Under the pieces are notes generated by a model. It worked only from the letters and a program-made list of their open reading frames with translations, was not told the origin of the DNA and made no database searches. Source: an uncultured bacterium (GTDB taxonomy: Bacteria > Omnitrophota > Omnitrophia > Omnitrophales > Aquincolibacteriaceae). Taken from it: 64,000 bases of DNA. The position numbers and the translations under genes were made by a program. Each line of letters begins with the position of its first letter. Within the stretch, counting starts at the first letter, position 1. Positions 1-64,000 of this stretch are shown one piece after another. The DNA lies in contig CAZLTL010000011.1 of assembly GCA_964562525.1 (NCBI GenBank), positions 9,780 to 73,779 on the forward strand. Direction: 5' to 3'.

Positions 1-19
1 AGCAAACGGTGGAAATGGT

Positions 20-1300
20 ATGAAAGTATTAGTCATCGGCTCCGGAGCGCGTGAGCACGCGCTGGTTTGGAAAATGAAGCAAAGCCCTCTTGTGACCAAG
101 ATTTTTGCGGCGCCTGGTAACGCCGGAATCGCGGGGTTGGCGGAATGTGTGTCAATTAAAGCGGAAGATATTCAAGGACTGCTTGATTTTGCGGTTCGCG
201 AATCGATTGGTTTGACCGTTGTTGGGCCTGAAGTTCCGTTAACTTTGGGAATTCAGAATTTATTTGAGTCAAAAGGTTTGAAAGTGTTCGGGCCTTCAAA
301 AGAAGCCGCTTTACTTGAAGGCAGTAAAGTTTTCTCAAAACAAATGATGACCAAGTTCGGCATTCCGACCGCGGAGTATGAAGTTTTTTCGAATGTCAAA
401 GAAGCGAAGCACTATGTGATCGAAACCGAAATGCCGGTTGTTATTAAGGCTGACGGTTTGGCAGCAGGTAAGGGCGTTGTCATTTGTGAAACGGCAGAGC
501 AGGCTGTGACAGCCTTGACGCAAATCATGGAGCAAAAAATATTCGGCGATGCCGGCAATAAAGTGATTATCGAAGAAAAATTGGAAGGCGAAGAAATTTC
601 CGTTTTTGCTTTAACTGACGGTGAAACCATTTTACCTTTGGTTAGCGCGCGTGATCATAAGCGTGCTTATGATAATGACCAAGGTGCCAATACGGGTGGT
701 ATGGGTGCTTTTTCTCCGAATCCGCAGTTTTCCGATGCCGAAATTCAGGATATGGTCAAGATTGCGATCGAGCCTTTGGTGCGCGGGATGAAAAAAGAAG
801 GTAAGCCTTTTCGTGGTGTGGTTTTTGCCGGAATTATGATGACAGCTAAAGGGCCTTACGTATTGGAATACAACGCGCGGTTTGGCGACCCCGAAACCGA
901 AGTGATTTTGCCGCGTTTAAAGTCAGACATTGTCCCTTTGTTTATGCAAATTGCCGAAGGAAAGCTTCAGCAGAATCGACTGGATTGGGATAGCCGTCCT
1001 TGTATGACTGTGGTCATGGTGTCGGGAGGCTATCCATCGAGCTATGCCAAAGGGCATGTTATTTCCGGTCTTGAAGCCGCTTCCGCGCGCAAAGATGTTT
1101 TTGTTTTTCACGCCGGAACGGAATTTAACGCCATGAAGCAAATCGTGAGTGCCGGCGGACGGGTTTTGGCTGTGACGGCATGGGGCGATTCCATGCGCCA
1201 GGCATTTGAACGCGCGTATCAAGCGGTTTCCGATATTTCATTTAAAGATTGTTATTATCGCCGCGACATCGGCAAGAAAACAGTTGAGGTTTTGAGATAG
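20..1300 (+). CDS. purD: phosphoribosylamine--glycine ligase (GAR synthetase)
   Basis: 426 aa; N-term MKVLVIGSGAREHAL typical of PurD; ATP-grasp fold motifs; full-length. Confidence 0.9.
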   Translation: MKVLVIGSGAREHALVWKMKQSPLVTKIFAAPGNAGIAGLAECVSIKAEDIQGLLDFAVRESIGLTVVGPEVPLTLGIQNLFESKGLKVFGPSKEAALLEGSKVFSKQMMTKFGIPTAEYEVFSNVKEAKHYVIETEMPVVIKADGLAAGKGVVICETAEQAVTALTQIMEQKIFGDAGNKVIIEEKLEGEEISVFALTDGETILPLVSARDHKRAYDNDQGANTGGMGAFSPNPQFSDAEIQDMVKIAIEPLVRGMKKEGKPFRGVVFAGIMMTAKGPYVLEYNARFGDPETEVILPRLKSDIVPLFMQIAEGKLQQNRLDWDSRPCMTVVMVSGGYPSSYAKGHVISGLEAASARKDVFVFHAGTEFNAMKQIVSAGGRVLAVTAWGDSMRQAFERAYQAVSDISFKDCYYRRDIGKKTVEVLR

Positions 1301-1759
1301 ATGTCACAGACGACCGCACTGAAAAAAATTTTAGTGGTTTGCACCGGCAATACTTGCCGTTCGCCGATGGCAGAGGCTTTATTTAAGCAAGAAGTCGCCA
1401 AAAAAGGCTGGCATGGCAGAGTGGAAGTATCCTCCTGCGGAATTGGAACGCGCGACGGAATCCCCGCGGCGTCGGAGGCGGTTTTTGTGATGCGCAACCG
1501 TGAAGTGGATATTAGCGGGCACCGCAGCCGGCAGTTGAAGCCTGAGTTTTTGTCGGAAGCATCTGTGATTGTAGCGATGAATCCGTCGCATTCTGAATCT
1601 TTATTGGCGGAGCATCCGGAAGTGAAGTCGAAACTGGTGACGTTTAACGTTGCGGATCCGATCGGAATGAGTATCCGGGTTTATGAAGAGACGATTCAGC
1701 TTATTCAGGCTGAAATGGGGAAGCGTTGGCCGGAAATTACCAGGAAGCTGGGGATCTAA
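1301..1759 (+). CDS. low-molecular-weight protein tyrosine/arginine phosphatase (YwlE-like)
   Basis: 152 aa; P-loop CTGNTCRS (CX5R) near N-terminus; ptp-rpiB-glyA order conserved as in Bacillus ywlE-ywlF-glyA. Confidence 0.8.
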   Translation: MSQTTALKKILVVCTGNTCRSPMAEALFKQEVAKKGWHGRVEVSSCGIGTRDGIPAASEAVFVMRNREVDISGHRSRQLKPEFLSEASVIVAMNPSHSESLLAEHPEVKSKLVTFNVADPIGMSIRVYEETIQLIQAEMGKRWPEITRKLGI

Positions 1760-2221
1760 ATGCAGATTAAGAAAGTATCCATCGCCAGTGATCATCGTGG
1801 AATTGAAATTAAGTCTGAAATCGCGGCTTATCTTAGACAAAAGGGAATTGAAGTTGTGGACTTTGGCACAAATTCATCTGAGTCCTGTGACTATCCTGAT
1901 TTTATGTTTCCCGCGGCGGAAGCGCTTGGAAAGGGTGACTGCCAGCGTGCAGTAGGAATTTGTTATACCGGTATCGGCAGTGTTATTGCGGCGAATAAAG
2001 TGAAAGGCGTTCGGGCGGCGCTGGTGGAAGATGTGGCGCGTGCGAAGTTGACGCGTCAGCATAACGATTCCAATATGTTGATTTTAGCATCCGGGTTTCA
2101 TTCGAATATTGAATTAATGGATATTGTAAAGGCTTGGTTTGATACCGAGTTTGAAGGAGGACGGCATGAGCAGCGTGTTGGCAAAATCAAATCCTATGAA
2201 TCAAAAAATGCATGCATTTGA
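1760..2221 (+). CDS. rpiB: ribose-5-phosphate isomerase B (RpiB/LacAB family)
   Basis: 153 aa; ASDHRG ... [15 protein letters not shown] motifs of RpiB. Confidence 0.8.
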
Positions 2222-3464
2222 AAATTTAAAAGCCGGAGATCCCGAGATCTTCAAAAGTATGGTGAGCGAACTGCGCCGCCAGAATGAAGGGCTTGAGCTG
2301 ATTGCCAGCGAGAACTTCACATCACTCGCGGTTATGGAAGCCGCGGGTTCGGTTCTGACCAATAAATACGCCGAAGGTTATCCCGCAAAACGCTATTACG
2401 GCGGCTGCGACTTTGTGGATGTCGCGGAATCTCTCGCGATTGAGCGCGCTAAAAAACTTTTTGGCGCAGAGCATGCTAACGTTCAGCCGCATAGCGGCGC
2501 GTCGGCGAACACAGCTGTATTTTTGGCGATTTTGAACCCCGGCGATAAAATTCTTGGAATGAATTTGGCGCATGGCGGTCATTTAACGCATGGGCATCCG
2601 CTTAATTTTTCCGGTAAGTTTTATCAGATTATTCCTTATGGTGTTGATCCCAAGACGGAGCAAATTGATTATGACGAGCTCGATCGTTTGGCGCGTGAGC
2701 ATAAACCCAAATTGATTTTGATGGGCGCATCCGCTTATCCGCGCGTGATTGATTTTGCGCGTGCGCGAAAAATTGCAGATGAAATCGGCGCGATGGTGAT
2801 GGTGGATATGGCGCATTTCGCGGGGCTTGTGGCCGCGGGTGTTCATCCGAGCCCTGTTCCTTATGCTGACATTGTGACGACAACGACGCATAAGACTCTG
2901 CGCGGACCGCGCGGGGGATTGATTCTTTGCCGTGAAAAATATGCCAAAGCGATTGACTCCGCCGTATTTCCAGGAATTCAGGGCGGTCCTTTAATGCATG
3001 TGATCGCAGCGAAAGCAGTTTGTTTCAAAGAAGCTTTAGAGCCTTCGTTTAAAGATTACGGTAAACAAATCGTGGCAAACGCCAAAGCGCTAAGTGAAAG
3101 TTTAAAAGAGTTGGGTTGGCGTATTGTTTCGGGCGGAACGGACAATCATTTGATGCTGGTGGATGTGAAGTCCAAAGGGTTCACGGGCAAGGTCGTTCAG
3201 GAAACCATGGATAAAGTACATATCACGGTTAATAAAAACGCGATTCCGTTCGATACAGAAAAACCGTTCGTGGCGTCGGGTGTTCGATTAGGGACCCCGG
3301 CCTTAACCACGCGGGGAATGAAAGAAGCGGAAATGAAGAAAATTGCAAAGCTGTTTGATGACACGATGAAAGATTATCAAAACGAAGCGCATTTGGCGAA
3401 AATCAAAGCCGAAGTGCGTGAACTGGCGGAACAGTTTCCGCTTTATCCGGATATTGCCAACTGA
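2166..3464 (+). CDS. glyA: serine hydroxymethyltransferase
   Basis: SHMT motifs ([17 protein letters not shown]-lysine region); start chosen at ATG 2166 preceded by GAAGGAGG 5 nt upstream; overlaps rpiB 3' end by 56 nt; alternative ATG at 2196/2208. Confidence 0.85.
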
Positions 3465-3925
3465 TGCTTTGCCCCTACTGTAAAATCGATAACGATAAGG
3501 TTTTGGACTCGCGTTCAGTGAGTGATGGCGTTGTTATACGCCGCCGCCGTGAATGTTTGGGCTGCGGGCGTCGCTTCACGACTTATGAACGTATTGAGGA
3601 AATGCCGCTTTTCGTGATTAAGAAGGATCAGCGCCGTGAGCCTTATGAGCGGTCCAAAGCTTTGGCCGGGGTTTACAAAGCTTGCGAGAAAAGGCCGGTA
3701 TCGTTGGAGGCACAGGATAAAATCGGCGAAGAACTCGAAAAAATGATCCGGGACAAATACGATAAAGAGGTTCCGTCAAAATTAATTGGTGAGTTTGTGA
3801 TGCGGCAATTGGCAAGAATTGACCAAGTCGCTTATGTCCGTTTCGCGAGTGTTTATCGGGAATTTCAGGATGTGAGCCATTTTATGGATGAACTTAAAGG
3901 GCTGCTCGATAAATCCAAAAAATAA
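3464..3925 (+). CDS. nrdR: transcriptional repressor NrdR
   Basis: 153 aa; N-terminal zinc ribbon CPYC...CLGC followed by ATP-cone; classic NrdR N-terminus. Confidence 0.9.
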   Translation: MLCPYCKIDNDKVLDSRSVSDGVVIRRRRECLGCGRRFTTYERIEEMPLFVIKKDQRREPYERSKALAGVYKACEKRPVSLEAQDKIGEELEKMIRDKYDKEVPSKLIGEFVMRQLARIDQVAYVRFASVYREFQDVSHFMDELKGLLDKSKK

Positions 3926-3942
3926 CTTTACCAATACTCTGC

Positions 3943-3972
3943 TTGCTCAGGAGAGCGGGGTTATGGTATAAA
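3943..3972 (+). promoter_or_regulatory. putative sigma70-type promoter (TTGCTC -35, extended -10 TGgTATAAA) upstream of SWIB gene
   Basis: hexamers read by eye; SD AAAGGAGA at 4005-4012 precedes ATG 4016. Confidence 0.3.
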
Positions 3973-4015
3973 AACCTCTGTTTGTATTGTAATCATAACC
4001 AAAAAGGAGATCAAA

Positions 4016-4270
4016 ATGGCGAAAGCAAATTCCGCGTTTATGAAACCGTTGGCTGTAAGCGAAACGCTTGCCGCAGTGGTAGGTAAGGGACCGTTGGCTC
4101 GCAGTGAAGTTGTTAAGAAGCTTTGGGCGTATATCAAGAAGAATAAGCTCCAGGACGAAAAGAACAAACGCAATATCAACGCAGACGCAGCTTTGAAGGC
4201 TGTTTTCGGCGGTAAATCGGTTGTCAATATGTTTGAGATGACCAAATTGGTTTCGAAGCACCTCTCTTAA
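4016..4270 (+). CDS. SWIB/MDM2 domain-containing protein
   Basis: 84 aa; typical bacterial SWIB-domain sequence (LWAYIKKNKLQD ... NADAALKAVFG); strong SD. Confidence 0.7.
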   Translation: MAKANSAFMKPLAVSETLAAVVGKGPLARSEVVKKLWAYIKKNKLQDEKNKRNINADAALKAVFGGKSVVNMFEMTKLVSKHLS

Positions 4271-4278
4271 TTTAATTT

Positions 4279-4312
4279 GCCGGGCGGTTCGCCGCCCGGC
4301 AATTATTTTTTT
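4279..4312 (+). terminator. rho-independent terminator (GCCGGGCGG-TTCG-CCGCCCGGC + T7)
   Basis: perfect 9-bp GC stem, 4-nt loop, followed by AATTATTTTTTT. Confidence 0.7.
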
Positions 4313-5122
4313 ATGATTTTAAGATTCGTCATTATTATTAGTTTTATCCTTTCCGTGGGGGCCGCGCTGGGCTCTTTTTCCATTTTTAGTTCCTATCAAA
4401 CGGAACGACAGCTGAGGCTTGATGCCGAGAGCAAGATGTTGCAGGTTCAGGATACTGTTTCTTCTTCGAGCCAGGATGCTGAGCAGCAATTAGCTCGTAT
4501 TAGCGAATTAGAGGCCGATGTGGAACGCCTTAAAACCGAGCAAACAGCTTTAAAATCCGAAGCGGAAGCAAAGAGCGGTCTTGTTGAAGAACTTGAAGCC
4601 GAACTGACTGCCAAGAAATCTGAAATTGAATCGTTGAATCAAAAACTCAAGTCGATGAAACCGGCGGTGGTGCCGGTGAGTCAGCCTGTTACATCGCCGA
4701 CGATTCCTTCTGCGGTAAATTCAACCACTTCTGTTTCTGCGACGATTCCGGTTGTTCCCAATAAAGTCGAGCCAGCCGAAGCTCCTGTTGCTCCGGCTCC
4801 GAAAGTATCGAGCCCGTCATCGGTAACTTTGGTGAAAGAAGCTCCGACTTCATCTGCTCCTGTTTCTTCTTCAGCGCCTGAATCCGAAGCTGCCGGAGAT
4901 AACCGTATTTTGACGGTGAACCGCAAATTTAATTTTATCGTCGTGAATCTGGGCTTGAAAGACGGTTTGCGCATGGGCGATAAAGTTGAGGTTGTTCAGG
5001 GAAGCAGTCAAAAGGCGCTCGCCCAAGTTGAGAAGATCTATGACAAGTTTTCCGCCGCGACATTGTTATCGGAAGATAAAGGAAATCCCGTCCATGAAGG
5101 CGATACGGTTCGTAAGCTTTAG
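4313..5122 (+). CDS. membrane-anchored coiled-coil protein with Pro/Thr/Ser-rich linker and conserved C-terminal beta-rich domain (hypothetical)
   Basis: start moved from 4277 to ATG 4313 because 4277-4312 is the terminator hairpin; N-terminal TM, heptad-like E/A/L/K-rich region, PT-rich low complexity, C-term NRILTVNRKFNFIVVNLGLKDG. Confidence 0.45.
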   Translation: MILRFVIIISFILSVGAALGSFSIFSSYQTERQLRLDAESKMLQVQDTVSSSSQDAEQQLARISELEADVERLKTEQTALKSEAEAKSGLVEELEAELTAKKSEIESLNQKLKSMKPAVVPVSQPVTSPTIPSAVNSTTSVSATIPVVPNKVEPAEAPVAPAPKVSSPSSVTLVKEAPTSSAPVSSSAPESEAAGDNRILTVNRKFNFIVVNLGLKDGLRMGDKVEVVQGSSQKALAQVEKIYDKFSAATLLSEDKGNPVHEGDTVRKL

Positions 5123-5330
5123 TTCTCTTGTTTTTTTTGCCGCTTGTCTGGCGCATTCTCTCCCGGTCGCCGCTCAGACGGTAGCAACCTCCGTTCCCGT
5201 TTCGGATCAATTAAGCGCGATTGAAAAGCGTTTAAAGGAATCCGAACTGCGCGAGAAGCAAATCTTGGAAAACCAAGCTAAAATCTTCGACGAGCTTCAA
5301 AAGCTGCGTGTCCTCGTTCGGCGTAGTTAA
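5094..5330 (+). CDS. small secreted coiled-coil protein (hypothetical)
   Basis: internal ATG of ORF 4986..5330; signal peptide MKAIRFVSFSSLVFFAACLAHSLPVAAQ. Confidence 0.3.
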   Translation: MKAIRFVSFSSLVFFAACLAHSLPVAAQTVATSVPVSDQLSAIEKRLKESELREKQILENQAKIFDELQKLRVLVRRS

Positions 5331-5332
5331 TC

Positions 5333-6628
5333 ATGTCTGAATTGATTTTTGAAGGGGACCGCACCCTTTCCGGAACATTACAGCCTTCCGGCGATAAATC
5401 CGTATCTCACCGCGCTTTGATTTTTGGTGCTCTTGCCTCAGGTGTAAGCCGCTATGAAGGTTTTTTAGCCTCTGAAGACTGTCTGAATACCATGAAAGCT
5501 CTTCAGAATTTAGGCGTGAATATCAAGCATGATCCGGCCCAAAAAACAATTGAAGTGCATGGCGTCGGAATGAACGGATTCAAACAGCCTGAAGTGGACT
5601 TGGACATGGGAAATTCCGGAACCGCGATGCGGTTGATGCTGGGACTGCTTGCCGGGCATAAGCTGACAGCGACTCTGTTTGGTGATGAATCCCTTTCATC
5701 CCGCCCCATGAAACGAGTCACCGAGCCCTTGAAGCAAATGGGGGCGCAGATTAAAGGTAAAGATAAAGGAAATTTCTCGCCGCTTACCATTCAAGGCGGA
5801 AAATTAAACGCGATTGAATATCACAATAAACTGCGCAGCGCGCAGGTTAAATCGGCAATTCTTCTTGCAGGGCTTTATGCGGAAGGTGTAACACGCGTGA
5901 TTGAAGATGTCCCGTCTCGTGATCACACGGAGAGATTTATGGTTTCCGCTGGGGCGCGTTTTCGTCAAAACGGCGGAGTTTTGGAAGTTGAGAAAACAGA
6001 AAGCCTCAAGCCGTTATCCGGAAAAATTCCCGCGGATATTTCCTCGGCGGCTTTTTTTATTGTCGGCGCAAGCATAGCGCCCGGATCGGATGTTGTTTTT
6101 ACCAATGTTGGTTTAAATCCCACTCGCATCGGCTTAATTCATGTGCTTAAAAGAATGGGCGCTCAGATTGAAGTGACGCAGCAAAATGATGTTCCCGAAC
6201 CCATCGGAGAAATACGCGTTCGTGGCGGCAAATTGAAGGGGACACGGATTACTCGTGACGAGGTTCCTGCATTGATTGATGAAATTCCGATTTTGATGGT
6301 AGCAATGTCGGTTGCTGAAGGCGAAAGTATGGTTTCGGGCGCGGAAGAGTTACGTGTCAAAGAAACGGATCGTATCGCCGTCATGGTGGATCGTTTGAAG
6401 AAAGCGGGAGCTTCGGTCGAAGAATTGGCCGACGGATGCATCGTCAAAGGTGTTTCTTCGCTTCGAGGAGCTGAAATTGCCAGCGCGGGTGATCATCGCG
6501 TGGCCATGAGTTTTGCTATCGCAAGTCTTGTTTCGCAAGGCGCAATGCGGATCACCAATACGGATTGCATCGCGACATCTTATCCTGATTTTACCGCGCA
6601 TTTTCGGCAATTAGCTCGGCGCAGCTAA
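5333..6628 (+). CDS. aroA: 3-phosphoshikimate 1-carboxyvinyltransferase (EPSP synthase)
   Basis: 431 aa; LDMGNSGTAMRLM and other EPSPS motifs. Confidence 0.9.
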   Translation: MSELIFEGDRTLSGTLQPSGDKSVSHRALIFGALASGVSRYEGFLASEDCLNTMKALQNLGVNIKHDPAQKTIEVHGVGMNGFKQPEVDLDMGNSGTAMRLMLGLLAGHKLTATLFGDESLSSRPMKRVTEPLKQMGAQIKGKDKGNFSPLTIQGGKLNAIEYHNKLRSAQVKSAILLAGLYAEGVTRVIEDVPSRDHTERFMVSAGARFRQNGGVLEVEKTESLKPLSGKIPADISSAAFFIVGASIAPGSDVVFTNVGLNPTRIGLIHVLKRMGAQIEVTQQNDVPEPIGEIRVRGGKLKGTRITRDEVPALIDEIPILMVAMSVAEGESMVSGAEELRVKETDRIAVMVDRLKKAGASVEELADGCIVKGVSSLRGAEIASAGDHRVAMSFAIASLVSQGAMRITNTDCIATSYPDFTAHFRQLARRS

Positions 6629-6651
6629 TTAACGAAATAAGGCGTCTTTAA

Positions 6652-6680
6652 TTGACACTGCCTTAAGCACTGAATATACT
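6652..6680 (+). promoter_or_regulatory. putative sigma70 promoter for mreB operon (TTGACA-N17-TATACT)
   Basis: consensus -35 and near-consensus -10 with 17-nt spacer, 40 nt upstream of mreB ATG. Confidence 0.45.
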
Positions 6681-6720
6681 ACTCTAACTTTTTCACCCTT
6701 AAGCCGAGAGACCGTAATAT

Positions 6721-7779
6721 ATGTTTTTTCTTGATAAGCTTTTAAGTTTCTTTTCGAGTGATATCGGAATTGATCTTGGTACGGCGAATACGCTTGTCTA
6801 TGTCAAAGGACAGGGCGTGGTTCTTTGCGAGCCTTCGGTTGTTGCTATTGACAAAGTCACAGGTCAGGTTTTGCGCGTGGGTGAGGAAGCAAAGCGTATG
6901 TTGGGACGTACTCCCGGAAGCATTGTTGCTATCCGTCCGATGAAAGACGGTGTTATCGCTGACTTTGATATTACCGAAGCTATGCTGCGTCATTTTATTC
7001 AAAAAGTTCACAGAAAAAACAATCTCATCAGTCCTCGTGTTGTGATCGCGGTCCCCAGCGGAATTACGGAAGTTGAAAAACGCGCCGTGAAGGATTCCGC
7101 GGAGCGCGCCGGTGCCCGTTCTCCTGTTTACCTTGTCGAAGAACCGATTGCCGCTGCGATTGGCGTGGGGCTTCCGATTCAAGAGCCGACTGCGTCAATG
7201 ATCGTGGATATTGGCGGCGGAACGACTGAAATTGCGGTCATTTCTTTAGGCGGCGTTGTTTTCTCAAAGAGTTTAAAAGTAGGCGGCGATGAATTCGACA
7301 GCGCCGTTATTTCGCATCTTAAAAAATCTTATAATTTATTGATCGGTGAACGCACCGCGGAAGAAATTAAAATTCGCATCGGTTCCGCGTATCCGCTTGA
7401 AGAAGAAATGACAATGGATGTCAAAGGCCGCGATATTCTTGCCGGACTTCCGAAAACGATTACGATTACCAGCGAAGAAATTCGTGAAGCCTTGTCCGAG
7501 TCACTTGCTTCGATTTTAGAAGGTGTGCGCATTGCCCTTGAAAGAACGCCTCCTGAACTTTCTTCTGATTTGATTGATAAGGGTGTTATTCTAGCCGGCG
7601 GTGGCTCGTTAATCCGCGGTCTTGATAAGTTAGTTAGTGAAGAAACCGGTTTGCCGGTGCATATCGCGGATGACCCGCTCACAGCGGTTGCTTTGGGAAC
7701 AGGCCGGTATTTAACTGACTTTAACCTCCTGAAAAGTTTGGCTGTCAATCGGGGCAGTGCCAGTGCCCGCGAATATTAA
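6721..7779 (+). CDS. mreB: rod shape-determining protein MreB
   Basis: 352 aa; [15 protein letters not shown] actin-fold phosphate-1 motif. Confidence 0.9.
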
Positions 7780-7838
7780 TTTTATTTTCAATTCCCTCGG
7801 GCGCTTAGGCGCATAATGGACCGGCGGAGGGGACTTGG

Positions 7839-8636
7839 ATGTTTAAAAGGTTTGTCGCTCTTGTTTGCTTATCCTTCGTTTTAATTGCGTTTACGTTTCA
7901 GTTTCCGCTTCTTAGATCATCTGTTTCGAATTGGTTTCAGTCTTCATCCAAGCCCATTTTGCAGGCATTTTCTTTGATGAGCGCGCAGGCTATGAATTTG
8001 CGCAGTCACTTCTACAATTATTGGGACGCGATTGAAAAGCAAAAAGAACTTGAATCCCAAATCGAGGATCAGGCTTCCCAGCTTGTGAAGCTTGCCGAAA
8101 CTCTCCGTGAAAATGAGCGGCTTCGGAATTTATTAGATTTTCGTGAAGCACTCCAGCAAAAAGCGGTCGGCGCGCGCGTTATCGGCTTTGGTTTAAAACC
8201 CTGGAAAAAATCAATTTTGCTCGATAAAGGCTCATCTCAAAAGTTAAAGCCTATGTCCGTTTTGGTCGTGCCTGCCGGATTAGTGGGGCGCGTAGTGGAT
8301 GTGGGTCCGTTAACTTCTCAAGCCATTCTTCTTACGGATCCGGATTCCCGCGTTACAGCTATGACTTTGAATAGCCGGGCGCAAGGTATGATAGAAGGGA
8401 ATGGCACGGACAAGCTTAAGCTGCGTTATTTGAATTTAGATGACCAGGTTCAGGTGGGTGAAATGGTGGTGACTTCGGGTGTGAGTGATATTTTTCCCAA
8501 GGGCTTAAGAATTGGTGTCGTGGAATCGATGGAGCGCGATGCGGATGGATTGCATTTGGCTGCTTCGGTACGTCCGGTTGTCCGGTTTTCCAAACTTGAG
8601 GAGCTGTTGTGCTTGGATCCCTCCGACTCAAAATAG
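7839..8636 (+). CDS. mreC: rod shape-determining protein MreC
   Basis: 265 aa; N-terminal TM, coiled coil, C-terminal beta domain; position after mreB. Confidence 0.75.
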   Translation: MFKRFVALVCLSFVLIAFTFQFPLLRSSVSNWFQSSSKPILQAFSLMSAQAMNLRSHFYNYWDAIEKQKELESQIEDQASQLVKLAETLRENERLRNLLDFREALQQKAVGARVIGFGLKPWKKSILLDKGSSQKLKPMSVLVVPAGLVGRVVDVGPLTSQAILLTDPDSRVTAMTLNSRAQGMIEGNGTDKLKLRYLNLDDQVQVGEMVVTSGVSDIFPKGLRIGVVESMERDADGLHLAASVRPVVRFSKLEELLCLDPSDSK

Positions 8637-9130
8637 CCTTTCTTTTTCTCAGCTTGCTGGCGCTGGACCTTTGCTTTGCGCCTGTTATTCAGATTTCCGG
8701 AGCGCGGCCCATTTTTTCTTTCTTGTTAGTTGCCTATGTTGTTTTTCAATGGGATTCTAAAAGGGTTTTACCGATTGCTGTTGCGGTGGGGTTGGCACGC
8801 GACATCCTGGGCGGAGGGGTGTTTGGAGTGGAAATGCTTGCGCTGATTTGCTGGGGATGTTTTTTAGACGGAGTCGCGCATAAGATTGAGCGGGAGTTTC
8901 CCGGAATATATTTTTCTCTGATGGCATTTTTTTGTTTTTGTGTTTTGCTGACCGCGTTTGTTTTGGACGCGCTTTTAGGGAAAGTATCTTGGTTGACCGG
9001 AGCTCATTTGAAAGTGATTCTGGGGTCTTCTTTTTACACCGCGCTTTTTCTGCCGCTTTTTTATCAAATCGCGGATTTTCTTTTTAAACCTCATGCGGAA
9101 CTGCGTCAGTATGAGCTGTTCCGATCTTAG
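8609..9130 (+). CDS. mreD: rod shape-determining protein MreD
   Basis: 173 aa polytopic membrane protein directly after mreC. Confidence 0.6.
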   Translation: MLGSLRLKIAFLFLSLLALDLCFAPVIQISGARPIFSFLLVAYVVFQWDSKRVLPIAVAVGLARDILGGGVFGVEMLALICWGCFLDGVAHKIEREFPGIYFSLMAFFCFCVLLTAFVLDALLGKVSWLTGAHLKVILGSSFYTALFLPLFYQIADFLFKPHAELRQYELFRS

Positions 9131-9145
9131 TTTGCGCCCCATTCT

Positions 9146-10861
9146 GTGATTTTCCGGCAATATCTTTTCCAGGGCTTAGTACTGGGATTCATGATTCTTT
9201 TAGCGGGTGGGCTTTTTCATACGCAGGTGATTCGCGGCTCCGAGTACGCGCAGATGAGCGAGCGCAATTATATCCGCCTTATTCCGCTGGAAGCCCCGCG
9301 GGGGCGTGTTTTGGATGCGAAGGGGCGGCTTCTTGCGGATAATCGGCCTTCTTTTGATGTGGTGGCTATTCCCGAAGACGTGCGTACTGAAACTTTTATC
9401 AAACTCGCGCCGCTTTTAAAAATGACGCCGCTTGAAGTCCGCAAGCGTCTAGCCGAGAAAAGAGAGTATCTTTTTGCACCCGCAGTGATTGCCGAGGATA
9501 TTTCCAAAGAGCTGGCTTATAAAATCGAAGAGTATCGGCCGGAATTGCCCGGTGTTTCCATTCGTGTTTCCGGTATCCGTGATTATCCCTATCAGGAAGT
9601 GGGTTCGCATTTAATCGGATATATCGGAAAAATCAGCCAAAAAGAATATGAAACGTTTGAGCGCAGCCGATTTGGAATGACGTCCATGATCGGCCGGTCG
9701 GGCCTCGAGAAAAACTTTGATTCGGACCTGCGTGGCTATCGCGGCGGCCGCACCATTCAGGTGAATGCGGCGGGACATCTTGTGAAAGTTTTGTCGGAGC
9801 GGAATCCGGAACCCGGCAAAGATTTGCATTTGACTGTGGATCTTGAGTTTCAGAAGAAAATCATGGCGTTGATCAAGGATAAGCAGGCGACGGTGGCGGT
9901 TATGGATCTTTCAACGGATGGACTTTTGGCTATGGCAACATCGCCCGCTTATGATCCGAATGTTTTTGTGAGTCCCATGAAAAACGCTGAACGAATGAAA
10001 CTGATCAAAGAAAAAAAATCGCCCTTGCTTGATCGCGGGATGAGCTCAGCCTATCCGCCAGGCTCAGTTTTTAAACTTGTGACGGCATTGGCGGGTCTCG
10101 AAACCGGGGTGATTCAGCCGGGCAGCCGTTTTTATTGCAGCGGGCAGTTTCTGGCAACATCGAAATCGCGACCGATGAAATGTTGGTGGCATACGGGGCA
10201 TGGCAGTATCAATCTCTATGAATCTTTAGAGCGGTCCTGCAATGTTTACTTTTATAATGTTGCCCGGAAAGTGGGTGTTGAAAAAATGGCCTATTATTCC
10301 CGTATGTTGGGCTATGGGAGTTCGTTTAATCTGGAGGCCGGTTCGATTAGTTCCGGGTTGATTCCTGATGCCGATTGGAAAAAAGAAAAATTGAAAGACA
10401 AATGGTATGAGGGCGAAACTTTGAATATGGGAATTGGACAGGGGTATGTTCAGGCAAATCCCTTGCAGGTTTTAAAAGCAACGGCATTGATCGCGAAAGA
10501 AGGCGAATGGGTTGAGCCGCATGTGATTCAGAAAGCGCAGGATCCCTCTGCGAGGAAGCCGCGTTTAGCCGCTAAGAAAGAACACTTTCGAGCTTTGAAA
10601 AAAGGGATGTTTCAGGTCGTGCATTCTCCTTATGGAACAGGTCAATTAGCGAAAGTTGAATTTGCCAAAATGGGAGCTAAAACCGGCACGGCTCAAGATC
10701 CGCCGCGTCAGCCGCATAGCTGGATGACAGGCTTTTTGCCATATAAAGAGCCTAAGATCGCTTTTGTCGTTTTTGTTGAAAACGGAGGTTCGGGCGGTAT
10801 TACCGCGGGCAAAATTCTCAAGGAAGTGCTGCTTGCCGCGAAGGAGTCTGGGCTTGTTTAA
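9146..10861 (+). CDS. mrdA: penicillin-binding protein 2 (peptidoglycan D,D-transpeptidase)
   Basis: 571 aa; N-terminal TM, SxxK (SVFK), SxN and KTGT (KTGTAQ) motifs. Confidence 0.85.
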   Translation: MIFRQYLFQGLVLGFMILLAGGLFHTQVIRGSEYAQMSERNYIRLIPLEAPRGRVLDAKGRLLADNRPSFDVVAIPEDVRTETFIKLAPLLKMTPLEVRKRLAEKREYLFAPAVIAEDISKELAYKIEEYRPELPGVSIRVSGIRDYPYQEVGSHLIGYIGKISQKEYETFERSRFGMTSMIGRSGLEKNFDSDLRGYRGGRTIQVNAAGHLVKVLSERNPEPGKDLHLTVDLEFQKKIMALIKDKQATVAVMDLSTDGLLAMATSPAYDPNVFVSPMKNAERMKLIKEKKSPLLDRGMSSAYPPGSVFKLVTALAGLETGVIQPGSRFYCSGQFLATSKSRPMKCWWHTGHGSINLYESLERSCNVYFYNVARKVGVEKMAYYSRMLGYGSSFNLEAGSISSGLIPDADWKKEKLKDKWYEGETLNMGIGQGYVQANPLQVLKATALIAKEGEWVEPHVIQKAQDPSARKPRLAAKKEHFRALKKGMFQVVHSPYGTGQLAKVEFAKMGAKTGTAQDPPRQPHSWMTGFLPYKEPKIAFVVFVENGGSGGITAGKILKEVLLAAKESGLV

Positions 10862-10886
10862 ATTACTCAAGAAAATCCATTTTTCA

Positions 10887-11933
10887 ATGTTGTTTTCAAT
10901 GCTGGGCTTAGCGTCGTTGGGAGTCCTTTTTATTTTTAGCGCATCTTTTGATAAACAAGGTTTTTTTGAGCTCAAGCAATGCGTTTGGGTCGCGGCCGGA
11001 CTTGTGGCTTACTTTATGGTCGCATCGGTTGGGTATCGCTCTTTTCTGGGTGTTTCTTATTTGTTTTACGCGCTCACATTGTTTTTGTTGGTGCTGGTTC
11101 ATTTTTTTGGGACAACCGTGAATGGCGCAAGGCTTTGGTTTTCAATCGGTCCGGTCGCAATTCAGCCATCCGAGTTCGCTAAAGTAGCCACTCTGCTGGC
11201 GATGGTTAAATTTATCGGAAATTATCAACCCGGAATGGAACAGGCGCGTCCGGTGTGGGGCACGGTGATGATCGCAGCCGTGCCTTTTTTAATGATTTTG
11301 AAACAGCCGGATTTAGGGAGCGCGCTTATTTTCTTGCCGATGCTACTGACGGTTTTATTTTTGTGGGGAATTCGCATCCGATATTTAATTTTATCTTTTT
11401 TTATCGCGCTGGCCGCGCTTCCGATCGGGTGGAATTTTTTAAAGGCGTATCAAAAAAAACGGTTGATGGTTTTTTGGGATCCTTCCATGGATCCTTTGGG
11501 CGCGGGCTATACCGCGATACAGTCCAAAATTGCGGTAGGTTCGGGTGGGCTTCTCGGAAAGGGATTTTTGCTTGGCACTCAAACGCAGTTGAACTTTGTT
11601 CCTGAGCATCATACCGACTTTATTTTTAGTGTTATCGCGGAAGAATGGGGCTTTACGGGGTCCCTAGCTGTGATTTGCCTTTATATGCTTTTGTTTGTCT
11701 CGCTTTTCCGTATCTGCGATCACACGACGGATCCGAAGGCCAAGATGCTTGTGAGCGGGATTGCGGCACTTATTTTTTCCCAAGTCTTTATCAATATTGG
11801 AATGACTTTCGGCTGGATGCCGATCACCGGACTGACTCTGCCTTTGGTGAGTTATGGCGGGTCTTCGTTTGTTCTGATCTGCGTTGCGTTGGCGCTGGCG
11901 CTGAGCGTCCATCGTGAACGGTCTATCTTTTAA
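10887..11933 (+). CDS. rodA: peptidoglycan glycosyltransferase RodA (SEDS family)
   Basis: FtsW/RodA/SpoVE family polytopic protein; the ORF opens at 10764 inside mrdA, so the first ATG after the mrdA stop was chosen (uncertain). Confidence 0.75.
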   Translation: MLFSMLGLASLGVLFIFSASFDKQGFFELKQCVWVAAGLVAYFMVASVGYRSFLGVSYLFYALTLFLLVLVHFFGTTVNGARLWFSIGPVAIQPSEFAKVATLLAMVKFIGNYQPGMEQARPVWGTVMIAAVPFLMILKQPDLGSALIFLPMLLTVLFLWGIRIRYLILSFFIALAALPIGWNFLKAYQKKRLMVFWDPSMDPLGAGYTAIQSKIAVGSGGLLGKGFLLGTQTQLNFVPEHHTDFIFSVIAEEWGFTGSLAVICLYMLLFVSLFRICDHTTDPKAKMLVSGIAALIFSQVFINIGMTFGWMPITGLTLPLVSYGGSSFVLICVALALALSVHRERSIF

Positions 11934-11985
11934 TAAGTTCTGCTAGATTCTTCTTCTGCGAATGAGTAGAATCCCATCTCTTCAT

Positions 11986-12060
11986 CGGGGTATAGCTCAG
12001 CTTGGCTAGAGCGCTTGCTTTGGGAGCAAGATGTCGTAGGTTCGAATCCTGCTACCCCGA
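11986..12060 (+). tRNA. tRNA-Pro (anticodon TGG)
   Basis: cloverleaf folded by hand: acceptor CGGGGTA/TACCCCG, anticodon stem CTTGC/GCAAG, loop TTTGGGA, T-arm GTAGG-TTCGAAT-CCTGC, discriminator A. Confidence 0.8.
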
Positions 12061-12178
12061 TATTCATTCCGCTTAGTTCAATCTGGTCTAAGCAAAAAAT
12101 TCATACAGCTGCGTCTTCGCGCAGAACTCATTTTTTACTTAAACCCGATTGAACAGTGCTCCATTTTGGGCCCCTAAT

Positions 12179-12212
12179 AAAGACCGGATTTATTCCGGTC
12201 TTTATTTATTTT
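12179..12212 (+). terminator. rho-independent terminator downstream of tRNA-Pro (AAAGACCGGA-TTTATT-TCCGGTCTTT + T-rich)
   Basis: 10-bp perfect inverted repeat followed by ATTTATTTT. Confidence 0.6.
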
Positions 12213-12358
12213 GGGAGGATTCGAAGCGAGACTCGCAATATATTAGGATGATTGAGCAAAAACATGACTAAGGTCATGTTTTATGCGAAAGAATTCACGG
12301 CGAGTCGGGTGGTCATCTGAAATGAGTGCGGCGACTAGCCGACACGAATGAAGGAGAC

Positions 12359-12371
12359 CGAATCCTGCTAC
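12359..12371 (+). repeat. 13-nt exact copy of the tRNA-Pro T-arm/acceptor 3' segment (CGAATCCTGCTAC)
   Basis: identical 13-mer at 12046-12058 (inside tRNA) and 12359-12371. Confidence 0.4.
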
Positions 12372-12444
12372 TGTATTTGTTCTTCCTATGAGCCTGCGAC
12401 TCAACCGGGTTTTTCCCCCTATTTCCCTTATTATGACTCCGTTG

Positions 12445-12473
12445 TTGCGCTGAAAGCCCTCCCTCGGTACAAT
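12445..12473 (+). promoter_or_regulatory. putative promoter for thrS (TTGCGC-N17-TACAAT)
   Basis: read by eye ~30 nt upstream of thrS ATG. Confidence 0.35.
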
Positions 12474-12501
12474 GTGCGCTCTTTTTGCATAGAGGAAAGA
12501 T

Positions 12502-14250
12502 ATGATTCCACAAGATAAGAAAAACGATCCCTTGTCGAAAATTCGGCATTCCGCGGCGCATGTGCTTGCACAGGCGGTCGTGTCGCTTTACCCGGGTACC
12601 AAAGTAGCTATCGGCCCCGTTACGGCGGACGGCTTTTATTACGATTTTGATTCTCCTCACAAGTTTCAGGAAGAAGATTTTCCCGCGATTGAAGCCAAGA
12701 TGGAAGAAATCATCAAGGCTGGGCAAAATTTTAAACAGTACGCTGTTACGAAGGATGAAGCTCGAAAGCGGTTTGAAAAGGAAGGTGAAGTTTATAAGCT
12801 CGAAATTCTTGAAGGTCTTACCGGCGAAATTACTTTTGTTGAGAATGGACCGTTTGTGGATTTATGTGAAGGCGGTCACATTCAAAACACAAAAGATATC
12901 AAAGCCGTGAAGCTACTTTCTGTTGCCGGAGCTTACTGGCGCGGTAGTGAGAAGAATCCGATGCTTCAGCGCCTTTATGGAACCGCTTTCGGATCCAAAG
13001 AAGAATTGACTGCTTTTGTTACTCAGCGCGAAGAAGCCCTGAAGCGCGATCACCGCAAGCTCGGCAAAGAACTCGACCTCTACAGCTTTCATGTTGAAGC
13101 GCCCGGCATGCCGTTTTTTCATCCTAAGGGGCAAACGGTGTATGACGAGCTTTGTAAGTTTTGGATGGAAAAGCATAAAGAGTATGGTTATGTTTTTGCG
13201 AAAACCCCCGTGCTTTTTAAAGACGATCTTTGGCATCGCAGCGGGCATTATGACCATTACCGTGACAATATGTATTTCTCTGAAGTTGATGAGCAGCAAT
13301 TTGCGGTAAAGCCGATGAATTGCCCGGGACATACTTTGGTCTATAGTTCCGACCACCGCTCTTACCGTGATTTGCCGATTCGCATGGCAGAGCTTGGTTT
13401 GGTGCATCGCCGTGAATTAAAAGGCGTTTTGCATGGGTTGTTCCGCGTTAACGCATTTACGATTGATGATGCGCATATCTTTTGTACCGAAGATCAGATT
13501 GAAAGTGAAATTACGCAGGTCATTAAGCTTGTGGCTGAAATTTACGGAACTTTTGGTTTTGCGGATACGCAGATTTATCTTTCGACCCGCCCTTTGAAAG
13601 TGGGAGATTCGCTGGGTTCGGATGAGCTTTGGGATAAAGCCACAAACGCTTTAAAGTCCGCTCTTCACAAAAATAATATGAAGTATGACGTGGATGAGGG
13701 GGGCGGCGCTTTTTACGGTCCCAAGATTGATTTTAAGGTAAAAGATTCGATTGGGCGCATTTGGCAATGCGGAACGATTCAGCTCGACTTTCAGATGCCC
13801 GAACGTTTTGGTTTGGAATATGCCGGCTCTGATAATAAGCCTTTGCGCCCGGTGATGGTGCATCGCGCTGTCTTTGGTTCAGTTGAACGCTTTTACGGGA
13901 TTTTGGTGGAACATTATGCCGGAGCTTTTCCTTTGTGGCTTGCGCCTGTTCAGGTCCGAATCGCGACCATTACTGACAAACAGCAGGACTATGCTGAAAA
14001 GGTGAAACAGCAGTTGAATGCTGCCGGAATTCGGGTAGAATGTGACTTCCGCAACGAAAAGATAGGATTTAAAATCCGCGAAGCGGAAGTACAAAAAATT
14101 CCCTTTACATGTGTGATCGGGGATAAGGAAATGCAAGCCTCTCAAGTCGCCGTGCGTCAGCGTGGACGAAAAGACCTTGGCGGCATGACCGTGGATCAAC
14201 TCATTCAATCTTTACGGAAGTCGATTGATTGCCGTTCGGATAAAGAGTAA
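12502..14250 (+). CDS. thrS: threonine--tRNA ligase (lacks N-terminal TGS domain)
   Basis: 582 aa; begins at the N2/editing-domain RHSAAHVLAQAV motif; class II motifs and C-terminal anticodon-binding domain. Confidence 0.9.
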   Translation: MIPQDKKNDPLSKIRHSAAHVLAQAVVSLYPGTKVAIGPVTADGFYYDFDSPHKFQEEDFPAIEAKMEEIIKAGQNFKQYAVTKDEARKRFEKEGEVYKLEILEGLTGEITFVENGPFVDLCEGGHIQNTKDIKAVKLLSVAGAYWRGSEKNPMLQRLYGTAFGSKEELTAFVTQREEALKRDHRKLGKELDLYSFHVEAPGMPFFHPKGQTVYDELCKFWMEKHKEYGYVFAKTPVLFKDDLWHRSGHYDHYRDNMYFSEVDEQQFAVKPMNCPGHTLVYSSDHRSYRDLPIRMAELGLVHRRELKGVLHGLFRVNAFTIDDAHIFCTEDQIESEITQVIKLVAEIYGTFGFADTQIYLSTRPLKVGDSLGSDELWDKATNALKSALHKNNMKYDVDEGGGAFYGPKIDFKVKDSIGRIWQCGTIQLDFQMPERFGLEYAGSDNKPLRPVMVHRAVFGSVERFYGILVEHYAGAFPLWLAPVQVRIATITDKQQDYAEKVKQQLNAAGIRVECDFRNEKIGFKIREAEVQKIPFTCVIGDKEMQASQVAVRQRGRKDLGGMTVDQLIQSLRKSIDCRSDKE

Positions 14251-14273
14251 TAACGAGAATTTTAATAGGAGGA

Positions 14274-14876
14274 ATGTTGTCTAACGTAGCTAGTAAAATT
14301 CGGGCCAATGGTATGATTCGAGTTCCCAAAGTAAGATTGATTGGCCCGGAGGGAGAGCAGCTCGGAGTCTTAGGTTCACGGGAAGCCCTGGATAAGGCAC
14401 GGGAATACGGATTAGACCTCGTTGAAGTCGCCGGCAATACGAGCCCGCCGGTTTGTAAGATTTTAGATCTTGGCAAATACCTTTACTCTTTGAATAAAAA
14501 GGAAAAGGAATCGCGCAAGAAGCAGAAAGTTTTTGACGTCAAAGAAATCAAGATGACGCCCAAGATTGACGACCATGACTATGAAACCAAGGTTCGCAAT
14601 GCGAGGAAGTTTCTTGAGCGCGGAGACAAAGTTAAGTTTACGATTTTTTTTCGCGGTCGTGAAATTGTGTATCAGGACCGTGCCGCGGTTTTGATTCAGA
14701 AGTTCAAGACGGATTTATCGGATATCGCTGAGCTCGAAAGAAATGACGGCTTAGAAGGTAAGCAGATTCATATGTATTTTCAGCCCTCGCGGAACAAGCC
14801 TAAAAAAGCCGCGGATGCGGAAGGGGCTCAACCGGAGGCAATTTCAACCAAGGACGGGGATCATGCCCAAGCTTAA
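14274..14876 (+). CDS. infC: translation initiation factor IF-3
   Basis: conserved RLIGPEGEQLGVL region; exact start codon uncertain (AGGAGG at 14265-14270; TTG 14277 also possible). Confidence 0.85.
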   Translation: MLSNVASKIRANGMIRVPKVRLIGPEGEQLGVLGSREALDKAREYGLDLVEVAGNTSPPVCKILDLGKYLYSLNKKEKESRKKQKVFDVKEIKMTPKIDDHDYETKVRNARKFLERGDKVKFTIFFRGREIVYQDRAAVLIQKFKTDLSDIAELERNDGLEGKQIHMYFQPSRNKPKKAADAEGAQPEAISTKDGDHAQA

Positions 14877-15066
14877 AACAAAAAAAGCGATTTCTAAGCG
14901 CTTTCGTGTTACAAAAAATAAAAAAATTATGGCGAACCGCGCGAAGCGCCGTCATATGATGGCCGATAAAACTCCGAAGAAACGCAGACAGCTGCGCCGG
15001 AAACTGAGCGCCGATGTCAGCGCAAATTTGCTGAACATGCGCAAGGCAATGCCTTACGGAAACTAA
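14863..15066 (+). CDS. rpmI: 50S ribosomal protein L35
   Basis: MPKLKTKKAISKRFRVTKNKK; internal ATG of ORF 14815..15066. Confidence 0.8.
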   Translation: MPKLKTKKAISKRFRVTKNKKIMANRAKRRHMMADKTPKKRRQLRRKLSADVSANLLNMRKAMPYGN

Positions 15067-15092
15067 TTGTTTTTGCTCTGAGCTTCGCTCAA

Positions 15093-15125
15093 CCGCAGAC
15101 TAAATTTTTTATCTCTGCGGTTTTA
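15093..15125 (+). promoter_or_regulatory. hairpin (CCGCAGA-13 nt loop-TCTGCGG) followed by TTTTA in the rpmI-rplT intergenic region; possible attenuator or L20 autoregulatory structure
   Basis: 7-bp perfect stem seen in sequence; weak T tract. Confidence 0.35.
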
Positions 15126-15180
15126 CCGCAACCGTAAAGCAAAAAATACTTAAATAGAAGATAGGACAAGGAGCTAGAAA

Positions 15181-15534
15181 ATGCCAAGGTCAACAAATAA
15201 CCCAGCATCACGTAACCGCCGCCGTAAGGTTCTTAAGCGCGCCAAAGGTTTTTACCAGGGCCGCCGCAAGCTTTACCGCACCGCGCAGGAAACTGTTATC
15301 CGCGCCATGGCGTTCGCAACCCGTGACCGTAAGGTTCGTAAGCGCGAATTTCGCTCGCTTTGGCAGGTGCGCATCAACGCCGCATGCCGTTTGAGTGGAA
15401 CGACCTATTCTCGTTTTATTGCCGCATTGAAGAAGGCGAAGATCGAGCTCGACCGCAAGTCTTTGGCTGAAATCGCTGCGCGCGATATCAAAGGATTTGA
15501 GCAAATCGTTAAGTTTGCCACTCAGGCGAAGTAA
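15181..15534 (+). CDS. rplT: 50S ribosomal protein L20
   Basis: 117 aa, canonical L20 N-terminus MPRSTNNPASRNRRRKVLKRAKGF. Confidence 0.9.
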   Translation: MPRSTNNPASRNRRRKVLKRAKGFYQGRRKLYRTAQETVIRAMAFATRDRKVRKREFRSLWQVRINAACRLSGTTYSRFIAALKKAKIELDRKSLAEIAARDIKGFEQIVKFATQAK

Positions 15535-15574
15535 TATTGGGCTCTGAACGGCCACTAACCCAAGAGTTCCATGT

Positions 15575-16555
15575 ATGCTAGATGGGCTCATTTCAGAAAT
15601 TAAAGCTGAAGCGCAGCAGGCTTCCGGTCTGGTCAAGAATAAAGTCCAGGCAGAAGCCTTCCGCGTTCAGTTCCTCGGAAAAAAAAGTCGTCTTACCGGA
15701 TTGTTCCAGCTTCTTAAGGATGTTCCGGCTGCTGAAAAATCATCTGCCGGAGGTCAAATTAATACCCTCAAGGTTTGGCTCGCTGAAACTGCTGAGCGGT
15801 TGTCGGCTGAATTTGACGAATCTTTTGAAACACCTGCTTTTTTCGATTCAACGCTCCCGGGAATTCGTCCGCCATTAGGCTCTCTTCATCTTTTGACTCA
15901 AACGGTAGATGAAATTTTGTCTATTTTTGAACGCATGGGATTTGATGTGGCGGAAGGTCCTGAGGTGGAAGATGTATTCCATAACTTTACGGCTTTGAAT
16001 GTGCCTGAGGATCATCCTGCGCGGGATCCCAATGATACTTTTTATACGGAGCAAGGCCATTTGCTGCGCACGCAAACTTCGACAGTTCAGATACGCTATA
16101 TGCAAAATCATAAACCGCCGTTTCGGATGGTGGCGCCGGGGCGTGTGTATCGCCCGGATACGGTCGATGCTAGCCATTCATTTATGTTTCATCAAATGGA
16201 AGGTTTACTTGTTGATAAACAGGTGACTTTCTCGGAATTAAAAGGCGTTTTACATCTCTTTTTGCGTGAGCTGTTCGGTAAAGATGTAAAAATGCGTTTT
16301 CGTCCGCATTTCTTTCCGTTTACTGAGCCTAGTGTGGAAGTGGATATTGAATGGAAAAATCGCGGATGGCTTGAAATTTTGGGCGCGGGTTTAGTGGACC
16401 CGAATGTTTTTAAAGCAGTGGGCTATGATCCGCAGCTTGTGAAGGGCTTTGCGTTCGGCATGGGCGTTGAAAGAATCGCGATGATCCGTCATGGTATTCC
16501 TGATATTCGCTTCTTTTATGAAAATGATTTGCGTTTCTTGAAACAGTTTTCCTAA
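15575..16555 (+). CDS. pheS: phenylalanine--tRNA ligase alpha subunit
   Basis: 326 aa; class II aaRS motifs (FRPHFFPFTEPS, GAGLVDPNV, GFAFGMGVERIAM). Confidence 0.9.
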   Translation: MLDGLISEIKAEAQQASGLVKNKVQAEAFRVQFLGKKSRLTGLFQLLKDVPAAEKSSAGGQINTLKVWLAETAERLSAEFDESFETPAFFDSTLPGIRPPLGSLHLLTQTVDEILSIFERMGFDVAEGPEVEDVFHNFTALNVPEDHPARDPNDTFYTEQGHLLRTQTSTVQIRYMQNHKPPFRMVAPGRVYRPDTVDASHSFMFHQMEGLLVDKQVTFSELKGVLHLFLRELFGKDVKMRFRPHFFPFTEPSVEVDIEWKNRGWLEILGAGLVDPNVFKAVGYDPQLVKGFAFGMGVERIAMIRHGIPDIRFFYENDLRFLKQFS

Positions 16556-16558
16556 TTT

Positions 16559-18619
16559 ATGAAAATCAGCGTCGATTGGCTTAAAGAATTTGTGGACCTG
16601 AAACCTCCTTTTCCGGAGCATGCTTTGGCTTTAACCGAAGCCGGATTGGAAGTGGAGGCTGTCGAAAAATCAGTGTCGGGTGATACCGTTTTCCAGGTTG
16701 AAGTTACCACAAATCGTCCCGACTGGCTTAGTCATTGGGGCGTCGCGCGTGAGTTTTCAGCGATTCACGGTTTGCCGCTTGCAAAACCCCATATTGCGGA
16801 TGAAAAAAAATTGTCCCGTACGCCGCCGGCCGGCTGGAAAGTCATTTCCAAAGATTCTGCCGAAGCTTGCCCTTATTACACCGGTGTTTTGATCGAAGGA
16901 ATTACTGAGCATAAAACACCGGACTTCATGAAGCGCCGTTTAGAAAGCTGCGGATTACGGTCGATTCATTTAATTGTGGACATTACGAATTATGTTTTAC
17001 TCGAGCTTGGGCAGCCTTTGCACGCTTTTGATGCGGATCATCTGAGCGGAAATCAAATTGTCATTCGTCGCGCTCGTAAGGGTGAAAAAATGAATATGAT
17101 TTCGGGTTCGGCGATTGAATTGCATGAGCAGGATTTGCTGATCGCGGATGATTCCAAACCATTGGCCTTGGCGGGGGTCATGGGCGGAAAAGATTCCGAG
17201 ATAAACGAGCGTTCGCGGAATATTTTCTTGGAGACGGCTCATTTTCAACCGCGGCTTGTGCGCGACTCCGCGCGCCGCCACCAACTTAGCACCGATTCAA
17301 GCTACCGCTTTGAGAGGCGCGTTGATCCTTGTCTCGTAGATTTGGCTCGTCTGCGCGCTTTGCAGTTGATTATCGAATATGCAAAGCCTCGTCATATTAG
17401 CGGAGTGATTCATTACGGCAATACACCGAATCCTGTTTTGACCTCGTTACATTTGTCGGAAGAAGATGTTCGTCAGGCATTGGGCTGTGAAGTGAAGACA
17501 AATCAAATTGCTTCGATTTTGACACGCCTGGGGTTGGATGTGAAAACCGTTTCCTCCAAAGCTTGGAAAGTGGCCATTCCTTCATTTCGTGCTGATTTGA
17601 CAAGGCCCATCGATTTAATTGAAGAAGTTGCCCGTATTTACGGGTTCAATAAAATTCCTGAAACACTTCCGTCTATGCCTCCGGGAGCCTTACAGGCGAA
17701 TCCCGTTCGTAAAATCCAAAAGAAGATTCGCGAAGCTTTGGTCGGAGCCGGTTTTAATGAAGCGGTGACATTTAGTTTGATTTCAAGTGAGGGCTTTTCG
17801 GAAGAAGATTTGTCGTCGATGATCCGTCTCAAAAATCCTTTGCAGGCAGGGCTTGAGTGGTTGCGTCCGACCATGTTGCCGGGTTTGTTGCAGTCCGTGC
17901 AAAGAAATATCCGTTTTGGCGCTGAAAGCTTTGGTTTGTTTGAAGTCGCCAATGTTTATAAAAAAAGCTCCGAAAAACAGGTTGATGAGCGTAAGACCGT
18001 GGCGGTAATCCTTGGCGGTAAAATTAACGCGGGCCGCTGGCTTGATAAAGCGCGTGAAGCGTCTTATTTTGATTTGAAAGGTGTTTTGAGCGCCTTGCTT
18101 GAAAAAACTGGCGTCATCGGTGCGGTATGGACAAAGTCGTCTAAGTGGTGCCTGTCGGCGTCTGTTTGTGAAACGGTTCAAATTAACGGTGTGGTCGCGG
18201 GATATGCGGGGCAAGTTTCCGCTGACTGGTTGAAAATTTTTGATATTCAGACTCCAGTTTTTTTTGCCGAGCTTCAAATTGACGCGCTGAGTGCCGCATC
18301 TGCTGAAAAAAAAGTATTCAGCGAAATTTCAAAATATCCTTCCATGCGTCGCGATTTATCAATGACGGTGCCGGATGAGGTTTATGCCGAGCAGGTTGCG
18401 GATGATATCCGCCGCAGCGGAGGCGAACTTGTGCGCGAAGCGCAGCTTTTTGATTTGTTTCAGGGCGGCCGCGTTGCGAAAGGTTTTAAAAACTTATCGT
18501 TTCGCTTAACTTATCTTTCACCGGATCGGACGTTGACTTCGGATGAAGTGGATGCGTTACACTCTCAAATTGCCCAAACTCTGGCTGTGAAGTATCAGGC
18601 CCAGTTCCAAGCCAAGTAA
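16559..18619 (+). CDS. pheT: phenylalanine--tRNA ligase beta subunit (short form lacking the B2 OB-fold tRNA-binding domain)
   Basis: 686 aa; B1 N-terminus MKISVDWLKEFVDL then B3/4, B5, FDX-ACB domains; follows pheS. Confidence 0.9.
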   Translation: MKISVDWLKEFVDLKPPFPEHALALTEAGLEVEAVEKSVSGDTVFQVEVTTNRPDWLSHWGVAREFSAIHGLPLAKPHIADEKKLSRTPPAGWKVISKDSAEACPYYTGVLIEGITEHKTPDFMKRRLESCGLRSIHLIVDITNYVLLELGQPLHAFDADHLSGNQIVIRRARKGEKMNMISGSAIELHEQDLLIADDSKPLALAGVMGGKDSEINERSRNIFLETAHFQPRLVRDSARRHQLSTDSSYRFERRVDPCLVDLARLRALQLIIEYAKPRHISGVIHYGNTPNPVLTSLHLSEEDVRQALGCEVKTNQIASILTRLGLDVKTVSSKAWKVAIPSFRADLTRPIDLIEEVARIYGFNKIPETLPSMPPGALQANPVRKIQKKIREALVGAGFNEAVTFSLISSEGFSEEDLSSMIRLKNPLQAGLEWLRPTMLPGLLQSVQRNIRFGAESFGLFEVANVYKKSSEKQVDERKTVAVILGGKINAGRWLDKAREASYFDLKGVLSALLEKTGVIGAVWTKSSKWCLSASVCETVQINGVVAGYAGQVSADWLKIFDIQTPVFFAELQIDALSAASAEKKVFSEISKYPSMRRDLSMTVPDEVYAEQVADDIRRSGGELVREAQLFDLFQGGRVAKGFKNLSFRLTYLSPDRTLTSDEVDALHSQIAQTLAVKYQAQFQAK

Positions 18620-18624
18620 GTGAG

Positions 18625-19800
18625 TTGGTCTTGAACTCCCAAGACGAACTTTTTTCAAATTCTACTGAGCCGGTTCAGCCGGACTTGGCTTCCATGCCCT
18701 TGGCTTCGCGCATGCGCCCCCGTAATCTTGACGAAGTTATCGGTCAAAATCATCTCATGGGACAGGGGCGTCCTTTGCGGCAGCTCATTGAGAAAGATGA
18801 GATCCGATCTTTGATTCTTTTTGGTCCCGCAGGCACGGGAAAGACCACGCTTGCGCGGCTGATCGCGGAAAGAACGCATTCACGTTTTGTGGAAGTTCAG
18901 GCCGCCCATACTTTGCTGGCAGAGTTAAAAAAAATCCGTGAGGATGCTTTACGTTTTCGCCGCGTGAAAAAACAAAAAACACTGCTTTTTGCTGATGAGT
19001 TTCACCGGTTTAATCAAGGCCTGCAGGATTTTTTTGTGCCGGATATTGAAAACGGAACACTAACCCTGATCGCCGCGACTTTGCATAATCCGCTTTTTGC
19101 CATTCATAAAGCGATTGTTTCCCGTTCGATGCTGTGTGAAACCAAATTGCTTAATCCGAAAGATTTGAGCGTGATTGTGCGCCGTGCTTTTGAGGATTCA
19201 GAGCGTGGGCTTGGCGGATTAGGGATGATTTTGGAGAATTCCGCGGTGGATGCGATTGTGAGCCGTGCCAATGGAGATGCCCGCAAAGCTTTGACTTTAC
19301 TGGAGTGGTCCGCACTTGCGTCCGGAGGTAGTTCGTCGAAGACGATTACAGCAGAGGCGATTGTCCGGCTGCAGTCCTCCGCGAATGCTTTTGCCTATGA
19401 CCGCCAAGGGGACGCGCACTATGACACCATTAGTGCGTTCATTAAGAGTATGCGCGCGGGTGATGCGGATGCTGCTTTGCATTGGTTGGCGGTTATGATT
19501 GAAGCCGGGGAAGACCCGCTTTTTATTTGGCGGCGTATGATTATTTTTGCTAGTGAAGATATTGGAAATGCGGATCCGCGCGCTTTACTTATGGCAACGA
19601 ATGGTTTGCGCGCATTCGAGTGTATCGGCCTGCCGGAAGGACGAATTACTTTGAGCCAAGTGGTTTTGTATCTTTCTCTGACAAAAAAAGACCGCACAGC
19701 TTATGAAAAAATCAATACGGCTTTTGCGGAGCTCAAGCAGGCCGGCCCACGCTCCATTCCTGATAAGCTTAAGAACCATCCTATCCACGGCGCTGAGTAA
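18625..19800 (+). CDS. rarA: replication-associated recombination protein A (AAA+ ATPase RarA/MgsA)
   Basis: Walker A GPAGTGKTTLARLIA; TTG start at 18625 or ATG at 18694. Confidence 0.8.
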   Translation: MVLNSQDELFSNSTEPVQPDLASMPLASRMRPRNLDEVIGQNHLMGQGRPLRQLIEKDEIRSLILFGPAGTGKTTLARLIAERTHSRFVEVQAAHTLLAELKKIREDALRFRRVKKQKTLLFADEFHRFNQGLQDFFVPDIENGTLTLIAATLHNPLFAIHKAIVSRSMLCETKLLNPKDLSVIVRRAFEDSERGLGGLGMILENSAVDAIVSRANGDARKALTLLEWSALASGGSSSKTITAEAIVRLQSSANAFAYDRQGDAHYDTISAFIKSMRAGDADAALHWLAVMIEAGEDPLFIWRRMIIFASEDIGNADPRALLMATNGLRAFECIGLPEGRITLSQVVLYLSLTKKDRTAYEKINTAFAELKQAGPRSIPDKLKNHPIHGAE

Positions 19801-19889
19801 AACTGCCATTAAAGCTTATTTGATTGTTTTTGATATAAATTACTATAATTTAGTCTATTAATATTCTAAAAATATTTATTAAGGTGCTG

Positions 19890-19918
19890 TTGACACTCTT
19901 TGCTTCATCAGCTAAGTT
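19890..19918 (+). promoter_or_regulatory. putative sigma70 promoter (TTGACA-N17-TAAGTT) in an AT-rich region upstream of the sORF/STAS-PilZ pair
   Basis: read by eye. Confidence 0.4.
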
Positions 19919-19957
19919 TCTCTTAGGTGATAAAAGTAACAGGTTAACGGAGGAGTT

Positions 19958-20118
19958 ATGAATCGATCGGCAATCATACTGAAGAATTCAAGGAAGTCAG
20001 ATCCGCGTATGCCCTTTGACTTTAATGCTCAGGACATGCTTACAGGTTACTTGACACCTCAAATGCACAAAAATTTGCGTCGACTGCCAACAGCAAGAAA
20101 AAAGAGGGCCCTCCCATG
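19958..20118 (+). CDS. 53-aa basic small ORF translationally coupled (ATGA overlap) to the STAS-PilZ gene
   Basis: GGAGG SD 6 nt upstream of ATG 19958; stop TGA overlaps ATG 20116; below the ORF-track size cutoff. Confidence 0.3.
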
Positions 20119-20850
20119 AGTAAACTTCATTTTCATACCCGAGAAATTGGTGCTGTCAGCATTTTCGATTTGCTTGGAGCGCCGCAGGCGGATTCCGCGC
20201 ATGAGGAAGTGCAGGATTTAGCTTGGCGTATGCAAAAGAACATCAGGCGTCATCGGCTTCAGCGCGTCATTTTAAATATGAAGGGCGTTGAGGCGCTGGA
20301 TGCGATTTGCATGCGTAAAATTTTAGCCGCTTGCATTCGCCCAAAGCAAAGCGTGATTTATGGCGCGGCGCATGACTTATTGCAAGTTATCGCGGAAAAT
20401 CATTTGCCGCACAATATCGGTGTTTGTTCCACTGAGCGGGAAGTCGCGGAACAGCTGGGAACTTTTCTTTTCGATAAAGACGTTTCCAAGCATGTCAGCA
20501 AAACAAATTCAGAGGTGCGCGAAGGGGTTGGAGCGGAGATTGAGCGCCGCCGCAGTCATCGTATGCATGTGGCGCTGCCGCTGGAAATTAAGGTTTTATC
20601 AGACTCAGAGCAGCCGTTGGTAACAACTTCGATTGCGACCAATATCAGTGAAGGTGGTTTGTTCGCAGAGTATCTTGATTTGGACGCAGCCGAAAAAATG
20701 GACTCTGTCGATTTGTCCGCAGGCAAGAAAGTTCATCTGCACATTTTTCCAAGCGCCTATTTTCCATCCGAATTTGATGTTTGGGGCGTTATTCGCCGTA
20801 AAGAACTTCGGGGAAAACAGCTGGGAATCGGTATCGAATTTACTGTCTAA
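20116..20850 (+). CDS. STAS domain - PilZ domain fusion protein (putative c-di-GMP receptor)
   Basis: N-terminal anti-sigma-antagonist-like STAS region; C-terminal PilZ motifs RRSHRM (RxxxR) and NISEGG (D/NxSxGG). Confidence 0.55.
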   Translation: MSKLHFHTREIGAVSIFDLLGAPQADSAHEEVQDLAWRMQKNIRRHRLQRVILNMKGVEALDAICMRKILAACIRPKQSVIYGAAHDLLQVIAENHLPHNIGVCSTEREVAEQLGTFLFDKDVSKHVSKTNSEVREGVGAEIERRRSHRMHVALPLEIKVLSDSEQPLVTTSIATNISEGGLFAEYLDLDAAEKMDSVDLSAGKKVHLHIFPSAYFPSEFDVWGVIRRKELRGKQLGIGIEFTV

Positions 20851-20883
20851 AAATTCTGTTTTAGTCAGGTCTTTTTTTGTGCG

Positions 20884-20911
20884 TTGACATTCCTGTCAGC
20901 CTCTATACAAT
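20884..20911 (+). promoter_or_regulatory. putative sigma70 promoter (TTGACA-N16-TACAAT)
   Basis: read by eye upstream of 20956 ORF. Confidence 0.45.
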
Positions 20912-20955
20912 CCTACCTCGTTTCATCCTTACTTTTATAGAGAAAGTGTGCATTC

Positions 20956-21327
20956 ATGGGCTTTGATAAAGACATTCGATTTCCCGAGAAAAAAGTTGAT
21001 TCCGGTTGGAAAGATCAGATCTCCCGCGATCGGACGGTTTTGAGCGAGCCTTCTGCCGCTAAAACGCCCGCCACGGGCAATGTAAAAACGAATCCTGAAT
21101 TTATGAATTTTCTTAAGTCGCTGGCAACTCAGGCCCTGATGAGCTTGGGTGAAATTCCGCACCCGATGACCGGACAAAGGGAGCTGGACCCGGCAAGCGC
21201 GAAAGAAATGATTGATTTGCTGGGCGTACTCAAGTTGAAGACGCAAGGCAACTGTTCGCCTGAGGAAAACGTGATATTTACATCCGTTCTGCCGGAACTT
21301 CAGCTCAAATTCAGCCAGCAAGCATGA
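20956..21327 (+). CDS. hypothetical protein (possibly DUF1844-like)
   Basis: 123 aa; PEFMNFLKSLATQALMSLG region recalls DUF1844 family; weak. Confidence 0.35.
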   Translation: MGFDKDIRFPEKKVDSGWKDQISRDRTVLSEPSAAKTPATGNVKTNPEFMNFLKSLATQALMSLGEIPHPMTGQRELDPASAKEMIDLLGVLKLKTQGNCSPEENVIFTSVLPELQLKFSQQA

Positions 21328-22301
21328 CCATGAAGTGGGGGACGGTTTTTCGCGCCCTGATCAGTATTACTGCGCTTGTTTTAATTCCCTGGATGCTCCG
21401 GGATAAACTACACGAAGCTTTTTTGATTTTACGCCACGAGGTGAATTACTTTTACTTTTTTTTGGCTGTCATTGCCTTTTTTTTCAGCCTTGCTTCGACT
21501 GCGGGACGGATGCATGGAATTTTAGACGCGAAGCATATTCAGTGGTCATTCGGCAGCACCCTTTATGTCACGTTCATGGGGCTTTTTTTTAGTTTGTTCC
21601 TGCCTTCCGCGATCGGCGGCGATATCGTTAAAGGGGTTTATCTTTCAAAGCACGCCAAATCCAAAGCGGATGTTTTTTCCTGCATTGTCATTGACCGCTT
21701 TTCAGGCTTTTGTGTTGTTTTGGGACTGGCATTGTTCTCCTCCGCGCTTTTGCAGGAGTCTTGGAATCCGATGCCGGCTTGGATGAGTTGGACTGCGATT
21801 GGACTGATGGTGATTGCCGGAATAGCTGTTTTTATAAAACCGGAAATCATTCCCTGGTTTTTTTCAAAGCTGCGCTTTTTACCTCACCGCTTTCAAGAAA
21901 AGGTGAATCAGTTTTATGATTCTTTAAGCGGCTTCTTTCACAATCGGCCGCTTCTGATTCAGAATCTGGCCTTTTCACTTTTGGCGCAAAGTCTTTTCAT
22001 CGTCGCTTATTTTTTTATCGGCAAAGCTTTGGATGCTCCGATTCCGTTTTCGCGTTTTTTTATGATGGTTCCGATGATTACGATTATCAGTATGGCGCCG
22101 TCGATTAACGGTCTTGGTGTTCGCGAAGCCGGCGCGCTTTTTCTTTTTAAAATGTATATGCCCGCCGAAAGAGCATTGGCCATGACGGTTTTGATCAGTG
22201 TGCTGGCCTATGCGTTCAGTTTTTTGGGCGGCTTTTGGTATCTTGTCCGCGGTGTTTGGGGTAAGGATGGTTTGCGCGATACGCTCAAGCAGGATTCTTG
22301 A
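21324..22301 (+). CDS. polytopic membrane protein, flippase-like / lysyl-PG synthase TM-region family (UPF0104)
   Basis: 325 aa, ~8 TM helices, family-level resemblance only. Confidence 0.45.
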
Positions 22302-22338
22302 TGACAGAGCTGAAAAAACGAATAGAATAATAACCTTC

Positions 22339-22788
22339 ATGGCGCATTCAATTCTTGTGATTCATGGTCCTAATCTGCAGCTCTTGGGTGAGCGCGAAGT
22401 TTCTGTCTACGGGCGCGTAACGCTCGATCAGATTAACGCGGAGTTAACCAAGCTGGCGGGGTCGCTTTCAGTCAAGCTGGACATTCACCAATGCAATCAT
22501 GAGGGCGATATTGTTGATTTGGTTGGCAACGCGCGTAAGGGATATCAGGGGATTTTAATCAATCCCGCGGCTTATACCCATACCAGCGTTGCGATTCGGG
22601 ATGCTTTGGCGGCTTGTGCGTTGCCCGCGGTGGAGGTTCATTTGAGTCATGTTATGAACCGGGAAGAGTTTCGTAAGGTTTCGCTCACGGCACCTGCTTG
22701 TGTGGGGCAAGTGATGGGTTTTGGTAAACACAGTTATTTGCTTGGGTTGCAGGGATTAATCTCTGTGCTTGAGTCTAAGGCAAAATGA
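22339..22788 (+). CDS. aroQ: 3-dehydroquinate dehydratase, type II
   Basis: starts [20 protein letters not shown] (type II DHQase N-terminus); internal ATG of ORF 22198..22788. Confidence 0.85.
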
Positions 22789-22794
22789 GGATTT

Positions 22795-23253
22795 ATGAAT
22801 ATCAAAGAAATTAAAGAATTACTCGATTTAATGCAAGAACATCAGATTGCGAGCCTCGAGTTCGAAAAAGGCGACGTGAAGCTCAAGCTGAATAAGAATG
22901 TGGGCTCGGTCGTGAGCATGGAAGCTACGCGCATGATGGCAATGCCTCAACAGGCGGCTGCTCTTCCGGCAGCTGCTCCAGCCGCGCCGGCTGCTCCGGT
23001 GAATGACCCGAATGTGGTTGCGGTGAAGTCGCCAATGGTGGGAACTTATTATTCTTCGCCCGCTCCTGATCAGCCCCAATATGTCAAAGTGGGGCAGACG
23101 GTTAAGGCCGGCGATGTTTTATGCATTGTTGAGGCGATGAAGCTGATGAATGAGATTAAAGCCGAAATTTCCGGCGTTGTTACTGAAATTTTGATCGAGA
23201 ATGGACAGCCGATTGAATATGATCAGCCTATCCTGAAAATTAAAAAAGGATAA
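22795..23253 (+). CDS. accB: acetyl-CoA carboxylase biotin carboxyl carrier protein
   Basis: EAMKLMNEI biotinyl-lysine motif; Ala/Pro-rich linker. Confidence 0.85.
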   Translation: MNIKEIKELLDLMQEHQIASLEFEKGDVKLKLNKNVGSVVSMEATRMMAMPQQAAALPAAAPAAPAAPVNDPNVVAVKSPMVGTYYSSPAPDQPQYVKVGQTVKAGDVLCIVEAMKLMNEIKAEISGVVTEILIENGQPIEYDQPILKIKKG

Positions 23254-23273
23254 GCCCCCGGGCTGATTAAATT

Positions 23274-24629
23274 ATGTTTTCTAAGATCTTAATTGCAAAC
23301 CGCGGTGAAATTGCTGTTCGTGTGATTCGTGCCTGCCGTGAAATGGGAATCAAGTCTGTCGCTGTTTTTTCTAAAGCTGACCGCGATTCGATGCATGTCA
23401 AATTGGCGGACGAAGCTATTTGTATCGGTGAGGCTCCGTCATCTGAAAGTTATCTGAATATTCCCGCCATTATTTCTGCCGCTGAAATCGCGGACGTGGA
23501 AGCGATTCATCCCGGCTACGGGTTTTTGTCCGAGAATGCGCACTTTGCTGAAATTTGCGAGTCTTGCCAAATTAAATTTATTGGTCCTAAGCCTGAAAGT
23601 ATCCGATTGGCGGGAGATAAATCTGTCGCGCGTGAAGAAATGCGAAAAGCTAAAGTTCCGATTATTCCCGGCAGCAAGGGGACGATCACCAGCCAGGAAG
23701 AAGCTTTAACGTTAGCAAAAAAATTCGGTTATCCGGTGGTGATTAAAGCCAGTGCCGGCGGCGGTGGTAAGGGAATTAAAGTTGCCCATAATGACGGAAA
23801 ATTAATCAGTGCTTTTTTGAACGCGCAAGCCGAAGCGGAGGCCGCATTTGCGAACCGTGATGTTTATATTGAAAAATATATTCGTGAGCCCCGGCACATT
23901 GAAGTTCAGATTCTTGCCGACAGCTTTGGCAATGTGTTGCATCTTGGGGAGCGTGATTGCTCAGTTCAGCGTAACCACCAAAAGTTAATTGAAGAGTCGC
24001 CCGCGCCGGGAATGTCTACGTCCATGCGCAAGAAAATGGGTGAAGCCGCGATTCGCGCTGCCAAGGCATTCAGGTATGAAAATGCAGGAACGATTGAGTT
24101 TTTGCTCGATGCTGACGGTGAGTTTTATTTCATGGAAATGAATACTCGTTTGCAGGTGGAGCATCCGGTGACGGAGTATGTCACAGGGCTTGATTTGGTC
24201 AAAGAACAGATCAAAATCGCCGCTGGGCAGAAATTGACCATGACCCAAGAAGACATCACTTTTACAGGCCATGCGATTGAATGTCGTATTAACGCCGAAG
24301 ATCCCGACAGAAATTTTATGCCGTCGCCGGGACGCATTGATGTTTGGCAAGTTCCGGGTGGTCCGCATGTGCGTTTTGACAGTCATATCTACGCCGGCTA
24401 TTCCATTCCTCCGTATTATGATTCGATGATCGCGAAGCTGATTGTGCACGGCAAAGACCGCAATGAGGCGATGGATATTTTGCTGCGGGCACTACGCGAG
24501 CTGAAAGTTGAACCCACGAAAACGACGGCGCCTTTGATTGAGAAAGTATTGCGCAATACCATGTTCCGAAAAGGGAGTGTGAATACTCAGTTTTTGGAGA
24601 ATGTTTTTGGCGCTAAAAAAGCTCATTGA
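23274..24629 (+). CDS. accC: acetyl-CoA carboxylase biotin carboxylase subunit
   Basis: 451 aa; ATP-grasp biotin carboxylase motifs. Confidence 0.9.
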
Positions 24630-25204
24630 GATTTGTGAAGTTTTTTAAGATTCTCAATCAGCTTTTTTCAGTTCTTTGTTATCTGACATTGGGAAGTTTC
24701 TTTTTGATTATTGCGTTTCACTGGTGGCCGCTTGAAGACGCGATTGAAACTTTGTACCGTGTTTATCACAATTATCCATTTTCGGTGATTGTGGGGTTGA
24801 CCGGGTGTGGTTTTATTCTTTTGGGTCTGCTGATTTTACGCATTGTCGTTAAAACCAGTCCACAGAATGAAGCGCTGATTTGCCGGACGGACGCGGGGTT
24901 GGTTTCCGTTTCTGGGCGAGCGATTGAAGATGTTGCGCGCAAGGTGCTAAAAAAATCGCCTTTTGTCAAAGAGCATAAAATAAAACTCGGGATTCGGAGT
25001 CAGAGCATTATGCTCAGTATTAGGTTGGTTCTTTGGGCGAATGATTCGCTGTCGGGCGCGGTCCAAGAGCTGCAGGAAGAAATTCGGACTCGATTGCAGA
25101 AGCTTGTTGGGCAGGATAATCAGCTTGAAATTGATTGCGGAATTGACCGTATTCAGCAGCCGGAAGACGTTGTTGAATCAACTAAAACAGTTTTTTCGAA
25201 ATAA
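24626..25204 (+). CDS. membrane-anchored Asp23/Gls24-like envelope stress protein (hypothetical)
   Basis: N-terminal TM pair; accB-accC-Asp23 linkage as in Bacillus accBC-yqhY; family resemblance weak. Confidence 0.35.
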
Positions 25205-25227
25205 ATATATTCACAAGGAGAAAGACT

Positions 25228-26250
25228 ATGAAGATTGGTGTTTTGACAGGCGGCGGAGATTGTCCGGGGCTTAACCCTGTAATTCGCGCGGTAGTGCGTA
25301 AAGCTATTACAAAAGGCTGGGGTGTTGTTGGATTCCGTTATGGTTGGAAAGGGATTATTGAAAACATTGCTGAGCCGCTTGATTTGACCAGCGTGTCGGG
25401 TATTTTGCATCGCGGCGGAACTATTTTGGGAACTTCCCGCACGAATCCGTACAAGAAGCCCGGGGATGTAGAAAAAGTTCGCGCGACCATGAAAGCCAAC
25501 GGCCTTGATGCGTTGGTTGCTATCGGCGGTGAAGATACTTTGGGTGCTGCCAACAAGTTGGCGAAAGATGGTGTTAACGTTGTAGGTGTTCCAAAGACAA
25601 TTGATAACGACTTGAATGCGACGGATTTTACTTTCGGGTACGATACAGCTCTGAACATTGCAATGGAATGTTTGGACCGTCTTCATACGACTGCCGAATC
25701 GCATAACCGCGTCATTGTTGCTGAGATTATGGGCCGGCATGCGGGTTGGATCGCGCTGGAGTCCGGTATTGCCGGCGGAGCCGATTTGATTTTGATTCCC
25801 GAGGTTCCTCTGACTATTGATGAGATTTGCGACACGATTAAGCGCCGTCACGCACGTGGAAAATCATTCAGTATCGTGGCCGTCTCTGAAGGTTTTCATT
25901 TAAAAAATGAAGAATTAGTCGCAGATCAGGAACTGGATCAATTTGGCCATGTGAAATTAGGCGGAATCGGTCAAAGAATTGCCGACATGATTGAAAAGAA
26001 AACCGGTTTTGAGACACGCGTGACGGTTTTAGGGCATATTCAGCGCGGCGGATCGCCGACTGCCTTTGATCGTGTTCTTGGAACACGTTTTGGTTTGGCC
26101 GCGGTGGATTTAATCGAAGAAAAGAAGTTTGGATATATGGTGAGCCTTCGCGGACGTGACATTGTCTCCGTACCTTTAGAGGCGGCGGTTGGCAAGCTTA
26201 AAACCGTTCCGCTTGATTGGTACGAAACTGCGCGTACTTTTTTTGGATAA
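25228..26250 (+). CDS. pfkA: 6-phosphofructokinase (ATP- or PPi-dependent not resolved)
   Basis: GGDCPGLN and PKTIDND motifs. Confidence 0.8.
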   Translation: MKIGVLTGGGDCPGLNPVIRAVVRKAITKGWGVVGFRYGWKGIIENIAEPLDLTSVSGILHRGGTILGTSRTNPYKKPGDVEKVRATMKANGLDALVAIGGEDTLGAANKLAKDGVNVVGVPKTIDNDLNATDFTFGYDTALNIAMECLDRLHTTAESHNRVIVAEIMGRHAGWIALESGIAGGADLILIPEVPLTIDEICDTIKRRHARGKSFSIVAVSEGFHLKNEELVADQELDQFGHVKLGGIGQRIADMIEKKTGFETRVTVLGHIQRGGSPTAFDRVLGTRFGLAAVDLIEEKKFGYMVSLRGRDIVSVPLEAAVGKLKTVPLDWYETARTFFG

Positions 26251-26253
26251 TCC

Positions 26254-26826
26254 ATGCGTGAAATTTTCGAAACTCTGCTGCGTGGGCATCAGAAAGCATT
26301 TGAGAAATCCTTTCAAGGCAAAGACCTTGAATTGCTCGAGCAGATTTCTCGAATGCTTCTGTCTGCGCTGAAGTCCGGCCGAAAAATTATGCTTTGCGGC
26401 AACGGAGGTTCCGCGGCCGACGCGCAGCATGTTGCTGCTGAATTTGTCGGCCGTTTTGAGAAAGAACGCCGTAGTCTGCCCGCGTTGGCTTTGACCACGG
26501 ATACTTCCGCTTTGACTGCTATCGGAAATGATTACTCATACGATGTTATTTTCTCACGTCAAGTCGAAGGGTTGGGAAATGAAGGGGATGTCCTGATTGC
26601 GATTTCCACCAGCGGTAACTCACCAAATATTTTAGAGGCGGTGAAAGCCGCGAGCGCGAAAAAAATTCACACGATCGCACTTACCGGAAAAGACGGCGGT
26701 AAGATAAAAGACCTCGCGGATATTTGCTTGATCGTAAAATCCGAAAAAACGTCCCACATTCAGGAAATGCATATTTTTGCTTTGCATGCTGTTTCCGAAG
26801 CTGTGGAAAAAGTTTTCTTCGATTAA
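26254..26826 (+). CDS. gmhA: D-sedoheptulose 7-phosphate isomerase (SIS domain)
   Basis: MLCGNGGSAADAQH SIS motif; 190 aa. Confidence 0.75.
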   Translation: MREIFETLLRGHQKAFEKSFQGKDLELLEQISRMLLSALKSGRKIMLCGNGGSAADAQHVAAEFVGRFEKERRSLPALALTTDTSALTAIGNDYSYDVIFSRQVEGLGNEGDVLIAISTSGNSPNILEAVKAASAKKIHTIALTGKDGGKIKDLADICLIVKSEKTSHIQEMHIFALHAVSEAVEKVFFD

Positions 26827-26837
26827 TCAACAAACCT

Positions 26838-27332
26838 ATGGCTACGATTCTTTCCAAGATTTTGTCCCAAAATCAGCTTTCCGCTCTCCGTTCGCGTGCG
26901 TCACGCATTCGCCGAAAAATTGTTTTCACAAATGGTACTTTTGATATTTTGCACCGCGGGCATGTCTCGTATCTCGAGAAGGCGCGTGCGGCAGGTGATT
27001 TTCTGGTTGTCGGCGTTAACTCCGACAGCTCGGTCCGGTCTTATAAAGGCCCGGGACGCCCGGTAAACCCCGAAGCTGACCGACTTTTTGTACTTGCCGC
27101 TCTGCAATGCGTGGATTACGTGGTTCTTTTTTCGGATCCGACTCCGCTTAAATTAATTATGAAATTAAAGCCGGATGTTTTGGCCAAGGGCGCGGATTGG
27201 AAGTTAAAAGATATTGTGGGTGCTCCCGAAGTGATGGGGTGGGGCGGTTCAGTTAAACGAATTCAATTTGTTAAAGGGCGCTCTTCAACACGGGTCATTA
27301 ATAAACTGGCAGATTTAGCTGCGCGATTATGA
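26838..27332 (+). CDS. D-beta-D-heptose 1-phosphate adenylyltransferase (stand-alone RfaE/HldE domain II, cytidylyltransferase-like)
   Basis: FTNGTFDILHRGH nucleotidyltransferase HxGH motif; internal ATG of ORF 26724..27332. Confidence 0.7.
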   Translation: MATILSKILSQNQLSALRSRASRIRRKIVFTNGTFDILHRGHVSYLEKARAAGDFLVVGVNSDSSVRSYKGPGRPVNPEADRLFVLAALQCVDYVVLFSDPTPLKLIMKLKPDVLAKGADWKLKDIVGAPEVMGWGGSVKRIQFVKGRSSTRVINKLADLAARL

Positions 27333-28057
27333 TGACTGGCTCGGGGCTGTTACGCGCGCCTCTGCGCCGGCACAACCGGCAAGAAAGCCCAAACGTAAAT
27401 CGTTGGCAGGATAAAGTTTTTAAAAATTTCCGGGTCTATGCCGTGACTGATCTGAAACCCGATAGCGGAGCGCGCATTTTAACTCAAATCGAAGCTGCGT
27501 ATCGAGGCGGTGCTGACATTGTCCAGTTGCGTGCGAAGAGTTTGTCTTTTGCCGAGAAAATAAAGTTAGGACAAGCGATATCGAAGATGGCGAATCGCCT
27601 TAAAAAACTTTATTTTGTGAATGACTCTTTTTCTTTAGCAGTTTTGACCGATGCGCATGGGTTGCACGTGGGGCAAGATGATTTGCCGCCCAAAGAAGTT
27701 CGGCGCTTGTGTATGAAAATGAAACAGCGACTTTTGTTGGGTTTGTCGACTCATAGTGATAAGCAGGCAAAGCTCGCGCAGAGTGAGCCGATTGATTATT
27801 TTGCTGTGGGACCGGTTTTTGCGACGCCTACTAAGCCGGATTATCAGTCTGTAGGATTAGGTTTGGTCCGCCGGGTGAGCCGATTTGCAAAAAAGCCTTG
27901 GCTGGCTATCGGCGGGATTGATTTAAGTAATTTAAATTTAGTTTTAGAGCACGGCGCTTCACGGGTGGCAGTCGTTCGTGCCGTTTTTTCAGCTAAAAAC
28001 CCGGAATTAGCGTGCCGTGAATTGACACATAAATTAAAAGGACAAACCTATGTCTAA
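27329..28057 (+). CDS. thiE: thiamine-phosphate synthase
   Basis: VYAVTD ... IVQLRAK ... DYFAVGPVFATPTK motifs. Confidence 0.7.
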   Translation: MMTGSGLLRAPLRRHNRQESPNVNRWQDKVFKNFRVYAVTDLKPDSGARILTQIEAAYRGGADIVQLRAKSLSFAEKIKLGQAISKMANRLKKLYFVNDSFSLAVLTDAHGLHVGQDDLPPKEVRRLCMKMKQRLLLGLSTHSDKQAKLAQSEPIDYFAVGPVFATPTKPDYQSVGLGLVRRVSRFAKKPWLAIGGIDLSNLNLVLEHGASRVAVVRAVFSAKNPELACRELTHKLKGQTYV

Positions 28058-28967
28058 AAAAACACCTCCGTTGGTTGTAATTGGAACTGTCGCGATCGAT
28101 ACGATTTCAACGCCTTTTGGCTCAAATCGCGAAGTGTTTGGCGGTTCCGGGGCCTACTTTTCTTATGCAGCCAGCTTTTACACTGAAGTGGGATTGGTGG
28201 CTGTGGTTGGCGAGGATTTTCCTCAAGCGTATCGCGGTGTTTTGCAGGAGCGGCCGATTGAGCTTTCGCATATGAAGACTCTTGCCGGATCGACTTTTCG
28301 TTGGACAGGCAAGTACGAAGGCGATATGAATTCCGCGACCACGCTTCAAACCGATTTGAATGTCTTGCTTGATTTTAAACCCGAGCTGAATTATCCGGAC
28401 GCGGTTCCGTTTTTGTTTCTTGCGAATATTGACCCTGACCTTCAGTTAGATATTTTAGATCAAGCGCAAAAATCACAACCCAAATGGATTGCTTGCGACA
28501 CGATGAACTTTTGGATTCAAAGTAAGTTGCCATCGCTGAAGCGGGTCTTGGCGCGTGTGAATGCGGTGGTTTTAAATGACGGTGAAGCGCGCGCCATTTC
28601 AGGCGAGTCCAATTTGCTGCGGGCTGCGCAAAAAATTAATGCGATGGGACCGGATTATGTCATCATTAAAAAAGGTGAACATGGCGGAATTCTGTATCAC
28701 GATAAAAGAATTTTTGTCATTCCCGCTTATCCGCTTGAAGAGGTTTTTGACCCGACCGGTGCAGGCGATACTTTTGCCGGAGCTATGATGGGGTATTTAG
28801 CTTCCACAGGAGAAGCCTCCTTTGAAAACGTTTGCCGTGCCATGGCCTATGGTACGGTCACAGCATCCTTTACCGTAGAAAAGTTTGGTCTTGAGAGGCT
28901 TCGAACGCTTCAGCGCAAAGAAATTGATGAGCGGCTTGAAGTTCTAAAAAAAATCTCTACAATCTAA
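28050..28967 (+). CDS. PfkB-family carbohydrate kinase (candidate heptose-7-phosphate kinase HldA / RfaE domain I)
   Basis: DPTGAGDTFAGAM ribokinase-family motif; neighbours gmhA and hldE domain II. Confidence 0.6.
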   Translation: MSKKTPPLVVIGTVAIDTISTPFGSNREVFGGSGAYFSYAASFYTEVGLVAVVGEDFPQAYRGVLQERPIELSHMKTLAGSTFRWTGKYEGDMNSATTLQTDLNVLLDFKPELNYPDAVPFLFLANIDPDLQLDILDQAQKSQPKWIACDTMNFWIQSKLPSLKRVLARVNAVVLNDGEARAISGESNLLRAAQKINAMGPDYVIIKKGEHGGILYHDKRIFVIPAYPLEEVFDPTGAGDTFAGAMMGYLASTGEASFENVCRAMAYGTVTASFTVEKFGLERLRTLQRKEIDERLEVLKKISTI

Positions 28968-28981
28968 GAAGACTCTTACGT

Positions 28982-29055
28982 GCGGGATTCGTATAATGGT
29001 AATACATAAGCTTCCCAAGCTTGTAACACGGGTTCGATTCCCGTATCCCGCTCCA
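28982..29055 (+). tRNA. tRNA-Gly (anticodon CCC), CCA encoded
   Basis: hand-folded: acceptor GCGGGAT/ATCCCGC, anticodon loop TTCCCAA, T-arm ACGGG-TTCGATT-CCCGT, discriminator U, CCA. Confidence 0.8.
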
Positions 29056-29198
29056 TCTGTTTTTCCCAAGTTTTAATCCCACCAAAGAGTTACGACAAAT
29101 CAATCTTAAGTCCTTTAAATATCATTAATTGCAATCGAAGGTAATACAAGTCACCCCAAGTTAACAAAAGTTCTCGAAGTGCGTTTTTTAAGAATTTA

Positions 29199-29218
29199 TG
29201 TTGCAGGTTTGTTGCAGG
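29199..29218 (+). promoter_or_regulatory. direct repeat TGTTGCAGG x2 with 11-bp periodicity, ~330 bp upstream of the biosynthetic operon
   Basis: exact 9-mer at 29199-29207 and 29210-29218. Confidence 0.3.
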
Positions 29219-29485
29219 AATTCAGATGCGGAACGGTAGCAGCTAGTAGATGCTTTTTTAAGGGCACACTTTGGTTCATCATTTGGGGTATAAGACCTGC
29301 GCTGTAATAAAATTTTAATAATTCTTTATGGTGATAAACTAAATTTACATTTTTTCGTTTCAAAGTGGATAAGTTTTTTAAAGGATCTCCCATAGCTGAG
29401 AAATACGAGATTTTTCTCATTTTATTCGTTAAAATCTGTTTAATCCGACTCAAAGTCCTTTATGACCGGATTTCATAATGGTAAA

Positions 29486-29535
29486 ATGTCTAGCTAAATA
29501 GTGTCTAACTACAGGATTATTCTGAGGTTAGACAT
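29486..29535 (+). promoter_or_regulatory. candidate operator: 8-bp perfect inverted repeat TGTCTAAC-N17-GTTAGACA plus a third ATGTCTA half-site, ending 12 nt before the ammonia-lyase start
   Basis: seen directly in sequence. Confidence 0.35.
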
Positions 29536-29546
29536 GTTTTTTACCT

Positions 29547-31085
29547 ATGAGGGGACTACCATTGAAAGTTGATAAATCCGACTGGAGCATTGAAGATATT
29601 CTCCGTATTGCTCTGGGGAAAGAAAACCTCAAAATTGGCGACAAACAGTGGCGGGCGTTCATCCAAAAAGGTGCTGATTTTTTAAACCAGTATCTGAATA
29701 AGCACGGCAATGTTTATGGCGTTACGACGGGCTATGGCGATTCCTGCAATATTAAGGTTCCCCGTGAATTGATTGATCAACTGCCGCTGCATTTAGTTCG
29801 TTTTCATGGTTGTGGGCTTGGACGATATTTCAACGAGCAGCAAACCCGCGCCATTATGGCAGTACGGTTAGCGTCTCTTAAACGTGGCTATTCGGGCGTT
29901 CGTCCGTTGCTTCTCGAAAAAATTATTGAGCTTTTGAATCACAATATTCTCCCGCGAATTCCAGAAGAAGGTTCGGTCGGCGCAAGCGGTGACTTAACCC
30001 CGCTTTCTTATTTAGCGGCAGCTATTGTTGGTGAACGAGAAGTTTTTTTTGATGGAAAAATTATGCTTGCAAAACAGGCGTTGAAAAAATGCAATTTGTC
30101 TCCGCTTACGCTGAAACCAAAAGAAGGTTTGGCGATTATGAATGGTACAGCGGTTATGACTGCGCTTGCTTGCCTCGCTTGGAAAAAAGCGGAATATTTA
30201 GCCCGTCTCAGCAGCCGCTGTACGGCTTTGCTTGTTGAGGTTGTGCAGGGAAATAAAAATCATTTCCGTGATGATTTATTTGCTGTAAAGCCTTTCAAGG
30301 GACAGGCGGAATCTGCTCGATGGATTTATAACGATATTGGCGATCATAAAACAAAACCCGTCCATCAATTACAAGATCGCTACTCCTTGAGGTGTGCTCC
30401 GCATGTGATAGGTGTGTTGAAAGATGCACTGCCTTGGATGCGACAGCATATTGAAACAGAGATCAACAGTACAAACGATAATCCAATAATTGATGCCGAG
30501 AATGAGGAAATGCTTCACGGGGGCCATTTTTACGGAGGGCATATTGCCTTTGTTATGGACTCAATGAAAATTGCCGTTGCCAATTTAGCGGATTTGCAAG
30601 ATAGGCAAATGGCTCTTATGACAGATCGAAATAGCAATAATGGTTTGCCGGCGAATTTGTCGGGGGCAAAAGGAGTGCATGCCGCAATTAATCATGGGTT
30701 CAAAGCTATTCAAATAGGTGTGTCTGCTTGGACTGCCGAAGCCCTGAAGTTGACAATGCCCGCTAGTGTTTTTTCACGCTCAACCGAATGTCATAATCAA
30801 GATAAGGTCAGCATGGGGACCATTTCTGCGCGAGACTGTCTGCGAGTGATTGAATTGTCTCAGCAAGTTTGTGCAGCGACGATTCTTGCTTGTGTTCAGG
30901 GGATCGAATTGCGCAAACAGCGTGGCGATATTTCAGGAACTCAACTTACGCCCGCAATACGCCATTTTTGCGCTGAAGTACGGAAATTCTCTGCGTTTGT
31001 TGACGATGATCGTCCTTTAGAAAGTGATTTACGAAAAATAATTGAGCTTATTAACGAAGAACATTGGAATCTTTATCCCTCATGA
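29547..31085 (+). CDS. MIO-dependent aromatic amino acid ammonia-lyase (HAL/PAL/TAL family)
   Basis: 512 aa; GSVGASGDLTPLS (Ala-Ser-Gly MIO triad); substrate-selectivity pair reads F-H (LVRFHGCGLG). Confidence 0.85.
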   Translation: MRGLPLKVDKSDWSIEDILRIALGKENLKIGDKQWRAFIQKGADFLNQYLNKHGNVYGVTTGYGDSCNIKVPRELIDQLPLHLVRFHGCGLGRYFNEQQTRAIMAVRLASLKRGYSGVRPLLLEKIIELLNHNILPRIPEEGSVGASGDLTPLSYLAAAIVGEREVFFDGKIMLAKQALKKCNLSPLTLKPKEGLAIMNGTAVMTALACLAWKKAEYLARLSSRCTALLVEVVQGNKNHFRDDLFAVKPFKGQAESARWIYNDIGDHKTKPVHQLQDRYSLRCAPHVIGVLKDALPWMRQHIETEINSTNDNPIIDAENEEMLHGGHFYGGHIAFVMDSMKIAVANLADLQDRQMALMTDRNSNNGLPANLSGAKGVHAAINHGFKAIQIGVSAWTAEALKLTMPASVFSRSTECHNQDKVSMGTISARDCLRVIELSQQVCAATILACVQGIELRKQRGDISGTQLTPAIRHFCAEVRKFSAFVDDDRPLESDLRKIIELINEEHWNLYPS

Positions 31086-31810
31086 ATCTTAAACCACTTG
31101 CCTTGATTGTAGGCGGAAGCCGCGGAATTGGGAAAAGTACTGCGTTGCGTCTTGCCAAATCTGGATTTGATATCTGTCTGACTTATCACAGTAATGAAGA
31201 AGCGGCCAAAGCAGTTAGTGGCGAAATTATTCAAATGGGTGTGGCTTGCCAAATTCTTGGGTTTGATGTGGGAAATGGTGCGCAAACGGACGAGGCATTA
31301 TTAAAATTGATGGATGAGCGCGTCCCTGAAGTGGTGGTATATAACTCCGGAATTGCTAAAGACAATCTCATGGTATTGATGACTCGTGACGAGTGGGAGA
31401 GTGTTATCAACACTAACCTGAATGGGTTTTATAACATTATGCACGTAGTTCTTTTTCCAATGCTTCGCGAGAAACGTGGGCGCATTGTGGTTGTTTCGTC
31501 CGTTTCAGGAGAAGTTGGTCAGGCAGGGCAAGTGAATTACTCGGCTTCCAAAGCGGGATTAATTGGAGCGGCGAAAGCTTTAGCGCGCGAAGTCGGAAAG
31601 AAAAATATTTTGGTGAATGTTGTTGCGCCGGGAGTCATTGAAACGGATATGACTAAAGATTTGCCAATAGAGCAAATTATGCCGCTGATTCCTTTGAAAC
31701 GCGTGGGTAAGGTTGAAGATGTTTCATCCGTGATTCATTTTCTGTGTACGGAAAAAGATATGTATATCCACGGTCAAGTTATCGGAATTAACGGGGGACT
31801 TGCCACATGA
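31082..31810 (+). CDS. SDR-family 3-oxoacyl-ACP reductase (ketoreductase)
   Basis: GGSRGIGKS Rossmann motif, YSASK active site; ATGA overlap with the lyase. Confidence 0.8.
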   Translation: MNLKPLALIVGGSRGIGKSTALRLAKSGFDICLTYHSNEEAAKAVSGEIIQMGVACQILGFDVGNGAQTDEALLKLMDERVPEVVVYNSGIAKDNLMVLMTRDEWESVINTNLNGFYNIMHVVLFPMLREKRGRIVVVSSVSGEVGQAGQVNYSASKAGLIGAAKALAREVGKKNILVNVVAPGVIETDMTKDLPIEQIMPLIPLKRVGKVEDVSSVIHFLCTEKDMYIHGQVIGINGGLAT

Positions 31811-33323
31811 GGCGTTTTGCTTGAAGCATTATGACAATATCGTTGTTGGCAGTGGCGCGAGCGGTTTGTCTTTAGCCCATCTTCTTGCGCTTAACGGAAA
31901 AAAAGTACTTTTAATTGAAAAGGGCTGGTACTTAGGTGGGAGCATGACCCGCTTCGTGAAAAAAGGCATTCCATTTGATGTGGGTTTTCATTTCACGGCC
32001 GGGTTCAATCCGGGTGGTATTCTGGATGAAATGCTCATCACGCTCGGCATCCGGAATGAAATAGAGCCAATTTTTCTGGAAAAACCCGAAGCCGGCCGCT
32101 ATGTTTTCGAAAGTGACCGTAAGTCGTATGACATTCCTTCCGGAATTGATAACTTCAAAAATACCCTCATCAAATATTTCCCGGCAGAAGCAAAAGGGAT
32201 TGAGCAATATTTTGAGTTGAGCGGGAAGTGCTACCGCGAAACGCTTTCGCTTAATTTGCGCCGTTTGGGCGAGATTCAGCAGTTTTTGGAAGAAGACCGG
32301 AAAACTTTGTCATCCGTATTGGATGCAAATATTAAAGACGCGCATTTGAAAGCCATTTTATCGACCTTTTGCATGTGCTACGGCACGCCGCCTTCGGAAG
32401 TTTCATTTGCGAATCATTGCCGTGTAGCGCATGGCCTGCATGACGCTCTTGCACGTGTCAAAGACGGCGGCGATGCTTTCGTGCGTGCTTTTAGCAAAGC
32501 AATAAAAAATCTGGGCGTGGAAATCCGCCTGCGGACTTATATCACCGAATGTAAAAATATTGAAAACCGTACTGTTGGCAGTTTCATTTTAAATACGGGT
32601 GAAGAAGTTTCCTGTAACCAATGTATTTTCACGATTCATCCGGCGGCGATTCTGAAAACGCTTCCCGCCGAACATGTAAGCAAAGCTTTTGTCGAACGGG
32701 TCAATGACTTTGAATCCACACTTGGTTTCTTTTCTTTGTATTGCACTTTGAAAACCGACAATCCCGAAGAGCCGCTAACGCCGGCGATTACATCGATTTT
32801 TCCGTACCCCGATGTGGATAAAGCTATGAACCCGGTCCACAGCGATCAAACCACCGTGGTTGTTTTAACGAGCAATGAAGAAGTAAAAGGTAAGCTTTAC
32901 AAACTTGTGACGGCTCTTGAAACGTCTTTCTATAAAGATGTGGAAGAATGGAAGGATACGACTTTGAAAAAAAGGCCGGCGGCTTATTTGGCGTATAAGA
33001 AAGACCGCTGCGAAAAAATTATTAAGCGTATTACCGATTTTTATCCTGAATATAAAGATCGGCTGGAAGTGATCGAGGCCGCATCGATGTTGAGCTACCG
33101 AGATTTTTTGCATACTCCGGACGGAAGTGCTTACGGTATTAAGCAAAAAATGGGACAGGTGAATTTGTTTGGTAAGCTGCCTTTCCGTAATTTGTATGTT
33201 TCCGGTCAAAGTTCGGTGCTGCCGGGAATTGTGGGCGCGATGATGTCCTCCTTTATTATTTTACGCACGCTTATCGGATCGGATAATTACGATAAATTTA
33301 TCAAAGAGAGGTTGCCGGCATGA
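31800..33323 (+). CDS. FAD/NAD(P)-binding oxidoreductase (CrtI / phytoene-desaturase-like)
   Basis: N-terminal IVVGSGASGLSLAHLL dinucleotide-binding motif; TTG start. Confidence 0.55.
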   Translation: MPHEAFCLKHYDNIVVGSGASGLSLAHLLALNGKKVLLIEKGWYLGGSMTRFVKKGIPFDVGFHFTAGFNPGGILDEMLITLGIRNEIEPIFLEKPEAGRYVFESDRKSYDIPSGIDNFKNTLIKYFPAEAKGIEQYFELSGKCYRETLSLNLRRLGEIQQFLEEDRKTLSSVLDANIKDAHLKAILSTFCMCYGTPPSEVSFANHCRVAHGLHDALARVKDGGDAFVRAFSKAIKNLGVEIRLRTYITECKNIENRTVGSFILNTGEEVSCNQCIFTIHPAAILKTLPAEHVSKAFVERVNDFESTLGFFSLYCTLKTDNPEEPLTPAITSIFPYPDVDKAMNPVHSDQTTVVVLTSNEEVKGKLYKLVTALETSFYKDVEEWKDTTLKKRPAAYLAYKKDRCEKIIKRITDFYPEYKDRLEVIEAASMLSYRDFLHTPDGSAYGIKQKMGQVNLFGKLPFRNLYVSGQSSVLPGIVGAMMSSFIILRTLIGSDNYDKFIKERLPA

Positions 33324-34546
33324 AACGCGTTGTTATTACGGGGAGAGGCGTGGTGACGGGGCTTGGGAAAAACTTGGATGCTTTGATGGATGGCCTTCGG
33401 CAGGGGAAAAGTGCGGTGCAGGCCATGCCTGAGTGGGTGAAATATAAAGGTCTCAACAGCCGCGTCGGAGCTGTTGCTGAAATCTGTGATGAGAAGGATA
33501 TCCCTCGTAAAAATCGAAGATCGATGGGACGACTTAGCATTTTCGGTGCACAGGCCGCAAAACAGGCGGTTCTTGACGCGAGAATTAGCGATGAACTTTT
33601 AACTTCGGCCCGGTTCGGTTGTGTGATGGGCTCGACTATGGGTGGTGCGGAAGCGATGAATGAGGCCTTTGAAATTATGATTCCAAAATGTGATTTGTCG
33701 GAATTGTCTTCAATGAGTTTTTTCAAATGTGTTTCTCATACGGTTTCGATGAATGTTGCGCAATATCTAGGAATAAAAGGTTATGTGATGGCAACATCTG
33801 CAGCCTGCGCATCTTCCTTGCAGGCGCTTGGTCTTGGTTATGAGTTGATTCAGAGTGGACGACAGGATGTGTTGCTTTGCGGAGGCGCTGAAGAATTGCA
33901 TCCGATTGTCGCCGGAACATTTGATATTTTATTTGCAGCATCGACGCAGTTTAATGACAAGCCGTCATTGACACCGCGGCCGTTTGATGAAAAACGCGAT
34001 GGTCTTGTTTGTGGTGAAGGTGCCGGTGCTTTGATTTTGGAAGAGTATGAGCATGCGCGCAAGCGTGGCGCAAAAATTTTAGGAGAAATAGTTGGTTATG
34101 CAACCTGCGGTAGCGGTATGGATATGAGTCAATCCAATTGCGAGGGCATGAAGGCATGTATTCGTGAAGCTATTCATGATGCAGGATTAGCAGCGTCAGA
34201 TGTCGATTATGTTAGTGCTCACGCGACAGCGACTGTGCAAGGCGATCAAGCTGAAGCCGAGGCCATCCAAGAGATTTTTGGCAACAAGACTCCTGTTAGT
34301 AGTTTGAAAGGTTACATTGGACACACTTTGGGGGCTTCTGGTGTGATTGAACTTGCGGCGACGTTAGAAATGATGGCAGAAGGCGTAATTTATCCGACCT
34401 TGAATTTGGAGGTAATTGATCCAAAGTGTAGTGGCATCATGCATGTTCAAAAGCCGCTAAAAAAAGAGATGAAGGTCATTGTGAAAAACAGTTTTGCATT
34501 TGGCGGCATTAACGCTTCCTTGGTTTGTAAAAAAGTAGAGAATTAA
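33320..34546 (+). CDS. beta-ketoacyl-ACP synthase (FabF-like KS, Cys-His-His triad present)
   Basis: ATSAACASSLQA (Cys), SAHATAT (His), GHTLGASG (His). Confidence 0.85.
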   Translation: MKRVVITGRGVVTGLGKNLDALMDGLRQGKSAVQAMPEWVKYKGLNSRVGAVAEICDEKDIPRKNRRSMGRLSIFGAQAAKQAVLDARISDELLTSARFGCVMGSTMGGAEAMNEAFEIMIPKCDLSELSSMSFFKCVSHTVSMNVAQYLGIKGYVMATSAACASSLQALGLGYELIQSGRQDVLLCGGAEELHPIVAGTFDILFAASTQFNDKPSLTPRPFDEKRDGLVCGEGAGALILEEYEHARKRGAKILGEIVGYATCGSGMDMSQSNCEGMKACIREAIHDAGLAASDVDYVSAHATATVQGDQAEAEAIQEIFGNKTPVSSLKGYIGHTLGASGVIELAATLEMMAEGVIYPTLNLEVIDPKCSGIMHVQKPLKKEMKVIVKNSFAFGGINASLVCKKVEN

Positions 34547-34560
34547 AAAAGGGGTTAGGT

Positions 34561-34827
34561 ATGAATTTGGATCAAATCACCAAGATGGTGAATGAGGTTT
34601 TTGAAGAGTCTTTCGAAATCGTTCCGGAGCGGCTTAAACCGGAAACGAAAGTTTTTGAAGAGCTTGGGCTCGATAGTCTTGATGTTGTAGACCTCGTTGT
34701 AGCACTTCAAAAAAAATTCAAAGTCCAGATCCGCGATGATGAGAGAGTTCGCCAAATCCGCACGCTTGGCGATATTTATCAATTTATTCTGACGCTTAAG
34801 AATGAAGGGCATGTTTCAGAAGTCTGA
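34561..34827 (+). CDS. acyl carrier protein
   Basis: 88 aa; LGLDSLDVVDL phosphopantetheine-Ser motif. Confidence 0.8.
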   Translation: MNLDQITKMVNEVFEESFEIVPERLKPETKVFEELGLDSLDVVDLVVALQKKFKVQIRDDERVRQIRTLGDIYQFILTLKNEGHVSEV

Positions 34828-34845
34828 TTTTGAGGCTGTATTCGC

Positions 34846-35589
34846 TTGAAAAAAATACTTTTTAATTTAACGTTTTATCCACTTTTTATAGCGGTCACAA
34901 TTGGGATGTTTCTGTTCTTTGCACCCCCAGTTGTTGTTCTGCGGCTGTTTGTGGGGTGGCGTAAAGCGCTGAAGATATTACGTGTTCTGATTCGTTGGTA
35001 CGGGTTAATCATTGTGCGGGTTTTGCCGTTTCCATTTGCGCGCCTGATTTACAAGGATTATGAAAAGGGCATCGATCGCGGCGCTTGCGTCTATGTGTGT
35101 AACCATCGCGCGAGTTCGGACGCCTTCTTAATGGCTCTTTTAAATTCCGAAGAAGCAGTGCAGGTTGTGAATAACTGGCCTTTTAAAATTCCGCTCATGG
35201 GCTGGGTCGCCCGCATGGCGGGTTATTTAAGTATTCGCACCATGCCTTTCGAAGAGTTTCAAGAAAAGGGATCAGAATTGCTAACGCAGGGAGTTTCTTT
35301 GATCGCATTTCCCGAAGGTTCCCGTTCACCGGATAAAAGCATGCAGCAATTTAACGGTGCTGTTTTCCGCGTCGCGTATGCCGCGAAAGCGCCGATTGTG
35401 CCGGTGTGTTTAAGCGGTAATCAATTCATTCCAAAAAAAGGTTCGGCAATGCTCAATCCCGGAACGATTCGAGTGCACAAACTGCCCGCGCTGACCTGGG
35501 AAACTTATAAAGATTATTCGGCCTTCAAGCTGAAGAACCGCGTGCGTGAAATCATTCAAGCGGAAGTGGACCAATTGGAGCCGTCATGA
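34846..35589 (+). CDS. PlsC-family (lysophospholipid) acyltransferase
   Basis: NHRASSD (HX4D) and FPEGSRS motifs; TTG start. Confidence 0.7.
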   Translation: MKKILFNLTFYPLFIAVTIGMFLFFAPPVVVLRLFVGWRKALKILRVLIRWYGLIIVRVLPFPFARLIYKDYEKGIDRGACVYVCNHRASSDAFLMALLNSEEAVQVVNNWPFKIPLMGWVARMAGYLSIRTMPFEEFQEKGSELLTQGVSLIAFPEGSRSPDKSMQQFNGAVFRVAYAAKAPIVPVCLSGNQFIPKKGSAMLNPGTIRVHKLPALTWETYKDYSAFKLKNRVREIIQAEVDQLEPS

Positions 35590-36893
35590 CGCCGGAGTAT
35601 TTGCAATATCAAAAAGCTAAGTTCTCCGGTGTGAAAGCAGTCCAAGAAGTCCAGACCGCGATGCTGCGGCGCCATCTGCTTTATGCCAAAAAGAAATCGG
35701 CGGCTTATCGCGAAATATTGGCGGAGGTTGATGTTGAACGTTTTGAACTAAGTCAGCTCTCGCGGCTTCCGTTCACTGAAAAAAAAGATATCGAAAGCGC
35801 GCCAGATTCTTTTTTAGCGGTTGCAAAAAACCGTATCGCGGACATCGTACTCTCATCAGGAACAACCGGCCGACCGCTGCAGGTGAGTTATACCGAACAG
35901 GACTTGGCTCGCCTCACTTACAACGAAGAGCAATCATTTGCCGGCTGTGATATCGGTGCGGATGACATTGCTTTACTGACCTGCACGATGGACCGCTGTT
36001 TTGTGGCGGGCTTAGCTTATTATCTGGGGCTGCGCGCGCGCGGCGCGGCAGTGATCCGTAACGGCCACGGCGTTTTCGAAAGCCACGCGGAAATTATTCG
36101 CACCATGCGGCCGACTGTGATTGTGGGCGTGCCGACTTTTCTCAGAAAGCTTGGACTGGCGATGCGGAAGAAAGAGCAAAACCCCGGCCAGGCTGGTGTT
36201 CAAAAAATCATTTGTATCGGCGAACCTCTGCGCGGAAAAAATTTCCAAGCGCTGGGGCTCGCGAAAGAACTGGAAGAGATTTGGAACGCAAAGGTTTTTT
36301 CGACGTATGCCTCTTCTGAAACAATCACCACTTTCTGCGAATGCCCCGCTCAGCGGGGCGGCCATTTGCTGCCGGAACTAGCCGTTGTTGAAATTATCGA
36401 TGACAAAGGAAATGGTTTACCCGACGGCCAGGTCGGTGAAATAGTGGTTACGCCTTTGGCGGTCGAAGGCATGCCGCTCGTCCGTTACAAAACCGGAGAT
36501 ATCAGCTTTCTGGAAAGTGCCCCATGCGTCTGCGGGCGCTTTTCTCCGCGGCTCGGACCAATCTTGGGGCGTAAGAATCAATTGATGAAAGTGCGCGGGA
36601 CATCGCTTTACCCGCAGGCGGTTTTTAATGTTTTGGAAGAGATCCGCGCCGTCGCGAATTATTACGTTGAAGTCTCGAATGATTCGGAATTGTCAGACCG
36701 GCTGGTGGTATTTATTTCCCTGCAGAATAAAAATATTACCAAGGAAATGCTGGAAGAAGAACTAGTCGCGAAGTTGCGGGTCAAACCGGATATCATTTTA
36801 GAAGCTGACGATATCCTCAAAAAGAAAATATTCACGCCGCAGTCGCGCAAACCCGTGCGTTTTTGCGATCAAAGAAAAACTTATGTCAGTTGA
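35586..36893 (+). CDS. adenylate-forming aryl-acid--CoA/ACP ligase, PaaK (phenylacetate-CoA ligase)-like
   Basis: SSGTTGRP AMP-binding motif characteristic of the PaaK/CoF390 family; 435 aa. Confidence 0.7.
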   Translation: MTPEYLQYQKAKFSGVKAVQEVQTAMLRRHLLYAKKKSAAYREILAEVDVERFELSQLSRLPFTEKKDIESAPDSFLAVAKNRIADIVLSSGTTGRPLQVSYTEQDLARLTYNEEQSFAGCDIGADDIALLTCTMDRCFVAGLAYYLGLRARGAAVIRNGHGVFESHAEIIRTMRPTVIVGVPTFLRKLGLAMRKKEQNPGQAGVQKIICIGEPLRGKNFQALGLAKELEEIWNAKVFSTYASSETITTFCECPAQRGGHLLPELAVVEIIDDKGNGLPDGQVGEIVVTPLAVEGMPLVRYKTGDISFLESAPCVCGRFSPRLGPILGRKNQLMKVRGTSLYPQAVFNVLEEIRAVANYYVEVSNDSELSDRLVVFISLQNKNITKEMLEEELVAKLRVKPDIILEADDILKKKIFTPQSRKPVRFCDQRKTYVS

Positions 36894-37344
36894 TAACGGT
36901 TTTGGACCTTTACCGCGCCTCGCTGAAGAGTTAATGCCTCATTCAGGACCGATGTGTGTCATCGATTTTCTCACGATTGTCAGTGATAATTTCGCCGAAG
37001 CGTCCGTGGTTCTTAAACCGTCCAGCCCGTTTCTACGCGCGGACGGATCAATTGATGAATGTGTTTTTATCGAAATGATCGCGCAGACCATTGCGGCTCG
37101 CAGTGGGCTTGATTTGACCGCGGAAAAATTAAAAACTCAAAAAGGCTACTTGCTGGGCGTAAAGAACATGAAAATAGTTGGTACGGCAAGGGTGGGAGAC
37201 ACGCTACGAGTTAAAGTCTGCAAGACGGGGCAATACGGAGATTTCAGCATTATCGAAGGAAGTGTTTTAAGCGGAGAGCATGTTTTAGCGCAGGGTGAAA
37301 TCAAAGTCGTTCAGATCATCGAGTCGGGCCCGGGTGCGGTATGA
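36883..37344 (+). CDS. hot-dog fold protein (dehydratase/thioesterase-like)
   Basis: 153 aa; size and position in cluster; family-level only. Confidence 0.45.
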   Translation: MSVDNGFGPLPRLAEELMPHSGPMCVIDFLTIVSDNFAEASVVLKPSSPFLRADGSIDECVFIEMIAQTIAARSGLDLTAEKLKTQKGYLLGVKNMKIVGTARVGDTLRVKVCKTGQYGDFSIIEGSVLSGEHVLAQGEIKVVQIIESGPGAV

Positions 37345-38000
37345 AAAGCTTATTGAGAACGATGTCGATAGCCGCAGTGACGATGATCTTTTGCGGGCAG
37401 GTCATAGCGGCGCCTGAGGCGGGCAGTACCGATGTGCGTCAGGTACTGGTGGATTTAGAAAAGAAAATGTATTCGATTGAAACGATGCAGACAAACTTTT
37501 TTCAGAAAAAAAAGCTGAGTTTGTTTCAGCACGAAGTGCATCTGCAGGGGACTCTTTCGATGGAAAAACCGGACCGTTTAGCCTGGCATACGGAGCAGCC
37601 GGTGCGCTATTCGATTATTTTTGAAAAAAACAAAATTTATCAATGGGATGAAGACACGAAAAACGTGCAGGTCCTGACTTTCGCGAATGCGCCCATACTC
37701 AAAACCGTTATTGATCAAATGCAGACATGGTTTTACGGTTCGTATGTCGCTTTACTCGAACAATATGATATCCGTGTCATTTCTACGGAGCCGCTGGAAC
37801 TAGAATTTATTCCGCACGCGGATGTGGTTTCCGCCGCGGTGATCAAAGCGGTCACGATCCGTTTCATGCCCGATCAAAGTTACATTGAATCGCTGCGCAT
37901 CGAAGAGAAAAATGGCGATCAGTCTTTTTTAAGTTTTACTGATACGATTTTAAACGTAAAGATTGATCCCTCAGCCTGGAAAATTGAAAACCGTGGCTAA
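37341..38000 (+). CDS. LolA-like outer-membrane lipoprotein carrier-like protein
   Basis: signal peptide, ~200 aa periplasmic; typical companion of MMPL in aryl-polyene clusters. Confidence 0.5.
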   Translation: MKSLLRTMSIAAVTMIFCGQVIAAPEAGSTDVRQVLVDLEKKMYSIETMQTNFFQKKKLSLFQHEVHLQGTLSMEKPDRLAWHTEQPVRYSIIFEKNKIYQWDEDTKNVQVLTFANAPILKTVIDQMQTWFYGSYVALLEQYDIRVISTEPLELEFIPHADVVSAAVIKAVTIRFMPDQSYIESLRIEEKNGDQSFLSFTDTILNVKIDPSAWKIENRG

Positions 38001-40377
38001 TCAATCCGCTCTGACGAATGACGAAAAAATCCGCTTTTTTATTATCGTATGCACCTGTATTGCCTCGCTAATCGCGTTTATCGCGGTCAGCCGTATTCCT
38101 TTCAATAATGACATTGAGGTTATGCTTCCGCGTCAGCCCGAAGTTCTGCGCGGCTTCCATTTTTTTAGAGAATCTCCGTTAGCAAAAAATGTGGCGGTTT
38201 CTTTCGCGTTAAAGGATGCCGTGGGAACGTTTTCGGATTTGACTGTCGCGGTGGACCAATTTACCGTGAAGATTGATTCACCTATGATCACGCATGTGCT
38301 TTCGGGGTTGGAATCTAAGCAGTCATTGGATGAAATTCAAGAGTTTGTCAGACTCGCGCCGCAATTGGCCGGGGAAGAGCAATTGCTCGATATCGACGCC
38401 AAATTAAACGCGCCGGAAGTCAGTGGCAAACTGGAAAAATTTTATCGTACATTGATTTCTCCCGCGGGCGCGTTCATGGCGCCGGTGCTGAAGCAGGACC
38501 CATTGGGATTTCATGAAAAAGCTCTGCGGGATCTACAAAGTCTGCATGCCAGTATGGATTTTGATGTCCGGCTTCAGGATGGGTATTTGATCAGCCGGGA
38601 CGGGCGGCACGCGCTGGTTGTGATGGAAACCAATGTGCCGATTACCGACGGAGACGGAGCAAAAAAATTAATCAGCTATTTGGAAGGATTATTGAAACCG
38701 CTGCCGCCGCGTGTTTCCGCGGATTTAGTCGCGGGGCATCTGCATTCGATCAGTAATGAAAAAGTTATTAAGCGTGACATCCTCGTAACCTCGCTGGTTT
38801 CCTCCGCCGCGTTTTTAATTATTTTTATCGGGGTGTTTAAAGATTTCCGCGCCATTCTGCTTTTTACGATCCCGCTGCTTTCCGTTTTAATTTCTGTCCC
38901 TGTCAGCGCTTGGATTACCGGCCAGTTGTCATTTGTAATTATGGGTATGGCGGCGGTGATCGCGGGTATTGCCGATGATTATTGCATTCATGTTTACATG
39001 GCGATGCAGTCGGGGCAATCGCGCAAAGAGGCTATCAAGGAAGTCGCCGCGACCGTGACTACGGGCGCGCTTACGACCGTCGGCGTTTTCAGTGTTTTTC
39101 TTTTTTCAAAAGTGCCCGGCTACCGTGAGCTGTCGCTCTTGACCGTGATGAGCCTGCTTTTATCGCTAGGTTTCGCGCTTTTGATCTTGCCGTATTTTTT
39201 AGGTCCGAAAAAAAGCAAAGCTATTGAAAAACCCCGCGCCCTTGAATCCAATTTTCTTGATAAGCTCGTGATGATTATTTGGGGGATGCTGGTGATTGCG
39301 TGCATTGCGTTGATTCCGCGCCTGCATTTTCAAACTGATGTGAAACAGTACGATGGTAGTGAAGCTGAGGTGCTCCGCGCGGAAGATGATTTTGAAAAAA
39401 ACTGGGGTGGAAAAGACAAGCCGGCCATGCTGGTTATAACGGCCCCTGATTTTAACCAAGCGTTGGAAATGAATGATCGGCTGGAACCGGAAATTTCACA
39501 AGCCTTGAGCAGCAGTCCGCTGATCAATTTATCGGTGATTTGGCCGGATGAGAAAACACGCGCCGCGAATCTGGGTCGGTGGAATCAGTTTTGGAAAGAC
39601 GGGCGGGAAGAAAAACTGCGCGGTCTTTTTCAGGAGCCATCGGCGGAGTATGGTTTCGCGGCGGAGGCGTTTGATCCTTTCTTTAAGACATTGCGGCTGG
39701 ATGACGCCGGCGTGAAGGATTTTGAAAAGCTGGGTTTGCTCTCCAAATTGAAGCACCGGTTCGCGTTCGAATCCAAAGGCAGTTGGAAACTCATCAGTTT
39801 TTTTGAAGATAAGGAAGATTTGGTTGAGGCCGTGAATCAAAAAATCGCCGCTGTGCCGGAAGCGTTTGTGGTTTCTTCCAAGCGCTTTACGTCACTTTTG
39901 TCAGATTCAATTTTATCCGAATCGGTTTATATGGCTTCCGCCATCATGTTGATGATCTTAACCGTTACTTTTCTTTTTTTAAGAAATATCAAGCTGACGC
40001 TGATTGCGCTGATTCCCGTTGTGACGAGCATTTTATTTATTTTTGGGGCCGGTACGGTCTTGAAAATTCAGCTTAATGCCGCAAGTATGATTGCTTTGCT
40101 GGTGGTGGGGGGGCTTTGTATTGATTCGGGAATCTTCATGGTGAATCATTATCACCACCGTATAAAAACAAATACGCGCCGTTCCGTAACTCTTTCGGCG
40201 TTGACGACAATTATCGGCGCGGGCGCGCTAGTCTTCGCGAAGCATCCGGTTTTATTTTCTTACGGGACAACCATGGCTTTTGGGATTACGGCGGGCTATT
40301 TTTCGGCGATGTTTGTGGTGCCGGCAGTTTACAGACTGGCGATGCGGAATGACGCAGAAAGGGCGGCGGCAGTATGA
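37963..40377 (+). CDS. MMPL/RND-superfamily exporter
   Basis: 804 aa; two 6-TM bundles separated by large periplasmic loops. Confidence 0.7.
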   Translation: MIPQPGKLKTVANQSALTNDEKIRFFIIVCTCIASLIAFIAVSRIPFNNDIEVMLPRQPEVLRGFHFFRESPLAKNVAVSFALKDAVGTFSDLTVAVDQFTVKIDSPMITHVLSGLESKQSLDEIQEFVRLAPQLAGEEQLLDIDAKLNAPEVSGKLEKFYRTLISPAGAFMAPVLKQDPLGFHEKALRDLQSLHASMDFDVRLQDGYLISRDGRHALVVMETNVPITDGDGAKKLISYLEGLLKPLPPRVSADLVAGHLHSISNEKVIKRDILVTSLVSSAAFLIIFIGVFKDFRAILLFTIPLLSVLISVPVSAWITGQLSFVIMGMAAVIAGIADDYCIHVYMAMQSGQSRKEAIKEVAATVTTGALTTVGVFSVFLFSKVPGYRELSLLTVMSLLLSLGFALLILPYFLGPKKSKAIEKPRALESNFLDKLVMIIWGMLVIACIALIPRLHFQTDVKQYDGSEAEVLRAEDDFEKNWGGKDKPAMLVITAPDFNQALEMNDRLEPEISQALSSSPLINLSVIWPDEKTRAANLGRWNQFWKDGREEKLRGLFQEPSAEYGFAAEAFDPFFKTLRLDDAGVKDFEKLGLLSKLKHRFAFESKGSWKLISFFEDKEDLVEAVNQKIAAVPEAFVVSSKRFTSLLSDSILSESVYMASAIMLMILTVTFLFLRNIKLTLIALIPVVTSILFIFGAGTVLKIQLNAASMIALLVVGGLCIDSGIFMVNHYHHRIKTNTRRSVTLSALTTIIGAGALVFAKHPVLFSYGTTMAFGITAGYFSAMFVVPAVYRLAMRNDAERAAAV

Positions 40378-41045
40378 AGAAGGCTTTATATCTTTTTGCG
40401 GCGCTATTTTTGTCAGGCTGCGCGCGGATTCCTTTTGAGCCGGTTGCATTAAGCCCGGTAGCCGGGCTGGATGCCGCGCAGGTGCGGAATAACTTCGAAA
40501 TGCAATCTGTAAATCGCTTTTCCGTGCTCGAGTCGGCTGCAATCCGCTTCCGCGGGCGTGAAATAATCGCCCTTGGATACAGCGAAGTCAATGAGCCTGA
40601 AGATACGCTTGCGGTTGCGGGTGTTACCCCCGTCGGTGTAAAACTTTTTGAAGTGAAAGTGGTCAAAGACGATTTAAAATATTCATTTTCTTTTCCGCGG
40701 CTGAAAAATAGTAAAGACCCTGAGGAAATCGCCAAAGCGATTGCCGAAGACATCCGGCGTATTTATCTCGGGCGCAATCCTTCCGTGGACGCGGAGGTTT
40801 TCAAGCAACAAGACCGCATTGGTTACAGGCAGGCCGAGGGCAAGGGTATGCTTGAATTCTATTTCGGCGGCCCCGAATCAGGCTTACTTGAAAAACGCTA
40901 TGTGGAAGGAAAACGAGAAATATGGAAAGTACGCTACTTTGAATATTTACATAAGGATTCGAAGATTTATCCCAGTAAAATATTTTTTGAAAACCTTCAA
41001 AGAAAATATAAAGTCACTTTAAGACTGAAGGAAGTTCTCGCATGA
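40374..41045 (+). CDS. lipoprotein (DUF3261-like, as found in aryl-polyene clusters)
   Basis: lipobox LSGCA; family assignment by recollection, weak. Confidence 0.4.
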   Translation: MKKALYLFAALFLSGCARIPFEPVALSPVAGLDAAQVRNNFEMQSVNRFSVLESAAIRFRGREIIALGYSEVNEPEDTLAVAGVTPVGVKLFEVKVVKDDLKYSFSFPRLKNSKDPEEIAKAIAEDIRRIYLGRNPSVDAEVFKQQDRIGYRQAEGKGMLEFYFGGPESGLLEKRYVEGKREIWKVRYFEYLHKDSKIYPSKIFFENLQRKYKVTLRLKEVLA

Positions 41046-41419
41046 GTTTAATGCAGCAGGGTATTTTGGCCGCTATGTCCGATTTAGAGGCTTTTGAAAA
41101 TGACAGCATCCGCGCCCATTTTTTATTTCCGAAAGAATTTATCGGTTTCCAAGGCCACTTTGAAAGTAATTCGATCCTTCCCGGAATATGTAAAATTCTG
41201 GCAGTGGTCGGGATGTACGAAAAAATGAATCAAAAGATTTTTCGTTTAATTGAAGTGGCCCAGGCTAAATATTTTCTTCCGGTAACGTGCGGACAAAAAA
41301 TCACGATTGAATGCCGCGCAAAAGGAGAAGAGGACGGTTTGATCGTGGTCAAAGCCTCGGTGAAAAGAGAAGAAGATAAAATAGCTCTGCTTCAATTAAC
41401 CATTCAAGCCCAGTCATGA
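41042..41419 (+). CDS. FabA/FabZ-like hot-dog 3-hydroxyacyl-ACP dehydratase
   Basis: 125 aa; FQGHFESNSILPG (His-containing DH motif). Confidence 0.6.
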   Translation: MSLMQQGILAAMSDLEAFENDSIRAHFLFPKEFIGFQGHFESNSILPGICKILAVVGMYEKMNQKIFRLIEVAQAKYFLPVTCGQKITIECRAKGEEDGLIVVKASVKREEDKIALLQLTIQAQS

Positions 41420-41426
41420 GGACTTT

Positions 41427-41903
41427 ATGCTGAGAAGAAAAAAAGGTAGTTATTTCCCGGTCACGGACGGCGCGCCCGAACCCTGCCGCGTGCGTCTGCA
41501 AAAGTGCGTCAATTTTAACGAGGCGGATGTGATGGGTATTGCCTGGCACGGTAATTATGCCAAATATTTTGAAGAGGCTTCCGCCGAGCTTGGCCGGAAA
41601 TGCGGGCTTTCATATAAAGCGTATTATGAGGCGAAAGTGCAGGCGCCGATTGTTCAAATGCACATCGACTATCATAACCCGCTTATGCTTGAGGAAAAGT
41701 TCACGGTTGAGGCGGCATATATGTGGAGTGAAGGCGCAAGACTGCATACGGAGTTTGCCGCTTACCGTGCCGACGGCAGTTTTGCCGCGACCGGTTACAC
41801 AATCCAAATGTTTATGGATCCCGTGACGAAAGAACCGCTTTTAACATCACCCGCAATTTTAGAAAAATGCCGCGAGAAATGGAAAGCAGGTAATTTTAAG
41901 TGA
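41427..41903 (+). CDS. 4-hydroxybenzoyl-CoA thioesterase-like (YbgC/4HBT) hot-dog thioesterase
   Basis: DVMGIAWHGNYAKYFEEA 4HBT signature. Confidence 0.7.
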   Translation: MLRRKKGSYFPVTDGAPEPCRVRLQKCVNFNEADVMGIAWHGNYAKYFEEASAELGRKCGLSYKAYYEAKVQAPIVQMHIDYHNPLMLEEKFTVEAAYMWSEGARLHTEFAAYRADGSFAATGYTIQMFMDPVTKEPLLTSPAILEKCREKWKAGNFK

Positions 41904-43072
41904 AGCCAGAAGTGCGGTTGGGCGACGCCCAGAGCAGTGTTATAAACAGGAACGTCGTCATTCCCGCCGGTGATATGGTTACGCCTTATGGGCGCGGGAT
42001 TGATGCCTGCTGGCAGGGGCTTTTATCTAAGCGCTGCATGATTCAACCGGTTCTGCATTTCACTGCGGCCTTTGAAGGAAGTGAAGCGGGAATTATTCCG
42101 AACTTATCGTTGGAAAAAAATGATTCACGCGTGATGGCGATGCTGCGTCCTTTACTAAACGAAGCGGGCGAATCGATTCCAAACGATGCTCTTTGTTTAC
42201 TTGCGACAACTATCGGCGAAATCGAATATTTAGAAGAAGCGGTTTTGGAAAATAAAAGCGGAGCCGAAGAAAGCTGTCCTTCCAGGTTGTTGAAGAAAAT
42301 CGAAACAGCCCTCAAACTTAAACAAGCGGGGATAGTTGTTTCCGCAGCCTGTTCTTCCGCGGGAGTCGCAATTTCTCAAGGTGCGGCCATGATCGCGGAT
42401 GGCGAACAGGATGCTGTGCTCGTGGTTGCCTGCGACAGCGTCAGTGAATTCCTCTATTCAGGATTTTCTTCTCTCTTGGCGCTTGACGCGAAAAAAGCGC
42501 GGCCCTTTGATCAGAACCGCGAAGGGCTTAGTATCGGCGAAGCGACCGGATATTTATTACTGATGAGTGAAGAACGCGCAGTACGCGAAAAAAGGAAAAT
42601 AATGGGAGAGATCGCGGGTTGGGAAATCAGCAATGACGCAAATCACATGACCGGTCCCTCGCGTGACGGTTTAGCGCTTGCCAAAGCAATTCAAATCTCT
42701 TTAAAAAAAGCGAATATCGATAAAAAATCAGTTGCGAGTATTTCTGCGCATGGCACCGGCACGCTTTATAACGACGCGATGGAATTGAAGGCGTTTAAAA
42801 GCGCTTTTGAAAATCCCATTCCGGCCTATTCCATCAAAGGGGCAATCGGACATACGATGGCGGCAGCGGGATTAGTCGAAGTTCTTGTGGCGCTGAAATC
42901 TTTGGACGAACAAAAAGTTCCCGCGACGGTGGGCGTATCTCAAATCGACGCGGAAGCCCAAGGATGGATTTCAGGAGAAATTCAACCCGCCCGGGGCGAT
43001 TATGCACTTTCGACGAATTCCGGATTTGGCGGCGTCAATGCGTCCCTGCTGTTAAAAAGAGGCCGACCATGA
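41900..43072 (+). CDS. beta-ketoacyl synthase (KS, Cys-His-His present)
   Basis: AACSSAGVAIS (Cys), SAHGTGT (His), GHTMAAAG (His); GTG start. Confidence 0.85.
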   Translation: MKPEVRLGDAQSSVINRNVVIPAGDMVTPYGRGIDACWQGLLSKRCMIQPVLHFTAAFEGSEAGIIPNLSLEKNDSRVMAMLRPLLNEAGESIPNDALCLLATTIGEIEYLEEAVLENKSGAEESCPSRLLKKIETALKLKQAGIVVSAACSSAGVAISQGAAMIADGEQDAVLVVACDSVSEFLYSGFSSLLALDAKKARPFDQNREGLSIGEATGYLLLMSEERAVREKRKIMGEIAGWEISNDANHMTGPSRDGLALAKAIQISLKKANIDKKSVASISAHGTGTLYNDAMELKAFKSAFENPIPAYSIKGAIGHTMAAAGLVEVLVALKSLDEQKVPATVGVSQIDAEAQGWISGEIQPARGDYALSTNSGFGGVNASLLLKRGRP

Positions 43073-43752
43073 TGATGACAGCGGCAGGAATTAGCTGGAT
43101 TAGCGGCGGTACCTGCGGTTCTTTAAAGCGGGGGTGGCGCCATCAATTTGAAGACCCTAAGAATTTATACCAATTGCTTGAAAGCGAAGGTTATTTTTCA
43201 GTGCCGCTTGCCAAAGTGCGCTGGCTGAATACGGTGTCGCAGCGTTTTTGCCTGGCCGCCGGGTTAGCTCTGCGTGACGCTTACGGGACTGCGGAAAAAT
43301 TACGTTCGAACTTGGACCCAACCGGTGTGATTAGTTTAAACCGCGACGGCGCTTTGCAGTCGAATCTCGAATATTTTAAGGATTATGTTGATTCAGGAAG
43401 AAAACTCGCGCGCGGTAATCTCTTTGTGCATACTTTGCCGACCAGTCCGCTCGCGGAAACCGCGATTACATTCGGTTTTAAAGGGCCCGTGCTTCATCTT
43501 TCCGCCTCCAATCCGAAAATGAATTTGTTGATTAATCGCGGCGAAGCCTTGGGAAGAAGATCCCCGTTGAACCTGTTGTGTTTCGCGGCAGACGAAAACG
43601 GCATTATCTGTTTTTTTATAAAGCCGGAAGAAAAGGGCGCGGATGTGCCTATTTTTTCATTATTGGAAATTCAAAAACGCATCGGTCATCTATGGGATTT
43701 AAAAGAAATCTTTACGGCATTACAAATTGAAATCGAAGCAATCCAAAAATAA
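43069..43752 (+). CDS. short KS-partner / chain-length-factor-like protein (no catalytic Cys)
   Basis: 227 aa; ATGA overlap with the KS; thiolase-like N-half; start moved from 42964. Confidence 0.45.
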   Translation: MMMTAAGISWISGGTCGSLKRGWRHQFEDPKNLYQLLESEGYFSVPLAKVRWLNTVSQRFCLAAGLALRDAYGTAEKLRSNLDPTGVISLNRDGALQSNLEYFKDYVDSGRKLARGNLFVHTLPTSPLAETAITFGFKGPVLHLSASNPKMNLLINRGEALGRRSPLNLLCFAADENGIICFFIKPEEKGADVPIFSLLEIQKRIGHLWDLKEIFTALQIEIEAIQK

Positions 43753-43753
43753 T

Positions 43754-44947
43754 ATGTCATCCGATGAGTTGAAATCAATCTGGTGTGTCATCCCGGTCTA
43801 TAACAATGGCGGCACGATCAGGGATGTTGCTTTGGCCTGCGGCGCAATCATGCCGAATGTGCTTGTGATCGATGACGGAAGCACCGACACGGACATAAGC
43901 GAATTATTAGCGGACACCGATATAACCGTCATTCGGCATGAAATCAATCAAGGTAAGGGCAGGGCGCTTTTAACCGCGCTTGATTTTGTTTCGAACAAAG
44001 AGGCGCGTTACATGATTACGATTGACGGAGACGGACAGCATCAGCCGTCGGATCTGCATAAAGTGATTCCACTGCTTCAAGACGATGATACGCTTTGGAT
44101 CGGCGTGCGCGATTTTTCGCAGCCAAACATTCCGCAGAAAAGTAAATTTGGGCGGGATTTCGCTAACTTTTGGCTAAAGCTTGAAACAGGAGTTTCCATC
44201 CACGACTGCCAAAGCGGGTTCCGCGCCTATCCCGTCCGACATTTCAAAAAATTAGGTTTAACTGGGAAATTTTATGATTTTGAAACCGAAGCATTGGCGC
44301 GTGCCGCTTGGGCCGGGTTGTCGCTCAAAATGGTGGATATCGATGTCTGGTATCCGGAAGAGGGTAAGCGCATTTCAAGTTTCCGGCCGTTCATGGATAA
44401 TTGGCGTATTTCGATGATGCATTCGCGTTTAGTCATGCGCCATCTGCTTCCCATCCCGCATAAAAAATTAGTCCGGGCAAAGGAGAAAGCATGGAATTTA
44501 AATTTCTTTCGCCATCCGCTTCGATTCATGAAAATGCTTTTGATTGAAAACGCGACGCCGGGAGGCCTCGCGGCATCGGCCGCGGTGGGGATTATTCTGG
44601 CGACTTTACCTTTACACTTCGTGCACACCATTACGATTATTTATGTCACTACTCGCCTGCATTTGAACAAAATTATGGCGGTAAGCATTCAAAATTTATG
44701 CAATCCGCCTTTTGTTCCTTTTATTTGTATCGAGATAGGGTATTTCATACGGAATGGAACCTGGCTGACGCACATTTCCAAGGAAGCTTTTTTAGGGCAG
44801 ATTCCGTCATTGCTCTGGGATTGGCTGATCGGTTCGCTGATTGTGGCGCCCATTTTAGCGGCGGTTGTAGGGGTGTGCGTTTATTTTATTTCAAGGTATG
44901 TACAGAAATCGAAAACAATTTCTGCGTCCGCTGAAAACCCGTCATGA
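43754..44947 (+). CDS. glycosyltransferase family 2 with C-terminal membrane domain
   Basis: IPVYNNGGTIRD ... VIDDGSTD GT-A motifs; C-terminal TM helices. Confidence 0.7.
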   Translation: MSSDELKSIWCVIPVYNNGGTIRDVALACGAIMPNVLVIDDGSTDTDISELLADTDITVIRHEINQGKGRALLTALDFVSNKEARYMITIDGDGQHQPSDLHKVIPLLQDDDTLWIGVRDFSQPNIPQKSKFGRDFANFWLKLETGVSIHDCQSGFRAYPVRHFKKLGLTGKFYDFETEALARAAWAGLSLKMVDIDVWYPEEGKRISSFRPFMDNWRISMMHSRLVMRHLLPIPHKKLVRAKEKAWNLNFFRHPLRFMKMLLIENATPGGLAASAAVGIILATLPLHFVHTITIIYVTTRLHLNKIMAVSIQNLCNPPFVPFICIEIGYFIRNGTWLTHISKEAFLGQIPSLLWDWLIGSLIVAPILAAVVGVCVYFISRYVQKSKTISASAENPS

Positions 44948-45882
44948 ACCAAACCGAAGCTCCAAATCAGTCGAAGATGAAAGTAAAAAAACGAGGTAAC
45001 GCGCTCGGGCTTTGGTTTTTTGAAATGATGCTGCGAATTTCCGGTTTGAAAGGCGCCTATTTACTTTTGGAATTCGTCTGCACGCATTACGTGCTTTTTG
45101 ACCGCGAAGCGGTAGGAACGAGCCTGGCTTATATCGAAAAAAGGTTTCCTGATGTCGGCACACTGCAAAGATATTGGCATGTTCACCGGTTATTTGTAAA
45201 TCAAGGGCGTCAGTTGATCGACCGGCACGTAATCGCGCGGCGGCCGGATTTTTTCCGTTACGAAGAAAAGGGCGTTGAGGAAACCCTGCGCGTCCTGCAT
45301 CAGTCGAAGAAAGGGATCGTGATGCTGACCAGCCATGTCGGTAACTGGCAGGTGGCTTTAAGGCAGATGGGCGGGCATCTAAAAAAAAATATTTGTATTG
45401 TGATGCGTCCTGAGGATAATCCTGCTATTCAGACTGCGCTTAAAATCGGCAGTGAGGCGCAGACGATCCGGCTGATCAACCCAGAAGGGCATTTGGGAGG
45501 GGTGATCGAAATGATGCAGGCACTACAGGACGGGGATGTGGTCTGTATCATGGGCGACCGGGGTTATGGGTTCGATACTTTGGAAGTTCCTTTTTTGGGA
45601 TCCAAAGCCAGCTTTCCGTATGGGGGATTTTTAATCGCCGCCGCAACAGGCTGTCCCGTCATGCCACTTTTTACGCATAAAATATCGGAAAAAGAATATG
45701 TCGCAGACGTTTCGAATATAAGTTATCCGCAATACACCCGCGGAGAAGATAAGAAGGTCCAGCTTGCTGAATGGGTCGGCGGGTATGTGAAATTATTAGA
45801 GGCGTTTGTAGAAAAACATCCTTATGAATGTTTCTTGTTTCATAATGTATGGACTGAAGATAAAGGAGCTTTAAAAAAATGA
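44944..45882 (+). CDS. LpxL/HtrB-family lipid A-type (lauroyl/myristoyl) acyltransferase-like
   Basis: 312 aa; HVGNWQ (HX4 region); family typical of aryl-polyene clusters. Confidence 0.65.
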   Translation: MNQTEAPNQSKMKVKKRGNALGLWFFEMMLRISGLKGAYLLLEFVCTHYVLFDREAVGTSLAYIEKRFPDVGTLQRYWHVHRLFVNQGRQLIDRHVIARRPDFFRYEEKGVEETLRVLHQSKKGIVMLTSHVGNWQVALRQMGGHLKKNICIVMRPEDNPAIQTALKIGSEAQTIRLINPEGHLGGVIEMMQALQDGDVVCIMGDRGYGFDTLEVPFLGSKASFPYGGFLIAAATGCPVMPLFTHKISEKEYVADVSNISYPQYTRGEDKKVQLAEWVGGYVKLLEAFVEKHPYECFLFHNVWTEDKGALKK

Positions 45883-46166
45883 GTACTGATAAAGAAACTG
45901 AACTCGCGGCGATCCGCAAAAAACTGAAAGAGCTGCTGGTCAGCAATTTAGCCTTTTTAGACGATTTGAACCCGGCTGATATTAAGGATGACGAAATCCT
46001 TTTCGGGGAAGGCCTGGGACTTGATTCTTTGGATGCGGTTGAAATTGTCGTCGTGCTTCAGCGTCACTTCGGCCTGCAGGTGAAAGACATGAAAGAAGGC
46101 CGTGCTATTTTTTATTCCATCGATACTTTATCCCGGTTTATTTACGATAATACACCCCGGACATAA
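45879..46166 (+). CDS. acyl carrier protein
   Basis: GLGLDSLDAVEIV motif. Confidence 0.8.
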   Translation: MSTDKETELAAIRKKLKELLVSNLAFLDDLNPADIKDDEILFGEGLGLDSLDAVEIVVVLQRHFGLQVKDMKEGRAIFYSIDTLSRFIYDNTPRT

Positions 46167-47344
46167 TGAAAGTATTCGTAAGCGGATTAGGGCTGATTTC
46201 AGCCGCCGGCAAGAATGAAAAAGAAACTTTAGATAGCTTCCGCGCCGGACGCCGCAACGCCGGATCGGTTTCGCTATTTACTTCAGAAATCAAAGCGCCT
46301 GTTTTTGAAGTTGAAAATTTTTCAGAAAAATATTTCCCTCTCAGACTGCGCACTTTAAATCTATGTTTAACCGCAGTTGAAGACGCGCTCGAAAATGCCG
46401 GCCTTAAAAATCTGCGCGGCAAACGTATCGGCGTCGCGATGGGGACCACAGTCGGCAGTATTTTAAATGATTTTGAGTTTTACCGCGAATACCGCAAAAA
46501 GGGCAGCGCGCCGATGGACGCGGTGAATTGTTATTTGCAGGGTAATTTAGCTTCCGCCGTTCATAAATATTTCGGCACGGACGGACCTTCCATTACGGTT
46601 GTGAATGCCTGTGCTTCAAGCGCGGACGCGGTCGGTATCGCGATGTCGTGGATGAAAGCGGGTTTATGCGATATCGCGCTGGCGGGCGGATCGGATGAAA
46701 TGAGCCGGATTCCGTTATGCGGTTTTCATTCGCTTGGAATTTTAAATGAATCTCTTTCTACGCCTTTTGACCGCGACCGCAAAGGCCTCAATTTAGGGGA
46801 AGGCGCGGGCGTGCTGGTGCTTGAAAATGAAGCCAGCCTGAAGGCACGGGGCGCGAAAGCGCGGGCGGTGATCCGCGGCTACGGAACCGCGAACGACGCG
46901 CATCATTTGACCTCACCGGATCCGCAGGGCGCCGGTCTTGAAAAAGCAATTGTGAGGGGGTTGCAGGAAGCCGGACTGCAGCCTTCCGAAATTACATTCA
47001 TTAACGCGCACGGCACCGGCACTGCAGATAATGATTTCGTGGAAGCGCTTGTGCTTCATAAGTTATTCGGCCCTCAAGTTAAATTTTTATCTACCAAAGG
47101 CTATACCGGCCATACGCTCGGCGCGGCAGGAGGACTCGAAGCGGGATTCAGCATTCTGGCTTTGGAAAATGGCTGGGTTCCCGCAAGTCCCGGATTCCAA
47201 AACCGGGATGAGCAGATTTCGATCTCGCCTGTGACAAGTCTCACTCCCGTTACCGGCCGTTTTGCGCTTTCAACCTCGCTGGGTTTTGGCGGGTGCAATG
47301 CCGCACTTGTGATTGAGCTTGCGGACAAGGAAACCGGGATATGA
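46166..47344 (+). CDS. beta-ketoacyl synthase (KS, Cys-His-His present)
   Basis: NACASSADAVG (Cys), NAHGTGT (His), GHTLGAAG (His). Confidence 0.85.
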   Translation: MKVFVSGLGLISAAGKNEKETLDSFRAGRRNAGSVSLFTSEIKAPVFEVENFSEKYFPLRLRTLNLCLTAVEDALENAGLKNLRGKRIGVAMGTTVGSILNDFEFYREYRKKGSAPMDAVNCYLQGNLASAVHKYFGTDGPSITVVNACASSADAVGIAMSWMKAGLCDIALAGGSDEMSRIPLCGFHSLGILNESLSTPFDRDRKGLNLGEGAGVLVLENEASLKARGAKARAVIRGYGTANDAHHLTSPDPQGAGLEKAIVRGLQEAGLQPSEITFINAHGTGTADNDFVEALVLHKLFGPQVKFLSTKGYTGHTLGAAGGLEAGFSILALENGWVPASPGFQNRDEQISISPVTSLTPVTGRFALSTSLGFGGCNAALVIELADKETGI

Positions 47345-48405
47345 AACCCCTTTCGATTCAAGGTATCGGAATTCTTTCGGCTCGCGGCCGCGGTATTGCT
47401 CAATTTGAAAAAGCATTGAATGAGGGATGGATTGCGCCGGCTTTATCGGCAGAGGGACGCCCTGCTTTCCGGATCTCGGCGAATGATTTAATCGACCGCG
47501 AAGCTTTAAAGGACGCGCGGCGCGCGGACAGGTTCAGCAAAATGACCGTATTGGCGGCGTATGACGCTGTTAAAGACAGCGGTGAAATCGTTGAAAATAT
47601 TCGCGGTTCAACCGGAATCATCATCGCGAGCGCGATGGGGCCGCATGCGACGATCTTTAAATTTTTAGACGGCGTCATCGATTACGGAGACGGCAATGTT
47701 TCTCCGACGACATTCGCGCATTCAATTCATAATTCGGCAGCCTCCTATGTTGCCGCGACACTCGGCTTTCAGGGGCCGACTATGACGATTACGTCCTTTT
47801 ATTTTGCTTTTCAGCAGGCCTTGCAGCTTGCCTACGCCTGGCTTAATGAGGAGCGGGTCAAGCAGGTTCTTGTAGGTGTTTCGGAAGAATGTTCAACAGC
47901 TATGGAGTACATTTGCGCTGAAAAACTTTCAATCGCGACAGGGGGTAAAATGAATCCTCTAAGCTGTGCGGTTAAACCCGAAACCGTTCCCGGCGAGGGA
48001 AGTATTTTCTTTCTGGTGTCGCTTGATCCAAATAAGAAAAAATACGGGGCCTTTTCGGAAGTTGTTATGGCGGAAAAAGCCGGGGGCTGGAACGATGTTA
48101 ATTTGTCGATTCTCAGTTTGCACGGCATGGCCGGCAGTGAAAAAATTTATGAAAGCGTGCTGCCGCCCAAGGCGGCAGCGGCAGCCTATTCGAATGTCTA
48201 CGGAGGTATTCTGTCGGCAGGCGCCTTTGAATGCGCCGCTGCCGCGCTGATGCTTAAAAATCAGATACAATACGCAAGTCCGGTTGTAAATGATGCCGGG
48301 CCTTTTAAGACGAATGGACAAACGGCAGCGGCGCCGCTCAAAGTGATTCAATGCGTTTCGCATAATTGCGAAGGTGAATTTGCTTTTGTAAAAATTGTTT
48401 CGTAA
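47341..48405 (+). CDS. KS-like chain-length-factor-type protein (active-site Cys replaced)
   Basis: thiolase fold; Cys position reads TMTITSFYFAFQQAL. Confidence 0.55.
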   Translation: MKPLSIQGIGILSARGRGIAQFEKALNEGWIAPALSAEGRPAFRISANDLIDREALKDARRADRFSKMTVLAAYDAVKDSGEIVENIRGSTGIIIASAMGPHATIFKFLDGVIDYGDGNVSPTTFAHSIHNSAASYVAATLGFQGPTMTITSFYFAFQQALQLAYAWLNEERVKQVLVGVSEECSTAMEYICAEKLSIATGGKMNPLSCAVKPETVPGEGSIFFLVSLDPNKKKYGAFSEVVMAEKAGGWNDVNLSILSLHGMAGSEKIYESVLPPKAAAAAYSNVYGGILSAGAFECAAAALMLKNQIQYASPVVNDAGPFKTNGQTAAAPLKVIQCVSHNCEGEFAFVKIVS

Positions 48406-48436
48406 GTCAGACCGTCATCAACAAAAGGAGAAAAAA

Positions 48437-49000
48437 ATGAAAAAAAACCTAAGACATTTTGCTCTGGGCTTGTTTTTGCTTTTCGCGGGTAGTTTTGTTT
48501 TCTCATCCGCGGCATCAGCGGCGGCGAAAGGGGAAACTTATTATACCCGCATGAATATTTGGTATGAACATCCCGAAAAAATCTACTCGACCAATTATCA
48601 CAAGGGCGCCATCCTGCCCGTAGGGACCGAGGTTGAAATCTTAAAAACCGGCAGTAAAATCAAATTCCGCGATAAGAAATCGGGAACAGAGTACCGACTT
48701 ATTTTGGTGGATGACTATACCGATATCAGCAAGGATGAGTTTTTTAACCGCTATTTTTCAAAGGACAGTATTTTAGATGGTTCCGAATACCGCGGCTTTT
48801 CGTCTATGGAAAAAGAAAACATTAAAAACGGCACGATCGCGAAAGGTATGAGTAAAGCCGCCGTGCTTGTCGCTTACGGCTATCCGCCTACGCATCGCAC
48901 GCCTTCGACTTCCGGTAATCTCTGGAAGTTTTGGACCAGCCGTCTTTTGACGGATGATGTGCACTTTGAAAATGACCGGGTCAGTAACATTGTCGAATAA
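48437..49000 (+). CDS. secreted protein with BamE(SmpA/OmlA)-like C-terminal domain (hypothetical)
   Basis: signal peptide; GMSKAAVLVAYGYPP...GNLWKFW resembles BamE; internal ATG of ORF 48395. Confidence 0.35.
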   Translation: MKKNLRHFALGLFLLFAGSFVFSSAASAAAKGETYYTRMNIWYEHPEKIYSTNYHKGAILPVGTEVEILKTGSKIKFRDKKSGTEYRLILVDDYTDISKDEFFNRYFSKDSILDGSEYRGFSSMEKENIKNGTIAKGMSKAAVLVAYGYPPTHRTPSTSGNLWKFWTSRLLTDDVHFENDRVSNIVE

Positions 49001-49018
49001 ATTTTTTAGACACAACGC

Positions 49019-49267
49019 ATGAGCGGGGAGCTTGATCCGATTATTCAGACTTTGGTCCGGGAAACGGAGATTATTTTCACCGGTCATTCGGTGAAAATAA
49101 CTCCGGACGCGCCTCTCGCGGCGCTCGGCTTCGATTCGATGAGCTTCGTGGAATTACTTGTGGCCGTTGAACGGCATTACGGCGTGAAACTCATGGAACT
49201 CGGTATGAGCCCGGAAGACTTAAAAAGCCTTGAAACGCTTGCCCGCCGTATCCATCAAGTGATTTAA
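49019..49267 (+). CDS. third carrier protein (ACP/PCP-like)
   Basis: 82 aa; LGFDSMSFVELLVAVE phosphopantetheine site. Confidence 0.6.
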   Translation: MSGELDPIIQTLVRETEIIFTGHSVKITPDAPLAALGFDSMSFVELLVAVERHYGVKLMELGMSPEDLKSLETLARRIHQVI

Positions 49268-49271
49268 GAGC

Positions 49272-50561
49272 ATGAAAATCACTTTGCCATCGTCAAATAC
49301 GAAACGCTATTTGACCGGAATGGATTGGATGATTCACGCGCTGGATTACTCGTCCCGGAAGAGGCTCGGATGCGGCACAGCGTTTCAAATTGTGATGCAA
49401 CTCAATTCAGATTTTCCTAGCGAAGAACTCAAAAAAAATTTAGCGGAGTACTTCGCGGGATTCCCATGTTTGACCGGAAAAGTCCGCCGTGACCTGAATC
49501 TCGCGCCGTATTGGATGCAGAATGATCCGGAACAAGCCTTCCAGCTAACATCGTGCCGCTGCTCGAATTCCGCCGAAGCTTACCGCCGCTTGGAAGCCGA
49601 GCTGAATCAGCCTGCCGGGAAAAAAGATTGTCCTGTGCGGGTGATTTGCGTTGAGCTGCCCCGGGGCAGTATGACCGGTTTTATTTTTGATCATCGTTTG
49701 TTTGACGCTCGCGGCGCCGAGAAGTTTTTGAACGGTTTTCAGGTGTTTTATTCCACGCGAGAAAAAGCTCTCGCCGGTCTTTCTCCCTCGCCGGCCCATC
49801 TGGACCGCTGGAGTGAAAAGTTTGCTGCGGGAAAAAAAGTTAACCGCGCGCGGATCGCTCAAGTAAAAGAAGCGCAAATTAAGCAGCTTAAGCATCCCGC
49901 ACCTAAGAAAGCTTTGAACCGATTTAAAACCAAAACTTTTAACGAGAGCGAAACCCGCGAAATTTTTGAACGCGCCGGCCCGTTTATGTTCTTGCCTTAT
50001 AGTTTGTCAGTCAGTATGGACGTCGTGAACACGCTTTTTTTACAAAGAGGCGAAAGCCGCGGCGATCTCGCGGTGTCGGTTACGCGTGATATGCGTCCGG
50101 CTTCGGGCGGAAATGCGTCTGAAATGTTTTTTAATCATCTCTCGTTTATGTTTTTCCGGGCTAAGAATGCCGATCTGGAAAACCCTGGATTACTTGAAAA
50201 AAGCCTGAAGGGCCAATTCTATGAACAGGTTAAAGAAAAAATGCCCGAGGCGCTGGCGGAAGCCAGTATGCTGATGCGGATTCTGCCTTTGGGGCTCATG
50301 GCGCGCGGTCTTGAGAAACGGACATATGCTCCGGCCTCATTTTCGTTTGCCTCACTCGGTGAAAGCGCTTATCAACAGGCGAACTTTATGGGGGCAGAAG
50401 TGGAAAGGCTGTTTCATATGCCGCGTATGCCGCTCTTGCCGGGCCTTGGAATTTTCTTTTCAGAATATAAGAAAAAACTGAGCGTTACGTTATCTTTCCT
50501 GGATCAGCTGATCAGCGAAGATGAAGCTGGCGCCATTTTGGAAAGGCTGGGCCGGCTGTGA
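49272..50561 (+). CDS. hypothetical ~430-aa protein, possible condensation/WS-DGAT-like HxxxD acyltransferase
   Basis: FIFDHRLFDARG (HxxxD-like) at ~aa 140; size matches C-domain superfamily; weak. Confidence 0.3.
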   Translation: MKITLPSSNTKRYLTGMDWMIHALDYSSRKRLGCGTAFQIVMQLNSDFPSEELKKNLAEYFAGFPCLTGKVRRDLNLAPYWMQNDPEQAFQLTSCRCSNSAEAYRRLEAELNQPAGKKDCPVRVICVELPRGSMTGFIFDHRLFDARGAEKFLNGFQVFYSTREKALAGLSPSPAHLDRWSEKFAAGKKVNRARIAQVKEAQIKQLKHPAPKKALNRFKTKTFNESETREIFERAGPFMFLPYSLSVSMDVVNTLFLQRGESRGDLAVSVTRDMRPASGGNASEMFFNHLSFMFFRAKNADLENPGLLEKSLKGQFYEQVKEKMPEALAEASMLMRILPLGLMARGLEKRTYAPASFSFASLGESAYQQANFMGAEVERLFHMPRMPLLPGLGIFFSEYKKKLSVTLSFLDQLISEDEAGAILERLGRL

Positions 50562-53167
50562 AGCCATTGCTCCAAGCATACGATGTGATGGTGGTCGGCG
50601 GTGGCTTTGCGGGTTTTGCCGCGGCAGTTCAAGCGGCGCGGCTTGGTTTGAAAACCCTTTTAGTCGAAAGCAAAGCGCAATGGGGCGGCGCGGCCTATGA
50701 AGGCCGACATTCCTTTTTATGCGGACTTTATCCGGGCGGGGACACTTCGGTCGAAATTCTCAACCCGGGAATTTCAAAAGAGGTCGCGGATTTATTAATT
50801 TCGCAGAAGCATGCCAAGACTGTAAAGACCGGTAAAATGACTATGCTGAAGTATGAAGCCGAATCGCTTCAGGAAGTATTCAACTCTCTTACGGAAAAAG
50901 AAAAAAATCTGCATGTGTTGTTTGAATCTCAAATCGAAGACGTGCATGCCGAGAACGGTCGCATCAAAAATGTCCGCATGCGTTATCAAAATCAAACCAG
51001 CGTAATGCCATGTCGGGCCATCATCGATTGCAGCGGAAACGGCGATGTCATCCGGATGAGCGGCGCGGCGTATGATTTGGCGCCTATCCACGAACGCCAA
51101 TTGGCCGCCTATGCCTGTCGTATTGACGGCGTAATAAATAAGGATCAAATCACCGATTTAAAAATTGCTTATCATTTAGCGCAGTCCGCGGGCCTTCCGA
51201 AGCATTTGCGCTTCAGTATTTGGATGGCGGGAGCAACAAGCAGCCAAGGCATTTTACGGGTCAGTGTTTTGCCCAGCGATGCTCCGTATGAAATTGAAAA
51301 TATCCGCAAACAGGCGGCACAGGTACATGAAGCATTGAAGGTGTCGATGACTGAATTTAAAAATTCCGTCATTTATCACTTCACGGACCAAATTGTCGAA
51401 CGCGAGGGGTTAAGAATGCGCGGTCTTTACGTTCTCACGAAAGATGATGTCCTAAACGCTCAAAAATTTGATGACGGTGCCGTAAAAAATGCCTGGCCGG
51501 TTGAATTTTGGCACCAAGCAAGCGGCCCGCGTTACGACTATCTTGAAGACGGGCAGTACTACGAGATTCCTTCGCGCTGCCTGCAGTCGAAAGACATTCC
51601 CAATTTATTTTGCGCGGGCCGCTGTATTTCGGCTGATGCAAAGGCTTTAGCTTCGGTTCGGGTTACGGGCACTTGTCTGGCCCTCGGGGAACAAGCGGCG
51701 CAGGAGGCTTTTACGTATTTAGCATCGGGTATTCCTTTGAACATTGTCGATATGATCCGTGAAGAAACGAAGAATCACCGTGTCCGCACGGCTCTCAGAG
51801 AGGGAACCCGGACCGTTTCGTACGCCGAGCTGATGCAGAAAACAGAGCAGCTTGCGGGCTTATTAAAAGATTTGCCGGTTAAAAAATATGCGCGTACCGG
51901 TCTTTTGGTGCGCGAGGGAATTGATTATGTGATTTTAAATTTAGCGGTATTGTCGCTCCAGGTGGTGATCGTGCCGGTGCCGCAGGCATCTTCAAAAGAT
52001 GAAATCGATCAAATTATCCGCGACATGAAATTGGATTTATTAATTTACGAAAAATCGCTTTATTCCGCAGAGGAAAATATTTCGGTCATAGGCGCGTTTG
52101 ATCAGCGGCCCCTGGAGGCTGTTTTTTTTAAAGCTGAAATGAAAGAACAAAATGAATTTGAATCTCTTAATCCCGCTTTTATCCGGTTTACTTCCGGCAC
52201 GACAGGACAGAGTAAAGGCGTGGTAATTTCACATGAATCAATCCGTGACCGGACGGAAGGCGCAGACCAAGCGTTAAAAATAACGCATAACGATACAGTG
52301 ATTTGGGTGCTTTCAATGGCGTATCATTTTATTGTGACCATTCTGCTTTTTTTGAGACGTGGGGCGGCAATCGTTTTATGCGAGCACGAAATTCCGAAGG
52401 GATTGATTGAAGGATTGAGACAGGGCGACGCGACTTTTATTTATGCGGCGCCTGTCCATTATGAAGCCATGGCAAACACTACGGAGATAAATCCCGCGCA
52501 TTATTCTCATGTTCGCATGGCGGTGTGCACAACCGCGCATTTGAGCCCTTCCGCCGCAGAAGCCTTTGCCGCTAAATTCGGATTTGAATTGAGCCCGGCG
52601 TATGGCGTGATTGAATTGGGCCTGCCATGCGTCAATGATTCCGGAATTGCCGAAAAACGCCGATCGGCAGGCCGAATTCTTTCCGGTTATGAGTGCCGCT
52701 TGGAAGGTACGGACAAAGAAGGAACCGGCATTGTTCAAATTAAGGGCGCCGGTTTCTTCGACGCATATTTTTCACCGTGGCAAACAAGAAACCAGGTGGT
52801 GCGTGACGGCTGGTTTGAAACCGGAGATCTCGGCCGCCTGGACAAGGATGGATTTCTATTTCTTTTAGGAAGGAATCAGCAGGTGATTAATTTTATGGGA
52901 ATGAAAATCTTTCCGCGTGAAATCGAAGAAGTACTGCAGCAGAACCCGCTAATTGAGCAGGCGTATGTTTATGGGGAAGACCATTCAGTTTACGGGCAAA
53001 TGCCCTGCGCGAAAATCGTATTAAAAACGGACCAAACAAATTTTAATGAAGATGAATTGCGTAAGTTTTGCTATGCCAATCTGCCTTCTTATAAAGTGCC
53101 CAAGAAATTCGAATGTGTTCAGGAATTAAAAAAAACAAAAAGCGGTAAAGTCAGACTGGACCAGTGA
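50558..53167 (+). CDS. didomain protein: N-terminal FAD-dependent oxidoreductase fused to C-terminal AMP-dependent synthetase/ligase
   Basis: DVMVVGGGFAGFAAAVQAARLG FAD motif and CSGNGDV; C-terminal FTSGTTGQSKGV adenylation motif plus GDLGRLDKDGF (A8-like). Confidence 0.65.
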   Translation: MKPLLQAYDVMVVGGGFAGFAAAVQAARLGLKTLLVESKAQWGGAAYEGRHSFLCGLYPGGDTSVEILNPGISKEVADLLISQKHAKTVKTGKMTMLKYEAESLQEVFNSLTEKEKNLHVLFESQIEDVHAENGRIKNVRMRYQNQTSVMPCRAIIDCSGNGDVIRMSGAAYDLAPIHERQLAAYACRIDGVINKDQITDLKIAYHLAQSAGLPKHLRFSIWMAGATSSQGILRVSVLPSDAPYEIENIRKQAAQVHEALKVSMTEFKNSVIYHFTDQIVEREGLRMRGLYVLTKDDVLNAQKFDDGAVKNAWPVEFWHQASGPRYDYLEDGQYYEIPSRCLQSKDIPNLFCAGRCISADAKALASVRVTGTCLALGEQAAQEAFTYLASGIPLNIVDMIREETKNHRVRTALREGTRTVSYAELMQKTEQLAGLLKDLPVKKYARTGLLVREGIDYVILNLAVLSLQVVIVPVPQASSKDEIDQIIRDMKLDLLIYEKSLYSAEENISVIGAFDQRPLEAVFFKAEMKEQNEFESLNPAFIRFTSGTTGQSKGVVISHESIRDRTEGADQALKITHNDTVIWVLSMAYHFIVTILLFLRRGAAIVLCEHEIPKGLIEGLRQGDATFIYAAPVHYEAMANTTEINPAHYSHVRMAVCTTAHLSPSAAEAFAAKFGFELSPAYGVIELGLPCVNDSGIAEKRRSAGRILSGYECRLEGTDKEGTGIVQIKGAGFFDAYFSPWQTRNQVVRDGWFETGDLGRLDKDGFLFLLGRNQQVINFMGMKIFPREIEEVLQQNPLIEQAYVYGEDHSVYGQMPCAKIVLKTDQTNFNEDELRKFCYANLPSYKVPKKFECVQELKKTKSGKVRLDQ

Positions 53168-53249
53168 AGAAAATTCAAGTTGGCGATTGAAAGAAAATGC
53201 TTATACTTCTGTTTCAGTCGGCATCCATTAATTACAGGCAGTTATAAAA

Positions 53250-54329
53250 ATGAACTTCTACGAGAAAGAAAAACATTCAGCCGCCGTGGCGAAATTCGAA
53301 GCCCAAAAAATCGCATTTGGGCCGTTTGCGTTTCAAGCGGCTATGGCTTTGCGGGATTTCGGGATCTTAAAGGCCGTGGAAAATCATGGCGCTGACGGTG
53401 TTGAAATCGGCACATTGGCTCAAGAGCTTGGCCTATCGCAGTATGGCGTCAAAATTTTAGCCGAAGCCGGTTTAGGAATAGGATTGCTTCTATGTAAAGA
53501 AAAAAAATATTCCCTGGCCAATACCGGTTTTTTCGTTTTGCATGATCCGATGACGCAGGTCAATATGGACTTTGTCCAAGATGTGAATTATCAGGGCTTT
53601 TTTCATCTGCAGGAAGCGATCAAAACGGGAAAGCCCGCGGGCCTTAAAGTTTTCGGAGATTGGCCCACCCTCTATCAAGCCTTGGCCTCATTTCCGCCGC
53701 GGGTTCAAAAAAGCTGGCTGGATTTTGATCACTTTTATTCTGATGCTGCGTTTAAAGAAGTGCTTCCAGTAGTTTTTAAAGACAAACCCAAAAAGTTATT
53801 GGACGTTGGTGGAAATACCGGTAAGTGGGCTTTGCAATGTGTCCAGTATGATGCTGATATTCAAGTCACGATCGCAGACTTACCGGGCCAATTACGCATG
53901 GCCGAAAGTAGTATTACCAAACAGGGGGTTGGCGAGCGTGTGGCTTATCATGCCATTGACTTACTCAACCCCAATGAAAAACTCCCTCGTGGACATCATG
54001 TGATCTGGATGAGTCAGTTTTTGGATTGTTTTTCACAAGAGCAGATCATTTCAATTCTCAAAAGGACTGCTGACATTATGGAAGCCGGAGATCAGCTTTA
54101 TATTCTTGAGACTTATTGGGATAGACAGAAATATGAGGCCGGCGCATTCTGCCTCCAGCAAACCTCGTTATATTTTGCTTGTATCGCTAACGGTAATAGT
54201 CAAATGTATCACTCGGATGATATGAAGGACTGCTTGGATGCCGCCGGCATGAAAGTCATCGAAGTCATTGATAATGTTGGCATTAGTCACACCTTGTTTA
54301 AATGTGTTAAAAAGGAGGACTCAAAATGA
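53250..54329 (+). CDS. class I SAM-dependent O-methyltransferase (with N-terminal dimerisation domain)
   Basis: LLDVGGNTGKWA motif I; 359 aa. Confidence 0.7.
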   Translation: MNFYEKEKHSAAVAKFEAQKIAFGPFAFQAAMALRDFGILKAVENHGADGVEIGTLAQELGLSQYGVKILAEAGLGIGLLLCKEKKYSLANTGFFVLHDPMTQVNMDFVQDVNYQGFFHLQEAIKTGKPAGLKVFGDWPTLYQALASFPPRVQKSWLDFDHFYSDAAFKEVLPVVFKDKPKKLLDVGGNTGKWALQCVQYDADIQVTIADLPGQLRMAESSITKQGVGERVAYHAIDLLNPNEKLPRGHHVIWMSQFLDCFSQEQIISILKRTADIMEAGDQLYILETYWDRQKYEAGAFCLQQTSLYFACIANGNSQMYHSDDMKDCLDAAGMKVIEVIDNVGISHTLFKCVKKEDSK

Positions 54330-54919
54330 AAAAAAGACACCTGTTGTTTGCGCTAGTTATGTTGAATTTGATGTCGGGATGTGTTGCGAATCAAACGTTG
54401 CCATACTCTTATCATGCAAGTGAGTATGGAGCACAAAAAATAATAAGTCCTGTTGATCTTTCTGTTAAAGATGAGCGTTCTTTTATATTGAGTGGAGATA
54501 AAGATCCGAGCTATGTGGGACATTTTCGTGGTGGATATGGAAATACCTGGGGCGTGAAAACCCAAGGCAAAATTCCTTTAGCCGAACAATTTCAAGGCGA
54601 CGTTCAAAAAGAATTGGAAATGCTTGGCGCAAGTGATCCGAACTCAGGGGTCCCAAAAAGTTTGCAAATTACAATTCTTGACTATAACTTTGACGCTTAT
54701 ATTAATGGCCGTTTTTGGTATAAATTTAAAGTTGAGGTTTACGGCGCACAAAAGAATTTATTAGAACAAGATGTAGTTGAGGGGGAGAAAGCTATTCCGG
54801 GGAGCTTTTGGGTTGGCCCCATTTTCGCTTTTAAAAGAGAAATACCCATGCTTCATGCGCAAATAATACGCAGTTTGGTTCGTGAAAATGAGAAGATTCT
54901 AAAGGCCTTGCAAGCGTAG
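54326..54919 (+). CDS. lipoprotein (hypothetical)
   Basis: lipobox LMSGC. Confidence 0.45.
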   Translation: MKKRHLLFALVMLNLMSGCVANQTLPYSYHASEYGAQKIISPVDLSVKDERSFILSGDKDPSYVGHFRGGYGNTWGVKTQGKIPLAEQFQGDVQKELEMLGASDPNSGVPKSLQITILDYNFDAYINGRFWYKFKVEVYGAQKNLLEQDVVEGEKAIPGSFWVGPIFAFKREIPMLHAQIIRSLVRENEKILKALQA

Positions 54920-54935
54920 TTGTTGAATTTTTAAA

Positions 54936-55430
54936 ATGGCACCCATGATCAAATTATACATTGTAGCTTTTGCGATAATATTACTGGGAGGGTGTTCCAC
55001 CGCGTCCCCGATTCAAAAAGTTAATATGAGTAAATCCGCATTTGATGATGCCTTATTATATAAGGGAAGAACCGCAATTATTAATGATGGGGTTTCAGAT
55101 CAAGATGCCTATAGAATTTATCACCGGGCAGCTACAGGATTTGTTTCTGTTGAATCTATTAGAAGAAGCGCTGTAAAACGAGCGAATGAGTTCTGTGGGG
55201 AAAAGGATCAGGTGATGCAGGTTTTAGAAGAGCGTACATCGGGCCCTTTTTTACCAGGTAATTGGCCGCGGATCGAACTTGTGTTTGTTTGTGCAGTAGA
55301 TCCTAATTCTTCTTATGATTCTAAAGGTGCAGATAAATATGCGCAATTGAGCAAATTAAAATCTTTGCTCGACAATGGAGTCATAACCGAGAAAGAATTT
55401 GTTGCAGAGAAAACCAAGCTATTGTCATGA
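54936..55430 (+). CDS. lipoprotein with C-terminal SHOCT-like motif
   Basis: lipobox LLGGCS; C-term LKSLLDNGVITEKEFVAEKTKLL. Confidence 0.45.
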   Translation: MAPMIKLYIVAFAIILLGGCSTASPIQKVNMSKSAFDDALLYKGRTAIINDGVSDQDAYRIYHRAATGFVSVESIRRSAVKRANEFCGEKDQVMQVLEERTSGPFLPGNWPRIELVFVCAVDPNSSYDSKGADKYAQLSKLKSLLDNGVITEKEFVAEKTKLLS

Positions 55431-56095
55431 GTGCAGGCGTCAACTTAGGCGAAGTGATGCAAACACAAAGGGGTTTCGTGCCTAAAAAAGAAGCTGAGAA
55501 TAATCAGAGTAGTAGATCTAAGTTGTTGTGTTTCCTGATCCTTGTAACAGCAATATTTCAAGCAAATTTATTTGCTGAATCAAAGCTTTATCAGTTGGAT
55601 GCTTCGCAGAGCAAACTTTTGTTTGAAGTTAGCTCAACACTCCATAATGTCCAGGGGCAGGCAAAATCTTTGACAGGCAAAGTGGATTTTGATCTGGGCA
55701 CCGGGACGGTGAATTTTCCGATGCAAATTGAAATTATGGTTAATTCTATGGACACAGGTAATTCGAGACGAGATAACGGTATGCGCAAGATGCTCCAGTC
55801 GGAGCAATATCCGGTTATTCGCTGGAGTGCCACCCAAATCGACTGTCGACCGGGCGCGGTGGCTAAAACAATGCTGTGTGATGCAGCGGGAATCTTGGAT
55901 ATTAGAAATATTAAACGTGAAAAGAAATTTCAAGTTTCACTTACTTTCCATGAAGGTCAGATTCATGCAAAAGGGGATCTGAGTATCGAGCGCAAGGACT
56001 TTGAATTGAAAACACCGTCTTTGCTTGGAATTGTGCGCGTGGGACAAGAAGTAAAAATAAAATTTGAAGCGATTTGGGTGTCGGAATCAGTTTGA
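55427..56095 (+). CDS. YceI-like polyisoprenoid/lipid-binding periplasmic protein
   Basis: signal peptide; SKLLFEVSSTLHNVQG region typical of YceI family. Confidence 0.55.
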   Translation: MSAGVNLGEVMQTQRGFVPKKEAENNQSSRSKLLCFLILVTAIFQANLFAESKLYQLDASQSKLLFEVSSTLHNVQGQAKSLTGKVDFDLGTGTVNFPMQIEIMVNSMDTGNSRRDNGMRKMLQSEQYPVIRWSATQIDCRPGAVAKTMLCDAAGILDIRNIKREKKFQVSLTFHEGQIHAKGDLSIERKDFELKTPSLLGIVRVGQEVKIKFEAIWVSESV

Positions 56096-56121
56096 GAATT
56101 ATAGTAAAGAAAGGAAATTCC

Positions 56122-56562
56122 ATGTTCAAGAGTTTAACCGTGACTTTAAGTTTGATGTTTATGCTGGTGTTTACGATGAGTGCATGCACTTCGATAAATG
56201 TGCGGCCTCTTGATGCTGCGGCTTATATGCAGCACGTGTGCATTGAAGATAATCCGAAAGTAATCGTGGAAGATTTTGTCAGCGTTGTTCGGGATGGTTT
56301 TACCCGCCACGGAATTTCCAGCGAGGTTTATTCTGGGGCGAAGCCAGCGAACTGTGAATATACTTTGACCTATAGTGCCTTGCGCTCCTGGGACGGTGTG
56401 CCGTATTTGTCAAAAGCAGAACTTCGTTTACAGAGAACTGGGCGAGAGGTTGCGGCGGCAGAATATCGTTTGAAAGGCGGGGGCGGATTTGCTCTAACCA
56501 AATATCAGGGTGTTAAAACCAAAATGGATCCTGTTATTGACGAATTGCTGAAGAATTATTAA
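56122..56562 (+). CDS. lipoprotein (hypothetical)
   Basis: lipobox TMSAC; internal ATG of ORF 56074. Confidence 0.4.
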   Translation: MFKSLTVTLSLMFMLVFTMSACTSINVRPLDAAAYMQHVCIEDNPKVIVEDFVSVVRDGFTRHGISSEVYSGAKPANCEYTLTYSALRSWDGVPYLSKAELRLQRTGREVAAAEYRLKGGGGFALTKYQGVKTKMDPVIDELLKNY

Positions 56563-56729
56563 AAAAAATGTTCGATGTAACCCGCGCAGTTTTTATTGTG
56601 TGCATTTTTAATCTTATTAAAATAGAGAGCGGGCACTGAATTATGCAAAGAGATATTTGGGCAAGATATCAACAATGATTCAGTCATTCTGACATGTCTG
56701 CTTTGCCATATATGTAGCAATTTAGCTGA

Positions 56730-56746
56730 GATCAGTTGTATCAATT
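56730..56746 (+). repeat. 17-nt motif GATCAGTTGTATCAATT (copy 1)
   Basis: second copy GATTAGTTGTATCAATT at 57022-57038. Confidence 0.5.
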
Positions 56747-56747
56747 C

Positions 56748-56834
56748 AAAGGCTGCAGGAATTGAAAAACAGTATTAGCAGTATTCTTTTCAGTTTTGAT
56801 TGGAATACGACATCTTGAGGGTGCGGAGCTTTAA
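56748..56834 (+). pseudogene. 3'-terminal fragment (approx. last 28 codons) of a paralog of the zinc-ribbon gene at 57160-57531
   Basis: ~75% nt identity to 57447-57531; translates ...FSVLIGIRHLEGAEL* versus ...LSVLIGLPHCEVTEL* in the intact copy. Confidence 0.45.
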
Positions 56835-57021
56835 TCGATTTTCATCGCTTTGATTTAGCATTGCTCATTTTTCAATCTTTAATTCAAATTAGTTTGAAGC
56901 CCTTTGTGTGAATTATTTTTAATTAGTTAAATCTGATTAAGAAAATCCTGCCTTGTTTTTTCTCTGCGAAACAAAACATTTATAAACATTTGCTGGTGCA
57001 TAGAGCGATCTATCATTAGTA

Positions 57022-57038
57022 GATTAGTTGTATCAATT
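57022..57038 (+). repeat. 17-nt motif GATTAGTTGTATCAATT (copy 2), 120 nt upstream of the zinc-ribbon gene
   Basis: see copy 1. Confidence 0.5.
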
Positions 57039-57159
57039 AATATCACTCAAAAAATAATGCAGGGTGTTCATCTATAAATTAAGAATTCATCAAGTACATT
57101 TCAAAGAGATAGATACGGGGGATGTTCATTCGAAAAAAGGAAAGGGGGGTGATGATTAA

Positions 57160-57531
57160 GTGAACGGTCTTAAAGAAAAAAGTCTGCCGAAAATCAATGA
57201 GCTTGATATGAAGTTTGAGTTTGGCGGGATTAAATGTCCTGAGCCCGGATGTCGGCAAACTCTTTTTGAGATAGAGAAGAGTTTTTTGGTTGTTGGGCCG
57301 GACATATCACTTTGCCGGAAATGCGGAAGCAAAACTTCGCTGCTGATGTATTCGTACAGCGAGACTGAACCGGGGAAATTGATTGTAAGATGGTATTGTT
57401 CGGCGTGTCGTGAGGAATTCGACCGCCACATTCCATCCATTCGAAAGTACTGCAAAGGCTGTAAAAAGTTTCAGCAGATATTTCTTTCGGTTTTGATCGG
57501 ACTTCCGCATTGTGAGGTTACGGAGCTTTAA
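57160..57531 (+). CDS. Cys-rich multi-zinc-ribbon protein (hypothetical)
   Basis: 123 aa; CPEPGC, CRKCG, CSAC, CKGC pairs; GTG start with G-rich SD. Confidence 0.45.
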   Translation: MNGLKEKSLPKINELDMKFEFGGIKCPEPGCRQTLFEIEKSFLVVGPDISLCRKCGSKTSLLMYSYSETEPGKLIVRWYCSACREEFDRHIPSIRKYCKGCKKFQQIFLSVLIGLPHCEVTEL

Positions 57532-57971
57532 TCCAATCTCTTCAGCTCGTGAAGTTTCGGGCTGGCGGGTTGGTCTCTTCTTTTTTTTCTCTCCTTTAAG
57601 TGCCACTACACTCTTTTTTGACTCTACCAGTAAATATTTTCAGACGCACTACACTTGCCTTGTTTCAAATTCGTTTTAATTACTGATATGAATCCTGCCT
57701 GAATTGTCACTATCCACTTTGTGCCATTTGAGATGCGTGAATTGTGTTTCCTCGCCTCTACACCCTAAAAAACCGTCGAAAGCATTTCCGACTTTGCAGC
57801 AGATGTTTCCCTTCAGGAAATCATCGGGCCCGACAGTTATGTGTATGGACTTGCGATATTTGATGTTCGAAGCTTAACGCCCGGACAAAAATCTGTGTTT
57901 CAAATGACCGAAAAAGAAGGGCAAAGAAGTATTACGATCAGAAACTTCAACTGGCTGAAACAGGTGAAGCC

Positions 57972-58955
57972 ATGATTGAAAAAGAGACGATTCAAAGCAC
58001 GGAGTCAAAGTCCGCAGCGCGATCAAAACTTCCTGAGAAAGAATTCTTTGACCGAGAGCCGAATTTTGATGAGCCAGGAAATGATTCAACAGGGAAGTGG
58101 AGCAAAAAGCGTTGGTTTGGCGTTCTCTTAGTTGGAGCAGCGCTTCTTCTGATGTTTGTATTTGTATCTAAAGGCTGCAGCGGTGATCGGTCCAAGAGTA
58201 ATCGACTCGCTTCAAGTGAGGAAAAGCGTGAAACCGTGACGCAGTCCTCAATGGAGCGGGCAATTCAAAACTCACGCCCTAAAGAAGATGCGCGCGTCGA
58301 ACAACTCAGTAATCCTAGGCAATTAAAGAGCAAAGAGCGTACCTTCAAAAGCGATATTGCTGTGTATCTCTATGAAAACAAACCTCAGGAAAGTGAATCC
58401 AAAAGATCGGCTCCGATTAAGGAGGCCAGACTCGGGTTGCCGTCCGGAACAAAAATTCGGGCACTGCTGGAAGATCGAGTTTTTAGTTTTAATGTCGCCG
58501 CCCCGCTTCTCGCGATTGTTCCGAAAGACTTTAAATGGGATGGGAAGACTATTATCCCGAAAGGGTCCAAATTTTTAGGCGAAGCCAATGTCTTGAAGTC
58601 TCTTGACCGGATCAATGTCAGTTTTGACTTGCTTATTCTTCCTGACGGATCGGAATTGCGGGTGAGGGCTATGGCACTTTCTGAAGATGGGGCAAGTGGC
58701 ATACGCGGGAAAGTGGATAAGCATGGGGATACGAAAATCCTTAAAGCAATTGGTGAAACGCTTCTCGGCGGTGCCAGCCTATTTGTTGGAGGTACACGAA
58801 GCGATCCTTACAGCCTCAACGATCAGTTGCGTACCAATCTCGCACAAAATTTGACGAATCAGGCTGCACAAGACTTAAGAGACGTGCGAGTTGATAAGTC
58901 TGTGACGGTGGAAGCCTCAACACCGGTGCAAGTAATGATTCTCGAGGCTATTTAA
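57972..58955 (+). CDS. VirB10/TrbI-like bitopic protein (orphan)
   Basis: 327 aa; cytoplasmic N-term, single TM (WFGVLLVGAALLLMFVFV), charged linker, C-terminal domain with TrbI-like pattern (GLPSGTKIRALLEDRV...IIPKGSKFLGEA...GSELRVRAMAL...GIRGKVDKHGD). Confidence 0.5.
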   Translation: MIEKETIQSTESKSAARSKLPEKEFFDREPNFDEPGNDSTGKWSKKRWFGVLLVGAALLLMFVFVSKGCSGDRSKSNRLASSEEKRETVTQSSMERAIQNSRPKEDARVEQLSNPRQLKSKERTFKSDIAVYLYENKPQESESKRSAPIKEARLGLPSGTKIRALLEDRVFSFNVAAPLLAIVPKDFKWDGKTIIPKGSKFLGEANVLKSLDRINVSFDLLILPDGSELRVRAMALSEDGASGIRGKVDKHGDTKILKAIGETLLGGASLFVGGTRSDPYSLNDQLRTNLAQNLTNQAAQDLRDVRVDKSVTVEASTPVQVMILEAI

Positions 58956-58970
58956 AACCAAGGAGAAAGA

Positions 58971-59219
58971 ATGACTAAATCAGGCGGGAATGGTGAGTTT
59001 AAAGAAATTCAGAAGGTGCATGTACTGCAGACTCGCAAGGGTGAAGAGTTGCATTTTTCTGTGGTTGAGCTTGGTGGGCAGCCCAAAGTGGATATTCGTT
59101 ATTTTTCAAAAACCGAAGAGGGACTACGCCCCACACATCGAGGCATCGTCGTGGACATCGCAAAATTGGACGACTTGATGGAAGGCGCTCAGAAACTGGT
59201 GTCTGTAATCGGAAAGTAA
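58971..59219 (+). CDS. PC4/YdbC-like ssDNA-binding protein
   Basis: 82 aa; VDIRYF...GLRPTHRGIVVDIAKLDDL matches PC4 C-terminal fold pattern (DIREyy..Gk.kpgkKGIsL). Confidence 0.4.
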   Translation: MTKSGGNGEFKEIQKVHVLQTRKGEELHFSVVELGGQPKVDIRYFSKTEEGLRPTHRGIVVDIAKLDDLMEGAQKLVSVIGK

Positions 59220-59238
59220 ATAAAAGCTTATTCACAAC

Positions 59239-59270
59239 AGGAGCCTGCGTTATTGCGGGCTCCTGTTTAT
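59239..59270 (+). terminator. hairpin CAGGAGCC-12 nt-GGCTCCTG followed by TTTAT
   Basis: 8-bp perfect stem seen in sequence; weak T tract. Confidence 0.4.
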
Positions 59271-59274
59271 AAAG

Positions 59275-60567
59275 GTGATCGAGATGAGACAAAAAATGTA
59301 TTTGGCAATATGGGCGGTCTTTTTATTAAGTGGAGTGAACTCCTATGCAGGAACTGCGGAGTTAAGTTTACAAGACTTTGGCAGAGTAACATCCATTGAT
59401 GATGCGATATCGCGGACTATTGATAGCAGTGCGCAAGTAAAGTCCGCGATCGCACGATTAGAGAAGGAAAAGTCGCTCTACCGTGGTAGCAGAGCCGAGT
59501 TTTTCCCTAAATTAGGTACGGAAATCTTTGCCGCAGGGGCAACGGGTCAGAAAAGTACGGTTTCATATTTTCAGACAACATTGGAACAGCCCCTATTTCA
59601 GGGCGGGAAGTTATTTTACGGGAAAAAGAAACAGAAGGTTCGTGTTGAAGCAGAAGAGATTCGGTTGCAACAGGAAAAACTAGATTTGGCATTGGAGGTA
59701 AAGTTGATTTATGCCAGTGCTTTAAATGAGAAAGAGCTGCTGAGAATCTCTCAAAATGAGGTTCGAGAAATATCGAGAAGCCAAGCCTGCTTTAAAGCGT
59801 TATATGAAAACATGATTGTATCCGCAGCTGAAATAAACCGTATCAATTCCATGCTCGCAAGTGCGAAAGAAAAAACCGTCAGGCATAAAGAAAATTACGA
59901 TTACTTAATGTCTGTGCTGAAGCAAGTCATGGATATCGATGACTCAGAAATAATCGAGCTTCAACCAGTAAGCGAGCTGCCGGCAATTGAAGACTCAGTT
60001 ATGGAGTACCTGGATGCTTATCGGAAAACAAACGCGGCATATAAGCTAACTGAACTTGCGGTGAAAGAAAAAGAATTTGAAAAAAAGATAATTCAGGCTG
60101 ACCGCTATCCTCAAATAAGTCTCGCCGTAAAGTGGGATGTTTATAACGACACCTTTGTGGGTAACAACCGCGCCATGGCCGGAATCATCGGGAAGTGGGA
60201 TATCTGGGATTTCGGACGCGTGGGTTCAAAGGTTAGTGCTAAAACTCATGAAATTGAAGAGGTTAAATGGGCTAGCCGTGCCAAGATTTTAGAGGAAGAG
60301 AGGGAAATATATCGCTTATTCCACGATGCTCGGGCAATCAGAGGAAAAATTCAAATGTTTGATGTCCAAATCGTCGAGCTGCAAGAGTATTACAAGAATG
60401 AAAAAGTTCGTCTCATTGCCGGGCAGAAAGCAGATGCCGAAATTTTGGACTCATTTCTGAGCCTTGAAAATATGCGCATATCGCAGATTGAAGCGATTAC
60501 AGATTACAGAGCAATTTTGTATAAGCTGCAAAGCAGCCTTCAATCCAGCGGAGGTAAAGATGCCTAA
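59275..60567 (+). CDS. TolC-family outer membrane efflux protein
   Basis: 430 aa; signal peptide; tandem coiled-coil/beta repeats typical of the OMF family. Confidence 0.65.
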   Translation: MIEMRQKMYLAIWAVFLLSGVNSYAGTAELSLQDFGRVTSIDDAISRTIDSSAQVKSAIARLEKEKSLYRGSRAEFFPKLGTEIFAAGATGQKSTVSYFQTTLEQPLFQGGKLFYGKKKQKVRVEAEEIRLQQEKLDLALEVKLIYASALNEKELLRISQNEVREISRSQACFKALYENMIVSAAEINRINSMLASAKEKTVRHKENYDYLMSVLKQVMDIDDSEIIELQPVSELPAIEDSVMEYLDAYRKTNAAYKLTELAVKEKEFEKKIIQADRYPQISLAVKWDVYNDTFVGNNRAMAGIIGKWDIWDFGRVGSKVSAKTHEIEEVKWASRAKILEEEREIYRLFHDARAIRGKIQMFDVQIVELQEYYKNEKVRLIAGQKADAEILDSFLSLENMRISQIEAITDYRAILYKLQSSLQSSGGKDA

Positions 60568-62113
60568 TTATTTACGACGCACCCAAGTATTTCTCCTGGC
60601 TGCCTTCTTCATCACATTGGTGGTTACGGTCGCTGTCGCCTCGACGGTCATTTACACCCGAGAAACATTTTGGGTAAGCACATTGTGGATTTCCGGGTTT
60701 TGCTTTTTGTTTTTTAATGTGGCTTTGATTTTGTTGCAGATGATTGTTCGCCCATTTATTAAAGTCCCAATATTAGAGGAGACATTTGTTGGCGATTTTC
60801 CTAAGACGGCATTGGTCTATCCGGTTCGCAATGAATATCACGGTTTGTTTGAACGGATTAATTATTCGTTGTCGGGGAACATATTGCCAAACCTTGATTT
60901 GTGGATACTTTCTGATTCCTCGGCCGACTTTGAACTTTTTGAACAGCGTATTGTTGAGCAGCTAAAAGCTAAGTACGCAGGTCGGATTTATTATCGGCGT
61001 CGAGAAGCACCGGTGGAACGCAAGCAGGGCAACATAAGCGAATTTGTTTCCAATCATCCCGAGTATCAGTTTCTCTATGTTTGCGATGCCGACAGCATGG
61101 TGGTACGAGGAACAGTTTTAAAGTTGCTTCGGAAGGCGCTCCATTTCAAGAATCAAGATGTCGCTATATTCCAGTGCATGGTGAAAATTACGCATGCGAA
61201 AACCTGGTATTCAAAGTTTGAAAAAATATGCGCGGAATCGTCTCAGAAATTCAGTTTTACTGCCTTGCAGGCGATCTTCGGCAGGCTTATTTCTTTTGGA
61301 CATCATCATCTTGTCAGAACACGGCTACTCGCAAGCATTAAGCTTCCGAAGGGGCTTCTTTCACATGACAATTGGGATACCGCGCTACTCGATCAAGCAG
61401 GATACCGCGTTGTGTTTTGTCCGGATGTTTGTGGATATGACGAAGCACCTTCGAACTATATCGAGGCTAGAGCACGAAGCAGGCGTTGGTCGCAAGGAAC
61501 TTTGCAAGGCTTGCCGCTTATTACCATGCCCAAGATAAGTTTGGCATCAAGATTCTTGGCGAGTTATGGAATTTACTTATATCTATCGGATCTTGTTTTC
61601 TTTGGGTGGGTGGTATTAGGCGTGCTGGCACGCTCCGCGCCTTTTGGTGAGCTCATTTATTTTAAAATAGATTCGATTTGGCTTGGTTTTTACACCAATA
61701 GCATTTTGAAATTTGTGCTTGGGCTTTCCTTGGGCGTTATCTTCTTCCATAAACTTGTCATTGTTCGTTCATGGAAGGACTTTCGCAGTTATTGTTATGA
61801 AACAATTCTATCCACACTCATTACGCTCAATAACTTTGTCTATGTTCCTCTTGATATCTTGACATTGCCATTGCGCAAACTGGCGTGGAAACCAATGTCG
61901 AAAAATCCGTTTCAAGAATTAAAGCTATCGCAGGCGTTTAGCAAGCTCTGGATTGGAACACTTTTTGGATTGTACGGGTTTTACTTTTGCTTAAATGAAA
62001 CGCCGTATTTCATTTGGCAGGCAACTCCGATTTTAATGAGCTTGGTGTTATCGATTCCAATGGTATATGGCACATCAAAAAATATACCCAATTCCGTTAG
62101 TCAGTGGATTTAA
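60560..62113 (+). CDS. processive family-2 glycosyltransferase, membrane-embedded (OpgH/MdoH- or cellulose-synthase-like)
   Basis: N- and C-terminal TM bundles; catalytic motifs LSDSS, RKQGN, DADS (DxD), SHDNWDTA, RSRRWSQG (QxxRW); internal ATG of ORF 60464. Confidence 0.6.
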   Translation: MPNYLRRTQVFLLAAFFITLVVTVAVASTVIYTRETFWVSTLWISGFCFLFFNVALILLQMIVRPFIKVPILEETFVGDFPKTALVYPVRNEYHGLFERINYSLSGNILPNLDLWILSDSSADFELFEQRIVEQLKAKYAGRIYYRRREAPVERKQGNISEFVSNHPEYQFLYVCDADSMVVRGTVLKLLRKALHFKNQDVAIFQCMVKITHAKTWYSKFEKICAESSQKFSFTALQAIFGRLISFGHHHLVRTRLLASIKLPKGLLSHDNWDTALLDQAGYRVVFCPDVCGYDEAPSNYIEARARSRRWSQGTLQGLPLITMPKISLASRFLASYGIYLYLSDLVFFGWVVLGVLARSAPFGELIYFKIDSIWLGFYTNSILKFVLGLSLGVIFFHKLVIVRSWKDFRSYCYETILSTLITLNNFVYVPLDILTLPLRKLAWKPMSKNPFQELKLSQAFSKLWIGTLFGLYGFYFCLNETPYFIWQATPILMSLVLSIPMVYGTSKNIPNSVSQWI

Positions 62114-62126
62114 TTACCTCAAGGAG

Positions 62127-63053
62127 ATGAAAATGACAGTCGCAGATAAAAGTAATGTAAGCGGAGCAGAAGGAAAAGAGCCTTCCTTGTTTCAGGATCA
62201 GCCCAAATCAGGTGGTGGTTTTCGATGGATGTTGATTCTGATCGCCATACTTGCCATTGCCGGGTTTTGGTATGTTTATAGCCCAGAACTAGAGACGGCC
62301 GGGCAAATTAAATCAGAGAGGTTTGTGCGGGTGGGTGTGGTTGTTCCGGGGATCTTAAAAGAACTGGATGTAAAAAAAGGAGATCGCGTTAAGGCGGGTG
62401 ATGTTGTTGCGAAACTTGAAAACCCGGATTTGGCCCAACAGCTTAAGAGCAAGCAGATTGAAATCGAAAAGCTGAATTTTGAAAAAAATGTACTAATTAA
62501 ACAGCAAGACCATGCGGCGCTTGATGTTTCACGAGTCACACTTCTGTATGAAAACAAGGTGGCAAGTAAATCGGTCGTCGAATCAAAAGAGCTGGCATTA
62601 AGTCAGTCCAAGGACGATGTGGAAGCAAAGCAGAGGGAAATTGATATGGTTCGGTCGCATCTTGAGTTGTTGAAGGCTCAAATAGCGAATATGGAGATCA
62701 GAGCACCGTTTTCGGGAGTCATACTCGCTACGCAATTGGAGATGATAGGAAATTACCTTAAATCGGGGGAAGAACTGGTTCAAATGGCAGAACCGACCAC
62801 TTTTTATCTCGAGGCGGGAATTCCGGAACGACTCATTAATAGGTATAAGGTTGGGAACAAAGTTCAGGTGCGCTTTGAGGGTTATCCGACACATATATAT
62901 AGTGGGGAAATTACGGGGCTATCCTTGTCGATCCATGAGGAGGTTGAGAAGGTATTTAAGATAAAACGCATGGTTGCCTGTCATGTCCGATTAGATGCGA
63001 TGCCGCCCGAGATTAGATATGGGACTCAGGCGGTAGTAACTATTAAGTCGTAG
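62127..63053 (+). CDS. HlyD-family periplasmic adaptor (membrane fusion protein)
   Basis: N-terminal TM, biotinyl/lipoyl-like hairpin (GDRVKAGDVVAKLE), coiled coil, C-terminal beta-barrel. Confidence 0.65.
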   Translation: MKMTVADKSNVSGAEGKEPSLFQDQPKSGGGFRWMLILIAILAIAGFWYVYSPELETAGQIKSERFVRVGVVVPGILKELDVKKGDRVKAGDVVAKLENPDLAQQLKSKQIEIEKLNFEKNVLIKQQDHAALDVSRVTLLYENKVASKSVVESKELALSQSKDDVEAKQREIDMVRSHLELLKAQIANMEIRAPFSGVILATQLEMIGNYLKSGEELVQMAEPTTFYLEAGIPERLINRYKVGNKVQVRFEGYPTHIYSGEITGLSLSIHEEVEKVFKIKRMVACHVRLDAMPPEIRYGTQAVVTIKS

Positions 63054-63155
63054 GCCGGTCTGTTTTAACGAATTGGGGCAATTGGGAAGAATAAATAGAC
63101 ATCTTTTGGTAAGATACTCAAAGTTTGAGGCAAAATCCAACTCGAGAGATGTTTA

Positions 63156-63365
63156 ATGAAATTTCCTGCAGGCACAATTGAGCTGAATGAAGCTGCTAAA
63201 AAATTCGGCTCAACTTGGGGAGCGCTTCGTAGAGCCATCTACAGAAAGCGGCTCAATGGGTTTAAGGTCGGATTAACTTGGTTTAGCACGGAATCAGAAG
63301 TTAAGCGATATCTTAAAACCCGGAATGTGGAAAAGATACCAGTGAGGTATAGAAAGAAGACTTGA
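63156..63365 (+). CDS. excisionase/AlpA-like helix-turn-helix DNA-binding protein
   Basis: 69 aa; TIELNEAAKKFGSTWGALRRAIYRKRLNGFKVG matches the HTH_17 excisionase-family pattern. Confidence 0.45.
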   Translation: MKFPAGTIELNEAAKKFGSTWGALRRAIYRKRLNGFKVGLTWFSTESEVKRYLKTRNVEKIPVRYRKKT

Positions 63366-63454
63366 GGGGGTAAAAAAATTTTGTTATTATGTGTCTATCA
63401 AATGGACACATAGAAACAAGGCATTTAAGTCAGAGTGAGTAAAAGCCGGTTCCT

Positions 63455-63493
63455 TCTTGTTGTAGCTCTTACCTAAAGTTCATAACAACAAGA
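63455..63493 (+). promoter_or_regulatory. 9-bp inverted repeat TCTTGTTGT-N21-ACAACAAGA just upstream of the second xis-like gene
   Basis: seen in sequence. Confidence 0.25.
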
Positions 63494-63501
63494 GGGGGTG
63501 T

Positions 63502-63705
63502 TTGATGGTAATTACGAATCATGCGGATGGCAGCACGCGTCTGCTTACATCAGAGGAGATAGCAGCTATTTTGAAGATTTCATTGAATACGGTGCATAGC
63601 CGGGAATGGCAGAAGCGGAACCGTTGTCCGCTAATTAAAATTGGGAAGCGACGCTACTCAGTTGAAGCAGTATTTTGGAAATGGGTTAACTCAAGGGGAT
63701 TGTGA
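63502..63705 (+). CDS. second excisionase/AlpA-like HTH protein
   Basis: 67 aa; LLTSEEIAAILKISLNTVHSR...IKIGKRRYSVEAVFWKW. Confidence 0.45.
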   Translation: MMVITNHADGSTRLLTSEEIAAILKISLNTVHSREWQKRNRCPLIKIGKRRYSVEAVFWKWVNSRGL

Positions 63706-63708
63706 TCG

Positions 63709-64000
63709 ATGGCAACACTGATCAGGCAGTACCCTGGGATTATATTTCGTGAGGGGAAAGACAAGGTTGATAAAAATGGGCGCTTTGTCTGTCAGATTAA
63801 CTTTTGTCCGTTCCCCAATAAGCGTGTTTACAAAACTATTCGGCTGGAAAGAAAGTCGTATCGTGAAGCTTCTGAAATCAGAAATTCTTGGATTAATGAA
63901 TATCTGCAAAAGCATCCGCACCAATCGCTGGAAAATAAGAAGGATCTTTCATTTTCCGAGTTGAGAAATGTTTTATTGCGGATGATGGAATACAACCACA
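63709..64000 (+). CDS. 5' end of a probable tyrosine-integrase-like ORF (Arm-type N-terminal DNA-binding domain), runs off the window
   Basis: open frame with no stop from ATG 63709 to 64000; GRFVCQINFCPFPNKRVYKTIRLERKSYREAS resembles the P4-type integrase Arm domain; stop-overlapping start (TGATCGATG). Confidence 0.4.
   Translation, partial: MATLIRQYPGIIFREGKDKVDKNGRFVCQINFCPFPNKRVYKTIRLERKSYREASEIRNSWINEYLQKHPHQSLENKKDLSFSELRNVLLRMMEYNH

Follow-up and report, generated by a model that had tools for sequence, protein, structure and literature searches.

The window analyzed here (the whole stretch of DNA under study, 64,000 nucleotides or 64 kb) carries at 57.77–63.4 kb what is very probably the 3' half of an Omnitrophota T4SS-like gene cluster that was cut within virB9, with the VirB10 protein of the window as a leftover. 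A recent deletion with endpoints that can be placed to the base accounts for the apparent orphan status of this envelope-spanning protein, and the locus gives no grounds for claiming a new use of the VirB10 fold.

VirB10 of the window and the related Omnitrophota clusters

The open reading frames described in an earlier note on this DNA are all present, and its assignment of the 327-aa protein encoded at 57972–58955 (+ strand) to VirB10/TrbI holds. The profile check proposed there gives a significant match: Pfam TrbI (PF03743) scores 60.3 bits (cutoff 35) over residues 156–323, the alignment spanning profile positions 2–182 of 188, and the best 25 Foldseek matches in the PDB are all VirB10 homologs with probability 1.0, including Xanthomonas VirB10 (6gyb_C, E 1e-12), TrwE, CagY, DotG, TraF (3jqo) and ComB10. 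Members of the VirB10 family (6gyb; R388 TrwE, 7o3j; pKM101 TraF, 3jqo; H. pylori ComB10, 2bhv) are T4SS outer-membrane core components, and like them the window protein starts with a cytoplasmic N-terminal tail and a single transmembrane (TM) helix, from which a long linker leads to a C-terminal beta-barrel bearing a two-helix antenna; the gene is complete in that it encodes the N-terminal TM anchor, the barrel and the antenna helices. In the AlphaFold model (AF2) the TM helix lies at residues 42–68, the barrel at 156–327 (pLDDT 75–90), and the antenna at 254–303 (helices 254–269 and 282–303). The hydrophobic stretch WFGVLLVGAALLLMFVFVS, taken together with the modeled helix at 42–68, forms the predicted inner-membrane anchor of a bitopic protein. 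A proline-rich linker after the TM helix is typical of VirB10/TrbI proteins, though not universal; on inspection, residues 69–155 of the window protein contain few Pro and are instead rich in Lys, Glu and Ser, and the AF2 model leaves them disordered.

Unlike its fold, the sequence of the protein is remote from the solved VirB10 structures, with which it shares only 13–21% identity. With the NCBIfam T4SS_VirB10 equivalog model (NF038091) it scores 46.4 bits, where the cutoff is 220; because this score lies far under the cutoff, the protein is assigned on sequence grounds to a divergent lineage and is not an ortholog of the Agrobacterium-type VirB10. More than 120 homologs of about 320 aa are found at 43–97% identity, those of the sister strains (P0001–P0003) at 86–97%, and the few of these with a named source are mostly labeled Omnitrophota.

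Synteny was compared across 36 loci from species-representative genomes. A virB9 gene lies immediately upstream of virB10 in every one of the 32 informative related loci, nearly all of them from Omnitrophota MAGs, and the full virB2-B3-B4-u255-B6-B8-B9 set is present in 16 of 16 informative loci; VirB10 is therefore not an orphan by design. In relatives the stop codon of virB9 and the start codon of virB10 overlap. Three long contigs, L002, L003 and L005, carry a complete T4SS set ahead of virB10. The full cluster, roughly 16 kb long, begins with a sigma-r4 HTH regulator, VirB2, a VirB3/TraL-like protein, VirB4 and a 255-aa protein (u255), continues with a VirB6-like protein, VirB8, VirB9, VirB10, a PC4-like protein, TolC, a GT2 synthase and an HlyD adaptor, and ends (after a sugar nucleotidyltransferase, a YhcG nuclease and two unknowns) with a small HTH protein and a recombinase. 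The order virB10, PC4-like, TolC, GT2, HlyD is kept among relatives about 43–60% identical in VirB10. TolC lies at most 700 nt downstream in 28 of 31 loci, and the TolC/GT2/HlyD trio is complete in 17 of 19.

In at least 27 of 34 loci the gene after virB10 is the PC4-like one, which bears out the earlier description of it as a partner. In the window it encodes an 82-aa protein (58971–59219, + strand) and closes the T4SS block, a conserved position. The Pfam PC4 match (PF02229) is 25.0 bits, exactly at the cutoff of 25; at E ≤ 0.01 the same profile matches 14 of the 23 family members and misses 9, and a profile built from all 23 matches human PC4 in the PDB (E 1e-4). The structural model (pLDDT 86.8) shows the four-stranded curved sheet and C-terminal helix of PC4/Sub1 proteins, and its best fold matches are PC4 homologs: Burkholderia BPSL1147 (5a4n; TM 0.86, target-normalised; rmsd 1.2 Å), the phage T5 PC4-like protein (4bg7) and human PC4. 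By profile and modeled fold together it is a true PC4-fold protein, the fold being that of a dimer-forming ssDNA-binding domain. Unlike PC4/Sub1 genes elsewhere, it is fixed at the end of a T4SS operon, and no other such case was found here.

No Pfam match to VirD4, VirB11 or relaxase occurs within 10 kb of virB10 in L002, L003 and L005, and none of the relatives' cluster components reaches a curated NCBIfam cutoff; their VirB4 is nearest to the TraC-F-type, and their VirB6 is faintly CTnDOT TraJ-like. The ComB DNA-uptake system of H. pylori is a minimal T4SS gene set that has neither coupling protein nor relaxase. Like ComB, the relatives' cluster has VirB2, B3, B4, B6, B8, B9 and B10 without VirD4, VirB11 or relaxase nearby, and its operon includes a small protein with a nucleic-acid-binding fold; unlike ComB, it is tied to an exopolysaccharide-type module and ends with recombinase genes. 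The earlier suggestion of a decayed conjugative element is right in its essentials: the locus is probably a T4SS-like cluster that has lost its 5' part and begins, at the breakpoint, with a fragmentary virB9 pseudogene. The word "conjugative" is not warranted, as no relaxase or coupling protein stands among the called genes within 10 kb of virB10 in three distinct intact relatives.

No description of a VirB-type cluster in Omnitrophota was found in the literature, and the conserved cluster appears to be undescribed so far. Omnitrophota are small bacteria, some of them predatory according to published papers, and the phylum is represented here by MAG and metagenome sequences only; conserved and at the same time highly divergent, the cluster may be a candidate apparatus for interaction between cells or for DNA exchange.

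The breakpoint and the virB9 remnant

Unlike other members of its family, VirB10 of the window is without any T4SS partners in 64 kb. A search with tblastn, using the relatives' T4SS proteins, and with Pfam on 40 ORFs (including all of at least 300 aa) found no VirB4, VirD4, VirB11, VirB2, VirB8 or relaxase in the window, which accordingly holds neither the combination of VirB4 with VirB2, B3, B6, B8 and B9 at one locus that defines a functional T4SS nor the relaxase, VirD4/TraG coupling protein and VirB4 that define a conjugative element. Of the relatives' cluster, tblastn recovers only the 3' part of virB9, virB10, the PC4-like gene, TolC, GT2, HlyD and a small right-end gene, u69. The statement in the earlier note that no other T4SS component is present is therefore correct for all 64 kb save one fragment: the gap upstream of virB10, regarded as non-coding, holds the 3' end of virB9/cagX at 57769–57975 (+ strand), consisting of the last 68 codons plus the stop and having no start codon. 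Its TGA overlaps the ATG of virB10 (ATGA), and VirB9 of L002, L003 and L005 matches it in tblastn at E 1e-6 to 3e-8. At the same position a close relative, L045 (96.6% nucleotide identity over 2.5 kb; VirB10 97% identical in amino acids), encodes a CagX protein (PF03524) of at least 271 aa that overlaps the virB10 start.

The homology ends of three loci place the junction at 57766–57767. The alignments of L045 and of L044 (67.5% nucleotide identity) with the window begin at 57767 and extend to the right, and both loci hold several hundred nt of virB9 further upstream that are unmatched in the window; the homology of L047, which shares the zinc-ribbon module to the left of the junction, stops exactly at 57766. 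An in-frame TAA stands at the junction (57766–57768). In L047 the point equivalent to the break sits in the hairpin loop within a nested palindrome of ~170 nt (z = -6.7), and the window keeps the left half of this palindrome, about 57708–57766, as the end of the zinc-ribbon module. Rfam searches of 56.4–58.1 kb and of the L047 palindrome gave nothing meaningful. Among JGI metagenome contigs the left palindrome arm occurs only in the contig of L047 itself, and the junction sequence has no match.

Compared with L045, the virB9 remnant shows 7 synonymous and 3 non-synonymous changes, with no frameshift and no stop, and its dN/dS (0.105) is similar to that of virB10 against the same relative (0.129). 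Because the remnant is undecayed, with a ratio like that of virB10, and because a relative 96.6% identical in DNA still holds virB9, the sequences point to a recent break, the evidence from the remnant consisting of only 10 substitutions.

Illegitimate recombination would have joined the tip of the palindrome, at the 3' end of the zinc-ribbon module, to a point inside virB9. The regulator, all genes from virB2 to virB8 and the initial ~270 codons of virB9 would thereby have been deleted or relocated, so that VirB10 and the PC4-like protein would be leftovers of a truncated cluster. Established T4SS structures show that VirB10 and VirB9 build the outer-membrane core complex and that VirB10 receives its energy from the inner-membrane ATPases; because VirB10 needs VirB9 and these ATPases, VirB10 without VirB9, VirB4 and the rest would be unable to form a channel, and virB10 and the PC4-like gene would be expected to be non-functional for secretion and heading for decay. 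Since all five retained genes (virB10, PC4-like, TolC, GT2 and HlyD) are intact in the window, their continued function may nevertheless be possible.

The missing 5' half, or a second intact cluster, could lie in the genome beyond the 64-kb window. It is rather unlikely, though the best of the alternatives, that an inversion or translocation at the palindrome moved the 5' half, or that another complete cluster is present, in which case VirB10 of the window would be a spare or partial duplicate in a cell that still has a working T4SS. Several Omnitrophota MAGs do hold 2–3 copies of the cluster, recombinase genes stand at its right end in relatives, and two excisionase-like HTH genes are found at that end in the window; furthermore, the right half of the palindrome was searched for in the 64 kb and is absent, as expected with a reciprocal junction elsewhere. 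However, virB9 is physically split, so that a full VirB9 could not be made from the window copy even if the 5' half is elsewhere, and there is no sign of a second copy in the 64 kb.

The TolC/GT2/HlyD module and the right end of the cluster

Profile matches confirm the TolC, GT2 and HlyD assignments made earlier for the three + strand genes that follow the PC4-like gene. The TolC-family outer-membrane factor (430 aa, 59275–60567) matches PF02321 at 93 bits (cutoff 22) and is 42–45% identical to the relatives' gene at the same position. The multi-pass, MdoH/OpgH-like GT2 synthase (60464–62113, with the ATG at 60560 as its likely true start) lies above the Pfam cutoffs for Glyco_trans_2_3, Glyco_tranf_2_3 and Glyco_transf_21, while NCBIfam MdoH models reach E 7e-52 yet stay below their cutoffs; from about 60572 it is 58–62% identical to relatives. 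The HlyD/RND-type periplasmic adaptor (62067–63053, the true start likely being at about 62127–62133) matches TIGR01730 at 101.5 bits (cutoff 94.9), as well as HlyD_D23 and HlyD_3, and is 32–35% identical to relatives. The trio in the window is complete and constitutes the GT2/MFP-adaptor/OMF gene set of a tripartite system.

In Sinorhizobium meliloti, tripartite glucan export is carried out by BgsA (GT2), BgsB (HlyD-like) and TolC (PMC13438883), and the cyanobacterial cellulose Xcs system is, as cited in that paper, a tripartite synthase-dependent exporter (Maeda et al. 2018). Like the Bgs/Xcs exporters (PMC13438883), the window encodes a multi-pass GT2, an HlyD adaptor and a TolC duct as adjacent genes, and in relatives a sugar-1-phosphate nucleotidyltransferase comes next. 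Unlike BcsA or BgsA, the GT2 of the window is closer to MdoH/OpgH, and unlike the Bgs/Xcs exporters, a trio of the window type is embedded in a T4SS-like cluster, a feature unique to it. The trio is a separable accessory module, because three loci that lack it (L033, L038 and L044) retain both virB10 and the PC4-like gene. Judged by BgsA/BgsB/TolC, it is most likely a glucan exporter of the tripartite, synthase-dependent type that functions by itself, made up of an inner-membrane processive GT2, the HlyD adaptor and the TolC duct; VirB10 would not be needed, since an HlyD adaptor is part of the trio, which corresponds to a self-sufficient tripartite architecture (PMC13438883). Read-through from the zinc-ribbon gene, which has the same orientation, might perhaps still transcribe the trio, as no terminator-like site was found on the + strand between that gene and the trio. 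A promoter scan found a single promoter-like site where chance alone predicts 4.9, using a sigma-70 consensus that may not suit Omnitrophota.

The more novel proposal of the earlier note, that VirB10 was recruited to the adjacent exporter, is very unlikely. It would make VirB10 an inner-to-outer-membrane bridge or energy sensor for TolC/GT2/HlyD, with the PC4-like protein as cofactor, either after loss of the T4SS or generally in Omnitrophota. The gene order conserved at about 43–60% VirB10 identity, the intactness of all five genes and the dN/dS of 0.13 for virB10 would be consistent with such a role. However, among the informative loci VirB10 never occurs without virB9 (32 of 32) or the virB2–B9 set (16 of 16) upstream; the break is recent and came after the dN/dS signal had arisen, because the dead virB9 remnant has the same ratio; and the trio has an adaptor of its own, with TIGR01730 above cutoff. 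The retention of virB10 and the PC4-like gene in the trio-less L033, L038 and L044 likewise argues for assigning these two genes to the T4SS block instead of the exporter. Hardly to be expected, too, is a single unit in Omnitrophota made of T4SS-like apparatus and glucan exporter (such as a machine for cell contact or DNA transfer that is assisted by polysaccharide), with VirB10 and the PC4-like protein as the interface and the window as its minimal state; VirB10 of the window would then still work with the exporter after the remaining T4SS is gone.

The cluster truncated within virB9, as preferred here, extends rightwards to its conserved right-end gene, which encodes a 69-aa HTH_17-like protein (u69; 63156–63365, + strand) that is 52–68% identical to the product of the L005 gene preceding a large serine recombinase; the L002 counterpart of u69 has no match in the window. 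A second small HTH_17 protein, excisionase-like, is encoded at 63502–63705 (+ strand; PF12728 26.9 bits, cutoff 27). An open frame from 63709 runs off the end of the window as a 97-aa fragment, for which Pfam gives no clear integrase match.

The zinc-ribbon module and the assembly of the junction

To the left of the junction lies a zinc-ribbon module (56905–57766, + strand) that is unrelated to the T4SS cluster and is homologous to L047 and L048 (78% and 83% nucleotide identity, respectively). It comprises a 123-aa Cys8 zinc-ribbon ORF (57160–57531, + strand), after which a further stretch of about 235 nt is also conserved. The eight cysteines are invariant and form four pairs, one Cx4C and three CxxC, rather than the four CxxC described earlier. 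The neighbors of the gene differ, being a primase and a PD-(D/E)XK nuclease in L047 and a P-type ATPase in L048, and the gene was found in none of all the related T4SS loci fetched. Its proposed role as a T4SS partner is rejected: the protein has only 4 homologs (all 8 Cys invariant), these occur in three unrelated contexts, and the homology block ends at the junction, where an unrelated module has been joined to the cluster.

That position 57766/57767 is an assembly mis-join of two strains or elements, the real genome having an intact cluster, is the least probable reading of all: the window looks like a metagenome contig, as its relatives come from MAGs and metagenomes, the break falls within a palindrome, where assemblers often fail, and the Logan contig L048 stops at window-equivalent 57753, just short of the junction, but the junction recurs at 100% identity over 2.7 kb in a separately assembled Logan contig (L001, which originates from SRR13355622, may come from the same sample as the window and is therefore perhaps not independent biological support), microhomology between the two parental sequences at the join is limited to a few bases (CAC..T), far under any assembler k-mer, and both sides are co-oriented with normal coding density. 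The same 2.7-kb contig is the only match in an exact-protein look-up of the window VirB10, and look-ups of the PC4-like and HTH_17 proteins returned no record.

Upstream of the zinc-ribbon module lies a degenerate copy of the 3' end of a zinc-ribbon paralog (56782–56846, + strand), which forms a 65-nt direct repeat (D1) of 57479–57543 with 75% identity and a spacing of 697 nt; the first copy reads ...SVLIGIRHLEGAEL and the second ...SVLIGLPHCEVTEL, each followed by a stop.

The VirB10 protein and its neighbours

The ORF at 57972-58955 (+ strand) encodes a 327-aa protein that the earlier note took to be VirB10/TrbI-like and proposed to check against Pfam TrbI (PF03743); the match is significant (60.3 bits, cutoff 35), and all of the 25 best PDB matches of its AlphaFold model (Foldseek) are VirB10-family chains, among them Xanthomonas VirB10, TrwE, CagY, DotG, TraB, TraF and ComB10. 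In the model, built from 31 homologues, a TM helix (residues 42-68) is followed by a disordered linker and then a barrel (residues 156-327, pLDDT 75-90) with a helix-loop-helix antenna (residues 254-303). The NCBIfam VirB10 equivalog gives only 46 bits against a cutoff of 220; the protein thus does belong to the VirB10/TrbI family, though as a divergent member. Searches with it found more than 120 homologues, about 320 aa long and 43-97% identical; the few with a named source are mostly labelled Omnitrophota.

The 82-aa protein encoded next (58971-59219, +) has a Pfam PC4 score equal to the threshold. A profile from 23 orthologues matches human PC4 in the PDB (E 1e-4), 14 of these orthologues match PF02229, and its predicted structure (pLDDT 86.8) fits onto BPSL1147, a PC4 homologue from Burkholderia (TM 0.86, target-normalised; rmsd 1.2 Å), as well as onto phage T5 PC4-like and human PC4; profile, family matches and fold therefore agree with its earlier description as PC4-like.

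The cysteine-rich 123-aa zinc-ribbon ORF upstream (57160-57531, +) does have the four cysteine pairs attributed to it, but of its eight invariant cysteines only three pairs are CxxC and the remaining pair is Cx4C. It was also rejected as a partner of VirB10: only four homologues occur among 5.8 billion clusters, the gene is missing from all T4SS loci, and its neighbours differ, being primase and PD-(D/E)XK genes in one metagenome contig (L047), a P-type ATPase in another (L048) and an Sbal_3080 lipoprotein in the window. A 65-nt direct repeat (56782-56846 and 57479-57543, 75% identity) suggests that this module was formerly present in tandem copies: the upstream repeat copy, ~700 nt away, derives from the 3' end of another zinc-ribbon-type ORF and is now degenerate.

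The intact cluster in relatives

In three long contigs (L002, L003 and L005) virB10 is the ninth gene of a single co-oriented operon, which encodes, in order, a tandem sigma-70-region-4 HTH protein, TrbC/VirB2, a TraL/VirB3-like protein, VirB4 (837 aa, nearest TraC-F-type), a 255-aa protein (no family given), a TrbL/TraJ-like VirB6, VirB8, CagX/VirB9, TrbI/VirB10, the PC4-like protein (82-90 aa), OEP/TolC, GT2, an HlyD-like adaptor, a sugar-1-phosphate nucleotidyltransferase, a DUF1016/YhcG nuclease, two further proteins (one CBM-like), a 69-aa HTH protein and, in L002 and L005, a large serine recombinase. A stretch of ~500-800 nt with no called gene precedes the first gene in all three, and no Pfam match to a VirD4-type coupling protein, relaxase or VirB11 lies within 10 kb of their virB10.

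With one genome scanned per GTDB species, 36 loci were recovered, those with a named taxon being nearly all Omnitrophota. Counted by tblastn over informative loci only, virB9 lies directly upstream of virB10 in 32/32, the whole virB2 to virB9 set is present in 16/16, TolC follows virB10 within 700 nt in 28 of 31, the TolC/GT2/HlyD trio is complete in 17 of 19, and the PC4-like gene is detected in 27 of 34, the other seven having a 250-410-nt gap at its expected place. Three loci (L033, L038 and L044) lack the trio and keep virB10 and the PC4-like gene, followed directly in L038 and L044, and not in L033, by a detected sugar nucleotidyltransferase gene; the T4SS block, PC4-like gene included, and the TolC/GT2/HlyD block are thus separable, although they usually travel together, and the exporter is an optional module of the cluster.

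The T4SS proteins of the cluster all score below the curated NCBIfam cutoffs, which gives the cluster, as judged from sequence, the look of a distinct, undescribed T4SS lineage. A full-text literature search returned no description of an Omnitrophota T4SS-like cluster, only type II/type IV pilus-like systems beside giant genes or a conjugative plasmid with no relation to it. With its divergent components, a PC4-fold protein after VirB10 and a glucan-export-type module usually attached, the intact cluster merits separate study, a matter not specific to this window.

Some single Omnitrophota MAGs contain two or three diverged copies (JAZDJU: L020, L023, L024; CAISGE: L022, L029, L031; and, with two, CAYLXA: L019, L036; CAZDVO: L034, L035; CAZGCC: L025, L038), which is consistent with an element that moves or duplicates, or with mixed bins. 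Such copies lend some weight to the idea that the cluster was rearranged, or that a second, intact copy lies elsewhere in a genome of which 64 kb is seen, which we nevertheless consider unlikely.

The breakpoint inside virB9

The 64-kb window contains no VirB4, VirD4 or VirB11, as had been noted, nor any relaxase, but VirB10 is not entirely without other T4SS components: when the relatives' proteins were compared with the window by tblastn, matches were found for VirB10, PC4-like, TolC, GT2, HlyD and the 69-aa HTH protein only, together with a short C-terminal segment of VirB9 in apparently non-coding DNA just upstream of virB10. The closest relative (L045, a JGI metagenome contig; VirB10 97% aa identical) corresponds from its position 623 on to window 57767-60284 (96.6% nt), and its first 622 nt, which are CagX/VirB9, have no counterpart anywhere in the window. 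The alignment of L044 (67.5% nt) likewise begins at 57767 despite 739 nt of virB9 upstream, and L047, whose zinc-ribbon orthologue is 82% identical (aa), aligns to 56908-57036 and 57173-57766, ending exactly at 57766; these three independent sequences thereby fix the junction at base resolution. An in-frame TAA spans 57766-57768, and the virB9 remnant (57769-57975) comprises 68 codons with no start codon, ending in an ATGA overlap with virB10.

In L047 the breakpoint is the loop of a small hairpin within a ~170-nt nested palindrome (DNA fold -49 kcal/mol, z = -6.7), of which the window retains the left half alone; at the join the parental sequences have only CAC..T in common. We infer that the junction arose by breakage at the hairpin tip and then microhomology joining. 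In the region L047 7473-7760 (JGI 3300020195 contig Ga0163150_10005986) the palindrome directly adjoins the 3' side of the zinc-ribbon module, and repeats of ~23 nt (GAATGAGGAAyGAGTGGATTAGT-like) come after it in tandem; the palindrome has no Rfam match, and its left arm was not found in other JGI metagenome contigs.

The virB9 remnant differs from that of L045 by 7 synonymous and 3 non-synonymous substitutions (dN/dS 0.105), with no stop or frameshift, and virB10 by 26 and 12 (dN/dS 0.129). Since the ratio in a dead fragment still reflects purifying selection, most of the divergence is older than the break, and the low dN/dS of virB10 is therefore uninformative on selection after the loss.

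What the window shows is a decayed cluster, in itself nothing unusual; the decayed-element reading offered earlier is supported by the virB2-virB9 sets of the relatives and by the virB9 remnant at the junction. The competing proposal, that VirB10 was recruited by the exporter as an envelope bridge, a new use of the fold, is very improbable given virB9 directly upstream of virB10 at every informative locus, the recent break and the existence of clusters with no trio. An assembly chimera is very unlikely, since a 2.7-kb Logan contig carries an identical (100%) junction and no k-mer common to both sides could have misled the assembler.

The exporter trio and the surrounding DNA

In T4SS core complexes VirB10 requires VirB9 for the outer-membrane complex and inner-membrane ATPases for energising, so that alone it should secrete nothing; it and the PC4-like protein are most likely leftovers of the T4SS block. 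The trio (TolC-like, 59275-60567; GT2, 60464-62113; HlyD-like, 62067-63053; all +), whose adaptor matches TIGR01730 above cutoff, has the same architecture as the known tripartite GT2/HlyD/TolC glucan exporters, BgsA/BgsB/TolC and those of cyanobacterial cellulose (PMC13438883). It would not need VirB10 as a bridge and is probably still functional; as no + strand terminator-like site was found between the zinc-ribbon gene and the trio, its transcription might come by read-through from that gene.

All genes across the window lie on the + strand. Housekeeping genes occupy 1-29 kb (purD, glyA, aroA, mreB, PBP2, rodA, thrS, pheST, accC, pfk, tRNA-Pro and tRNA-Gly), and directly after tRNA-Gly (28982-29055) begins a co-oriented cluster (29547-54329) resembling an aryl-polyene-type lipid or pigment pathway, with an aromatic amino-acid lyase, at least four ketoacyl synthases, AMP-binding enzymes, an O-methyltransferase, an MMPL/RND-like exporter, GT2+DUF2062, an LpxL-like acyltransferase and an 869-aa FAD-oxidoreductase::AMP-binding fusion. 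GC is about 0.47 before ~54 kb (0.46-0.51 over 1-28 kb and 36-54 kb) versus 0.40-0.45 over 54000-64000, and small lipoproteins (SHOCT-domain, YceI-like, Sbal_3080 family) are encoded at 54.3-56.6 kb; both are compatible with an acquired island starting upstream of the truncated cluster. The right-hand end (63156-64000) has two small excisionase-like genes of the HTH_17 type, after which an open frame runs from 63709 past the window end. The counterpart of the first of these genes precedes the large serine recombinase in both L002 and L005, and the HTH genes and recombinase of the relatives suggest that the whole cluster is carried on an integrative element.

Follow-up and report, generated by a model that had tools for sequence, protein, structure and literature searches.

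A putative trans-envelope glucan synthase and exporter with an OpgH-like glycosyltransferase, linked to type IV secretion genes in Omnitrophota

Related systems of polysaccharide synthesis and export

For cyanobacteria, a tripartite system for extracellular cellulose consisting of XcsA, XcsB and TolC has been proposed (Maeda et al. 2018, as summarised in PMC12430437); the review itself terms this model unvalidated. In Sinorhizobium meliloti, TolC is genetically required, along with BgsB-BgsA, for the production of a mixed-linkage beta-glucan (PMC13438883). The classical synthase-dependent exopolysaccharide systems Bcs, Pga and Alg8-Alg44-AlgK-AlgE (alginate), compared here according to the scheme of Whitney and Howell as cited in a later paper, combine a processive GT2 glycosyltransferase of the inner membrane with a periplasmic partner and an exit in the outer membrane.

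Two lineages of beta-1,2-glucan synthases are known, OpgH and Cgs. Cgs has about 2800 residues, part of which form a cyclase (GH189) and a phosphorylase (GH94) domain besides the synthase, and it relies on the ABC transporter ChvA/NdvA for the export of its product. The products of OpgH remain in the periplasm.

The genes analysed here lie in a stretch of 64,000 nucleotides (the window) from an uncultured bacterium of the phylum Omnitrophota. They code for an outer-membrane factor (OMF), a GT2 enzyme and a membrane-fusion protein (MFP). Common to this trio and Xcs are a processive GT2 synthase, an adjacent gene for a HlyD-like MFP, and a TolC-like channel as the proposed exit. However, the TolC of Xcs is encoded elsewhere, whereas the OMF gene of the trio is part of the operon, and the synthase of the trio is of the OpgH type and lacks PilZ. 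The GT2-MFP gene pair is also found in Bgs; in contrast to the trio, c-di-GMP activates the BcsA-like BgsA, tolC is an unlinked housekeeping gene, and there is no association with a type IV secretion system (T4SS). The classical systems differ in that they use a porin of 16-18 strands instead of the alpha/beta-barrel of TolC; furthermore, no c-di-GMP receptor was found with the trio.

Genes of the trio and properties of their products

Within positions 59284-63053, three co-directional ORFs are present (Table 1), and the module described in the initial annotation is real. The ORF of the OMF (59275-60567) likely starts with the ATG at 59284 or at 59296; the latter is the annotated start in L144, a relative that is 96% identical. 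For GT2, the mechanical ORF begins with a TTG at 60464, but the real start is the ATG at 60560, which is preceded by GGAGG. It overlaps the stop of the OMF gene by 8 nt (ATGCCTAA). The likely start of the MFP gene, as annotated in L144, is the ATG at 62133, and 19 nt separate it from the stop of GT2. The 4-nt overlaps initially assigned to the window are thus not present there; trio junctions of this kind occur in L001 and L003. No riboswitch was found at the trio, and the dN/dS values of its genes are 0.14-0.21 in the comparison with L144.

Table 1. Features of the window that are discussed in the text.
Feature	Position	Strand	Basis or remark
tRNA-Gly(CCC)	28982..29055	+	ARAGORN
VirB9/CagX-like C-terminal remnant, ~68 codons; left breakpoint	57769..57972	+	phmmer match to CagX of L001 and L003
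TrbI/VirB10-like T4SS protein, intact, 327 aa	57972..58955	+	Pfam TrbI 3e-16; dN/dS 0.10 vs L144
PC4-like small protein, 82 aa	58971..59219	+	Pfam PC4 1.4e-5, 25.0 bits (equal to cutoff)
14-bp GC-rich hairpin followed by UUUAU, between PC4-like gene and OMF	59236..59267	+	RNA fold
OMF, TolC-family outer-membrane factor with Sec signal peptide	59284..60567	+	Pfam OEP, TIGR01844, AF2/Foldseek
GT2, compact, OpgH/MdoH-like and Cgs-like; putative processive beta-glucan synthase-translocase	60560..62113	+	517 aa
MFP, periplasmic adaptor, one N-terminal TM helix	62133..63053	+	306 aa
Small ORF, putative DNA-binding protein of integration module	63157..63366	+	Sequence reading; in region 96% identical to L144
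Excisionase-like HTH_17 small protein	63506..63706	+	L144 counterpart: PF12728 HTH_17 (weak)
Tyrosine-integrase gene, 5' part, runs past window end	63709..64000	+	57% aa identity to N-terminus of L144 Phage_integrase

The OMF matches Pfam OEP (2.3e-26, two repeats) and TIGR01844 TolC (2.8e-19), and its N-terminal Sec signal peptide was read from the sequence. The AF2 model (pLDDT 82) was assigned to TolC by Foldseek (E 3e-17, TM 0.75-0.77, rmsd ~4.5 A). The MFP exceeds the cutoff of TIGR01730 RND_mfp (3.6e-29) and matches HlyD_D23 and HlyD_3 at about 1e-15; a TM scan yielded a single N-terminal helix. Among solved sequences, EmrA (5.7e-10) and MacA are the closest to it. The trio resembles EmrAB-TolC and MacAB-TolC in its MFP and in the TolC fold of its OMF, but the gene of its inner-membrane partner codes for a glycosyltransferase instead of an MFS or ABC transporter. 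EmrA and MacA pair with inner-membrane proteins that have no large periplasmic domains.

An HMM search, which the initial annotation had proposed, matched GT2 to Pfam Glyco_trans_2_3 and Glyco_tranf_2_3 (~5e-11). The best named families are MdoH/OpgH; the NCBIfam MdoH models reach 8e-52 and stay below their cutoffs (176 bits against 419 bits). The core of GT2 aligns colinearly with MdoH at 23-25% identity. Both have N-terminal TM helices, a GT-A domain and C-terminal TM helices, and they share the signatures ILSDS, YRRR..K.GN, DADS, GH, LSHD, E.P and R.RRW.QG.LQ. GT2 differs in its shorter loops, in the lack of the C-terminal cytoplasmic tail of MdoH (~110 aa), and in the location of its gene, which lies between those for TolC and MFP and not beside opgG. 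Judged by its sequence, GT2 belongs to the OpgH/MdoH lineage as a compact representative.

The motif set of processive synthases noted at the outset is present and conserved. Across 74 homologues, no or almost no variation is seen at S118-D119, K155/G157/N158 (ERKQGN), D176xD178 (CDADS), H269-D270 (SHD) and R306/R309/W310/G313 (RSRRWSQG). Eighteen residues are invariant in all 74 sequences and cover every synthase motif; R309 and W310 of the QxxRW motif, for which a lack of conservation had been considered, are among them. In a search of the PDB with the family profile, Cgs was the sole match (E 2e-5). With the AF2 model (pLDDT 94, pTM 0.91), Foldseek also found Cgs first (E 1.6e-19, TMq 0.73-0.74), followed by BcsA, hyaluronan synthase (HAS) and plant CesA. 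Each of these four is a membrane-integrated processive synthase-translocase. SHD...E.P...R..RW.xG and the C-terminal TM bundle are common to GT2 and Cgs. In contrast to Cgs, GT2 comprises only 517 residues without the extra domains, and its putative route of export is MFP-TolC. A non-processive transferase was ruled out by the affinity to MdoH/OpgH, the synthase folds matched, and the invariant R309 and W310. Neither a PilZ nor a GIL domain was found, in line with what had been presumed by eye.

Conservation in relatives and linkage to type IV secretion genes

Co-occurrence of the three genes, also a suggestion of the initial annotation, was analysed in 49 GTDB loci of the GT2 family (38-96% identity). 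The MFP gene is adjacent to GT2 in all 40 testable loci. An OMF is present in 30 of 32 testable loci, directly upstream in 27 and as an OMF fusion after the MFP in three; in the remaining two (L049 and L050), none is within reach. In 27 further loci, GT2 is the only gene that separates OMF and MFP. A chance arrangement is very improbable, since dozens of independent loci have this order. A sugar-1-phosphate nucleotidyltransferase gene follows 3' of the MFP in 28 of 37 loci; the protein is generic, and its best matches are all below cutoff.

The initial annotation had considered that the TolC and HlyD proteins might belong to a neighbouring pump. This was ruled out: no ABC, RND or MFS transporter gene lies beside the trio of the window or inside the module across the family loci, and in the T4SS-type and OMF-fusion-type loci examined no MFS or ABC transporter gene is adjacent to the trio. 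The neighbours in the window are genes of the T4SS and integration type, namely VirB10-like and PC4-like genes upstream and HTH, Xis and integrase genes downstream.

In Omnitrophota, every T4SS-clade locus whose flanks are long enough contains genes for a VirB2 pilin, a VirB3-like protein, VirB4, VirB8, VirB9 and VirB10 upstream of the trio, which is always located 3' of virB10 on the same strand. The gene order is fixed (VirB2-B3-B4-x-B6-B8-B9-B10, the 82-aa protein, OMF-GT2-MFP, sugar-1-phosphate nucleotidyltransferase, recombinase), and in six loci the recombinase gene abuts a tRNA gene. The pairwise identity matrices of VirB4 and GT2 are correlated with r = 0.987 (Mantel 0/2000). The trio, in most cases accompanied by a sugar-1-phosphate nucleotidyltransferase of its own and by small CBM11-like proteins, is a fixed and co-inherited part of an integrated VirB2-VirB10 T4SS element in Omnitrophota. 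The pilin of the TrbC/VirB2 type, the VirB3-like protein, VirB4, VirB8, VirB9, VirB10 and the recombinase are shared with VirB/Trb-type (MPF-T-like) clusters on integrative elements; in contrast to these, genes of a polysaccharide synthase and exporter are embedded 3' of virB10, an arrangement for which no description was found in the literature searched. Neither VirB11 nor a relaxase was detected in the trio-type T4SS loci examined, and among these a T4CP was seen in L059 only. The PC4-like gene is kept between VirB10 and OMF in every T4SS-trio locus (dN/dS 0.05 vs L144). The hairpin that follows it in the window (-30.1 kcal/mol, z = -5.1; 0 of 200 shuffles equally stable) may be an attenuator, a terminator or an RNA-stabilising element, and could uncouple expression of the OMF from that of the T4SS genes.

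GT2-MFP-OMF modules without T4SS genes also exist (L005, L043-L045). In the sister branch outside the T4SS clade, OMF, a GH144-type domain (PF10091, 2.4e-53) and TPRs form a single fusion protein, which brings together a hydrolase and TPRs as they are typically found in classical synthase-dependent systems. In the PDB, this domain matches XcSGL (8xul, 7e-40) and CpSGL (5gzh, 3e-30), which are beta-1,2-glucanases (PMC12102758). Relatives in Rudaea combine GT2 with an MFP-like and a GH144-like gene.

Putative function of the trio and alternatives

The analysis directly established which genes are present, the folds and motifs of their products, the conservation of synteny and the lack of a further transporter. 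The trio is probably a trans-envelope machine that synthesises and exports a polysaccharide on its own, most likely a beta-glucan; folds, motifs and synteny support the initial reading as a glycan synthesis and secretion module. The cytoplasmic GT-A domain of GT2 (D119, D176xD178, H269-D270, R309-W310) would polymerise glucose from NDP-glucose, most likely to a beta-1,2-linked glucan, and the enzyme would thread the growing chain through its own transmembrane channel. In contrast to the products of OpgH, the chain would not be freed into the periplasm but would be taken over by the EmrA/MacA-like adaptor with its single TM anchor. The adaptor would bridge to the trimeric TolC-fold channel, and the polymer would leave the cell via a sealed duct formed by three physically coupled proteins.

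The same route might instead serve another homo- or heteropolymer, such as a modified hexosamine polymer or a glucan with beta-1,3, beta-1,4 or mixed linkages. This is a possibility of clearly lower probability, to which the low identity to MdoH and the unspecific nucleotidyltransferase sequence leave room. Moreover, small proteins associated with the trio and giant neighbours contain CBM11- and CBM30-like modules, families that bind beta-1,4- and mixed-linkage glucan. Genes for an aminotransferase, a kinase/isomerase and a radical-SAM enzyme, also present in the Rudaea locus, would suit a modified sugar. However, both profile and fold searches place GT2 nearest to OpgH and Cgs, ahead of BcsA, and this specific similarity points to beta-1,2-glucan. 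GH144-type domains co-occur with GT2 in two independent lineages, and the fusion of the OMF to a beta-1,2-glucanase-type domain suggests that the OMF is in contact with a glucan.

The window contains a truncated copy of the T4SS-trio element. Homology to L144 (96.2% at the nucleotide level) starts at 57767; the CagX at this point of L144 is intact (324 aa). In the window, VirB2-B8 and the bulk of VirB9 are gone, as is the nucleotidyltransferase, and a glucanase is absent as well. VirB10, the PC4-like gene and the intact trio are kept beside Xis and integrase. The 3' end of the tRNA-Gly(CCC) gene (29036-29063) is repeated directly after the integrase of L144, and this gene is probably the attachment site of an island ending with the integrase. 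These genes, the repeat and the comparison with L144 bear out the mobile-element character initially ascribed to the segment. On account of the deletion and of the integrase module, which has been swapped (57% aa identity versus 96% nt identity for the trio), one might regard the trio as the non-functional relic of a decayed element. This is unlikely: none of the five remaining genes is shortened or frameshifted, and their dN/dS values against L144 are 0.05-0.21. Since L144 also lacks the nucleotidyltransferase despite an intact VirB9, this loss is older than the truncation, and UDP-glucose is present in most cells.

Somewhat less probable still is an ordinary OpgH-type enzyme for osmoregulated periplasmic glucans, with MFP and OMF as separate efflux or type I secretion accessories that pair with an unlinked inner-membrane transporter. 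MdoH is indeed the best named family, such glucans are described as normally periplasmic (PMC10514313), and the known Xcs and Bgs systems share TolC with other pumps. Yet OMF and MFP bracket GT2 in overlapping or nearly abutting frames, this adjacency persists over 38-96% identity, the module contains no gene for a transporter, the OMF of the sister branch carries the glucanase-type domain, and no OpgG or OpgD gene was found among the neighbouring ORFs scanned.

Finally, the fixed position after virB10, the co-inheritance with VirB4 and the large fn3/Ig surface proteins found in place of the trio in sister T4SS clusters would fit a structural T4SS accessory (an outer-membrane conduit or a system for pilus or surface glycosylation), but this is the least probable reading, as T4SS-free modules and the Rudaea GT2-MFP pairs exist, an unbootstrapped NJ tree places the T4SS-linked GT2s as a derived clade within the non-T4SS ones, the clusters already encode the canonical outer-membrane core proteins VirB9 and VirB10, fold and motifs of GT2 are those of polymer synthases and not of protein glycosyltransferases, and the trio of the window is intact despite the loss of most T4SS genes.

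Export of a polysaccharide by GT2-MFP-TolC has been put forward before, for cellulose in cyanobacteria and for the mixed-linkage glucan of rhizobia, so the trio of a synthase and its putative exporter is a variant and not the first of its sort. New are the OpgH-type synthase, the operon-encoded TolC and the linkage to a T4SS, in whose contact with other cells the secreted polymer may have a role.

The three genes and their predicted products

The initial annotation had placed a TolC-like outer-membrane factor (OMF), a glycosyltransferase (GT2) and a HlyD-like membrane-fusion protein (MFP) at 59275-63053. Three ORFs with the same direction are indeed found there, and their starts could be corrected. 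The OMF most likely begins with the ATG at 59284 or 59296 and continues with a Sec signal peptide (MRQKMYLAIWAVFLLSGVNSYA/GT). The mechanical start of the GT2 ORF is a TTG at 60464, and the ATG at 60560 is preceded by GGAGG; the product of 517 aa is as long as its homologues. The likely MFP start is an ATG at 62133. The junctions had been described as 4-nt overlaps or short gaps. In the window, they are an 8-nt overlap between the OMF stop and the GT2 start (ATGCCTAA) and a gap of 19 nt between the GT2 stop and MFP. According to gene calls, overlaps of 4 nt occur at the OMF/GT2, GT2/MFP and MFP/next gene junctions of the relative loci L001 and L003.

The OMF matches Pfam OEP with two repeats (2.3e-26) and TIGR01844 (2.8e-19); by sequence, zero matches were obtained in the PDB. 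An AF2 model computed with 39 homologues as input (pLDDT 82) consists of four beta-strands and two 67-residue helices, and a fold search placed it on TolC with a TM of 0.75-0.77 and an rmsd of ~4.5 A. With two OEP repeats, a signal peptide, four strands and long alpha-hairpins, the predicted protomer has the features of the TolC/OMF family. The MFP scores above the cutoff of TIGR01730 (3.6e-29; 101.7 versus 94.9 bits), has further Pfam matches to HlyD_D23, HlyD_3 and Biotin_lipoyl_2, and contains a single, N-terminal TM helix; its nearest solved sequences are EmrA and MacA. The predicted lipoyl, alpha-hairpin and beta-barrel domains plus the N-terminal anchor are those of a periplasmic adaptor. 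The identical OMF sequence (P0121) was recovered only on a 1975-bp Logan contig, and a search by exact GT2 sequence found nothing on record.

The hairpin upstream of the OMF has a GC-rich stem of 14 bp, a weak U-tail, a folding energy of -30 kcal/mol and z = -5.1. The corresponding gap is too short in other loci, for example 34 nt in the relative locus L013. An Rfam scan of 56000-64000 gave no match at E<=1, including c-di-GMP riboswitches, and promoter and terminator consensus matches within 56500-64000 were no more frequent than in shuffled sequence.

Coordinates of features in the window and in relative loci
Feature	Sequence	Coordinates	Remark
tRNA-Gly(CCC)	window	28982-29055	repeated 3' end extends to 29063
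Repeat of tRNA-Gly 3' end	L144	8173-8202	~80 nt after the integrase
Aryl-polyene/flexirubin-type cluster	window	29547-54329	between tRNA-Gly and truncated T4SS remnant
MMPL/RND-like gene	window	37963-40377	in aryl-polyene cluster
Gene-poor stretch	window	56563-57767	just left of breakpoint
Direct repeats	window	56782-56846, 57479-57543	75% identical, ~700 bp apart
Cys-rich ORF	window	57160-57531	123 aa, no Pfam match
Segment matching L144	window	57767-63689	96.2% nt identity
VirB9 remnant	window	57769-57972	last ~68 codons
PC4-like gene	window	58971-59219	82 aa
PC4-like gene	L001	6314-6568	
PC4-like gene	L003	6506-6751	
Hairpin	window	59236-59267	between PC4-like gene and OMF
OMF	window	59284-60567	
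GT2	window	60560-62113	
MFP	window	62133-63053	
Xis and integrase	window	63506-64000	
OMF-PF10091-TPR fusion	L005	10502-14071	1189 aa
Giant ORF	L058	1645-9984	CBM30, GH43/BNR-like, LamG
Giant ORF	L054	2792-9976	RHS repeats, CBM30, CBM11
Giant ORF	L047	2712-11798	no informative Pfam match

The synthase and its candidate product

The NCBIfam models nearest to GT2 are those of MdoH/OpgH, the synthase of osmoregulated periplasmic glucans (OPGs) (PRK05454; best E 8e-52, model positions 24-571 of 704). The scores for all nine MdoH models lie far under the curated equivalog cutoffs (best 176.3 bits versus a cutoff of 419). In a full-length alignment with seven MdoH sequences (23-25% identity), GT2 is colinear over the N-terminal TM helices, the GT-A domain and the C-terminal TM helices; the only parts of MdoH without a counterpart in GT2 are the cytoplasmic tail (~110 aa) and some loops. 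An alignment of 74 sequences, which comprises the family itself and 13 MdoH sequences, contains 18 invariant residues, among them S118-D119, K155, D176, D178, G247-H248, H269-D270 and R306/R309/W310/G313. The motifs listed in the initial annotation are present as ERKQGN (153-158), CDADS (175-179) and RSRRWSQG (306-313). Both the predicted TM-GT-A-TM architecture and the motifs SD, K.GN, DxD, SHD and R.RRW.QG are those of the OpgH/MdoH family.

A direct PDB search with the single GT2 sequence yielded a chance match only; relatives of known structure were instead sought with a profile of the family and by fold. [quoted passage not shown] For the AF2 model of GT2 (pLDDT 94, pTM 0.91), Cgs was also the best Foldseek match (E 1.6e-19, TMq 0.73-0.74), followed by BcsA, hyaluronan synthases and plant CesA/CslF6; the top 40 matches comprised Cgs, BcsA, HAS, CesA, CslF6, Fks1 and chitin synthases. 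Taken together, the MdoH profile match, the invariant motifs, the Cgs profile match and the Cgs/BcsA-type fold identify GT2 as a predicted membrane-integrated, processive synthase-translocase that is closest to both known lineages of beta-1,2-glucan synthases. The earlier proposal of a processive enzyme with a QxxRW-type motif is borne out by the invariance of R309-W310 and by the synthase fold. GT2 ends directly past its last TM helix, and a Pfam scan of GT2 and MFP detected no PilZ, GIL or other c-di-GMP domain, in agreement with the first impression by eye.

The GT2 family consists of ~105 clusters (38-96% identity), nearly all of which carry the label Candidatus Omnitrophota; MdoH comes next with ~26-30% identity. 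On plasmids (PLSDB, tblastn with GT2), only MdoH-type genes with at most 28% identity were found. For the comparison of neighbourhoods, 58 loci from GTDB species representatives were fetched, and their genes were annotated in phmmer searches, for which the window and three reference loci supplied the queries; the following counts rest on the 49 loci with a GT2 identity of at least 38%.

Enzymes of the OpgH family act with OpgG to make periplasmic OPGs, whose backbone is a beta-1,2-glucan. No opgG-like gene was found among the annotated neighbourhood ORFs. Clues to the product come from related clusters. In a sister branch without a type IV secretion system (T4SS), which is represented by the loci L005 and L043-L045 (GT2 ~41% identical), GT2-MFP is directly followed by a gene for a fusion of an OMF with PF10091 and TPR. 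In L005, this fusion matches the TolC-type OMF family OEP (7e-49) and PF10091 (2.4e-53), and its middle domain matches XcSGL/XCC2207 (8xul, 7e-40) and CpSGL (5gzh, 3e-30) in the PDB, both of which are GH144 beta-1,2-glucanases (PMC12102758). As predicted from its domains, the fusion physically joins a hydrolase and TPR to the TolC component. Polymer-specific hydrolases and TPR modules are the usual companions of synthase-dependent exopolysaccharide exits. The Rudaea cluster (GT2 ~32% identical) has a short MFP-like gene before GT2 and a nucleotidyltransferase after it, and encodes a separate PF10091 protein of 515 aa (9e-73). Furthermore, a sugar-1-phosphate nucleotidyltransferase gene lies straight after MFP in 28/37 Omnitrophota loci; its sequence is generic and does not point to one specificity. 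The GH144-type domains of the sister branch and of Rudaea, the nucleotidyltransferase and the kinship of GT2 combine to make a beta-1,2-type glucan our best guess for the product, a guess that we would put at about even. This leaves room for another beta-glucan or a modified polymer.

Synteny and the type IV secretion element

A TolC-like and a HlyD-like protein could also be accessories of a neighbouring ABC or RND pump, a case that the initial annotation had raised against its own reading. In an RND, ABC or MFS tripartite pump, a transporter gene is coupled to MFP and OMF, and in the Rudaea locus ABC and RND genes do lie a few kb upstream. However, in the T4SS-type and OMF-fusion-type loci examined, the conserved module contains no ABC, RND or MFS transporter, and the transporter nearest to the trio in the window is the MMPL/RND-like gene 20 kb off. 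MFP adjoins GT2 in 40/40 loci with enough flank (39 downstream, one upstream). The OMF lies directly upstream of GT2 in 27/32 loci and after MFP in three more, which gives 30/32 loci with an OMF in the operon. These adjacencies, the overlapping genes and the lack of a transporter argue against pump accessories.

In all Omnitrophota loci of the main clade with enough upstream sequence, the trio is part of a VirB-type T4SS cluster on one strand. The order is: a sigma70-region-4 HTH regulator, a TrbC/VirB2 pilin, a VirB3-like protein, VirB4, a 255-aa unknown protein, a VirB6-like protein, VirB8, VirB9/CagX, VirB10/TrbI, a protein of 82-90 aa, OMF, GT2, MFP and the nucleotidyltransferase. Next come, in many cases, two small CBM11-like proteins that are paralogues and a YhcG nuclease, and then a tyrosine or serine recombinase, which abuts a tRNA gene in six loci. 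The pairwise identity matrices of VirB4 and GT2 are closely correlated (r = 0.987, Mantel 0/2000), and with mean identities of 0.57 for GT2 and 0.53 for VirB4 both are equally conserved. It follows that the trio belongs stably to the element and is inherited along with it, unlike shuffled cargo. Several MAGs have two to five copies. Two to four separate contigs with the GT2 locus, possibly distinct copies, come from single MAGs in the groups L016/L019/L024, L017/L018/L025/L033, L014/L021, L015/L030, L036/L037 and L013/L059, which fits a mobile element that is active or was so until recently.

Sister T4SS clusters on metagenome contigs (L073-L080) have a VirB4 that is 32-34% identical and lead from VirB4 through VirB10 to an integrase without the trio; upstream, they encode a coupling protein (T4CP) and fn3/Ig surface proteins of 877-1757 aa. 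In an NJ tree computed without bootstrap, the T4SS-linked GT2s form a derived clade nested in lineages without T4SS, which suggests that the element captured an existing GT2-MFP(-OMF) module. Within the limited flanks of 7 kb upstream and 8 kb downstream of trio-type clusters, no relaxase was found; a T4CP-like ORF occurs in only one trio-type cluster (L059) and in the sister clusters. What these flanks do encode are regulators, toxin-antitoxin pairs, amidoligase/GATase, YhcG nuclease and unknown proteins.

The 82-90-aa protein between VirB10 and OMF is present in all T4SS-trio loci. In the window, it has a borderline match to PC4, a family with a ssDNA-binding fold, and a dN/dS of 0.05; a PDB search by sequence found no match. 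If the protein bound DNA, this would suit a T4SS that transfers DNA. Directly beside distant GT2 relatives (L058, L054, L047) lie giant ORFs of 2395 to >3029 aa; each of them has a match to the CBM11-like small protein found in T4SS-trio elements, the one in L047 weakly (E 5.5e-5).

The window carries a remnant of this element. Of the VirB core, only VirB10 and the end of VirB9 are left, whereas relatives hold the full set of VirB4 and VirB2/B3/B6/B8/B9/B10. The relative contig L144 matches the window over a segment with sharp ends and has an intact VirB9 of 324 aa upstream of VirB10. To the left of the VirB9 remnant, the window contains a gene-poor stretch with direct repeats and a Cys-rich ORF, lipoprotein and YceI genes and the aryl-polyene-type cluster. 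The genes for VirB10, the PC4-like protein, OMF, GT2 and MFP are intact (dN/dS versus L144 0.05-0.21). The nucleotidyltransferase is absent from both copies; in its place after MFP come small HTH/Xis genes and the integrase, whose N-terminus, beyond 63689, is only 57% identical in amino acids to that of L144. The integration module has thus been exchanged, and the element is a mosaic.

Next to the L144 integrase, the 3' end of the window's tRNA-Gly is repeated, and no tRNA was called at this repeat, which is probably an att site. This suggests that the island in the window may extend from 29056 to a point past 64000, with the aryl-polyene cluster inside it. The latter encodes an aromatic amino-acid lyase, several ketosynthases, an ApeP-like dehydratase, LolA, an MMPL/RND-like exporter, DUF3261, a thioesterase, GT2+DUF2062 and a lipid-A-type acyltransferase; past this core follow an FAD-oxidoreductase/AMP-ligase fusion and an O-methyltransferase.

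Proposed route and comparison with known systems

The folds, the motifs, the synteny and the absence of another transporter are observed. From the sequences, we infer an interaction of GT2, MFP and OMF, export and the identity of the polymer. In the best-supported model, GT2 would polymerise glucose on the cytoplasmic face and be itself the channel by which the chain crosses the membrane. The adaptor with its single TM helix would assemble over GT2 and dock the TolC-fold trimer, as in EmrA/MacA-type systems, whose adaptors have inner-membrane partners without periplasmic domains. The chain would then leave the cell without passing through the periplasm.

A comparable GT2-MFP-TolC route, XcsAB-TolC, has been proposed for cellulose in cyanobacteria (Maeda 2018, reviewed in PMC12430437). 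The review regards the Xcs model as unvalidated and asks whether it is applicable to operon-organised clusters (PMC12430437). For rhizobial mixed-linkage glucan (Bgs), TolC is genetically required, and the 2026 genetics leave its direct action open (PMC13438883). As in Xcs and Bgs, the genes of synthase and MFP are adjacent here. In contrast, the Xcs and Bgs synthases are BcsA-like and c-di-GMP-regulated by a PilZ or C-terminal binding domain without counterpart here, and tolC is unlinked; in Omnitrophota, an OpgH/Cgs-like synthase without c-di-GMP domain is combined with an OMF in the operon, and the module lies inside a T4SS element. The association of OMF and GT2 here is one of gene linkage. 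Our literature search found no paper on the cluster in Omnitrophota, on an OpgH-MFP-TolC system or on a polysaccharide synthase within a T4SS operon. The initial observation is confirmed, and the evidence supports the way it was interpreted.

A direct synthase-MFP-TolC route has so far been a model resting on unlinked genes. The family described here offers many natural cases with all three genes, often including a sugar-activating enzyme, in one translationally coupled operon, and its compact synthase suits reconstitution and cryo-EM. With the proposed route, the OpgH lineage would comprise synthases of secreted polymers in addition to those of periplasmic oligosaccharides, and rare beta-1,2-glucans might be obtained from this family as a new source.

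The phylum Omnitrophota has no isolates, and a host-dependent lifestyle has been inferred for it (PMC10066038). The CBM11-like proteins of the element and the giant CBM30/CBM11/RHS ORFs beside distant GT2 relatives make a role of the T4SS linkage in adhesion or bridging for cell contact attractive, if speculative. The glucan, of the beta-1,2 type, would then be a working part of the element, secreted by these ultra-small cells via a dedicated TolC duct and, with the CBM11-like proteins and the giant CBM proteins of related lineages, gluing the donor to a recipient or host for VirB engagement; we consider this extension rather unlikely. Attachment and T-DNA transfer of Agrobacterium need the ChvA/ChvB beta-1,2-glucan, and the arrangement in Omnitrophota would resemble this requirement but be hard-wired in the element. 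If true, this would be the first T4SS operon with a polysaccharide synthase and exporter among its members. Through the fixed T4SS linkage, cell-cell contact in Omnitrophota becomes open to concrete tests.
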